The notes under the pieces: model-generated
Told to the model about the DNA's origin: nothing
The model's input: the letters and a program-made list of their open reading frames with translations, nothing else
Databases searched by the model: none
Shown here: in pieces, positions 1-39,767 of the stretch
Position numbering within the stretch: position 1 is the stretch's first letter
How the letters are laid out: each line of letters opens with the position of its first letter
Translations under genes and position numbers: made by a program
Sequence record: DRR378314_1572
DNA length: 39,767 nucleotides
Direction: 5' to 3' (one strand)

Positions 1-27
1 AGGGAAGAGCTAATTCTCAAGATACCT

Positions 28-534
28 ATGTCGGATACGGTGTCAGGAGAAGGAAGTGCAGCAGATGCCTCGAGATCATCTGCAAGCACAAAGGTCGTTG
101 AGCAATTGATCGCGCGACATCCAAAAGATGTTCTTGAGTTGATAGACGGACTTATCGTCTTGGTGGAGTCGGAGAAGGCGTCCATCGAACAGTCGCCAAC
201 CCCAAACCATCCTGAGGCTCAAGACAAAAGGCAGGGTCAGCTCGACTTTCTGAGTCAATTGTTGAACGGACTGAGTCAAATCCGCGAGTTGATCCAAAAT
301 GGTCCGTCTAAAAATATTGTTCGGAAAATTGATAAACTTTTTGTTGATCTAGAGGCTTGGTTTATTCGTCAGCCAAATTATGTTCAGGCTTCGGTAAAGC
401 TTACTGGTGTTTGGATGGCGACTGCAGGTTTGGTGAAGGTCGGGGCACCTGGTTGGCAAGCTTTTCCCTTTTCGGCCTTGCTATTTGCAAATACAAAAAT
501 TCCTCCATCCAAGACCGAGAAAACTGACGCCTAG
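28..534 (+). CDS. hypothetical protein, possibly with a C-terminal membrane segment
   Basis: 168-aa ORF, helical N-terminal part and hydrophobic C-terminal stretch; visibly more AT-rich than its neighbours; the true start may lie upstream of the window. Confidence 0.55.
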   Translation: MSDTVSGEGSAADASRSSASTKVVEQLIARHPKDVLELIDGLIVLVESEKASIEQSPTPNHPEAQDKRQGQLDFLSQLLNGLSQIRELIQNGPSKNIVRKIDKLFVDLEAWFIRQPNYVQASVKLTGVWMATAGLVKVGAPGWQAFPFSALLFANTKIPPSKTEKTDA

Positions 535-560
535 TGCCTTGCCGTCGTCTTGTCGCGCCG

Positions 561-674
561 TAGAGCGCGACCGGTGAGACCGCTGCAGGTGTAATTTGTG
601 GCCCCTAAAAGAGCGACTTTAAAAGGTCGCCCTTAGGAGCGGACGAAAACGATGAGTTGGAATCATATACTCTA
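561..674. repeat. CIR/RIME/BRU-RS-like intergenic palindromic element (~114 bp)
   Basis: Ends TAGAG (561-565) and CTCTA (670-674); near-central hairpin GCGACTTT-AA-AAGGTCGC (613-630) flanked by CCTAA/TTAGG; GANTC at 660-664; overlaps the stop codon of the metY-like gene. Confidence 0.45.
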
Positions 675-1955
675 AGCCTTCAGCGCCTGATCTAGATCTG
701 CGATCAGGTCGTCGGCGTCTTCGATGCCGATGGAGAGGCGGACCGTGTTGGGCGCGGCGCCAGCGGCGATCTGCTGTTCTTCGGTCAATTGGCGGTGCGT
801 GGTCGAGGCCGGGTGGATGACCAGGCTGCGCGCGTCGCCAAGGTTTGCGACATGGCTGAACAGATTCAAGCCGCCAACAAACTTCGTGCAGGCTTCATAG
901 CCGCCTTTCAGCTGGACGGTGAACAGGGCCCCTGCGCCCTTCGGGCAGATTTTCGGGATGCGATCCTTGTAGGGGGAGGAGTCCAGCCCGGCATACGTGA
1001 CGCTTTCGATCGCGCCATGCCCTTCCAGCCATGCGGCGATCTTCTTTGCGTTGGCAATGTGCTTTTCCATCCGCATGGAGAGCGTCTCAATACCCATCAG
1101 CGTATAGTGCGCAGCTTGCGGGTTCAGCGTCATGCCGAGGTCGCGCAGGCCAATGGCGATGCCGTGGAAGGTGAACGCGGCGGGGCCAAATGTCTCGTGG
1201 AAGTTCAAGCCGTGATAGGCCGGTTCCGGTTGCGACAGGGACGGGAACTTGTCGGAGGCCGACCAGTCAAATTTGCCGGAATCGACAATCGCGCCGCCGG
1301 TGACTGTGCCATTGCCAGTCATGTATTTCGTCAGCGAGTGGACGACCAAGGTCGCGCCATGTTCGATCGGGCGGCAGAGATAGGGCGTGGCCGTCGTATT
1401 GTCGACGATTAGCGGGATGCCTGCGCTATCTGCAATATCGGCGATCGCATCCAGGTCAGTGATATAGCCGCCGGGATTGGCGATGGTCTCGCAGAAGATG
1501 GCGCGCGTATCGTCATCAATCGCGGCTTTCACGGCGTCGAGATCGTCAAAGTCCACGAAAGTCGCCGACCAGCCGAAGCGTTTGAAAGTCTGGCTGAACT
1601 GGGTGATCGTGCCGCCATAGAGGCGCGTGGACGCAACAATGTTGCGGCCCGGTGCCATCAGCGGGAAGAGCGCCATGATCTGGGCCGCGTGGCCAGAGGA
1701 GCAGCACACTGCGCCAGCCCCGCCCTCAAGGGCCGCGATCCGGTCGCCAAGCGCGCCAACGGTCGGGTTGGTCAGGCGGGAATAGATGTAGCCAACTTCC
1801 TGAAGGCCGAAGAGCGCGGCGGCATGGTCCGCGTCGCGGAACACATAGGCGGTCGTCTGGTAGATCGGCACCTGACGGGCACCGGTGGCCGGATCCGGGT
1901 TTGCTCCGGCGTGAATTTGCTGGGTGTCAAATCCCAATGGCTTGCCGTCGGTCAT
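672..1955 (-). CDS. metY: O-acetylhomoserine aminocarboxypropyltransferase (Cys/Met metabolism PLP enzyme)
   Basis: PIYQTTAY, YSRLTNPT, SSGHAA, PLP-lysine motif HSLTKY, ANLGDARSLVIHPASTTH, RLSIGIE. Confidence 0.9.
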   Translation of the reverse strand: MTDGKPLGFDTQQIHAGANPDPATGARQVPIYQTTAYVFRDADHAAALFGLQEVGYIYSRLTNPTVGALGDRIAALEGGAGAVCCSSGHAAQIMALFPLMAPGRNIVASTRLYGGTITQFSQTFKRFGWSATFVDFDDLDAVKAAIDDDTRAIFCETIANPGGYITDLDAIADIADSAGIPLIVDNTTATPYLCRPIEHGATLVVHSLTKYMTGNGTVTGGAIVDSGKFDWSASDKFPSLSQPEPAYHGLNFHETFGPAAFTFHGIAIGLRDLGMTLNPQAAHYTLMGIETLSMRMEKHIANAKKIAAWLEGHGAIESVTYAGLDSSPYKDRIPKICPKGAGALFTVQLKGGYEACTKFVGGLNLFSHVANLGDARSLVIHPASTTHRQLTEEQQIAAGAAPNTVRLSIGIEDADDLIADLDQALKA

Positions 1956-2002
1956 CGCGGCGTCTCCCTTCCTGTCTCGGCCCTCCGCCGAAACGGGTGG
2001 GC

Positions 2003-2839
2003 TCAGTTGAATGTGTCACACTGGCGTGGATCGCCGGTCTGATAGCCTCGGCTCAGCCACTCCATGCGCTGTTCGGCAGAGCCGTGTGTGAACGCTTCCG
2101 GGGTGACGCGACCCTGAGAACGCTTCTGCAGCATGTCGTCGCCAATGGCATTGGCTGTTTTCAGTCCTTCTTCCATGTCGCCGCGCTCCAGCGCAACCCT
2201 TCCATTTGATGCCGTGGCGGCATGGGCGGCCCACACGCCTGCATAGCAGTCGGCCTGCAGTTCCAGTGCGACCGAATACTTGTTCGCTTCTGCCTGGCTG
2301 CCGGCGCGCTGTTGCGCCTGGCGCACTTGCTGGGACGCACCCGTAAGGGTCTGAACGTGATGACCAAACTCATGCGCGATGACATAGGCGCGGGCGAAGT
2401 CTGCGCCGGATGCGCCAAGCTGGGTCTCCATCTGCTGCCAGAAAGACAGGTCCAGATAGATGGTCTGGTCAGCGGGGCAGTAGAAGGGGCCCATCGCGGC
2501 CTGACCATAGCCACAGCCCGTGCCGGTGCCCTGGGAATAGATCACGACATTTGGCTTCTTGTAGCCATCATAGAGGTTTGCCCAGACATCGTTCACATTG
2601 GTGCCGACAACATCCACGAACTGGCCGGCCTCATCTTCCGGTGTGCCGACATCGCCGGATTGCTGCTGGCTGGACATGCCGCTTCCGGCTTCGAGGAGCG
2701 GCTGTGGGTCAATTCCAAGAAAATAGGAGACAACCAGGGCGATGAGCACGAAACCGATGCCGCCACCGGCCAGCTTGCCGCCGCTCATGCCGCGCCTGTC
2801 TTCAACGTTCCCGCCGCGACGTCCATCTTTCCAGCGCAT
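2003..2839 (-). CDS. ypfJ: neutral zinc metallopeptidase (YpfJ family)
   Basis: MRW...NVEDRRG N-terminus, GPFYCPAD, HEFGHHVQ zinc motif, ELQADCYAG, FTHGS; GGAGG RBS before ATG 2839. Confidence 0.88.
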   Translation of the reverse strand: MRWKDGRRGGNVEDRRGMSGGKLAGGGIGFVLIALVVSYFLGIDPQPLLEAGSGMSSQQQSGDVGTPEDEAGQFVDVVGTNVNDVWANLYDGYKKPNVVIYSQGTGTGCGYGQAAMGPFYCPADQTIYLDLSFWQQMETQLGASGADFARAYVIAHEFGHHVQTLTGASQQVRQAQQRAGSQAEANKYSVALELQADCYAGVWAAHAATASNGRVALERGDMEEGLKTANAIGDDMLQKRSQGRVTPEAFTHGSAEQRMEWLSRGYQTGDPRQCDTFN

Positions 2840-2960
2840 GTCCCACCTCCGAGCTGATCCAACTATCGTTACTATCTGGATACAGGCTGCGCCAAACCCC
2901 GTCATCCTGCAAATTCACGTCGCGATTGATCCTCCGGGTCGGGCGCGATATCCGGAAGGC

Positions 2961-3383
2961 ATGCAGACACAACTCACGATTCAGAGCCGGGGTTCCGGCC
3001 TTTACGAATTTACACGCGATGCCGCGGAGTTTGTGGCAGGGGCAGGCGACGGCTTGCTGACCCTGTTCTGCCAGCACACATCCTGCTCGCTCGTCATTCA
3101 GGAAAACGCAGATCCCGATGTGCAGCGTGATTTACAGGCATTCTTCCGGCGGCTCGTGCCGCATGCGAATGACCCGTCGATGAGTTACCTTGTGCACCGC
3201 ACCGAGGGGCCGGACGACATGCCCGCCCATATCAAGGCAGCCCTGACACAAACGTCGCTCTCGATTCCGGTGACGGGCGGACGCATGGCCCTTGGCACCT
3301 GGCAGGGGATTTACCTGTTCGAACACAGGGACGCGCCGCATAAACGGCGTGTGGTGGCGCACTTCCTGTCCTCAGGCGGCTGA
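2961..3383 (+). CDS. yjbQ: YjbQ/UPF0047 secondary thiamine-phosphate synthase family protein
   Basis: HTSCSLVIQENADPDV, EGPDDMPAHIK, LGTWQGIYLFEHR; start taken at ATG 2961. Confidence 0.9.
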   Translation: MQTQLTIQSRGSGLYEFTRDAAEFVAGAGDGLLTLFCQHTSCSLVIQENADPDVQRDLQAFFRRLVPHANDPSMSYLVHRTEGPDDMPAHIKAALTQTSLSIPVTGGRMALGTWQGIYLFEHRDAPHKRRVVAHFLSSGG

Positions 3384-3977
3384 TCCGCCCAGCGAGAACG
3401 CTTGTTTCAAATGATCATCGAACCGTTCGAAATCGGCTTCGATGTTGGGTGCCTTTGACACGTCGTGCGCAGCAAAGCTGGGGCGGGCTTGCATCCCGAA
3501 AAAGCGGAAATTCAAATGGATTGGCCAGAGCAGCTCTTCGACTGACCGACCTTCGAAGAAGACCTGTTCAGGATTATTGAAGGCGGACCCGGGCGCATTC
3601 AGGGTCAGTGACAGCATGTAGCGTGTCTCGGTCATCCGTCCGCCACTGCCATACTGACGGGAGGGGTCTTTTCGGCTTCTTCCGTCGCCCTTCGACAGGC
3701 GCCCGTCCATGCCGGCCGTGTACACTTCATCGAGATAGCGCTTCAGCGGCCAGGGAAGGCCCATGGAATTCAAGGGAAACTGGAACAGGATGGCATCGGC
3801 CCAAAGCTGGTTTCGGACTTCTTCTTCCGTGTCCCGTCCATCGGCAACACGCCTGGACCGAACAATCCAGCCTGAGTCTTCGAACAGCCTTTTCGCGCGC
3901 TCGACAAATGCCGCGTTGAGTGATCCGGAAGACGTTGGAAAGGGCTGGTGCCCATTGATGATCAGGACGTGGTGCAT
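3372..3977 (-). CDS. mdaB: NAD(P)H-dependent quinone oxidoreductase, MdaB/flavodoxin-fold
   Basis: VLIINGH...GSLN, WADAILFQFP, LKRYLDEV, DGRSRKDPSRQYGSGG, YMLSLTLNAP. Confidence 0.8.
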   Translation of the reverse strand: MHHVLIINGHQPFPTSSGSLNAAFVERAKRLFEDSGWIVRSRRVADGRDTEEEVRNQLWADAILFQFPLNSMGLPWPLKRYLDEVYTAGMDGRLSKGDGRSRKDPSRQYGSGGRMTETRYMLSLTLNAPGSAFNNPEQVFFEGRSVEELLWPIHLNFRFFGMQARPSFAAHDVSKAPNIEADFERFDDHLKQAFSLGGSAA

Positions 3978-4046
3978 GAAGAGGTTCTGGCATTCCGGAA
4001 GACGGGTCTCAACTTCACGGCCTTGTCAGTATCGCTAAGCGAGGTC

Positions 4047-4712
4047 CTATTCCTCGAATGTAATGCCGTCTGCGTCCGCGCCCAGGTCTTTCAGCGTGCT
4101 CTTGATGTCGTCGATCATCTTGTCGGGGCCGCAGACATAGAATTGCTGGTCAAAGTCTCGGACATGGTGCTGCAGGAAACCCTTGTCGATCTTCCCGCGA
4201 TCAAGCGGCGAGCCGTCCTGGCCCGTGACTGTCCAGATGCAGTCGAGCCCTTCCATCGCCTCGAATTCTTCACGCAGGATAATGTCCTTCTCGGTCTTGT
4301 GAGAGGCGATCAGGGTGTGCCCGTTCAGCTTTCCGTCGGCGGCGAGCTTTCGCAAGATGGCGATGAAGGGCGTGACGCCCGCGCCGCCTGCAATGAAGAC
4401 GCCGGGGCCCTTGTAAGTGATCGTGCCCCACGCTTCGTCCAGCAGGAGGGCGTCTCCTGCTTGCATTGACCATAACTCGTGCGTGACACCGTCATGATCG
4501 TGATAGGATTTGATGGTGAATTCGAGCGTGTCTGCATCGGGCAGGGCGGTAAATGTGAAGGGGCGCGTTTCGTCCCGCCAGCCATCCTTGTCCAACGCAA
4601 TTTCGGTTGCCTGACCGGGTTCGAACTGGAATCCGTCGGGTTTCTCAACACGGTAGCGACGCACATCGTGCGTTACGGGTTCGGTGTGCAGAATTTTGAC
4701 GGATGTTGGCAT
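4047..4712 (-). CDS. FAD/NAD(P)-binding oxidoreductase (ferredoxin/flavodoxin reductase family)
   Basis: FEPGQA, RPFT FAD motif, FIAGGAGVTPF, FYVCGP. Confidence 0.88.
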   Translation of the reverse strand: MPTSVKILHTEPVTHDVRRYRVEKPDGFQFEPGQATEIALDKDGWRDETRPFTFTALPDADTLEFTIKSYHDHDGVTHELWSMQAGDALLLDEAWGTITYKGPGVFIAGGAGVTPFIAILRKLAADGKLNGHTLIASHKTEKDIILREEFEAMEGLDCIWTVTGQDGSPLDRGKIDKGFLQHHVRDFDQQFYVCGPDKMIDDIKSTLKDLGADADGITFEE

Positions 4713-4772
4713 GAGGCGCTCCTGAAGGGATATTCGCCTCTATTGACGTGGCCCGGGCCGATTTGTTCCGGT

Positions 4773-6110
4773 TTAGCCGCCGAGCGCGTGCCAGCGGATC
4801 ATCGCTTCGCAGGTGTTTTCGCCCTGGAAGGCTGCCTTTGCGCTGCCATTGAATTGGTCTGAGACGGATGCGGCCCACACAGCAGCGGCCGCGTCGTAGG
4901 ACGTGAAACCGATTTCGGACAGGCCGCGCTCGATCCGGTTGCAGATCAATCCGGCAACATCAGGGTCTGCCGTATCATTCAGATAGGAGATGCGGTCAGC
5001 GAGATCGAGCCGGGAGAAAATGTAATCATACACCGTCAGATCCTCTCCCACATCAAAGGCGAGAATGTCGCCTGACGTCACGCCAGTATAATCCGGATAC
5101 CCGGCATCGGACACGCCAGCTGTAAAGATCGACGGGATGGGCTGGTCGAGATAGACGGCCCATTGGCCGATGGCGCCCTTCTTGCGCGTATCCTTGATGT
5201 CGTTCGCATCTGGCATCTGGGCGGACACGACAAGGATGGGTTTGTCCGTCCACGACTTAACGGAGAAGGCGCTGACGGATTGTTCAGTAATGGATTGGCC
5301 GAACAATGTGCTGGTGGAGGTGTTCAGGAAGGTCGAGGCCTCCTGCATCAGTGGCGCGTTGAAATAGGTCACCAGCGTGGATGTCGGTGCGATCAGGTTC
5401 GCGGCCGTCGTCAATGCGCCCATGACATTGGCACTGGCAGACGATTCCTTCTCGTCCGACAGTTGGAGACGAAAGCGGGCTTCAATCGTCGTGTTCGGAC
5501 CAACCTTGAAATAGGGGGTTGCATAGACCGAGAGGCTTTCATTCGTTGTCCAACTTTCCCCCTCGCGATTGTTGGAAGAGAATGTGGACGAGAAGAGCGC
5601 ATTGGTTGCGGTGATATCCGGCTTTGCCACGTCAAACTCAGCGATCAGTGTGCGGGTGATACTGCGCGAGGACATCATGCGGGAAATCCAGTTGCGGCTT
5701 TCCTTGTCGTAATTGCGGCTTTCGGTTTCCTGGCTGCGCACGCCGGATGTTACACCATCCATGTCGTAGGCGTCCGGTTTCAGCGTCACGATCTGTATTC
5801 GGGTGTACCTGTCCTGCAGCATGTCCCCGAACTCGGAATAGACAGCTGCCTCATCAATCGCGACGTCGATATAGGGCAGGTAGTCCTTGGCCGGTACAGC
5901 GCCGCTGCTCGCGCGACCGGTATGCCGATTAACGGTCGGGGTCGGGTCGCCAAGGAAATCATTGTCATTCGGGTTCGGGATTCCGCGAACGGGTCCCGAA
6001 GGGCTGGTGGGCGAGGTGGATGGCGGCGAAGAGGAGCCGGACGTCGGACTGGAGGCGCACCCGGCCACGATGAGCGATGCGGCCAGGACTGCTGCTGACG
6101 TCTGTTTCAT
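4773..6110 (-). CDS. hypothetical lipoprotein
   Basis: Lipobox IVAG-C, Ser/Pro-rich linker, 445-aa ORF with normal codon usage; no family recognised. Confidence 0.75.
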   Translation of the reverse strand: MKQTSAAVLAASLIVAGCASSPTSGSSSPPSTSPTSPSGPVRGIPNPNDNDFLGDPTPTVNRHTGRASSGAVPAKDYLPYIDVAIDEAAVYSEFGDMLQDRYTRIQIVTLKPDAYDMDGVTSGVRSQETESRNYDKESRNWISRMMSSRSITRTLIAEFDVAKPDITATNALFSSTFSSNNREGESWTTNESLSVYATPYFKVGPNTTIEARFRLQLSDEKESSASANVMGALTTAANLIAPTSTLVTYFNAPLMQEASTFLNTSTSTLFGQSITEQSVSAFSVKSWTDKPILVVSAQMPDANDIKDTRKKGAIGQWAVYLDQPIPSIFTAGVSDAGYPDYTGVTSGDILAFDVGEDLTVYDYIFSRLDLADRISYLNDTADPDVAGLICNRIERGLSEIGFTSYDAAAAVWAASVSDQFNGSAKAAFQGENTCEAMIRWHALGG

Positions 6111-6328
6111 GGTGTTGGTCCCCTTAGAAGCTCTCCCCGGCCTTACCGATAGTTAACAGAGGGTTTCGTGGAAGGCGAGCGGTTTACGGGTAAAATCCAG
6201 CGATAGGGGAATGTGAGCGGGCACATGATTGACCTCGCGCAAAGATGAAGCCTGTAGCGGCCAATCCGTCTTTACTCATATTTGCTGCGATGCAATAAGC
6301 GCCCTTGCGCGAGGGGGCAGGCCCACCT

Positions 6329-6349
6329 ATATGCTCAATATGAGCAAAA
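6329..6349. promoter_or_regulatory. palindromic operator resembling a NadQ box upstream of panD
   Basis: atATGCTCAataTGAGCAAaa; perfect core TGCTCA-N3-TGAGCA (6332-6346), ~35 bp before the panD start. Confidence 0.6.
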
Positions 6350-6382
6350 AGAGCGCTCATCATAATTCCGGAGGGTACGTCC

Positions 6383-6739
6383 TTGCTGCTCAATATGCTG
6401 AAAGCCAAGCTTCATTCTGCAACCGTTACGCAGTGTGACCTTCACTATGAAGGTTCGGTCTCGATCGACCAGGATCTGCTGGATGCATCCGGCATTCTGC
6501 CGAATGAGCGTGTGGATATCTGGAACGTGACCAATGGTGCCCGCATTCAGACCTATGCGCTGGAAGCGCCGCGCGGCTCCAAGACGATTGGTGTGAACGG
6601 TGCAGCGGCCCGTCATTTCGCTGTGGGCGACAAGGTCATCATCGCGGCATTTGCCGGCGTTGAAGCTGACAAGGCCCGCCAGCATGCGCCGAATGTCGTG
6701 CTGCTGGACGACCATAATGTGATCAAGCGCCCATCCTGA
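6383..6739 (+). CDS. panD: aspartate 1-decarboxylase
   Basis: MLKAKLH, YEG|S autocleavage site, [17 protein letters not shown] start with GGAGG RBS. Confidence 0.95.
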
Positions 6740-6762
6740 TCCAAGCCGGACAGGCTGACGGA

Positions 6763-7746
6763 TCAGTTTTTAACGACATCCGCGATAATCTCGAATGAGC
6801 GCAGGCGCTTGTCGACATCATACATGTCCGAGACGATCATCAACTCGTCGGCATTTGTGCGTTCGAGCAGCGCGTCGACACCGCGTTTGATCTCATCACG
6901 GTCCCCTATGATGCTGAAATTCAGCATATGCTGGGCGCGCAGTTTCTCTTCCGGTGTCCAATAGGTGTCGATGTCGTCAATCGGTGGCTGGGTAAGCTTC
7001 CGCTCGCCGCGCACCAGATTGGCAAATGACATTTGCTGAGATGTAGCGAGATATTTCGCCTCCTCAGTCGTTTCCGCGGCGATGATGTTCACGCCGATCA
7101 GCGCATAAGGCTTTTCAAGCTGAGCTGAGGGCTGGAAATTGGCGCGATAAGTGGCGAGCGCGTCATCCAATGCCTGCGGTGCAAAATGCGATGCAAACCC
7201 GTAAGGCATGCCATAGGCGGCTGCGACCTGGGCCCCGAACAGGCTGGAGCCCAGAATCCAGAGTGGCACATTGGAGTTCGAGCCCGGCACGGCTTCGATC
7301 TTCTGGCCGTCTTCGACCGGGCCGAGCCAGGCTTGCAATTCCAGCACGTCCTGCGGGAAGCGGTCGGCGCTGTTCACGTCCCGCCGCAAGGCGCGCAGCG
7401 TCATCTGGTCCGTGCCGGGCGCGCGGCCAAGGCCGAGATCGATCCGACCCGGATACAGCGCCTCCAGCGTGCCGAACTGTTCGGCGATGATGTAGGGCGC
7501 ATGGTTGGGCAGCATGATGCCGCCCGCGCCGACGCGGATCGTTTTCGTGCCCGCCGCGATATGCGACACGACGAGGGAGGTCGCCGCCGTGGTGACTGCC
7601 GCCATGTTATGGTGCTCGGCCACCCAGAAACGCTTGTAGCCATATTGCTCGGCATGTTGGGCGACGCGTCTGGCATCATTCAGGGCGTCCGCGCGGGTAA
7701 AGCCCTGGCGCACACGGCCAAGTTCGAGAATGGAGAGTTCAGCCAC
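6763..7746 (-). CDS. LLM class flavin-dependent oxidoreductase (luciferase-like, YhbW type)
   Basis: RFWVAEHH, RVGAGGIMLPNH, AEQFGTLEALYPGRIDLGLGRAPG, FASHFAP; start uncertain (GTG 7746 or ATG 7779). Confidence 0.88.
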   Translation of the reverse strand: MAELSILELGRVRQGFTRADALNDARRVAQHAEQYGYKRFWVAEHHNMAAVTTAATSLVVSHIAAGTKTIRVGAGGIMLPNHAPYIIAEQFGTLEALYPGRIDLGLGRAPGTDQMTLRALRRDVNSADRFPQDVLELQAWLGPVEDGQKIEAVPGSNSNVPLWILGSSLFGAQVAAAYGMPYGFASHFAPQALDDALATYRANFQPSAQLEKPYALIGVNIIAAETTEEAKYLATSQQMSFANLVRGERKLTQPPIDDIDTYWTPEEKLRAQHMLNFSIIGDRDEIKRGVDALLERTNADELMIVSDMYDVDKRLRSFEIIADVVKN

Positions 7747-7908
7747 ATCAAGGCCCTTTGTCTTGCTCAGCCAAGACATGGGGGCCGCACGCCCGATGCC
7801 AAGCCCGCCTCGCGCAGCGGAAGGGGGTGTGTTCAGGGAAAGGCGCGTCCAGCGTTGCCATTCGGCTCCATCATAAATAGTGTGATGTGTCACTTATAGG
7901 GGTTTTGT

Positions 7909-9867
7909 ATGCGGGTTTTGATTCTGGCCGTTCTGTCGGCTTGGCTGGGTTTTGGACAGATTTTTGCCAGTGCTGATGTGAGCCACCCGCCGCTTGAATC
8001 TTATGGTGAGTTGCCGTCTGTCCGCTACATGGATTTGTCGCCGAGCGGAGACCGTGTCGCCTATGCCGAACGACGCGATGGGTCAGATTATCTGGTGACG
8101 TTTGATTTTCATACGCGTAAGAAATCGTATCACGTCAAGATTGATGATGTGGCCACGCGTGGCATTTGGTTTGCGGACGAAGACAATATCATCATTCGGG
8201 CATCCGAAACGAAATTCGTGATCGGATTCCGCGGGGAGTTCGACTATTCCGGTGCCTTCTCATACAACCTCAAAACCAAGAAACTGAAGTTTCTGTTGCG
8301 GGGTACGGACAATATCTATCCAGCGCAGGGTGGGCTTGGAAAGATTGTCGGCGACGACGCAGACCCCGGCTACATCTTCATGCCGGCGTGGATGGGAGAC
8401 CGCTACTCTGACCCGAACTACAGCCTCGTGCGCGTCAACATGAAGACGGGCAAAGGTCGCCTCTTCAAAAGCGGGACGGGAGATACAGTCGACTGGTTTG
8501 TGGATACGGACGGCACCGTGCTCGCGCGCGAGGATTACGACAACGGTTCCGACACTTACAGGGTCTATACGTACCTGAACGGAAACCGGGAGCTGATCTA
8601 TGAGCTTGAAACGTCGCAGCCGCCGCCGGGTGTAACCGGCATCAAGTCCGACAAGTCTGCACTGATCTTTTCCGACGGCGAAACACACGAGGAATCCGGA
8701 AACGTCTACGAACTGGATTTCGACGGCAACAAGACGCCGATTACTCTCGGCGGAAGAGGCGGTATGATCGAGCGGGTCATCCGTGATGGGAACAGGTTCG
8801 TTGTGGGTGTCAAATATTCCGGAGCGGTTCCATCCTACACGTTTTTTGATCCAGATGTGGATGCAGCCGTTTCGGGACTGGTGAACCAGTTCTCAACGGC
8901 TGCAGTACATCTTGTTTCGTGGACAGATGATTGGTCGAAATTGCTTTATCTGATTTATGGAAGCGATACGCCGGGTAGTTATGTCCTGCAGGATCTGGAG
9001 ACCGGTCAGATGACACTGATTGCCGATGAGCGCGCCGACATTCCCCCCGAAGCGATCGGTCAGGTGGTCGCGGTGAATTACCAAGCCCGGGACGATCTCA
9101 ACATACCGGCGATCTTGACCTGGCCCGCCGGCGCCGACCTTCACACCGCCAATACGCTGCCGCTCATTGTTATGCCGCATGGCGGTCCGGCATCCCATGA
9201 CCGGGTGACGTTTGACTGGATGGCGCAGTACTTTGCCAATCGCGGCTATCTCGTCCTGCAACCCAATTTCCGTGGATCGACCGGGTATTCTTCGGAGCAT
9301 GAAGACCTTGGAAAAGGCGAATGGGGCGGCAAGATGCAGGATGATATCACCGATGGCCTGAATGCGCTGGTAGAGCAGGGATTGGCTGATCCGGACCGTG
9401 TCTGCATCGTAGGAGCCAGTTATGGAGGATATGCGGCGCTGGCAGGCGGGGCATTCACGCCGGAACTCTACAGCTGCGTCGTGGCGATTGCGCCAGTGAC
9501 CGATCTGCGCCCTTTCCTGAGGGATGTGAAATGGGACTATGGGCGCGACCATTGGGTGATCGATTACTGGCAGGAAAATGTCGGCCATCTGGATGACGAG
9601 CGCGAGAAGTTGAACTCAATTTCTCCTGCGCGGTCTGCAGATCGCTTTCAGGCGCCAGTCCTGTTGATCCACGGCAAGGATGATACAGTTGTGCCAATTA
9701 AGCAGAGCGAGATCATGAAGCGGGCGCTCGAGAAAGCTGGCAAGGATGTGACTCTCGTCGAGTTGAAAGGTGAGGATCACTGGCTCTCTGATGGCGATAC
9801 ACGGATCGAAACGCTGCGTGCGATGGCCGGGTTTGTCGATCAGCACATTGGGGCCGCGGCCGATTAA
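7909..9867 (+). CDS. S9 family (prolyl oligopeptidase/acylaminoacyl) peptidase, secreted
   Basis: Signal peptide; PHGGP, QPNFRGSTGY, GASYGG nucleophile, HGKDDTVV, GEDH catalytic triad motifs. Confidence 0.9.
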   Translation: MRVLILAVLSAWLGFGQIFASADVSHPPLESYGELPSVRYMDLSPSGDRVAYAERRDGSDYLVTFDFHTRKKSYHVKIDDVATRGIWFADEDNIIIRASETKFVIGFRGEFDYSGAFSYNLKTKKLKFLLRGTDNIYPAQGGLGKIVGDDADPGYIFMPAWMGDRYSDPNYSLVRVNMKTGKGRLFKSGTGDTVDWFVDTDGTVLAREDYDNGSDTYRVYTYLNGNRELIYELETSQPPPGVTGIKSDKSALIFSDGETHEESGNVYELDFDGNKTPITLGGRGGMIERVIRDGNRFVVGVKYSGAVPSYTFFDPDVDAAVSGLVNQFSTAAVHLVSWTDDWSKLLYLIYGSDTPGSYVLQDLETGQMTLIADERADIPPEAIGQVVAVNYQARDDLNIPAILTWPAGADLHTANTLPLIVMPHGGPASHDRVTFDWMAQYFANRGYLVLQPNFRGSTGYSSEHEDLGKGEWGGKMQDDITDGLNALVEQGLADPDRVCIVGASYGGYAALAGGAFTPELYSCVVAIAPVTDLRPFLRDVKWDYGRDHWVIDYWQENVGHLDDEREKLNSISPARSADRFQAPVLLIHGKDDTVVPIKQSEIMKRALEKAGKDVTLVELKGEDHWLSDGDTRIETLRAMAGFVDQHIGAAAD

Positions 9868-9873
9868 GTGCGA

Positions 9874-10920
9874 CTAAAACCCGACAGGCTTGGGCAGGCC
9901 CGTGGTGGAGAGGCAGATTGCCTTGAAGCGGCTGCCCATATCCTTTGGATCAATCAGGCGCTGGGCGTTGTTGAAAATCGCCTCGGCATGGTCCGGATTG
10001 GCTTCGACCAGCTGGTTCAGGCGCGCTTGTGCGCCGAGCCCCATGAGAAACATGCCTTGCGGGGTCGGGCCTGCCACGTCGAGGCCGATCTTTGTGGCCA
10101 GACGTTTCAGGCGACCGAAATCGACATCGACTGTCAGGTCTGTCTCGCCGGGACGGGCGAGGGGGGAGACCTGTTCGCCATTGCTGAAGGCACGCAGGCT
10201 GTCGCCAGGTGTCGCGTCAGCGGGGCCATAGTCGACAAAAAGGGCGCGCATTGGTGCCGCGCGCGAAACGAGATCAGCCACCAGCAAATCAAACCCGATC
10301 TGCACCTCGACCGCCTCTGAGGTTTCGGCCGCCCCTTCGGGTGCACGTTGTTCGTCTGCCGCCAGGCCGAATGTCAGCTCGCCCTGATCATCCAGCCCGA
10401 CCACGCATTCGCGCCACTGGCCCTCCGCCATGCGGAACTGGCGGACGGGCAGGCAGTCCAGATACTCGTTCGCGACGAGAATCATTGGTCCGGCAGACAC
10501 CTTGGCCAGCGTGTCGACGAAGACCGGGTCGTAATCCTTCAGTTTTTCGCCCTGCTGGCTGCGCAGCTCAGGGCTCGGCTCCACCAGGGTCAGCTGGGCG
10601 GCATCGGCGAATCCGCGACCGCCGGCGACATAAGCAAGGCGCAGCGCATCTGCCATCAGCGTGCCGCGACCGGGGCCGATCTCGACCAGATGGAATGGGT
10701 TCGGCGTGCCCATGGCGCGCCATTCATGCACGACCCAGAGGCCAATCAGCTCACCAAACACCTGGCTGACGTCCGGTGCGGTGATGAAATCCGTGCCTAG
10801 ACCGGGCCGCGTGGCGTAATAGCCTTCCTGCGGATCGTGCAGGGCTAGTTGCATGAACGTTGAAACCGGAATGGGGCCGCCGGTCTCGATCAGGCGGATG
10901 ATGCGGTCTTTCAGGGTCAT
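9874..10920 (-). CDS. SAM-dependent methyltransferase, MidA/NDUFAF7 family
   Basis: GYY...DFITAP.VSQVFGELIG, VEIGPGRGTLMAD, ANEYLDCLP, DYG, DLTVDVDF. Confidence 0.9.
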   Translation of the reverse strand: MTLKDRIIRLIETGGPIPVSTFMQLALHDPQEGYYATRPGLGTDFITAPDVSQVFGELIGLWVVHEWRAMGTPNPFHLVEIGPGRGTLMADALRLAYVAGGRGFADAAQLTLVEPSPELRSQQGEKLKDYDPVFVDTLAKVSAGPMILVANEYLDCLPVRQFRMAEGQWRECVVGLDDQGELTFGLAADEQRAPEGAAETSEAVEVQIGFDLLVADLVSRAAPMRALFVDYGPADATPGDSLRAFSNGEQVSPLARPGETDLTVDVDFGRLKRLATKIGLDVAGPTPQGMFLMGLGAQARLNQLVEANPDHAEAIFNNAQRLIDPKDMGSRFKAICLSTTGLPKPVGF

Positions 10921-10926
10921 GGCAGG

Positions 10927-11883
10927 TCAGTTCTGGGCAGAGGGCTTTTTCTTGAGCGCGTTCCAGACGAGCCATGCGCCACCGATCCACATCGGGATGG
11001 AAAGCAGCTGGCCCATCGTGATCCATTGCGGCAGGCCATCGACGAAACTGTCGGGCATGCGGAAATTCTCCACGATTGTGCGTCCCGTCGCGTAGATAAG
11101 CAGGAACAGGCCGGCGACGAGGCCGGGGCGTTTCAGTGCGCCGAACCGCCAGATCAGCACCGACAACAGGATCAGGGGCAGCCAGCCTTCGAGGACGCTT
11201 TCGTAAAGCTGGCTCGGATGTCGCGCCATTTCGCTGCCATTATAGACCCAGTCGCCTGTCTCCCAATTATAGGAGGGAGGGGTTGAGCCCGGAACATAGC
11301 CCTCCGGAAACACCATGCCGATGGGCGCGTCGGTGTGGCGGCCATAGAGTTCTGCGTTGACGAAATTGGCAAGACGGACAAGCGCAATGCCAATGGGCGC
11401 CACAACGCCCGCCATGTCTCCGATGGAGAGGAGGGATACTTTCCGGCGTTTTGCAAACAGGATCAGCGCAATGGTCACGCCCAGAATACCGCCATGAAAC
11501 GCCATGCCGCCATCCCAGATCTTGAAGATGGTCAGCGGGTTCTGCGCGATCACGTCAAACTGGTACGGCACCATATAGAACAGGACATAGCCAAAGCGCC
11601 CGCCCAGAATGATGCCCAGGATGATCCAGAACATGATGTCATCGAGCTGGTCCTTGGTCAGCGGACTGGTGCCACCGAACAGGTGGGGGCGGCGGATCAT
11701 GGCCGCGCAATACCACCAGGCGAGGCCGATACCGGCCATGTAGCCAAGGGCGTACCAACGCAGATGGAACGTGCTGAGGCCGAGAAAGCCAAGGTCCAGA
11801 GAGACCAGGGCCGGGCTGACATCCGGAAAGGTCAGCGCCGCGGCGGGCAGGAGGGTGGCAGCGAAGCTCATCATATCCAGCAT
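10927..11883 (-). CDS. lgt: prolipoprotein diacylglyceryl transferase
   Basis: RWYAL, GGRFGYVLFY, WDGGMAFHGG, RLANFVNAELYGR, RHPSQLYE. Confidence 0.95.
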   Translation of the reverse strand: MLDMMSFAATLLPAAALTFPDVSPALVSLDLGFLGLSTFHLRWYALGYMAGIGLAWWYCAAMIRRPHLFGGTSPLTKDQLDDIMFWIILGIILGGRFGYVLFYMVPYQFDVIAQNPLTIFKIWDGGMAFHGGILGVTIALILFAKRRKVSLLSIGDMAGVVAPIGIALVRLANFVNAELYGRHTDAPIGMVFPEGYVPGSTPPSYNWETGDWVYNGSEMARHPSQLYESVLEGWLPLILLSVLIWRFGALKRPGLVAGLFLLIYATGRTIVENFRMPDSFVDGLPQWITMGQLLSIPMWIGGAWLVWNALKKKPSAQN

Positions 11884-11968
11884 GCAGCGTCTTTTCCCTG
11901 TATGGATGAGGACCTATCTGATAGGGGAACCAAACCTTGTCCGCCCGATGCCGCGAAGGAGTAGCCGC

Positions 11969-12220
11969 ATGGCCACAACAAATCCACTGCTAGATGACAT
12001 TGCTGGCCTGATGACGGGCGCGATGGGCGCTGCACGGGCCGCCAGCGAGGAGGCGAAAACAGCCGCGCAGGCGCGTGTGAAGGGCCTGATTGCGGATATG
12101 GACCTTGCGGGGCGGGACGAAGTCGAGGCCCTCAAAACCCTGGCGGCAACCGCGCTGGAGCGGGTGGAAGCCCTTGAGGCGCGGGTGGCTGAGCTCGAAT
12201 CGGCGGCCAAATCCGGATAG
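11969..12220 (+). CDS. accessory factor UbiK/BMFP family coiled-coil protein
   Basis: NPLLDDIAGLMTGAMGAA...MDL..RDEVEALK...LEARVAELE; AAGGAG RBS; usual position divergent from lgt. Confidence 0.8.
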   Translation: MATTNPLLDDIAGLMTGAMGAARAASEEAKTAAQARVKGLIADMDLAGRDEVEALKTLAATALERVEALEARVAELESAAKSG

Positions 12221-12350
12221 CCCAACCCACAACCAATCACTGCCTGCCTGTTGACCAGGGGTGGACGCGGGTTCGCTGCCGCGTTTCAACAGGGATGGCC
12301 ATTGGACACGAATCCTGTGTCCATGACTCCAGAGAGCAGGGGAGACTTTC

Positions 12351-12854
12351 ATGAGCCTTGATCTTTCGCGCGAAGAATTTGCCGGAGTGGATCCGCTCGA
12401 CCGTGTTGAAGAGGCCCTCGAAATCGCAGGGTGGCAACACGAACGCGATGAAGAAGGAACCATTCAGGCGGTCGCCGAGACCCGTTGGGGCGATATGGGC
12501 GCGCTGTTCGCGTTCCGCCCTGAGCCGGCTGCAATCCATTTTTCTGTAACTCTGGACGTGAAGCCGGTTGCCGCCAAGCGCAGCCAGCTGTCTGAACTCA
12601 TCATCATGGCGAATGAGCGCCTCTGGCTTGGTCACTTCGACTATTGGGCCGATGAGGGCGTGGTGATCTTTCGCTACACCTTCTCCATGATGGACCGGGA
12701 TGAAGCCTCGCTGGGCGAAATCCGTTCGACGATCGCGGCAGCCGTTAGCGCGGTCGACCGGTTCGTGCCGGCATTCAACTTCCTGATCTGGGCCGGAAAG
12801 ACCCCGCGCGAGGCCATCGACGCGGTCATGTTCGAAACCCAGGGCGAAGCCTGA
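12351..12854 (+). CDS. YbjN domain-containing protein
   Basis: ANERLWLGHFDYW, FVPAFNFLIWAGKTP..A...FETQGEA C-terminus typical of the alphaproteobacterial family. Confidence 0.85.
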   Translation: MSLDLSREEFAGVDPLDRVEEALEIAGWQHERDEEGTIQAVAETRWGDMGALFAFRPEPAAIHFSVTLDVKPVAAKRSQLSELIIMANERLWLGHFDYWADEGVVIFRYTFSMMDRDEASLGEIRSTIAAAVSAVDRFVPAFNFLIWAGKTPREAIDAVMFETQGEA

Positions 12855-12864
12855 GCAGGGCCCT

Positions 12865-13674
12865 ATGGCACGGGGAAAATCGATTGTCCTGATCGGGGCC
12901 GGGCGCATGGGCGGCGCTTTGGCGGCCGGATGGTTGGCTGGACGGTCAAAGCCAAACCTTGCCATCATTGCGCCGAGACCCACGCCACAGGTTCAGGCCT
13001 GGGCGGAGGAGGGGCTGGTCTCTCTCAATCCTGAACCTGCGCCAGCGGATATTGTCGTCCTGGGTGTGAAGCCACAGCAATTTGCGCGTGCGGCGGAAGG
13101 CATGAAGCCCTTCATCGGCGAAAAAACGCTGGTTGTTTCGGTCATGGGCGGGATCAAGCTGGGCCAGCTTGAGGACCGCCTCGGGACACCTCACGTCATT
13201 CGCGCCATGCCCAATACGCCGGGAAGTGTCGGCAAGGGTGTCACCTTGCTGGCCGCAGCTTCCTCGCTGGGGCAGGACGATATCGAGGCCGCCCGCAAAT
13301 TGCTGACGCCGCTTGGACTGGTCGAAGGGCCGATGGACGAAAAGACCATGGTCGCTGCAACGGGTATTTCCGGCTGCGGGCCAGCCTATGTCTTCCTTCT
13401 GGCGGAAGTGATGGCCGAAGCTGGTGAGGCGGAGGGCGTGCCGAAGGAGATGGCGGCGCGGCTGGCTGTCGAGACGATCATCGGCGCGGCGGCTCTGATG
13501 GAAGAGTCCGGGCAGACGCCGAACGAGCTCAGGAAAATGGTGACTTCACCCGGCGGCATCACCCAGGCAGCCCTTGACATCCTCATGGATGACGGTGGGA
13601 TGCCTATCTTGTTGAGAAAGGCCCTGCGCGCGGCGGTTACGCGTGATCGGGAGCTTTCGAGGGAACCCGACTAG
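12865..13674 (+). CDS. proC: pyrroline-5-carboxylate reductase
   Basis: IGAGRMGGA, VKPQ, RAMPNTP, SGCGPAYVF, VTSPGG. Confidence 0.93.
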   Translation: MARGKSIVLIGAGRMGGALAAGWLAGRSKPNLAIIAPRPTPQVQAWAEEGLVSLNPEPAPADIVVLGVKPQQFARAAEGMKPFIGEKTLVVSVMGGIKLGQLEDRLGTPHVIRAMPNTPGSVGKGVTLLAAASSLGQDDIEAARKLLTPLGLVEGPMDEKTMVAATGISGCGPAYVFLLAEVMAEAGEAEGVPKEMAARLAVETIIGAAALMEESGQTPNELRKMVTSPGGITQAALDILMDDGGMPILLRKALRAAVTRDRELSREPD

Positions 13675-13689
13675 AGGACGCGAAACCGG

Positions 13690-14328
13690 ATGACGGATCA
13701 GGCAGGCATATTGGAAAAAGGCCTGCTCGCCGCACTGGAACTGGCCGCCGATACGCAATGGGCAGACCTCACCCTTTCAGAGATTGCAAAAGCGGCTGAC
13801 CTAAAGCTCTCGGACTTTCATGGCGTTTCTGACAAGGACGCACTGGCCGCGCATGCGGACTCCTATTTCGACAAGGCCATGTCGGAGGAGGGCATTTCGG
13901 CGGATGACAGCCCGCGCGAGCGATTGTTCGATGTCATCATGCTGCGCTTCGAAGCGATGGAAGAATACCGGGCGGGTCTGGTCTCGCTGATGAAGTTTCG
14001 GGATCGTACGCCGTCTCTTTTGCTCTCATTGCCAATCGCCCGAAAGCGGAGTGCCGACTGGGCGCTAGTTTCGGCCGGACTGGACAATCGCTCAGGCGCG
14101 CCTGCCGGGCTGAAATCTGTTGCCATCGGATACGTGATCGACAAGGCCGAACGTGCCTGGCGAAAGGAAACCAGCGCCGATTTCGCGCGGACGATGGCCG
14201 CGCTCGACAAGGGGCTGCGCGAAGCTGAAGAGCGAATGGAGCGGCTGCAGCGCTTCACCGGCTGGGGCAAGACAAGACAAAGGCAGGAAAACACTGCCAC
14301 TGAGGAAACGAAACCGGAGGAAACATGA
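13690..14328 (+). CDS. TetR/AcrR-like transcriptional regulator
   Basis: N-terminal HTH-like segment (LTLSEIAKAA), RERLFDVIMLRFEAM, RTMAALDKGL; typical position after proC. Confidence 0.75.
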   Translation: MTDQAGILEKGLLAALELAADTQWADLTLSEIAKAADLKLSDFHGVSDKDALAAHADSYFDKAMSEEGISADDSPRERLFDVIMLRFEAMEEYRAGLVSLMKFRDRTPSLLLSLPIARKRSADWALVSAGLDNRSGAPAGLKSVAIGYVIDKAERAWRKETSADFARTMAALDKGLREAEERMERLQRFTGWGKTRQRQENTATEETKPEET

Positions 14329-15420
14329 ATGAGCCGACCAGGCCTCGACGCGAACCCGCTGACACTTGAAGCGGGGTGGTTCAACGCGCTTTTTGATGAG
14401 ATCGGCATTGATGCCGAAGTCAAAGGCCTGACCGCAAAATCCATTGGCACCGGCCAGATTGGCGAGAATGTCCGTTTCGTTTTCGATTACGCGCGCAAAG
14501 GCGCGAATGCGCCGGAAACGCTTGTCGGGAAATTTCCATCTGACAGTCCCGAAAGCCTGATGACGGCGAAGATGCTTGGCCATTACGAGCGTGAGGTGAA
14601 TTTCTATCGCACCTTCCCGAAAGTGGCCGGTGTCATCACGCCGAAAGCATTCTACACGGATTATGATGCAGAGACGAACCGCTTCGTCCTGATCATGGAA
14701 GATATGGCGCCATCAGAGCAGGGCGACCAGTTGCAGGGCTGCAGCGTGGCCGAAGCCGAACGCGCGCTGTCCGCCGCGGCGGTCATGCATGCTGCCCATT
14801 GGAATGATCCTGCACTGGACACTTATGCCTGGTTGCAGGGGAGTGAGCTGGCGCCGCCGCCTGCGTTGGCACCGGAGGCCGTGCAGGGGCTGTGGCATGG
14901 CTTCAAGGAGCGGTATGGAGACCGTCTGGAGGCGGATGATATTCTGGTCGGGGATGCATATTCAGCTGTCTTGCCTGCCTGGAGCGAGAGTTATGAAGGT
15001 CCGCATGCGCTGACGCATAATGATTTCCGGCTCGACAATATGCTGTTCGGCGCGGACACGGCCCCCAAGCCGCTGGCCGTTGTCGATTGGCAGACAGCCG
15101 GCAAAGGCGCGCCCGCTGGCGATGTGGCGTATTTCATCGGCGCGGGCCTGACCCGGGAAGACCGGCCACAGCATGAGCTGGCGCTGCTGCGCTTCTATCA
15201 TGCGCGATTGGAAGAGGCAGGCATCCGGGAGTATCCGTTCGAGGCGCTATACGATCATTATCGCTGGTTCAGCTTTTACGGCATGTCGGTCGCATTCGGG
15301 GCTGCCATGCTGGTGAAACAGACCGAGCGCGGCGACGAGATGTTCCTGACCATGCTGCGCCGTCACGCGGCTCAGGCGCGCGAGAATGATGCGTTGAATT
15401 TGCTGCCAAACCCGGCGTGA
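14329..15420 (+). CDS. aminoglycoside/choline kinase-like phosphotransferase
   Basis: YEREVNFY, LIMEDM, HNDFRLDNMLF (Brenner motif), VVDWQ. Confidence 0.85.
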   Translation: MSRPGLDANPLTLEAGWFNALFDEIGIDAEVKGLTAKSIGTGQIGENVRFVFDYARKGANAPETLVGKFPSDSPESLMTAKMLGHYEREVNFYRTFPKVAGVITPKAFYTDYDAETNRFVLIMEDMAPSEQGDQLQGCSVAEAERALSAAAVMHAAHWNDPALDTYAWLQGSELAPPPALAPEAVQGLWHGFKERYGDRLEADDILVGDAYSAVLPAWSESYEGPHALTHNDFRLDNMLFGADTAPKPLAVVDWQTAGKGAPAGDVAYFIGAGLTREDRPQHELALLRFYHARLEEAGIREYPFEALYDHYRWFSFYGMSVAFGAAMLVKQTERGDEMFLTMLRRHAAQARENDALNLLPNPA

Positions 15421-15621
15421 AACTTATCAGTTGTGTAATGTTTCCGCCGGATTCCCGGCGAGTGTCCCGGCCCGGTACAGGTTTCCAAACATTCCTCTAA
15501 CCGGTGCCGTGAAACTGACGAGGTTGCTTATGCCTCGGCTTAAAACTGCTCCTGTATGGTCTGCTTCATGGCGCCCGGAGAAACCGGGCAGTCCTGTCAC
15601 GACAACTAGAATGGTGTGGAC

Positions 15622-15894
15622 ATGGAACAGCAAAACACTCGCAATCTCAGCGTCCCCGGCCCGGATGGCCAGATGCTGACCCTGGCGGATCTTCCGTCGC
15701 CGAATATTTCCCGCTGGGTTACCCGTCGCAAAGCTGAAGTCGTTGCTGCAGTCTCAGGGGGGCTCCTGAGCCGCAAGGCAGCCTGCGATCGCTACAGCCT
15801 GAGCGATGAAGAATTCGAGACGTGGGAAAAGCTTTACTCCCGTCACGGCACCAAGGGCCTGCGTACAACACGCTTGCAACAATACCGCCGCTAG
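15622..15894 (+). CDS. sciP: CtrA inhibitor SciP (DUF1153)
   Basis: GPDG..LTLADLP....RWV.RRKAEVVAAV.GGLLS...AC.RY.LS.EEF..W.....HG..GLRTTRLQQYR. Confidence 0.95.
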   Translation: MEQQNTRNLSVPGPDGQMLTLADLPSPNISRWVTRRKAEVVAAVSGGLLSRKAACDRYSLSDEEFETWEKLYSRHGTKGLRTTRLQQYRR

Positions 15895-15926
15895 ACTGCG
15901 ATCATGTTTAACGGAAAGTTTTTTCG

Positions 15927-15942
15927 TTAAACTCAAATTTAC
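15927..15942 (+). promoter_or_regulatory. CtrA-binding site (class II flagellar-type promoter)
   Basis: TTAA-actcaaa-TTTAC, 8/9 match to TTAA-N7-TTAAC; a second TTAAC at 15908. Confidence 0.7.
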
Positions 15943-16004
15943 AAGCCAGCGCCTATCACTGGTCCCCGAATGCCGGAAAACCACGCCGGTATGGGGAGTT
16001 TCTG

Positions 16005-16685
16005 ATGGAAAACAGGCTTGTCAGACTTAGAAACAGCGCGATGCTCTCCACACGAGCGGTCGCGCTGTTTGCGCTTGTGATTGCAGTTGTGCTCAGCTCC
16101 TGGCGCGGCGCAGACCTGTTTACCCATCCCGTCGAGGCCTGGGTGCCGGGCTCCACCATTGAAGCCTCGCTCATGGGGATTCTGGAGCCAGTCGCCGGAA
16201 ATGGGAATATTCGCCTGTCCGTTACAGGCGATGGCGGGTCTGGCCGATCTGTCCTCATCCTGCTGGAAAGCACGGCCGCAGAAACTGCGCCGACCCTGCA
16301 ACGCCTGGCGACATCTGCGTTGCTTCTGTCGCCGGAAGCCGGCGACCAACTCGTCATCGAGCAGGCAGAATTCGCGCGCGGCGTTGCCGGGCGTCCGGAT
16401 GCGGCCGGTTGGACGGAACTCGGCCTCTATGCGTTGCTTTGCAGCCTGCTGGCCTGGGTCGGTTTTCGTGCGCCCGCCGATGAGGCTGTCAGCGTTTCCC
16501 AAGATACGCCCGCCGCTGAAACGAAGACAGCGCGCCGTGACACAGCCGAGATCATTCCTGCGCCGACCACACCACGCACCGTCCGCCAAGCCGATCCTGA
16601 TGCGGCGGCGCTGGTGCGCAAGGATCCAGCCCGGACAGCTTCCATCCTGCGCAGCTGGATGCGCGGAGAAGGGGGCGCCGCATGA
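16005..16685 (+). CDS. fliF: miniature FliF-like MS-ring protein (TM - RBM3 core - TM - FliG-binding tail)
   Basis: ILEPVAGNGNIRLSV, RSVLILL, AGDQLVIEQAEF and C-terminal LVRKDPARTASILRSWM are FliF signatures; only 226 aa; overlaps fliG at ATGA. Confidence 0.75.
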   Translation: MENRLVRLRNSAMLSTRAVALFALVIAVVLSSWRGADLFTHPVEAWVPGSTIEASLMGILEPVAGNGNIRLSVTGDGGSGRSVLILLESTAAETAPTLQRLATSALLLSPEAGDQLVIEQAEFARGVAGRPDAAGWTELGLYALLCSLLAWVGFRAPADEAVSVSQDTPAAETKTARRDTAEIIPAPTTPRTVRQADPDAAALVRKDPARTASILRSWMRGEGGAA

Positions 16686-17611
16686 CCGCGCTCGCCATTG
16701 CCCGTCCGCGCAAGGAAACCGGATTGGCTCGGTCGGCACGCCTGATGCGCGCGCTCGGCCCGGAAGCTGCACCTGTCTGGAATGAATTGAGCGCTCAGGA
16801 AGCGCGCGCTTTGTCTGCCGCAATGGACGCGCTGGATGACAATCAGCGCGAAGATGCCAGTACGCTGGAGACCTACAAACAGGCGCACCAGACGCCGGAA
16901 GCTGACATATTTAATCAGAACTCGGTCTGGGCCAGCGCATCAGAACTCGAGACCCGCGATCTGCTGAACCTTGCTGAAGGCCAGCATCCTCAGACACTGG
17001 CGCTCATGGTGTCAAAACTGGACGGGGCGGCCTCGGCCCGTTTGCTGAAATCGCTGGAAAGACCGCTCGCCGTCGATGTCATGCAACGCTTGCTGCATAT
17101 CGGGCCTGCACATCCCGCGGCGATCACGGCCCTTGAAGCGGCTGTCGGTGGCTGGATGAACAATGCTGCGCCATCTGCGCGCAGCGGCGGTCATGAGGGC
17201 GTGGCCCGTATCTTCGACCGGATGGATAGCCGCGCAGAGACAGATTTGCTGTCTGCACTTGAAACGGCGGAGCCAGGGTCAGGTGAGCGTGTGCGTTCCC
17301 TGATGTTTACGTTTGATGATCTTGCCGCTCTGGATGCCGGCGGTCTGCAAACCTTGCTGGCAGCGGCAGACCGTACGCGGCTGACCTTTGCGCTGAAAGG
17401 CGCGCGAGAAGAGACGCAGGCGGCTTTCTTCCGCAACATGACCCAGCGCGCGGGCGAGCTGCTGCGCGAAGAGATTGTCATGCTCGGCTCGGTTCGCCGC
17501 AGTGAAGTCGAGACCGCTCGTATGGAGCTGGTTGATCTGGCGCGCACTCTGATCGAACGCGGCGACATTCGCGCAGGACGCCCGCAGGACGAGGATGAAC
17601 TCGTCGAATGA
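16682..17611 (+). CDS. fliG: flagellar motor switch protein FliG-like (divergent)
   Basis: QHPQ (canonical EHPQ), GG linker, MFTFDDL, ALKGA, FFRNMTQRA...REE...VRRSEVE. Confidence 0.9.
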   Translation: MTALAIARPRKETGLARSARLMRALGPEAAPVWNELSAQEARALSAAMDALDDNQREDASTLETYKQAHQTPEADIFNQNSVWASASELETRDLLNLAEGQHPQTLALMVSKLDGAASARLLKSLERPLAVDVMQRLLHIGPAHPAAITALEAAVGGWMNNAAPSARSGGHEGVARIFDRMDSRAETDLLSALETAEPGSGERVRSLMFTFDDLAALDAGGLQTLLAAADRTRLTFALKGAREETQAAFFRNMTQRAGELLREEIVMLGSVRRSEVETARMELVDLARTLIERGDIRAGRPQDEDELVE

Positions 17612-18012
17612 TCCATCGCGCCGTCAAATCCGTTACACCGTTTGAGTTTCGCAGCGATTTCACTGCCGATACGATGAAGCCGGTTGAGGTCGACCCGCCG
17701 GTGAAGCTGACGACGCCGGAATTGCTGGACATGCTGGCCGAGGCACGCGCAGAGGGCGCGGCAACCGCCCGGCTCGAACACCAGACTGACGAATCAGCCC
17801 GCTTGCAAGACGTGACGAATGCTCTCAACGAAGCCTTGGCCAATCTGGTTGCGCTGACCGGACATCTGGAGGCGTGTGCGTATGACGAGGCTTTCAGCGA
17901 GCGTGCCCATGCGTTAATAAGGGCGACGGCCCGCACAATACTGGACGGGCAGGGTGACTTGTTTGCAGCCCGGACTTCCCTGAAGAGCGACAACGCCGAA
18001 GGATCATCATGA
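17608..18012 (+). CDS. truncated FliH/FlbE-like protein
   Basis: Lies between fliG and fliN; N-terminal FEFRSDF aromatic motif and ARAEG coiled-coil; only 134 aa. Confidence 0.55.
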   Translation: MIHRAVKSVTPFEFRSDFTADTMKPVEVDPPVKLTTPELLDMLAEARAEGAATARLEHQTDESARLQDVTNALNEALANLVALTGHLEACAYDEAFSERAHALIRATARTILDGQGDLFAARTSLKSDNAEGSS

Positions 18013-18275
18013 CTCAACCTGCAAATCCCGCGCTGAAGAAAAGCCTGATGGATGTGCCCGTCCGTGTGGACGTGGTGTTGGGTGAAATGCGCATGCCCAT
18101 TGAGGATCTGATGGCGATGGCAGAAGGCGATATCGTTGCCCTTGAGCGCCATACCAATGAACCGATCGACATTTACCTGTCAGATCGCCTCATGGCGCGC
18201 GGCAAACTGGTCATCGCAGATGGTCAGCTTGGTGTCACCTTGTCGGAAATTGTCGACGAGCGTGCCGCGGCCTGA
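18009..18275 (+). CDS. fliN: FliN/SpoA-domain C-ring protein
   Basis: LMDVPVRVDVVLG...GDIVAL....EPIDIY...RLMARGKLVI..GQLGVTLSEIV. Confidence 0.9.
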   Translation: MTQPANPALKKSLMDVPVRVDVVLGEMRMPIEDLMAMAEGDIVALERHTNEPIDIYLSDRLMARGKLVIADGQLGVTLSEIVDERAAA

Positions 18276-18340
18276 GCCGCGCCCAAATTATCATTAAATC
18301 CTTGCAACACGCCGCAATTCCTAACGGAAGAAAGGAAGTT

Positions 18341-18362
18341 GTTAACCTTTCGCGGTGTTAAC
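18341..18362 (+). promoter_or_regulatory. two CtrA-type half-sites upstream of the flhF-like gene
   Basis: GTTAAC at 18341-18346 and 18357-18362 in an AT-rich spacer. Confidence 0.45.
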
Positions 18363-18441
18363 TGTTTCCAATGACAGCATGTCCTGCCGGACTATTGGGG
18401 TGGCACTCGGCGGGGTGATTAACACAAGGGAACATGCAGAC

Positions 18442-19449
18442 ATGCGCATGAAGATGTTCGCCGCGGAGACCCTTGAGGCCGCCAAAGCGATGATTTTTGC
18501 CGAAATGGGCGCCGACGCCGTCATCCTGTCCGAGCGGGAGATCGAAGGCGGTGTGGAAGTCCGCGCGGCCACAGACAAGCTGGGCGGCGGCGTTGTGCCG
18601 AGTGAGCCTCTCTTCCTGAGGGACGCTCGGGGAGGGCATGGCCGCGGCGCTGAAAATCCACTCTATAGCCGAGTGCGGGATGCGCTGCTCTGGCATGGTG
18701 CGCCGCAACGGTTTGCGGACCGTGTGGCCCATGAGGGTGCAGACCAGAATGCGATCCCCGGAGATTCGCCAGAGGATTCGATTGCTGCTGGTCTTGAGCG
18801 CATCGTCACCTGCGATCCAATCCCGGCGCGTCTGGAGAAAGACATCATTCTGGTTGGTCCACCCGGACATGGCCGCACGGCGACCGCTGCCAAGCTCACA
18901 CGCCGCGCCGCAGTGGCACGCACGGCCATCCTGCCAGTTGCTGCAGACCTCGACGGAACGGCTGGCGGCGAACAGCTTGCGGCCTATCTTGAGAATGAAC
19001 GCGACCAGATCCGCATTGCGGAGACGCCAGATGCCCTGTTCGACGCGCTGCGCGCCGCCCGGGCTGCAGGTCAGCGCTGTGTGATTGACCTGCCAAGCAT
19101 TAATCCATTCGATCAGGATGACATGGCCAGCCTGCAGGACCTGATCCAGGTCGTGCGCGCCGAGCCTATCCTCGTCATGTCGGCAGAAGGTCACCCCGAA
19201 GACCAGACGGATGCCGCAAAGATCTTTGCACGGGCCGGTGTTCGCCGCGCAATTCTGACCAAGCTGGATATTGCCCGGCGGCGGGGAGGGGCGATTTCCG
19301 CACTTTCCTCTGCCGGCATAGCCTTCTCACACCTAGCTGTAACGCCATTCATCGGCGGCGGACTTGTCCCGGCTGCACCCTCCCGGCTCGCTGCGCTGCT
19401 GATGGAAGATGCGCCGGGCGATGTTATCGCCCTGAAAGGAGCTGCGTAG
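18442..19449 (+). CDS. flhF: FlhF-like SRP-family GTPase with degenerate active site
   Basis: FlhF N-terminus MRMKMFAA...EMGADAVILS...VEVRAA; G1 GPPGHGRT, G3 DLPS, G4 TKLD; directly upstream of flhG. Confidence 0.8.
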   Translation: MRMKMFAAETLEAAKAMIFAEMGADAVILSEREIEGGVEVRAATDKLGGGVVPSEPLFLRDARGGHGRGAENPLYSRVRDALLWHGAPQRFADRVAHEGADQNAIPGDSPEDSIAAGLERIVTCDPIPARLEKDIILVGPPGHGRTATAAKLTRRAAVARTAILPVAADLDGTAGGEQLAAYLENERDQIRIAETPDALFDALRAARAAGQRCVIDLPSINPFDQDDMASLQDLIQVVRAEPILVMSAEGHPEDQTDAAKIFARAGVRRAILTKLDIARRRGGAISALSSAGIAFSHLAVTPFIGGGLVPAAPSRLAALLMEDAPGDVIALKGAA

Positions 19450-19453
19450 TCCT

Positions 19454-20293
19454 ATGAGCTTCATGCTTCGAAAATCTCAGGAACGTCCGGCCCAGCGCCC
19501 GACGCCTCGTGTTGCCCCGGCCTCCATTATCGCTGTTGCCAGCGGCAAGGGCGGTGTGGGCAAGACCTTCATGGCCATCACCCTGGCATCGGCCTTTGCG
19601 CAGGCAGGAAAGCGGACCTTGTTGGTCGACGGTGACCTCGGCCTTGCCAATGTTGATGTTCAACTGGGCATTGCTCCGGAAACGGATCTCGCCGCAGTTA
19701 TTGCTGGCTGGGTCGAACTGGATGATGCGGTCACGCCGGTCGATGGCGGCGCAGCGGATGGCGGCTTTGATGTGCTGCCGGGCCGGTCTGGCTCGGGCGC
19801 GCTGGCAGAATTGCCGCCAGAAGAAGTTGCGCGCCTGGCGGCCGGACTTTCCGCGCTGGCGCTTCAGTATGATCAGGTCGTCGTCGATCTGGGCGCCGGC
19901 ATTGAGGCCAATTGCATGCGCTTGGCGCGTGCGGCTGACAAGGCGCTCATGGTGATCACCGATGAGCCGACATCGATGACGGATGCCTACGCCTTCATCA
20001 AGGTGCTGCGTGGCTATGCGCCGAATGTCGAGCCGGTCATCTGTATCAACCAGGCAGAGTCACGCGCCGCGGGGCAGCGCACTTACGAAGCCATTGCGCG
20101 GGCTTGTCAGACTTTCCTGGGCTTCCGGCCCCATCTGGCCGGTACGGTCATGCGGGACCCGAAAGTGCGGGATGCCATCCGTTGCCAGAAGACGCTGATC
20201 TCGACCGATCAGCAGGCCCAGCCGATCCAGGATGCCATCGCAATTTCGCAGATGCTGATCGGTGGCCGTCAGGGCGCGGATCTTGGCTATTAA
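19454..20293 (+). CDS. flhG: MinD/ParA family ATPase FlhG (FleN)
   Basis: ASGKGGVGKT deviant Walker A, DGDLGLANVDVQLG, DLGAG, EPTSMTDAYAFIK. Confidence 0.9.
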   Translation: MSFMLRKSQERPAQRPTPRVAPASIIAVASGKGGVGKTFMAITLASAFAQAGKRTLLVDGDLGLANVDVQLGIAPETDLAAVIAGWVELDDAVTPVDGGAADGGFDVLPGRSGSGALAELPPEEVARLAAGLSALALQYDQVVVDLGAGIEANCMRLARAADKALMVITDEPTSMTDAYAFIKVLRGYAPNVEPVICINQAESRAAGQRTYEAIARACQTFLGFRPHLAGTVMRDPKVRDAIRCQKTLISTDQQAQPIQDAIAISQMLIGGRQGADLGY

Positions 20294-20322
20294 TTTGTGT
20301 GAAGAAAGCGGAAGTTTGGGGG

Positions 20323-20416
20323 GTGAATCGCACGGCTTGTTAACCTTCGTTAAAGGATCAGCCCGTAGGATTCACATTGACAGGAAATGCGGCTAACTTG
20401 GTCGTAATGATGATTC
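20323..20416 (+). promoter_or_regulatory. ctrA promoter with a CtrA site and three CcrM (GANTC) sites
   Basis: TTAA-ccttcg-TTAA (20340-20353); GANTC at 20325, 20369 and 20412; TTGACA at 20377-20382. Confidence 0.7.
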
Positions 20417-20428
20417 GGGAGACGAGAG

Positions 20429-21142
20429 ATGCGCGTCCTGCTGATTGAAGATGATAGTGCGGTGGCGCGTTCCATCGAGTTGATGCTGAAGGCTGCAGGC
20501 TTCAACATCTACACAACCGACCTCGGTGAAGAGGGCGTGGACCTCGGAAAAGTGTACGAGTACGACATGATCGTTCTCGACCTGTCCCTGCCGGACATCT
20601 CCGGATACGAAGTGCTCAAGCAGCTTCGCATGGGCCGTGTGAACACCCCGGTCATGATTCTTTCCGGCAATCCGGACATCGAAGCCAAGGTGAAAACTCT
20701 GGGCTATGGCGCAGACGACTACCTCACCAAGCCATTCAACAAGGACGAGCTGATCGCCCGTATCACGGCCATTGTGCGCCGCTCCAAAGGCCATGCCGAG
20801 AGCGTTATCCGCACTGGCGAAATCGTCGTGAACCTCGATGCCAAGACCGTGGAAGTCGACGATGAGCGCGTCCACCTGACCGGCAAGGAATACCAGATGT
20901 TCGAGTTGCTCTCCTTGCGGAAGGGCACGACGCTGACCAAGGAAATGTTCCTGAACCACCTGTATGGCGGTATGGACGAGCCGGAATTGAAGATCATCGA
21001 CGTGTTCATCTGTAAGCTGCGCAAGAAGCTGCAGAATGCGACCGGCGGAAACCATTACATCGAGACTGTCTGGGGCCGCGGCTATGTGCTGCGCGACCCA
21101 CGCCCGAGCTCGAAGACAGCGGATATCGAAGAAGCCGCATAA
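20429..21142 (+). CDS. ctrA: cell cycle master regulator CtrA
   Basis: [23 protein letters not shown], Asp51, [53 protein letters not shown]-terminal AA degron. Confidence 0.98.
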
Positions 21143-21171
21143 GGCCACTCGCCTTTAATCCAAATTCATCG

Positions 21172-21206
21172 AACCCCGGCCCCAGGCTGGGGTTTTTTTG
21201 TTTTTT
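21172..21206 (+). terminator. rho-independent terminator of ctrA
   Basis: AACCCCGGCC-cca-GGCTGGGGTT stem followed by a T-tract. Confidence 0.85.
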
Positions 21207-21320
21207 CCTGACGTGCAGTTGCGGAGTAGGTGCATTCGCCCCTGACGGGAACGCTGTTGCGCCCACTGCACGAGGCGGCAATATTCGTTTCTCTTTTGGG
21301 ATGAAATTCGGGGCTGATTC

Positions 21321-22904
21321 ATGAAAAGACATTGGGGTCGGACTCTGCTTTTGGCAGGGTGTGCAATACTTGCGCTGGGAGCATGTGGGGGAGGCGGCGG
21401 CTCATCCGATGGTGGTGTGACGGCCAGTCCGCCCCCTCCACCGCCCCCACCCCCTCCACCACCCCCGGCTAACACGCCTCCGGAGCTTGCCTATACGCTC
21501 ACGCCTGAAAGTCCCGAGGAAGGTCGCCCATTTGTAATCGACGCGACCGCTTCCAGCGATGCAGAGGGCGAGCCATTGACGTGGACCCTCGAACAGGTCG
21601 CCGGGCCGGCGCCCAGTGACGTGCCGCTCGGAGAGGATGAGGCCGTTGAAGGAGAGGCCATGTTTGCCTTCCGGGCGCCTGAAGTGGATCAGGATACGCT
21701 GATGGAGTTCGAACTCACGATTTCCGATGGTGAGGATATCACAATGGAGCGGATTTCTGTCGGAATACAGAATATCGAATTGACCCCCACTGTGTCGCTC
21801 TTGGGGGAGGCGGTTGCGCTATTTGACGGTCTTCACAATCCGGAACAGGCCGATTTCTACTCCATGTCGTTCGGAGATCACGAGATTGGTGTGAACGGCA
21901 TCGCCGATGCTGATGACGATTCCGGACGCATTCTTTTCCGCTACATGAATGATTATGTGACCGAGGAATTCTCGGACCTCCAAACCCTTGCGTTGGAAGG
22001 GTCGGTCGTGGGAGAGAGCGCCACTCTGCAAATGGAATACATGAACGGGTTTTCGCCTTCCTTGCTGATCGGGCTGGAAGAGAGCGATCAAATTCATATC
22101 AAGGAAGCATTTGCCCAAATCGTGGAGACGGAGGCGCCGTGCGCCTTTTCGCTGCTCAGTTCTTCGATCCACGACACACAGAATGACCTGCTCGTCGGCA
22201 GTAGAGGTGCCGGCTTGAAGATATTTCAGTTCGACAAGTTTCCGCGTGGCACCTTCGCGCCCGGTGAAGAGCCGGTGCTGGAAGTGGGGCCAATTTTGGC
22301 GAGCACGGGAAATTTCTGTTTTGCGAACGCCTGGGGCAGCCACATCATTGGATATGATGAGGCGACAAGTACGTTGCGTTTCTGGGACGTCGTATGGGGA
22401 GGTGAACCGGACGAGATGGCGTCTGTGCCGATCAGCCTGCCCGAGAGCGGGCCGCTCGTGGATGCCGATTTTTACATAGATGAGGTAGGCCATTTTGTTG
22501 CAGCCTTCGTGTCCTCGAATGGCGCACATGAGGGGCAACATGAACTGTGGATTTATGCCAACCAGTTTGATGGCTCCGGTCCGGTTCAGGTCCAGAAATA
22601 TAGCTGGGACAAGGGCGTTCCTTCTGATGTGATATTGGCGGATTTGGATACGGGCGACGTGGATGCTCAGGCGGATGTTCTCATCACTCTGGAGACGGTG
22701 CCGTATCTCATCCGTGTCGAGCAGACGGGGGATTTGTCGCTGGGGGATACCAGGCCGAGCTTTGAAGAGTTGACCTATGTGCCCACTACGCTCTGGAACA
22801 CCAGCGTTCGCAAGGCAGGCGCCCCCGACTTCACGACCCAGACGCTGATCTTGACCCAGACCCGGACGGGGAAGGTGTCGATGATGGAATTGACACCCGA
22901 CTAG
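21321..22904 (+). CDS. acidic lipoprotein with poly-Pro linker, PKD/Ig-like domain and probable beta-rich C-terminal domain
   Basis: Lipobox LGA-C, Gly5, Pro13, DATASSDAEGEPLTWTLEQVAGP...FRAPEV...FELTISDG. Confidence 0.75.
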   Translation: MKRHWGRTLLLAGCAILALGACGGGGGSSDGGVTASPPPPPPPPPPPPPANTPPELAYTLTPESPEEGRPFVIDATASSDAEGEPLTWTLEQVAGPAPSDVPLGEDEAVEGEAMFAFRAPEVDQDTLMEFELTISDGEDITMERISVGIQNIELTPTVSLLGEAVALFDGLHNPEQADFYSMSFGDHEIGVNGIADADDDSGRILFRYMNDYVTEEFSDLQTLALEGSVVGESATLQMEYMNGFSPSLLIGLEESDQIHIKEAFAQIVETEAPCAFSLLSSSIHDTQNDLLVGSRGAGLKIFQFDKFPRGTFAPGEEPVLEVGPILASTGNFCFANAWGSHIIGYDEATSTLRFWDVVWGGEPDEMASVPISLPESGPLVDADFYIDEVGHFVAAFVSSNGAHEGQHELWIYANQFDGSGPVQVQKYSWDKGVPSDVILADLDTGDVDAQADVLITLETVPYLIRVEQTGDLSLGDTRPSFEELTYVPTTLWNTSVRKAGAPDFTTQTLILTQTRTGKVSMMELTPD

Positions 22905-22949
22905 GGGTACAGGGCTTGCCTTGCCGTACAAACAGATGACATTGGGCGC

Positions 22950-23555
22950 ATGTCCCAGAATTCTGCCGGTCCTGAAATTCTTCGTCTGATTGAGCTTGTC
23001 TCGCGCCTTCCGGGCCTTGGGCCCCGGTCTGCGCGGAGGGTGGCATTGTTCCTGTTGAAGCGGCGCGACACCTTGTTGAAGCCGCTCGCAGACGCGCTGG
23101 CGGAAGCTGGCGAAAAGATCGAGCGCTGCAAGACGTGCGGGAATTTTGATACGGTCCAGCCCTGCGCGGTCTGTCAGGCGGATGGTCGTGATGATGGCCT
23201 TGTGTGTGTCGTCGAGGATGTGCCCGATCTCTGGGCACTGGAGCGAGGCGGCGCCTTCCGCGGACGGTATCACGTTTTGGGGGGTGTATTGTCCGCGATT
23301 GATGGCATCACGCCGGAAGACCTGAACATTCCATCCCTCGTCACGCGGGTTGAGGCGGGCGGTGTTCGCGAAGTGATCCTGGCCCTCAACGCGACGGTCG
23401 ATGGCCAGACGACGGCGCACTATGTCGCCGAGCTTCTGGAAGGGAAGGGCGTTAGCGTCACGCGGCTCGCCCATGGCGTGCCAGTGGGCGGCGAACTCGA
23501 CCATCTTGATGATGGCACGCTCGCCGCCGCGCTGCGGTCGCGCCGGGATATCTAG
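22950..23555 (+). CDS. recR: recombination mediator RecR
   Basis: [11 protein letters not shown] HhH, C4 zinc finger, CVVEDVPDL Toprim, [18 protein letters not shown]. Confidence 0.96.
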
Positions 23556-23561
23556 ATCAGT

Positions 23562-24698
23562 CTATTCGGCCTCGACCGGATCGACGCGGAAGATGCCGTC
23601 GAAATCCTTGGTGGCCACATATAGGTGCCCGTCCGGGCCCTGCACGACATCGCGGATCGCATACTCGCCGTCAAACAGCGATTCCCGTCCAACAACTTCG
23701 CCATTCTCCATGTCGATCCGGGTCAGCTCCAGGCCTGCAGGGCCATTCATGCCGCCCGTGAAGAGATCGCCTTTCCAGCCGGGATAAACATCGCTGGTCA
23801 GCATGACGAGTCCGGACGGCGCGATGGAGGGCACCCAATAGGTCATGGGCTGGGCCATGCCTTCGGCTTCGGTTTCGTTGGTGATGATGGTGCCGTCATA
23901 GTTCACGCCATAGGTGATTTTCGGCCAGCCATAATTTGTTCCCGGCGTCACGAGGTTCAGCTCGTCGCCGCCTTTCGGACCGTGTTCGGTTTCGTACAGC
24001 GTGTCTGTTTCCGGGTCGTAGTAGAGGCCTTGGACATTCCGGTGACCATAGGAGTACACCGATGGTTTGCCATTTTCGCCATCGGCGAATGGATTATCCG
24101 CTGGAATGGAGCCATCTGCGTTGATGCGGACGATCTTGCCGTGCGTGTTGGTCGGGTCCTGGGAATCCTTCATGTATTTGAAGCCTTCGCCCAGAGAGAC
24201 GAACAGCGTGCCGTCATTCGCGAATTGCAGGCGCGCGCCGTAATGATAAGCGGTATCGCGGGCATCAGCCCAGAAGATTTCCTCGACATTCTCCAGCGCG
24301 CTGGCGTCGTCGCTCAACCGGCCCTTGATGACGGCAGTGGCGTTGGCGGCGTCATCACCCTTTGAATAGGCGATATAGACGAGCCGATTCGATTCGAAGT
24401 CCGGATCGAGCGTAATGCCGAGATACCCGGCCTGTCCCTCGACATAGGCCTCCGGCAGGCCGCTGACCGCACTCGGGGCGCCTTCGCCCCCGGCAACGAA
24501 TTTCAGGCCGCCTTCTTTCTCGGTGAACAGCAAATCGCCATTCGGCAGAAACGTCATGCCCCACGGCCATTCAGCCTCCTCGACAATCGGAGTCAGCGCG
24601 ACTTCGAAATCGCTGGTGGCGGCAGGAGTGGTTTCAGCCGGACCACCACATGCGGCAGCAAGCAGGGTGAGCGGGATGATGGGGGTGAGGTGGCGCAT
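23562..24698 (-). CDS. PQQ-dependent sugar (glucose/sorbosone) dehydrogenase, lipoprotein
   Basis: LAA-C lipobox, PWGMTFLP, YSYGHRNVQG, EHGPKGGDELN, NYGWP, WVPSIAPSG; GGAGG RBS before ATG 24698. Confidence 0.9.
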   Translation of the reverse strand: MRHLTPIIPLTLLAAACGGPAETTPAATSDFEVALTPIVEEAEWPWGMTFLPNGDLLFTEKEGGLKFVAGGEGAPSAVSGLPEAYVEGQAGYLGITLDPDFESNRLVYIAYSKGDDAANATAVIKGRLSDDASALENVEEIFWADARDTAYHYGARLQFANDGTLFVSLGEGFKYMKDSQDPTNTHGKIVRINADGSIPADNPFADGENGKPSVYSYGHRNVQGLYYDPETDTLYETEHGPKGGDELNLVTPGTNYGWPKITYGVNYDGTIITNETEAEGMAQPMTYWVPSIAPSGLVMLTSDVYPGWKGDLFTGGMNGPAGLELTRIDMENGEVVGRESLFDGEYAIRDVVQGPDGHLYVATKDFDGIFRVDPVEAE

Positions 24699-24763
24699 GA
24701 GGGATCCTCCAATATGGGGCAGGGCAGTCGGGGCAGATAATAGGGTGGCGCTATCAAATGACC

Positions 24764-24797
24764 AAACAAAAAGGGTGGCCCCGACAAGGGCCACCCT
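24764..24797 (-). terminator. rho-independent terminator of the TonB-dependent receptor gene
   Basis: AGGGTGGCCC-N6-GGGCCACCCT perfect stem followed by TTTTGTTT on the minus strand. Confidence 0.85.
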
Positions 24798-24821
24798 CAA
24801 TTCATGGATCAGCTAAGTGTG

Positions 24822-27761
24822 TTACCAGGACTTCTTGACCGTGACGCCATACAGGGCTGGCTCGGTCAGGAAGGCGTTGGTGAACAGGCCGGAGGAATCA
24901 TCGGTGAGGTACGTACCGGTGATGACTTCTTCATCGGTCAGGTTCTTGGCGAACACTTCTACGCCCCAGCCGCTCTGTTCATTGTTGAACAGGATCGACA
25001 GGTTGACGTTGGACCAGGACTCCAGCTCGTCACGTGGAGTGTTCCAGATCCGGCTATAGCTGTCGGACTGCATGTAGTAGTCGCCGCGGATCGTCATATC
25101 CCAATCAGAATTGCCGAGGGATTGGAATGTGTATTCCGCTGCAAGGTTCAGCGTCATTTCCGGAGCACCCGGCATGGAATTGCCGTCCAGATTTTTCGCA
25201 TCACCTTCAATCGCCTGCAGGGCCGTTGCGGTCTGTGTGTCACCATTTGAGTCGGTGTATGTCACTGTCACACCACCAAGACCGAGCGCTGCTTCCGTGA
25301 AGGCGCGGTCTGTGGCTGCGCTGCCGGACCCGCCAGTCGTGCCGTTTACCGCGTCGTAGAAGGACGTTCCAAACGCGCCAGTACAGAGCTGCAGGGTTGC
25401 GCCGGTCAGTGCCGGATTGGCCTGAATGGCGCCCAATACGGTTGCATAACCTTGCGCCGAGATCACACAGTTCGAATAGGAACTGGAGTTCTTCAGTGCA
25501 ACCATATCCGCCCGACCGTTGGTCCGATCCAGCACATCAATACCGTAGGTATCGATGACTTCGGCGTTCAGCAGGCCCAAATTTGCCGTCAGCAGCCAGT
25601 TATCGGCTGGGGTCCAGAGACCTTCCAGTTCGATACCTTGAAGTTCTGCATCTACGTTGATGTTCACGGAAGACCGGTTGATGATCTGCGTGATCTGGTA
25701 GCCTTCATAGTCATACATGAAGCCGGTCAGGTTCAGCTGGGCTGTGCCGTCCGCGAATGTGTTCTTCGTACCGATTTCATAAGAGTTGATGAACTCTGGA
25801 TCGAAGGTTTGCGGGAACAGGTTTGCGCCAGCGGGCTGTGGTGGGTTGATACCGCCGCCCTTGTAGCCCTTGGAGTAGAAACCATAGATCAGCGAATCGT
25901 CAGTGAAGCTGAGATCAGGCGTCCAGTCGAAACCGACACGGCCAGTCACTTCCTGGAAGTCCGCCTTCAGCTTGCCTTGTGATGCCAATGGGTCAGCGCC
26001 AGCAGCTTGCGGTGTGAACAGGAAGGTATTGACGATATCCTGCTCTTTCTGGTCGTCCGTATAGCGAAGACCGAGCGTCAGCTGTAAATCGTCAGACACG
26101 TCGTAGTAGCCTTCGCCGAAGACGGCGAACGATTCCAGCTCATAAGGAGACAGCGAACGGAAATAGTTGCCGCCATCGCCATTCAGGCTGAGGTCGAAGA
26201 GAGACGCGGTCGTGGTGGCCGTTGACCCTGTGTCGAGCGGAACGTTTCCGCCAAAGAGTGCACCGCCAGCAGCGTTGTTGATCTGCGTCAGCGCTGTCAG
26301 AGCGTTGGACAGAACATAGTAGCCGTCTTCCGGATTGCGTGGGTCAATGGACTCGAAATCAACCTTGATGGCACCAAGGTTGAAGTTGAACGGACCATCG
26401 AAGTCAGACTGCAGACGAAGCTCGTGAGTAGTCTGCTCGCTGTTCGCGCCTGAGAGGTCAAACGTGCGGAACGAATTGGCTGCGCCCAGTTCCGGGTCGG
26501 TTACAACACCACCCGGGAAGAGCAGTCCGTAAAGTGGCGCAAGCGCTGGGTTGATGAAGGGGCCCGCTGTCTCATTGAAGTTCAATGCAGCGGATGCCTT
26601 GTTGTAGTCCTCACGGGAAACAACGGAGCTTTCATTGTAGCTGCCGAGATAGGTCAGCAACAGATTGTCGCCAATGTCTGCTTCCGCTTTCCAGGAATAG
26701 AGCGTCTGCTCTGCCTGATACATCGGGTCGAATGCCGACTCGATCTTGCGAAGGTCTGCGATGGCCGGATCCGTGTTCACGTCGCCATTCAAGAGGCCGG
26801 CGAGAATGCCGAGGCCACCAGCCAGCGTCGCTTGAGAATTCACCCGGTCGCGGGATTGATCAAGCGGCGCATCCACACAGCCGAGAGATGTTGCCAGCTG
26901 GTCAAAAGCTGTGACCGGAACACCCATGAACGTGTCGAAGCCCGGGTCCTTGGCGCAGAGCTGCTTGCCCGAGCGGAGACGGGAATCGTCTTCCTCGAAG
27001 TGTTCGACGGAAATCCAGCCGCGGGCCCAGTCAGTTGGCTCGACGGCCAGGGTCGCCCGGATGCTGTAGAGGTCGCGATCGTCGACATCATTGCCCGTGG
27101 TCAGATTGTCCACATAACCATCACGGCTGAGATAGGAACCAGCAACGCGCAGGGCAGCCGCATCTCCGATGGGCAGGTTGACCATGCCCTTACCCTTGAA
27201 GGTGTTGTAGTTGCCATAGGTCAGCTCGGCATCGGCCTGGAACTCTCCGAGCACCGGCTTGGCGGTAATCAGGTTGAACACACCACCGGTGGCGTTCCGG
27301 CCATAGAGCGTTCCCTGAGGTCCACGCAGTACCTCAACACGCTCAACATCATAAAACTCGGCTTCGAAGAGGCGGTTGGCCGTGAGCGGAATGTCATTCT
27401 GGTGAATACCCACGCCGGCGTCACCAGACTGTGCCACAACATCTGCACCGATGCCGCGGATCTTGAAGTTGAAACTGGTGAAGTTGCCCTTCGTGAAGCT
27501 GACGTTCGGAATCGACTTCACAAGGTCCGGGCCGCCTGCAAGCTGCAAGCGGTTCAGCGCGTCTTCGTCAAAGGCCGAAACCGCAATCGGAACATCCTGA
27601 ATGGATTCTTCGGTTTTCTGGGTTGTCACCGTGACGGTGGAAAGCGTGCGCGGGCTTTCGTCGGAATCGTCCTGAGCCATGGCTGCAGGTGCTGCGAGTC
27701 CGAAAACCAGGGCGGATGCCCCAGCCAGCCAGACGCACTTCGAGTGTCTGTTATTTCGCAT
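24822..27761 (-). CDS. TonB-dependent outer membrane receptor
   Basis: Signal peptide, TonB box TVTVT, IQDVPIAVSAF, RVEVLRGPQGTLYGRNATGG, C-terminal Trp. Confidence 0.95.
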   Translation of the reverse strand: MRNNRHSKCVWLAGASALVFGLAAPAAMAQDDSDESPRTLSTVTVTTQKTEESIQDVPIAVSAFDEDALNRLQLAGGPDLVKSIPNVSFTKGNFTSFNFKIRGIGADVVAQSGDAGVGIHQNDIPLTANRLFEAEFYDVERVEVLRGPQGTLYGRNATGGVFNLITAKPVLGEFQADAELTYGNYNTFKGKGMVNLPIGDAAALRVAGSYLSRDGYVDNLTTGNDVDDRDLYSIRATLAVEPTDWARGWISVEHFEEDDSRLRSGKQLCAKDPGFDTFMGVPVTAFDQLATSLGCVDAPLDQSRDRVNSQATLAGGLGILAGLLNGDVNTDPAIADLRKIESAFDPMYQAEQTLYSWKAEADIGDNLLLTYLGSYNESSVVSREDYNKASAALNFNETAGPFINPALAPLYGLLFPGGVVTDPELGAANSFRTFDLSGANSEQTTHELRLQSDFDGPFNFNLGAIKVDFESIDPRNPEDGYYVLSNALTALTQINNAAGGALFGGNVPLDTGSTATTTASLFDLSLNGDGGNYFRSLSPYELESFAVFGEGYYDVSDDLQLTLGLRYTDDQKEQDIVNTFLFTPQAAGADPLASQGKLKADFQEVTGRVGFDWTPDLSFTDDSLIYGFYSKGYKGGGINPPQPAGANLFPQTFDPEFINSYEIGTKNTFADGTAQLNLTGFMYDYEGYQITQIINRSSVNINVDAELQGIELEGLWTPADNWLLTANLGLLNAEVIDTYGIDVLDRTNGRADMVALKNSSSYSNCVISAQGYATVLGAIQANPALTGATLQLCTGAFGTSFYDAVNGTTGGSGSAATDRAFTEAALGLGGVTVTYTDSNGDTQTATALQAIEGDAKNLDGNSMPGAPEMTLNLAAEYTFQSLGNSDWDMTIRGDYYMQSDSYSRIWNTPRDELESWSNVNLSILFNNEQSGWGVEVFAKNLTDEEVITGTYLTDDSSGLFTNAFLTEPALYGVTVKKSW

Positions 27762-27974
27762 GTTTTGTTTCCTCCCCTCGGGCCGCTTTTGTGCTGACCT
27801 CGAGCAATTTTTGCCGAGCCGGCCTCTTTTGGGCCTGCTTCAAGTGTCATCAGAATGCATTCGTGACGGGTCTGTCAACATGACGCAGGGGTAATGGATG
27901 CAATAAAAATCGGGGTGTTAAAAATGTAACGCCTCCGCTTGGCCCGCTTCCCCATGCCTGTTACAGGCGCAGAC

Positions 27975-28682
27975 ATGTCACAATTGCTTCCAGCTGCTCT
28001 CGTTCTGTTTTCCGGAGGACAGGATTCCACGACCTGCCTCGCCTGGGCGCTTTCGCGGTATGAGCGAGTCGAAACCGTGGGATTCGACTATGGTCAGCGC
28101 CACCGGATCGAGCTGGAATGTCGCGAGACTGTTCGCTCTGGGCTGGCCGCCCTCAATACCGATTGGGGTGCCCGTCTGGGGGCGGACCACATGCTGGATG
28201 CGACTGTCCTGAAGTCGCTCGGTGAAACCGCGATGACGCACGAGGTCAGCATCGAGATGACTGAGGCGGGGTTGCCGTCTACCTTTGTGCCGGGTCGCAA
28301 TCTGCTGTTCCTGACGCTGGCCGGGGCGCTCGCCAGCCGCAGGGGAATTGCGGTCCTGGTCGGCGGTATGTGCGAAACGGACTATTCCGGCTATCCGGAC
28401 TGCCGGGCCGACACAATGGCGGCGCAGGCCGAGACCCTGCGGCTCGGCCTGGATGTTCCCATGCAGATCGAGACGCCCCTGATGTATATCGACAAGGCGG
28501 AAACCTGGGCGCTGGCGGATACGCTGGGCGGGCAGGGGCTGGTCGATCTGATCGCGGAAGATACCCATACGTGTTATCTTGGCGAGCGGGGCGCACGGCA
28601 CGAATGGGGATATGGCTGTGGCACATGCCCCGCGTGCGAGTTGCGGGCAAAGGGGTGGGAAAGCTGGAAAAACGCCAGCTAG
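27975..28682 (+). CDS. queC: 7-cyano-7-deazaguanine synthase
   Basis: [35 protein letters not shown]...GCG.CPAC.LR. Confidence 0.95.
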
Positions 28683-28812
28683 ACCGATTTGCGCGTTACA
28701 GCCAAAACAGCCATATAAGCTGGACTTTTCAGGGTTTTTCCACCATTTGAGGGCGCTTGATCGCCCCGCGCCAATGGGCGTGCGCCCCTGAACCAGACCT
28801 GACCTTGAGACG

Positions 28813-29232
28813 ATGACCACTCAGACCGACCAGACCAGCCAGAATTCTGCTGCGACCAATCCGGAAGGCAGCGTGTTCGCGATCTCGAAATCGGTGAATT
28901 TCGAGGCTGCTCACTATATGGGCGGCAAGCCTGAAGGGCACCCATATCGCAATGTTCACGGGCATTCCTTCGTGCTTGAGGCGACTGTTGCCGGAACCGT
29001 CAAGCCGGGTGAGCAATGGGTTGAGGATTTCTCTCATTTGACCGCGTGCCTGCAAGAGACTGCGGCGAAGCTGGACCACAAGCTGCTGAACGACATTGAA
29101 GGGCTTGAAGTGCCGACGCTGGAGCGGATTTGCCTTTGGGCGGCCGCTGACCTGAAGGCCGGCCTGCCGGGATTGACCAAAGTCGCCATCTCCCGGCCCA
29201 GCCTGAATGAACGGTGCGAACTGGTGCTTTAG
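28813..29232 (+). CDS. queD: 6-carboxytetrahydropterin synthase (QueD/PTPS family)
   Basis: FEAAH, HGHS, LDHKLLND..GLEVPTLE; adjacent to queC. Confidence 0.85.
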   Translation: MTTQTDQTSQNSAATNPEGSVFAISKSVNFEAAHYMGGKPEGHPYRNVHGHSFVLEATVAGTVKPGEQWVEDFSHLTACLQETAAKLDHKLLNDIEGLEVPTLERICLWAAADLKAGLPGLTKVAISRPSLNERCELVL

Positions 29233-29720
29233 CTGCCCGACGGCGTTCCGGCGGTCAGTTCCTTCACGAATTTGCGGGCAAACCGGTCAGAGGCGCGTTT
29301 CGCATCCTGCCAGGTCGAAATACCGGCATAGCGGATATCAGTCTCGTACCAGTCATAGGTCAGATCGCCTGTCGCATTGCCATCTGCGTCATACGCAGTG
29401 GCAGACAATTTCATGCCCCCAATGCTTTTTGAGCTGCCATAATCCAGACCCGGCGTGTCACCGAGCTGTTTGAAAGTTGGCTTGTTCGGCATGGCATCCA
29501 AGATTGTCACCTCGATGCGCGGAATGTCCAGCCCGGCCTCGCCGAGTTCACGATCCAGATCATCCTTCACGGCATCGATCAGATAGTCGGCCTCTCGCAT
29601 GCCGTAATCATCTTCGAGTTCTTCGGTGAATTCCGGGCTGAAGCCGACATTGATCTCGCCCGCCAGCGCAATCGGCGCGGCCAGAAGGGCAAGGGCGGCA
29701 AGGGGCGTAAACCGTTTCAT
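29229..29720 (-). CDS. conserved hypothetical exported protein
   Basis: Signal peptide MKRFTPLAALALLAAPIALA; GGAG RBS. Confidence 0.75.
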   Translation of the reverse strand: MKRFTPLAALALLAAPIALAGEINVGFSPEFTEELEDDYGMREADYLIDAVKDDLDRELGEAGLDIPRIEVTILDAMPNKPTFKQLGDTPGLDYGSSKSIGGMKLSATAYDADGNATGDLTYDWYETDIRYAGISTWQDAKRASDRFARKFVKELTAGTPSGS

Positions 29721-29810
29721 TGGAGTATCTCCTGAACTGTTGTGTTTACACTCTATCATGCCGGTCGAACCTGTAGAAGTCACAGGCCTGTGAGCGAGCC
29801 TATCAGAGGT

Positions 29811-30122
29811 TCAGATGCTGCCTTCGTGCTCGACCACCAGGATGCGGGCTTCCCCCCGGGGATGGGCGACATGTTCACACCCGATCCCGGCGAAGAAGAC
29901 GTCTCCCGTTTCCAGCGTCACGATCTTCTCGGTGCCGTCTTCGCGGTAATGCATGTCAACCACGCCATCGAGCACGGCGAACACTTCCTCACCTTCGTTG
30001 ACGTGCCAGATATAGGGCTGATCGGTCCAGTGCAGGCGCGTTGTGATCCCGGCCATATTTGCCACGTCGACCGCACCCCATGCTTTGGGCGCGGTAAATG
30101 CCTTGCCGCGGATGATCTTCAT
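29811..30122 (-). CDS. cupin domain protein
   Basis: WHVNEGEEVFAVLDG...GDVF......EHVAHP. Confidence 0.88.
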   Translation of the reverse strand: MKIIRGKAFTAPKAWGAVDVANMAGITTRLHWTDQPYIWHVNEGEEVFAVLDGVVDMHYREDGTEKIVTLETGDVFFAGIGCEHVAHPRGEARILVVEHEGSI

Positions 30123-30202
30123 GGTCGTCGTTCCCTAATGCAGTAAGCCGGGCCGCAGAGTGTTGCGGCCCGGTCTCCGACGTATCGCGGCTAGAGGCAA
30201 GA

Positions 30203-30898
30203 TCAAACCGTGTCCACGAACACGATTTCTGCGTCGGCTACACCTTTCAGAGTCACGGATTCCGGGCCCGTAATCGCGGCGCCATCGCGTCCGTTCATGA
30301 CAATACCGTTCAGCTCGATGGATCCATCGGCCAGTACCAGATAACCGTGACGGCCTTCCTTGACCTCATAGGTGAGCGTTTCGCCTTCCTTCAGTGTCGC
30401 GCCGAGTACGTTGGCATCCTGATTGATGACGAGGCTGTCGTCTGCGCCGTCGCCGGAGGCGAGCACCGCCCAATTTCCGGAGCGTTCCCCTTTCGGGAAC
30501 TTCCGTGCGCCCCAGCCGGGCTTGCCGCCTGCATGGCGTGGCAGGATCCAGATCTGGAACAGGGTCGTTTCTTCGTCTTCGGCGTTCCACTCCGAGTGCT
30601 GCACACCATCGCCAGCGCTCATCACCTGCACGTCGCCAGCCTCGGTACGGCCGGTATTGCCCATCGAATCCTTGTGGGTGATCGCACCTGTGCGGACATA
30701 GGTGATGATCTCCATTGAGCTGTGCCCGTGCGGCGGAAAGCCTGTATGCGGCTGGATCGTGTCATCATTCCAGACGCGCAGGGCACCTTCGCCCATCCGC
30801 TTCGGATCATGGTAGCCCGAGAAGGAAAAGTGATAATTGGCGTTCAGCCAGTCGTTCTGGAACCGGCCAAGCTGTTTGAAGGGTCTGTGTTCAATCAT
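30203..30898 (-). CDS. pirin family protein (YhhW-like)
   Basis: FSFSGYHDP, LRVWNDD, GFPPHGH..MEIITYV, H.DSMGN, MSAG.GVQHSE. Confidence 0.92.
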   Translation of the reverse strand: MIEHRPFKQLGRFQNDWLNANYHFSFSGYHDPKRMGEGALRVWNDDTIQPHTGFPPHGHSSMEIITYVRTGAITHKDSMGNTGRTEAGDVQVMSAGDGVQHSEWNAEDEETTLFQIWILPRHAGGKPGWGARKFPKGERSGNWAVLASGDGADDSLVINQDANVLGATLKEGETLTYEVKEGRHGYLVLADGSIELNGIVMNGRDGAAITGPESVTLKGVADAEIVFVDTV

Positions 30899-31033
30899 GG
30901 CGATATCCTTTCGCTCGTGTTGCAGCGAATATGACGTGTCCGGGCGCAGCCTGAAGAGCGCAGCCAGCCATCACACCTATGCATGCCGTGCATAAGTGGA
31001 AACGGGCCCGAAACCAGCTAGGTTCCGTCCGGC

Positions 31034-31924
31034 ATGACTCTGTCCATTGTTCACCATGTTGATTATGACGCGAAAACCGTCGCGGATGACCATCGTTTCC
31101 CGATGCGCAAATATGCGCTCGTGGCCGAGTTTCTCCGCGAGGCAGGCCATAGCTTCATAGAGCCACAGGCCGCATCGGAAGACTGGCTGCACCTCGCGCA
31201 TGACGAGGCCTATGTCACCGCCATCCTGACCCAAACGCTTGATGCAAAGGCCGCCCGCAAGGTCGGCTTCGAGATCACGCCGGCCATCGCCCGGCGCTCG
31301 GCTGCGTCGGTTGGCGGCACATGCCTTGCCGCGCGCCTTGCGCTGGAGCAGGGGGCCGCGGTGAACCTTGCCGGCGGCAGCCATCATGCCGGGCCCGACG
31401 GCGGGGCGGGGTTCTGCGTGTTCAATGATGTTGGCGTTGCCGGAAAGCTCCTGCTGGAAACGAAGGAAGTGCGCCGTGTGGCCGTCATTGATTGCGACGT
31501 GCATCACGGTGACGGCACGGCGCTGATCTTCCGCTACGATCCGCGCGTCTTCACCGCCTCGCTGCATTGCGAACAGAACTGGCCGCGCGAGAAGCCGCCC
31601 TCTGATCTGGACATCGGCCTGCCAAAGGGCACGGGCGATGCGGCCTATCTTTCCGCGCTGGAAGATCTTGTCGATGCCGCCCTCGGCACCGCGCCGGACA
31701 TTGTCTTCTACAATGCTGGGGTCGATCCGCATGCAGAAGACCGTCTGGGCCTGCTGTCCCTCAGCGATGAGGGCTTGCGCGCGCGGGACGGTTTCGTGGC
31801 CAAGGTCTGCCGCTCAGCCGGCATCCCGCTCTGCGGCGTCCTCGGCGGCGGCTATGCCCGCGACGCCCGCGCCGTCGCCCGGAGGCATACGTTTCTGGTT
31901 GAGGCGCTGGGCGCGGCTGCGTGA
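31034..31924 (+). CDS. histone deacetylase family protein
   Basis: [39 protein letters not shown]. Confidence 0.92.
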
Positions 31925-31973
31925 AGGCACCCAGCCTCTTGCCCCGACTCACTTGCGTCGCCACAAGAGACAG

Positions 31974-33809
31974 ATGCCTGCCCAGCCAACCCTCGATGAT
32001 GCCCGCGCGCTGCTGAAGCGTGTCTATGGCTATGACGCCTTCCGGGGGCTGCAGGAGGCGGTGATCTCGGATGCGCTGGCGGGGAAGGATGGCCTTGCCG
32101 TGTTACCGACCGGCGGTGGCAAGTCGCTTTGCTATCAGATCCCGGCGCTGCTGCAGGACGGGGTCGGCATTGTCGTCTCGCCGCTGATCGCGCTTATGGC
32201 GGACCAGGTCGATGCGCTGAAACAGGTCGGTGTGCGCGCCGAACGGCTCGACTCCTCGATGGATTTCAATGCCCGGGCTGAAGCACTGGAGGCAGCTGCG
32301 CGCGGCGAGATGGATCTGCTCTATGTCTCGCCCGAAGGCATGGGCACGGGGCTGGCCCAGCGCCTTTCCCAGATGAACATCTCGCTGATCGCCGTGGACG
32401 AGGCGCACTGTGTCAGCCAGTGGGGCCATGATTTCCGCCCGGACTATCGCGCGCTGGGCCGGCTGAAGGATTTGTTCCCCGGCGTGCCGCGCCTGGCCGT
32501 GACGGCGACCGCAGACACCCGTACACGCGAAGACATTCTTGAGCAGCTCGACCTGACGAAGCCCGCCGTTCATGTCGCGAGCTTTGATCGGCCGAACCTT
32601 GCGCTTGCCGCAGAGCCGAAGGAAGGCAACCGCGCCCAGCGCGTTGTCTCTCTCGTCAAGGCGCGGCCGGGCCTCTCCGGCATTGTCTACGCCGCCACCC
32701 GCAACGCCACCGAAGACCTTGCAGAGGCGCTGGAGCGGGCCGGGATTTCCTCGCTCGCCTATCATGCGGGCCTTGATGCGGACGTGCGGGCCGAGCGCCA
32801 GCGGCGTTTCCTGCTTGAAGACGGGCTCGTCATGTGCGCGACCGTCGCGTTCGGCATGGGCGTCGACAAGCCGGATGTGCGCTTTGTCATCCATGCCGAC
32901 CCGCCCAAGACGATGGAAGCCTATTGGCAGGAAGTTGGCCGCGCGGGCCGGGATGGCGAGCCTGCCGAGGGCGTGGCCCTCTATGGCCCAGCAGACATGC
33001 GCCGCTCGCTCAGCTGGACTTATGAGAGCGATGCACCCGAAGCGGTCAAGCGCGTGCAGATCACCAAGACACGGCAGCTGTTTGCCTTTTTCGATGGGGA
33101 TGATTGCCGCCGCGCAGCGGTGCGTCGTTATTTCGGGGAAGAGGGGGTAGAGGCCTGCGGGGCTTGCGATATCTGCCGGGGCGAGAGCGGTGACCCTTAT
33201 GATGCGACGCGCTGGGCGCAGATGGCGGTCTCAGCTGTCCTGCGCTGCGGCCAGAAGATCGGCCGGGGGCGCCTGATCAATCATTTGCTGGGGCAGGCGA
33301 AGGACAGTTTCGACGAAGAGCTGTCCACCCAGTCGACCTATGGCATCGGCAAGAACATGCCCAAACAGGGGTGGAGCCGTGTGTTCGATGCGCTGCTCTA
33401 TGATGGCGTTCTGGCCGAAGGCGGCGAGATGAACCGCCCGGCCATGATCGTGCCGGATGCCGAGGCCGCCCGCGCGCTGTTCCGGGGCGACCGCACGCTG
33501 ATGCTGCGCGCCGATCCGGCCGCCACGCGCAAACGCTCGAAAGGCAAGAGCCGCGTCGCGGCGCAGGCCCTGGCTGACATGTCGGAGCGTGATCAGGCCC
33601 TGTTCGACAATCTGCGCATCTGGCGCACGGAAACGGCGAAGACGCGCGGCGTACCGCCTTACGTTATTTTTCATGACCGAACCCTCGCCGAGATCGCCCG
33701 CGAACGTCCCAATGGCGCAGATGAGCTGCGCCTGATCAGCGGTGTCGGCGAGAAAAAGGCCCAGCGCTACGCCGAAGACGTGTCGCGGATTATCAGCGAA
33801 GCGGCCTAG
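31974..33809 (+). CDS. recQ: ATP-dependent DNA helicase RecQ
   Basis: [47 protein letters not shown], zinc-binding Cys, HRDC ([12 protein letters not shown]); start taken at ATG 31974. Confidence 0.95.
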
Positions 33810-34549
33810 ATCGTGTCGGCTGAAGCCAGCTTAATGCCGCCGAGGCGGCGTACCATCGCGTAGAGGAACAGGGAGACACCAGCAATCTCGCAAGTTTCTT
33901 CGATGAGCACAAAAACGTCGCCGACAAGCGTCGCTTCTCCCGCGCGTGCCAGACCATTTGCATCGTAGTAGACCGACGCGACCTGCTCCAGCCCAACCGC
34001 CCCGCACACAAAGATAAAGCCGGACAGGGCGAACAGGAGCTGGCTGGACCGGTCCAGGTTCAAATACCACCTGACCATGAACAGACCGATGATGCCCATG
34101 ACAATGAGATAGGGGATTTCAAATCCCGTATAAGGCATGAAACCTTCGGGCAGGATTGCGCGCATGGAATTGGTTATGCGCTCATGGATGCGGATGTTTT
34201 CATCGAAGCTGAGCAGGACGAACACCAGGCCAACGGTGAGCCAGGGTAGTTTGCTCCGACGATCGCCCGGTGTCACGGCTGCGGTGAAGAAAGCCATCAT
34301 CGCCGTCGAAAACAGAAGCAAGGAAGACATGAAAGACGGAACATTCATTTCTCCGTCCATATGGAACGTGCCGACAAAGCCGAAGGCGTGCTCGCGTCCA
34401 AGTCCATATTTCAGGATGAGTGCCGCAATATGCGCAGACACCAGAAACAGCGTGATTGCGATCAGAGCCTTGGCAACCGAGTGCTCTGAAATCGTCGCCT
34501 CGGTAGCCGTCGGACGGCCGATTTGTTGTGTAGTGATGCTCGAAACCAT
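33806..34549 (-). CDS. multi-pass membrane protein of unknown function
   Basis: About 7 hydrophobic helices; polar motifs E.NVP, SFDE...IHE and IEETCE. Confidence 0.75.
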
Positions 34550-34776
34550 GTTGAGCGCCTCGTCCCCCAAGTAAACAAAGTCCTAATATTGGTAGTTATT
34601 TAAAGGTTTCATGACGGTCAAGCTAAGGGTGACGAGATTTCAATTTTTCCGACGCGCTGCAAAAGATTCGGGAAAATTCACGAGGCGTCCTCGGCAAAAG
34701 GCTTTCAGCGCCTTGACCCGGCGGGCAGCGCGCCTCACCTATAGAGCCAACAAGATTTCCCGCTTTCGGAGTTCTC

Positions 34777-35376
34777 ATGAACCTTTTGCACCGCCTCGAT
34801 GACGAGACAGACGAAAAGACCCAGACCGAGCCGAATGCCTTCCTTGAGGAAGCGCTGTTCAAGGCCCGTACGATCCTGCTGACCGGCGGTATCGATTTCC
34901 ACGCCGCGCGCCGGGTCAGCCAGCGCCTTCTGGCCCTGTCCTCGGAAAGCAAGGAGCCAATCCTGCTGGTCCTGTCCTCTCCGGGCGGCCATGTCGAAAG
35001 CGGCGACATGATCCACGACATGATCAAATTCGTCGAAGCTCCGGTGAAAATCCTGGGCACAGGCTGGGTCGCCTCAGCCGGCGCGCTGATATACTCGGCG
35101 GCCAAGAAGGAAAACCGCTACTGCCTGCCGAATACACGCTTCCTGCTTCATGAACCGCGGGGCGGTGTTGGCGGTCAGGCCACAGATGTTGAAATCCAGG
35201 CCCGCGAGATCATCAAGATGCGCGAACGCCTAAACAAGATTTTCGCGGCGGCGACTGGCAAGTCGCTGGAGCAGATCAAGGAAGACACAGATCGTGACTT
35301 CTGGATGAGCGCACAGGAAGCAGTCGATTACGGGCTGGTTGGCCAGATCGTGAATCACCGCAGCGACATCAAGTAA
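34777..35376 (+). CDS. clpP: ATP-dependent Clp protease proteolytic subunit (ClpP2-like paralog)
   Basis: SPGG, VAS(cat)AGA, LLH(cat)EP, DRD(cat)FWMSA.EAVDYGL. Confidence 0.9.
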   Translation: MNLLHRLDDETDEKTQTEPNAFLEEALFKARTILLTGGIDFHAARRVSQRLLALSSESKEPILLVLSSPGGHVESGDMIHDMIKFVEAPVKILGTGWVASAGALIYSAAKKENRYCLPNTRFLLHEPRGGVGGQATDVEIQAREIIKMRERLNKIFAAATGKSLEQIKEDTDRDFWMSAQEAVDYGLVGQIVNHRSDIK

Positions 35377-35407
35377 GCGTTCATCACGCTGACATTTAAA
35401 GACTTCT

Positions 35408-35445
35408 AACGCCCGGTCCTGTTCAGGTCCGGGCGTTTATCTTTC
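35408..35445 (+). terminator. probable terminator after clpP
   Basis: AACGCCCGG-tcctgttcaggt-CCGGGCGTT followed by a T-rich tail. Confidence 0.65.
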
Positions 35446-35524
35446 GTTAGGCATGTGTTTGCCGCGCGTAAAGGTTTATGGCGCAAGGTGGCTTCTTAAC
35501 CTGTTCAAGGACCCCGCCGCCTCT

Positions 35525-37156
35525 ATGCCGGTACGAGTAGAAGACATCGCGGTCGCTGTGCGGCCCATTCCGACCGCTGCCACAATATCCGGGTTAGTCA
35601 CCCGGTTCCTGGCCAATCCGGACCTGTTTGCTGTGCCGATCGTCAGTGATGGTGCGGCGTTGGGCATGGTCACGCGCCGGGCCGTTCTGGAGGCGCTGGC
35701 CACCGTCAGTCTCAGGGAGGCCAACAGCTCGTCTCCGGTTACCAGCATCATGGTCGAGCAACCGGTCATGAGTGAAGCAGGCACGCCGGTTGGCCTTGTT
35801 GCCAAGATCGCTTCGGAAATGTCGAACACAGCGCTGACCGATGGTGTGATCGTATTGGCCGAAGGCAAATATTTCGGCCTCATCAGCCCCGCATCACTTC
35901 TGTCTGCCATCGCCAAGGAAAACACGGCCCGGGCGAGGGCGCTTCAGGTTGCACACAAGCGCCTTCAGCAGAAACAGGGCGAAGCAGGAACCTTTGAGCA
36001 GGAAAAGGCGCAGTTCCTGTCCTTTGTCGGGCACGAGATCCGCACGCCGCTCACCGGCATTCTCGGAGTTGCCGACCTGTTGCAGGACAGCGTGAATGGA
36101 TCTGAGCCGAAGCGACTGGCGCGCACCATTTCCGAAAGCGGGCATCACCTTGACCGGTTGCTCAGCGATCTTCTGGATTTGTCACGCCTTGAAGCCGGGA
36201 AGCTGTCAATCAACAGCGCGCCGTTCGAGCTTGGCGCCTTTGCCAATGAAGCCCGCGACCTGTGGCACTCCCGCATTGCCGGGAAGCGTCTGGACTTGCG
36301 CATTCGTGTTGTCGGGGAGCCGAACATCCGCCTTGAGGGCGACGCGATGCGCCTGCGTCAGATCCTGTTCAATCTGATGAGCAATGCGCTGAAATTCACC
36401 GAGCGTGGCTACATCGGCGTTGAATTGTCGACCTTTGAAGCCGCCGGAAGCCTGAAGCTTCGCATGACGGTTGAAGACACAGGCTGCGGTATCTCCGATG
36501 CGGACAAGGCGCGCCTGTTCGAAGCCTTTGAACAGGCCAGGCCCTCGACCGCTTCAACGCATGGCGGATCCGGGCTCGGCCTGTCGATCGCGAAGGGCCT
36601 TGCCCGCCGCATGGAAGGGGAGATCCTCCTCGCAGACAATCCGGACGGTGGCTCGGTGTTTACCGTCACTATACCCGTGAAACGGGCAGGACCACGCCTT
36701 GCCGTGACAGGTGCGCCGCCAAAGCCCCGGATGCGGGCGTTCGAGCTGGGCCGCATCCTGCTGGCCGAAGACCATGCGGTCAGCGCCCTTGTTGTCACGC
36801 GTGCGCTCTCCGCTGCGGGGTGGCAGGTCGACTCGGTGCAAACCGCAGAGGATGCCATCGCCAAGGCAACCGAGAATACGTATCAGGCCATCCTGACAGA
36901 CATTCACCTGCCGGGCGCGACAGGCGACGACGTGCTGGCGACACTTCGCGACAGCAAAGGGCCAAACGCCTTGGCTCCGATCATTGCGGTGACAGCTGAT
37001 GTCAGCCCCGAGCGGCGACTCGCCTGCCAGCGCGCCGGGTTCACCACCATCATTGAAAAGCCGATCCGGCCCCGCGCGCTTGTGGCGACGCTGGTCGACA
37101 TCCTGCTCGCGGACAAGGCGGCAGCCGCTGAGGCAACTGAATTGCAACGGGCCTGA
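35525..37156 (+). CDS. cytoplasmic hybrid histidine kinase (CBS pair - HisKA - HATPase - receiver)
   Basis: CBS-like segments, GHEIRTPL H-box, NLMSNALKFT, DTGCG, GGSGLGL, receiver ILLAED / ILTDIHLP / EKP. Confidence 0.9.
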   Translation: MPVRVEDIAVAVRPIPTAATISGLVTRFLANPDLFAVPIVSDGAALGMVTRRAVLEALATVSLREANSSSPVTSIMVEQPVMSEAGTPVGLVAKIASEMSNTALTDGVIVLAEGKYFGLISPASLLSAIAKENTARARALQVAHKRLQQKQGEAGTFEQEKAQFLSFVGHEIRTPLTGILGVADLLQDSVNGSEPKRLARTISESGHHLDRLLSDLLDLSRLEAGKLSINSAPFELGAFANEARDLWHSRIAGKRLDLRIRVVGEPNIRLEGDAMRLRQILFNLMSNALKFTERGYIGVELSTFEAAGSLKLRMTVEDTGCGISDADKARLFEAFEQARPSTASTHGGSGLGLSIAKGLARRMEGEILLADNPDGGSVFTVTIPVKRAGPRLAVTGAPPKPRMRAFELGRILLAEDHAVSALVVTRALSAAGWQVDSVQTAEDAIAKATENTYQAILTDIHLPGATGDDVLATLRDSKGPNALAPIIAVTADVSPERRLACQRAGFTTIIEKPIRPRALVATLVDILLADKAAAAEATELQRA

Positions 37157-37164
37157 GCGGAGAC

Positions 37165-37545
37165 ATGCCATTGCCGGACGACAAGCCAGGCCTGCTGATC
37201 GCAGTCGGGCGCGGCCTGCGGTTTCGGTGTCCGCGCTGCGGGAAGGGGCGTCTCTTTCGCGCCTATCTGAAACAGGTGGAGACTTGCGATGAATGTGGCG
37301 AGCCACTGGGACATGTCCGGGCGGATGACGGGCCTGCCTGGCTCACCGTGCTCTCGCTCGGGCCTTTCCTTGTGGCCATCACCTTCTTCGTCTCATTCGG
37401 CCATCTTCCCCTCTGGACCAGCCTTCCCATCGCAATCATCGCGGTAACCGGGGCGGTGCTGATCCTATTGCCCCGTATGAAGGGGGCGTTTATCGCCGCG
37501 CTCTGGCTTTCCGGCTTTGGAAGCCGCGAGAACGACGAAGCCTGA
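37165..37545 (+). CDS. DUF983 family zinc-finger membrane protein
   Basis: RCPRCGKGRLF..YLK....CDECG.....RADDGPAW, LP..KG. Confidence 0.9.
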   Translation: MPLPDDKPGLLIAVGRGLRFRCPRCGKGRLFRAYLKQVETCDECGEPLGHVRADDGPAWLTVLSLGPFLVAITFFVSFGHLPLWTSLPIAIIAVTGAVLILLPRMKGAFIAALWLSGFGSRENDEA

Positions 37546-37634
37546 AAGTCTACGCCATTCGGCATTCAGGGTTGAAATTGCGCGAAGATTTCGCTCTCAC
37601 TTGAGGCAAGACAATTTCAAGTGGGGAGACACGC

Positions 37635-39350
37635 ATGGGAAAATGGTTTGGTCGCATAGCGCTCATCGTCGGATTCATCTCGGCTGTTATTGGTATCGTC
37701 GTTTATGTGAACGACGAGGTTCGTGCCCGCCTGTTTCCAGATCTTGCGCCCGCCACGCGCGCAGACGTTCAGGAGCAGATGCGTCTTAGCGAAGAACGTA
37801 TCGTCTCTGTGGTGCAGGCGTCCGTCAGCGCGGCGCTGACAAATGCGCAGGCTCAGGGAACCGATTTCTCCGGGGACGAAAGGAACAATTACGAAGCCGC
37901 GCTGACCTCGTTGCTGGCATCTGAAGACCCCACTTTCAATGACGCCAAATTCCTCGCCCTGTCTGGCCAGACAGAGGCGGCGGCTGATGAACTTGTAACG
38001 ATGGCGGAGCTGACCTCTGGCGATGCAGACCCTATTCCCGAGCGAGATCGTGCCAGCCTTCTGCGCAGCGCGGGCGACATTCTCGTTCCCTCCGATCCAG
38101 AGAAGGCGCTAGCCACCTACCGCAAGGCGCAGGAGCTGGACCCGGACAACCAGATCCTCGCCACGCGCATTCAGCAATTGTCGGCTCAGACGGCCGCCGC
38201 CAATCAGGTGGCCGCTATCCCGAATGCGCAGTTTGAGTTTGATGGTCTGCTGTTCGAGTTTGAAGGGTGTGAGAATTCAGAAAAGCTGAACTGCGTCTTG
38301 TCGGTGACGAACACGACGCCCGACGAGAAACACCTGTTCACGCGCAGCGTCTGGGCCGTTGATGAGCATAGTCGATGGATGAGGGATACGCGGCGCAATG
38401 TTCGTGCATCCAGTCACTACACCTGGAATGTGCCGTCACTCGAGGCGTCTCAGATCGACTTCACCTTCGGGCGTACAGCAAACATTCTCCAGTATCTGAC
38501 CTTTGACCTGCATGTGGAAAATGTGTCCTACAAGAAGACGTTCCGGGACGTGGCGGTGCGGGGTGGCCGGGATGTTCAGGTGCGCCAGATGCGTCCGATT
38601 GATCCGTCCTATCCGGACCGGGCGTTTTCTGTATCAGGCGTGCAGTTTCATTTCCTGGGATGTAGCAATCCGGACGCGCCTGTCTGCCGCTTTGACCTGC
38701 TCAATACGGGGTCAGAAACGGCGGTTATCAACGTCCGTTCGGACGTGGCTTTTGATCACAACAGCCGGGCGATCGAGTCGGTTCTCCCCGAGCTTGACAT
38801 CAGTGGAGACAATCGCGGAGAGGTTCCGCCCGGCATCACGACAGGCTGGACCGTCAATTTCCGCAAACCGTCCTCCTTCTTCCAGGAGTATCGGGCCTCA
38901 TTCGAGGTAAATGGCAACCGCATTACACGGTCCTATCGGGATCTGCCGCTCGGCGATGGTCCCATGCCGGAGATCAAAACGCTGGATGCGACCGCTGTAT
39001 TTGGGCCTGATGGCTATTTCGAAGCAGGAGGAGTCGAGTTCGCGTTCATGGGGTGCACTGACACGCTGAAGCCAGTGTGCCGTACCGATGTTCGCAACAC
39101 GACAGACGCCTATGTCAAAGTCTCTGCCGGGCGGGCCGAAGGCACGCATGATGGGGGGCAGGAGGTTCGGTCTGCGAATGCGGTGGTTCTTATGAACAAC
39201 GACTTCAGCGGTGAAATTCCGCCCGGTCTGACAACGACCATAGAGCATCGATTCTCGCCTGAAGTGGGCACATTTGACACGCTGGATATCCGGTATTCCG
39301 CTGGCGATCAGCGCGAGAGCCGCAGCTTCAGCGCGGTGCCTGTGCAGTAA
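37635..39350 (+). CDS. membrane-anchored protein with a TPR-like helix and three tandem beta-rich repeats
   Basis: N-terminal TM; ALATYRKAQELDPDN TPR-like segment; three F..G..F.F.GC-x7-C repeats. Confidence 0.75.
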   Translation: MGKWFGRIALIVGFISAVIGIVVYVNDEVRARLFPDLAPATRADVQEQMRLSEERIVSVVQASVSAALTNAQAQGTDFSGDERNNYEAALTSLLASEDPTFNDAKFLALSGQTEAAADELVTMAELTSGDADPIPERDRASLLRSAGDILVPSDPEKALATYRKAQELDPDNQILATRIQQLSAQTAAANQVAAIPNAQFEFDGLLFEFEGCENSEKLNCVLSVTNTTPDEKHLFTRSVWAVDEHSRWMRDTRRNVRASSHYTWNVPSLEASQIDFTFGRTANILQYLTFDLHVENVSYKKTFRDVAVRGGRDVQVRQMRPIDPSYPDRAFSVSGVQFHFLGCSNPDAPVCRFDLLNTGSETAVINVRSDVAFDHNSRAIESVLPELDISGDNRGEVPPGITTGWTVNFRKPSSFFQEYRASFEVNGNRITRSYRDLPLGDGPMPEIKTLDATAVFGPDGYFEAGGVEFAFMGCTDTLKPVCRTDVRNTTDAYVKVSAGRAEGTHDGGQEVRSANAVVLMNNDFSGEIPPGLTTTIEHRFSPEVGTFDTLDIRYSAGDQRESRSFSAVPVQ

Positions 39351-39438
39351 GGGCGCAAACGACCTGCATCGCGTGCAGGTCAGATGGTTGCAGAGGCGCG
39401 AAACCGCGTGTAATAGGCGCGCTTCGCAACATGCGATC

Positions 39439-39515
39439 GGTTCGGTAGCTCAGCTGGTTAGAGCGCACGACTCATAATCGTGAGGTCGGGAGTTCAAGTC
39501 TCCCCCGAACCACCA
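39439..39515 (+). tRNA. tRNA with CAT anticodon (probably elongator Met; Ile2 not excluded)
   Basis: Acceptor stem GGTTCGG/CCGAACC, D-arm TAGCTCAGCTGGTTAGAGC, anticodon arm CACGA-ctCATaa-TCGTG, TTCAAGT T-loop, encoded CCA; paired G1-C72, so not the initiator. Confidence 0.95.
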
Positions 39516-39688
39516 TTTGCGGATTGCTGACCATTTTTCCGTTTATAGACTAGGGTTTGGGCTCCGCGCGAATATGCGGCTCGGTGCGGCAGCTCATCAT
39601 AGCGCGGGAATATCGCCGCCACCGCGTACAGATCGCGGCGGCGACAGGTTTTGCAGCTTGGTCCCATTGAGACCGCTATTCAGAGCAT

Positions 39689-39767
39689 CTACTCCGCAGC
39701 AACGGCTTCGGCGTGGGCTTCCTGTTCCGACAGGAAGCGTTCGGCCTCCAGCGCGGCCATACAGCCC
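39689..39767 (-). CDS. trxB: thioredoxin reductase, 3' end (partial, runs off the window)
   Basis: Manual translation GCMAALEAERFLSEQEAHAEAVAAE*, the characteristic TrxB C-terminus; not in the ORF track. Confidence 0.85.
   Translation of the reverse strand, partial: GCMAALEAERFLSEQEAHAEAVAAE

Follow-up and report, generated by a model that had tools for sequence, protein, structure and literature searches.

What is the function of a gene cluster that lies between sciP and ctrA and retains shortened flagellar ring genes together with flhF and flhG, while flhA and fliI are missing? The question is raised by a 39,767-nucleotide stretch of DNA (the window; sequence record DRR378314_1572), which contains the following features.

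15616..15894, + strand: sciP, CtrA inhibitor, first gene of the conserved array (NF051866, 129.5 bits, cut-off 100; PF06627)
15927..15941, + strand: CtrA-box-like motif TTAA-N7-TTTA in the sciP/mini-fliF spacer, candidate promoter element (one mismatch)
16005..16685, + strand: mini-fliF, 226 aa (family profile against PDB FliF; RBM3 fold)
16682..17611, + strand: fliG, 309 aa, ancestral Caulobacter-type lineage (three Pfam domains)
17608..18012, + strand: mini-fliH, 134 aa (hhalign against sister FliH)
18009..18275, + strand: fliN, 88 aa, SpoA domain only (TIGR02480, 87.8 bits, cut-off 84.05; PF01052, 79.1 bits)
18276..18441, no strand: 166-bp fliN-flhF spacer, the slot of flbD and flhA in sister genera
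18442..19449, + strand: flhF-like SRP-type GTPase gene, likely start 18442, frame open from 18355 (PF00448)
19454..20293, + strand: flhG-like MinD/ParA ATPase gene (CbiA and AAA_31 matches; MinD-like NCBIfam matches below cut-off)
20340..20354, + strand: second CtrA-box-like motif, upstream of ctrA (one-mismatch match)
20429..21142, + strand: ctrA response regulator gene (NF045991, 410.2 bits, cut-off 350)

A trimmed Caulobacter-type locus

All eight open reading frames of the cluster, from sciP to ctrA, are intact and lie on the + strand. The mini-fliF/fliG, fliG/mini-fliH and mini-fliH/fliN junctions are 4-base overlaps in which the downstream gene starts with ATG, each thus reading ATGA. 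The flhG-ctrA spacer is 135 bp long and the fliN-flhF spacer 166 bp, the latter counted from Met30 of the flhF frame, the likely start according to an orthologue alignment. The ORF coordinates therefore reproduce the co-oriented array, the three overlaps and both spacers described in an earlier, sequence-only reading of this DNA, and the Caulobacter-type gene order that it had cited was found in sister genera within this family. There the full locus reads sciP-fliF-fliG-fliH-fliN-flbD-flhA-flhF-flhG-(GGDEF-EAL)-fliI-ctrA; in one such locus (L056) a Sigma54 activator and an FHIPEP protein are encoded between fliN and flhF. In these sister genera and in 20 of 20 related loci, sciP is located upstream of fliF or mini-fliF.

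The mini locus has the gene order and orientation of the class II locus of the Caulobacter type (sciP-fliF-fliG-fliH/flbE-fliN-flbD-flhA), as found in the sister genera, and likewise a CtrA-box-like element ahead of fliF. FliG, FliN, FlhF, FlhG, SciP and CtrA are orthologous to the sister-genus proteins, with identities of 33% for FliG, 46% for FliN, 44% for FlhF (against the flhA-linked copy), 70% for FlhG (against the product of the flhG gene downstream of flhF) and 91% for CtrA. Unlike the sister locus, the mini locus lacks flbD, flhA, the GGDEF-EAL gene and fliI; its FliF is devoid of RBM1, RBM2 and the collar, its FliH of the FliI-binding domain, FliG and FliN are shortened, and the module persists without any flagellum.

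The motif in the sciP/mini-fliF spacer has one mismatch to TTAA-N7-TTAA. An alignment of 14 such spacers, drawn from several genera and including four from aflagellate genomes, shows no variation in the TTAA and TTT columns (14/14) against a mean column identity of 40%, while the number of CtrA-box-like matches in the whole window (3 versus 2.05 expected) is not above chance. The conserved element suggests that CtrA may bind in this spacer and control the module.

Miniature ring proteins

The 226-aa and 134-aa proteins had no family match in the initial domain scan, and both were later assigned as the sequence-only reading had proposed, the first as a remnant of FliF and the second as the N-terminal part of FliH. 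The family profile of the 226-aa protein matched Salmonella FliF (6scn) with an E value of 6.7e-9. Profile positions 47-75 correspond to FliF residues 240-268 and positions 97-222 to residues 408-559, FliF residues 269-407, which include the beta-collar, being replaced by about 21 profile positions. The AF2 model (pLDDT 79.4) has an alpha-beta-beta-alpha-beta fold at residues 51-120, and VIA-align superimposed it on 14 FliF S-ring entries with Z 8.6-10.1 and rmsd 1.7-2.2 A over 75-77 residues; the best unrelated entry after them had Z 7.3. From profile and model, the protein is a true miniature FliF, consisting of TM1, RBM3 minus the beta-collar, TM2, a cytoplasmic linker and FliG-binding C-terminal helices, with RBM1, RBM2, the beta-collar and any PF01514 region absent.

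Thus it shares with the MS-ring protein (Salmonella 6scn, 6sd3 and 7cg7; Vibrio 8z5v) the RBM3 fold, which is 26% identical to that of Salmonella, the second membrane helix and the C-terminal FliG-binding helix, but has 226 aa instead of about 560. Since RBM1, RBM2 and the collar are missing, the housing for an export gate or a rod is absent. Complex prediction for the FliF tail and the FliG N-domain gave 0.46 versus 0.02 for the best control, the runs sharing at least 76% of contacts with a partner pLDDT of at least 60; at a score of 0.60 or less, the mark was reached by only 5 of the 78 solved complexes tried and by all 4 mismatches that passed. As a comparable complex has already been solved, the pass may reflect memorisation by the predictor, and the contact is predicted only tentatively.

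FliG scores 36.1, 46.1 and 106.9 bits for FliG_N, FliG_M and FliG_C, its N-terminal domain being shortened, and is only 20% identical to the fla2-type FliG of its own genome. Arg256 does not vary and the torque helix has kept its acidic pair, also in aflagellate relatives. Residues 7-92 of mini-FliH align with residues 2-86 of sister FliH (hhalign 92.5%, E 4.7e-7), which itself matches the NCBIfam FliH family (E 2.4e-19). The protein consists of an N-terminal aromatic motif and a helical hairpin, modelled as a disordered stretch (1-35) and two helices (36-89 and 94-131); it has lost the C-terminal domain that binds FliI, and the Pfam scan found no PF02108 in it.

FlhF matches PF00448 (53.1 bits), and TIGR03499 with 67.4 bits, below the cut-off of 174. 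Its P-loop reads G-x-P-G-x-G-R-T in all 11 clade members versus G-x-P-G-x-G-K-T in both sister sequences; this Lys-to-Arg exchange may have altered or abolished the GTPase cycle. According to PMC12826062, the classical role of FlhF and FlhG is to control the position and number of flagella. As in that switch, the SRP-type GTPase precedes a MinD-like ATPase, both derived from a flagellar locus. The differences are the P-loop arginine with the low TIGR03499 score and the retention of both proteins, at 62-87% identity, in genomes where flagellar genes are absent.

Conservation with and without a flagellum

Mini-FliF is present in 27 of 61 family genomes and 8 of 18 genera, and 140 of its 150 best representatives in the library measure 111-250 aa. 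One explanation would be that the cluster consists of vestigial, still undecayed remains of the ancestral flagellar locus: the deletions take out whole functions, and evolution is fast, identities across genera being 19-40% for mini-FliF and 27-48% for mini-FliH. However, the five-gene core was intact, with conserved sizes and no stop or frameshift, in all 20 related loci fetched despite this divergence; the lengths, membrane segments and terminal motifs of mini-FliF and mini-FliH are conserved along with the promoter motif. Of the 39 coding differences listed against RNA-library contigs of related strains, 35 are at third codon positions. Contigs covering cluster genes come from four runs of four studies, with a depth of 0.44 to 489 in one run (X6), although contigs do not prove transcription. 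Together with the retention of the cluster after independent loss of the flagellum, these features rule out vestigial decay, and undecayed remains are exceedingly improbable. The claim that the losses are not random decay therefore stands; the comparison of related loci found the core intact in all 20 and the ancestral full locus in sister genera.

The nearest genome (G001) relies for swimming on a separate, complete fla2-type cluster with a divergent flgB/fliI arrangement, which encodes its own FliF, FliG, FliM, FliN, FliH-like protein, FliI, MotA and MotB. This answers the proposed search for a second full-length set and bears out the earlier statement that a flagellum other than the Caulobacter type is the working one; PMC6180460 likens the divergent flgB/fliI arrangement of H. 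neptunium to the fla2 set of R. sphaeroides. The module could then be an accessory which places, counts or assembles the fla2-type flagellum, or adds to its C-ring, with no role of its own. A full flagellar FliF does occur in 20 of the 27 mini-FliF genomes, FlhF and FlhG are by class placement and number regulators, and neither flhF nor flhG was found among the ORFs scanned in the fla2 cluster of G001. Nevertheless, that cluster supplies its own ring and stator proteins, and the remaining 7 of the 27 genomes lack flagellin, FlhA and full-length FliF.

In all, 11 related aflagellate genomes were analysed, in which flagellin, FlhA and full-length FliF (PF01514) were each found in none (0/11). 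As 10 of the 11 assemblies are 97-100% complete and represent five genera, loss of a flagellar island by assembly artefact is unlikely. One FliG of the mini-cluster type, a single, divergent MotA and a single MotB were each detected in 10 of the 11, and a FliM-like protein (E 1e-39 or better) in 9; a FliM-like match was lacking in G020, and the FliM-like gene of the flagellated G053 has an in-frame TAG. FlhF was present in 9/9 and FlhG in 6/6 of the aflagellate genomes tested. Relatives stripped of every other flagellar gene thus keep the cluster, which is independent of the flagellum and has a role beyond building it. Ring genes, stator, FlhF and FlhG being intact in these genomes, a purely flagellar accessory function as the sole role is contradicted, including the earlier suggestion that the module serves to position a separately encoded flagellum, and the accessory reading as a whole is improbable.

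Stator link and proposed function

A divergent, low-scoring MotA accompanies mini-FliF in 27/27 genomes. Two MotA are encoded in all 20 genomes with both mini-FliF and full FliF, one MotA, of the low-scoring type, in all 7 with mini-FliF only, and two MotA in 0 of 34 genomes without a mini-FliF match. The plug, the channel Asp and an OmpA domain are all present in MotB of one aflagellate genome. In G001 the orphan motA and motB are unlinked to the module, the tie being one of co-occurrence only. The orphan MotA is 45% identical to sister MotA, the fla2 MotA 56%, and a synteny check for descent of the former from the ancestral stator was negative, so descent from that stator is only a possibility. 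The module as first delimited holds for the genes of the window, but leaves out the FliM-like protein and the dedicated divergent MotA and MotB, which are encoded elsewhere and co-occur with it.

A passive polar landmark or division-site regulator might also be considered, in which a static scaffold is made up of mini-FliF, FliG, the FliM-like protein and FliN. MinD-like FlhG, with FlhF, would use it to mark a pole or budding site or to prevent division at the pole, and the job of MotAB would be unrelated. FlhG is the best conserved member (84-87% identity in five aflagellate genomes), all aflagellate genomes tested have kept FlhF and FlhG, and the parts of FliF that are kept are exactly those for ring building and FliG binding. 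As a precedent, Campylobacter FlhG reportedly controls the division site together with MS- and C-ring proteins. Yet in 8 of 20 loci flhF-flhG is not linked to the ring operon, and a static scaffold leaves unexplained the charge conservation of the FliG torque helix, as well as the tracking of mini-FliF by divergent MotA/MotB and their survival past flagellum loss. The co-occurring FliM-like protein, MotA and MotB and the stator-facing charges of FliG therefore make a stator-engaged device likelier than a landmark, which is unlikely though the most serious competitor.

The favoured reading, more likely than not, is that of an axle-less, export-less rotor-stator ring, most likely a polar signalling or organising hub. 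A Hyphomonadaceae subclade would have swapped its ancestral Caulobacter-type flagellum for one of the fla2 type, or lost flagella altogether, while a trimmed core of the old motor was retained under selection: mini-FliF, FliG, the FliH stub, FliN, FlhF and FlhG, with the FliM-like protein and divergent MotA and MotB encoded elsewhere. Mini-FliF would build a small S-ring-like membrane ring bearing a C-ring, without export gate, rod, hook or filament, and MotAB stators would engage it via the conserved torque helix of FliG. Expression of the ring may fall late in the cell cycle, driven by a CtrA-type promoter, and FlhF and FlhG may place or count it.

Subsets of flagellar parts without a filament are also represented by the PL-ring subcomplexes (PMC7183148), relics of flagella in cells that are non-motile or past ejection. 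These remnants of a formerly complete flagellum belong to the outer membrane and periplasm, whereas the mini module is fixed in the genome, comprises inner-membrane and cytoplasmic parts and has a stator of its own. The putative output of the ring is modelled on the stator-dependent 'mechanical' c-di-GMP/adhesion pathway of C. crescentus, whose surface signalling, as stated by Hershey, Fiebig and Crosson 2021 (PMC7885107), requires no more than the rotor of the inner membrane and proton-conducting MotAB, the very set of parts kept in the mini module. The partner cyclase there is DgcB; a diguanylate cyclase partner of the mini module would be hypothetical. In C. crescentus the pathway comes as a secondary function of the complete motor, revealed in mutants; in these Hyphomonadaceae, signalling would be the sole function of a permanently truncated miniature machine.

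Gene array between sciP and ctrA and its ancestral counterpart

The cluster consists of eight ORFs, all on the plus strand, and thus forms the co-oriented array described in the sequence-only reading:

15616-15894, +: sciP (SciP model, 129.5 bits; cut-off 100)
16005-16685, +: 226-aa ORF (mini-FliF), no family match in curated models
16682-17611, +: fliG, with all three Pfam domains
17608-18012, +: 134-aa ORF (FliH part), no family match in curated models
18009-18275, +: fliN (FliN model, 87.8 bits; cut-off 84.05)
18355-19449, +: SRP-type GTPase ORF (FlhF), SRP54 GTPase domain; start placed at 18442 by orthologue alignment
19454-20293, +: MinD-like ORF (FlhG), MinD/ParA fold
20429-21142, +: ctrA (CtrA model, 410 bits; cut-off 350)

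The three internal junctions are four-base overlaps with ATG starts, so that each reads ATGA. With the FlhF start at Met30, position 18442, the spacers are 166 bp and 135 bp long, as had been stated. No export gate, rod, hook or filament genes were found in the window cluster by ORF and Pfam scanning. Genome-wide statements rest on the nearest genome, G001, which has 71% of the sampled 31-mers in common with the window, and on other genomes. Downstream of ctrA lies a 527-aa ORF (21321-22904) with a Gly run and a Pro run near its N-terminus; it has no Pfam match, NCBIfam links it no more than weakly to a domain of M36 peptidases, and it is absent between ctrA and recR in the genome G043.

Four sister genomes, all within the same GTDB family, carry after sciP a full-length fliF (558-604 aa), fliG (352-379 aa), fliH (207-217 aa), fliN (113-122 aa), then a sigma-54 activator at the place of flbD, flhA, an SRP GTPase gene (330 aa) and a MinD-like gene (278 aa). 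In one of these loci, L056, the MinD-like gene is followed by a GGDEF-EAL gene, fliI and ctrA. The Caulobacter-type order given earlier for the ancestral locus, with the activator, flhA, flhF and flhG after fliN and fliI next to ctrA, is therefore present in the sister genera. The GGDEF-EAL gene (L056:12292-14271, sister genome G009) has no counterpart in the 135-bp flhG-ctrA spacer of the window. The CtrA of the window is 91% identical to the sister CtrA and, judged by sequence, the window FliG, FliN, FlhF, FlhG and CtrA are orthologous to the sister-locus proteins.

The genome search suggested earlier for a second full flagellar set revealed a complete, separate cluster in G001, which includes a second FliG. 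The genes flhB, fliR, flhA, fliQ, fliE, flgC and flgB run in one direction, and the divergent part comprises fliI, flagellin, fliK, flgD, fliL, flgH, flgA, flgG, flgF, motA, fliM and motB, together with flgE, flgK, flgL, flgI, fliG, fliP, fliN, a fliH-like gene and fliF. The flgB/fliI arrangement of H. neptunium is described as that of the R. sphaeroides fla2 set in PMC6180460. The G+C content of this fla2-type cluster (C1:525-557 kb; L050, L051) is 0.53-0.57 versus 0.57-0.63 in the window cluster, and a small GGDEF protein adjoins flhB; both features are consistent with horizontal acquisition, without being proof of it. Two genomes of genus g3 (G040 and G055) each contain, besides the flagellar FliF, a second PF01514 match in a 374-aa frame, which could belong to another secretion system as an SctJ-like protein.

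Reduced FliF and FliH and the retained ring and placement proteins

The 226-aa protein is a miniature FliF. Neither it nor the 134-aa protein matched any Pfam or NCBIfam model, pairwise BLASTP against the sister FliF and FliH was marginal or empty, and PF08345 was touched by only 5 of 23 members of the mini-FliF family (best E 4.5e-5). A profile derived from an alignment of 23 homologues (A1) matched Salmonella FliF (6scn) in the PDB with an E-value of 6.7e-9 in two collinear pieces, profile positions 47-75 corresponding to FliF 240-268 and positions 97-222 to FliF 408-559, while positions 76-96 replace FliF 269-407, the stretch with the beta-collar. The part preceding RBM3, except for one membrane helix, and the counterpart of FliF 269-407 are therefore missing; before RBM3 only about 46 residues with this single helix remain, in both the profile and the AlphaFold model. 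The model (pLDDT 79.4) comprises the transmembrane helix, an alpha-beta-beta-alpha-beta domain (residues 51-120), a second transmembrane helix (133-154) and two C-terminal helices (198-219). Foldseek found nothing for the whole model at E <=0.001 (best FliF match 0.011), a weak result that was settled by re-alignment with VIA-align, in which 14 FliF S-ring entries ranked first (Z 8.6-10.1; 75-77 residues superposed at rmsd 1.7-2.2 A; 26% identity to Salmonella FliF), the next unrelated fold having Z 7.3. In this re-alignment residues 49-124 extend across Salmonella FliF 242-438 with the beta-collar insertion absent, and the RBM1/RBM2 region (PF01514, YscJ_FliF) gave no match in the window protein or in the 23 family members scanned. 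The loss of RBM1/RBM2 and the beta-collar, and the retention of RBM3, are thus as the sequence-only reading had proposed.

The C-terminal helix of mini-FliF (profile 194-222) aligns with the FliG-binding C-termini of FliF from Salmonella and Vibrio, and the alignment of homologues shows no variation at Pro208 and Trp218. A predicted complex of this tail with the N-terminal region of FliG supports their contact weakly: it scored 0.46 versus 0.02 for the best control, and at 0.60 or under the mark was attained by no more than five of 78 solved complexes as well as by all four passing mismatches. The runs agreed in at least 76% of contacts, with a partner pLDDT of at least 60; a like complex has already been solved, so this pass may reflect memory.

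The window FliG exceeds the cut-offs of PF14842 (36.1 bits), PF14841 (46.1 bits) and PF01706 (106.9 bits) and scores 150.3 bits against the equivalog model TIGR00207, under its cut-off of 226.7. It is 33% identical to the sister FliG versus 20% to the other FliG of its own species. Arg256 is invariant in all 21 FliG sequences; the second position of the torque-helix acidic pair is acidic in 21 of 21, the first is acidic in most and Ser in three, and an E-x-P-Q-like motif occurs in most. In E. coli the charged torque-helix residues face MotA. The window FliN, which scores over the cut-off of TIGR02480 and matches PF01052 (SpoA/FliMN_C) at 79.1 bits, is 46% identical to the sister FliN.

The 134-aa protein is half a FliH. 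Comparison by hhalign of its 19-member profile (A2) with the sister protein, which is FliH by NCBIfam (E 2.4e-19), gave 92.5% probability and E 4.7e-7 over 85 columns, residues 7-92 corresponding to FliH 2-86; a sister ORF in the wrong frame (L057:5951-6586) was left out of the FliH alignment. The N-terminal C-ring-binding segment and the coiled coil of FliH are present, and the model shows a disordered N-terminus followed by a helical hairpin. The FliI-binding part is gone, as had been suggested, since the match ends at residue 86 of 207 and PF02108 is not matched; the sister FliH has weak PF02108 matches at residues 85-177 and 63-170. A PF02108 search of G001 found nothing, and when the mini-FliH family profile was run against the PDB, nothing but coiled-coil noise came back (E 0.014 or worse).

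The SRP-type GTPase scores 67.4 bits against TIGR03499, under the cut-off of 174.15; a search of G001 with this model picked up mainly other SRP GTPases. Synteny and 44% identity indicate that orthology with the flhA-linked flhF of the sister genus holds. The P-loop (Walker A) Lys is replaced by Arg in all 11 sequences of the mini-ring clade and is Lys in both sequences from flagellated, Caulobacter-type sisters (A7), and a canonical P-loop at family score is lacking in the window FlhF. Both groups lack the usual D-T-A-G-R motif but retain T-K-L-D. FlhG is 70% identical to the sister copy, and the deviant Walker A motif K-G-G-x-G-K-T is visible in their alignment; MinD models score under cut-off. 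The gene flhG directly follows flhF in the window, in the sister locus and in aflagellate genomes.

Distribution and persistence in aflagellate relatives

Mini-FliF was found in 27 of 61 sampled family genomes, representing 8 of 18 genera. In an order-level sample it occurred in 28 of 31 genomes of its own family and in none of 120 genomes of five other families. Among 301 genomes of a class-level sample, one of which is the unpublished G301 and supports no claim here, the short form covering the full profile was found only in G001; the other 35 matching genomes align only from profile position 79 on, nearly all in frames of 436-630 aa (two are shorter, 190 and 347 aa). Against 1.84 billion representatives the profile matched 169 proteins at E <=1e-10, and 140 of the best 150 are 111-250 aa long.

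The core sciP/mini-fliF/fliG/mini-fliH/fliN is intact, with conserved sizes, in all 20 fetched loci, and none of them contains a stop or frameshift. In 12 loci the core is followed by flhF (in L035 the contig ends inside this gene) and in 11 then by flhG and ctrA; in the remaining eight, flhF and flhG are located elsewhere. In more distant genomes mini-FliF drops to 19-40% identity with the window copy, with undisrupted frames. RNA-library contigs from related strains show 39 listed coding differences from the window, of which a manual count places 35 at third codon positions. Two loci carry about 3 kb of other DNA within the array, with undisrupted flanking genes: in L034 (genome G014) the insertion separates mini-fliH from fliN, and in L037 (G049) it separates fliN from flhF.

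Flagellar genes of non-motile bacteria are usually dismissed as decay. Eleven aflagellate genomes from five genera were searched for flagellar families; ten have a completeness of 97-100%. The results were as follows:

Flagellar proteins in aflagellate relatives
Flagellin: 0/11
FlhA: 0/11
PF01514 FliF: 0/11
Exactly one FliG: 10/11
One MotA: 10/11
One MotB: 10/11
FliM-like protein (E <=1e-39): 9/11
FlhF: 9/9 tested (62-74% identity where a figure is given)
FlhG: 6/6 tested (84-87% identity in five)

The single FliG is located in the mini cluster wherever the locus was fetched; in G061 everything was lost. Vestigial decay, in which the cluster would be a remnant of the ancestral locus, is therefore rejected and appears scarcely credible: the ring genes, stator, FlhF and FlhG, a coherent subset, survive loss of the flagellum, in agreement with the earlier view that this is not random decay. 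The same genomes bear on an accessory role in the working flagellum, such as that of G001. Relatives lacking flagellin, FlhA and PF01514 FliF keep the module, so that a purely flagellar role is likewise rejected and any accessory one is improbable. In a report on aflagellate Caulobacteraceae (PMC12700997) flagellar genes are described as completely absent, unlike in the aflagellate mini-cluster genomes, which keep a subset.

Stator, regulation and possible function

A 408-aa protein with a C-terminal FliMN_C domain only is encoded next to dksA in G001 (C12; L053:8891-10117). Its strong homologues are restricted to mini-cluster genera, and in sister genera there are weak C-terminal matches to FliM-sized frames. 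The ESM Atlas placed it in the FliM/FliN family (0.95); structural matches reach a TM-score of 0.41 at most, so "FliM-like" is a label rather than proof. The gene has an in-frame TAG in the flagellated genome G053 and no match in the aflagellate G020.

A divergent, unlinked MotA tracks the module exactly among the 61 family genomes. All 20 genomes with both mini-FliF and full-length FliF have two MotA proteins (one scoring 113-124 bits, the other 62-92 bits; in one genome the second copy is partial, 36.9 bits), all seven with mini-FliF only have one, of the low-scoring type, and none of the other 34 has two. In an aflagellate genome the matching MotB contains a plug, the channel Asp and an OmpA domain. 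Comparison of the orphan motA with the sister motA for synteny gave a negative result. In the aflagellate genome G045 (L078) about 4.4 kb separate fliN from the divergent motA, which is on the same strand, and an SLT_2 lytic transglycosylase with a PG-binding domain (L078:6385-7773) is encoded just downstream of fliN, with a 113-aa ORF of no known family between them.

The consensus CtrA box is TTAA-N7-TTAA. The sciP/mini-fliF spacer contains TTAA-N7-TTTA at 15927-15941. Across 14 aligned spacers, including four from aflagellate genomes, the TTAA and TTT columns do not vary at all, at a mean column identity of 40%; CtrA probably binds this motif. With one mismatch allowed, the consensus is not enriched in the window (3 found, 2.05 expected). 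RNA-library contigs covering cluster genes came from four runs of four studies. In run X6 the depth varies from 0.44 to 489 along the stretch and is highest on ctrA and sciP, which looks like RNA rather than contaminating DNA but is no proof of it.

The homology, domain losses, conservation and flagellum independence of the module are established by these data. As to mechanism, we favour, on balance, a composite reading in which mini-FliF would build a small S-ring-like ring bearing FliG, the FliM-like protein, FliN and the FliH stub, a dedicated MotAB pair would engage FliG, FlhF with its Arg P-loop and FlhG would place or count the ring, and CtrA would time its synthesis; the module would export nothing and turn nothing outside the cell. 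That it is instead a passive landmark centred on FlhG seems rather unlikely. The composite reading may be extended, tentatively, to a free-standing, ion-driven and axle-less rotor-stator machine, in which the mini S-ring and C-ring would be turned, or at least gated, by the dedicated MotAB, with FlhF/FlhG placing and CtrA timing it. Its output could be an intracellular signal or polar organising rather than motility; c-di-GMP-dependent adhesion or development is one example, pole or bud identity another. A precedent comes from C. crescentus, where a path to holdfast production depends on the stator and on proton flux and needs the inner-membrane rotor and not the outer flagellum (PMC7885107).

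Literature searches turned up no description of this trimmed cluster. Since H. neptunium can be manipulated genetically, the hypotheses are testable at once. The module offers a natural minimal system in which a rotor-stator core and an FlhF/FlhG switch are set apart from motility, mini-FliF a natural "RBM3-only" FliF for the study of S-ring assembly, and the finding as a whole a direct test of the idea, prompted by work on Caulobacter mutants, that the inner motor acts as a signalling device in its own right. In several genera a coherent subset of membrane ring, C-ring, FliH stub, stator, FlhF and FlhG outlives complete loss of the flagellum; if the proposed function is true, the module would represent the first flagellar motor core to have been exapted for a purpose other than motility and retained in bacteria without a flagellum.
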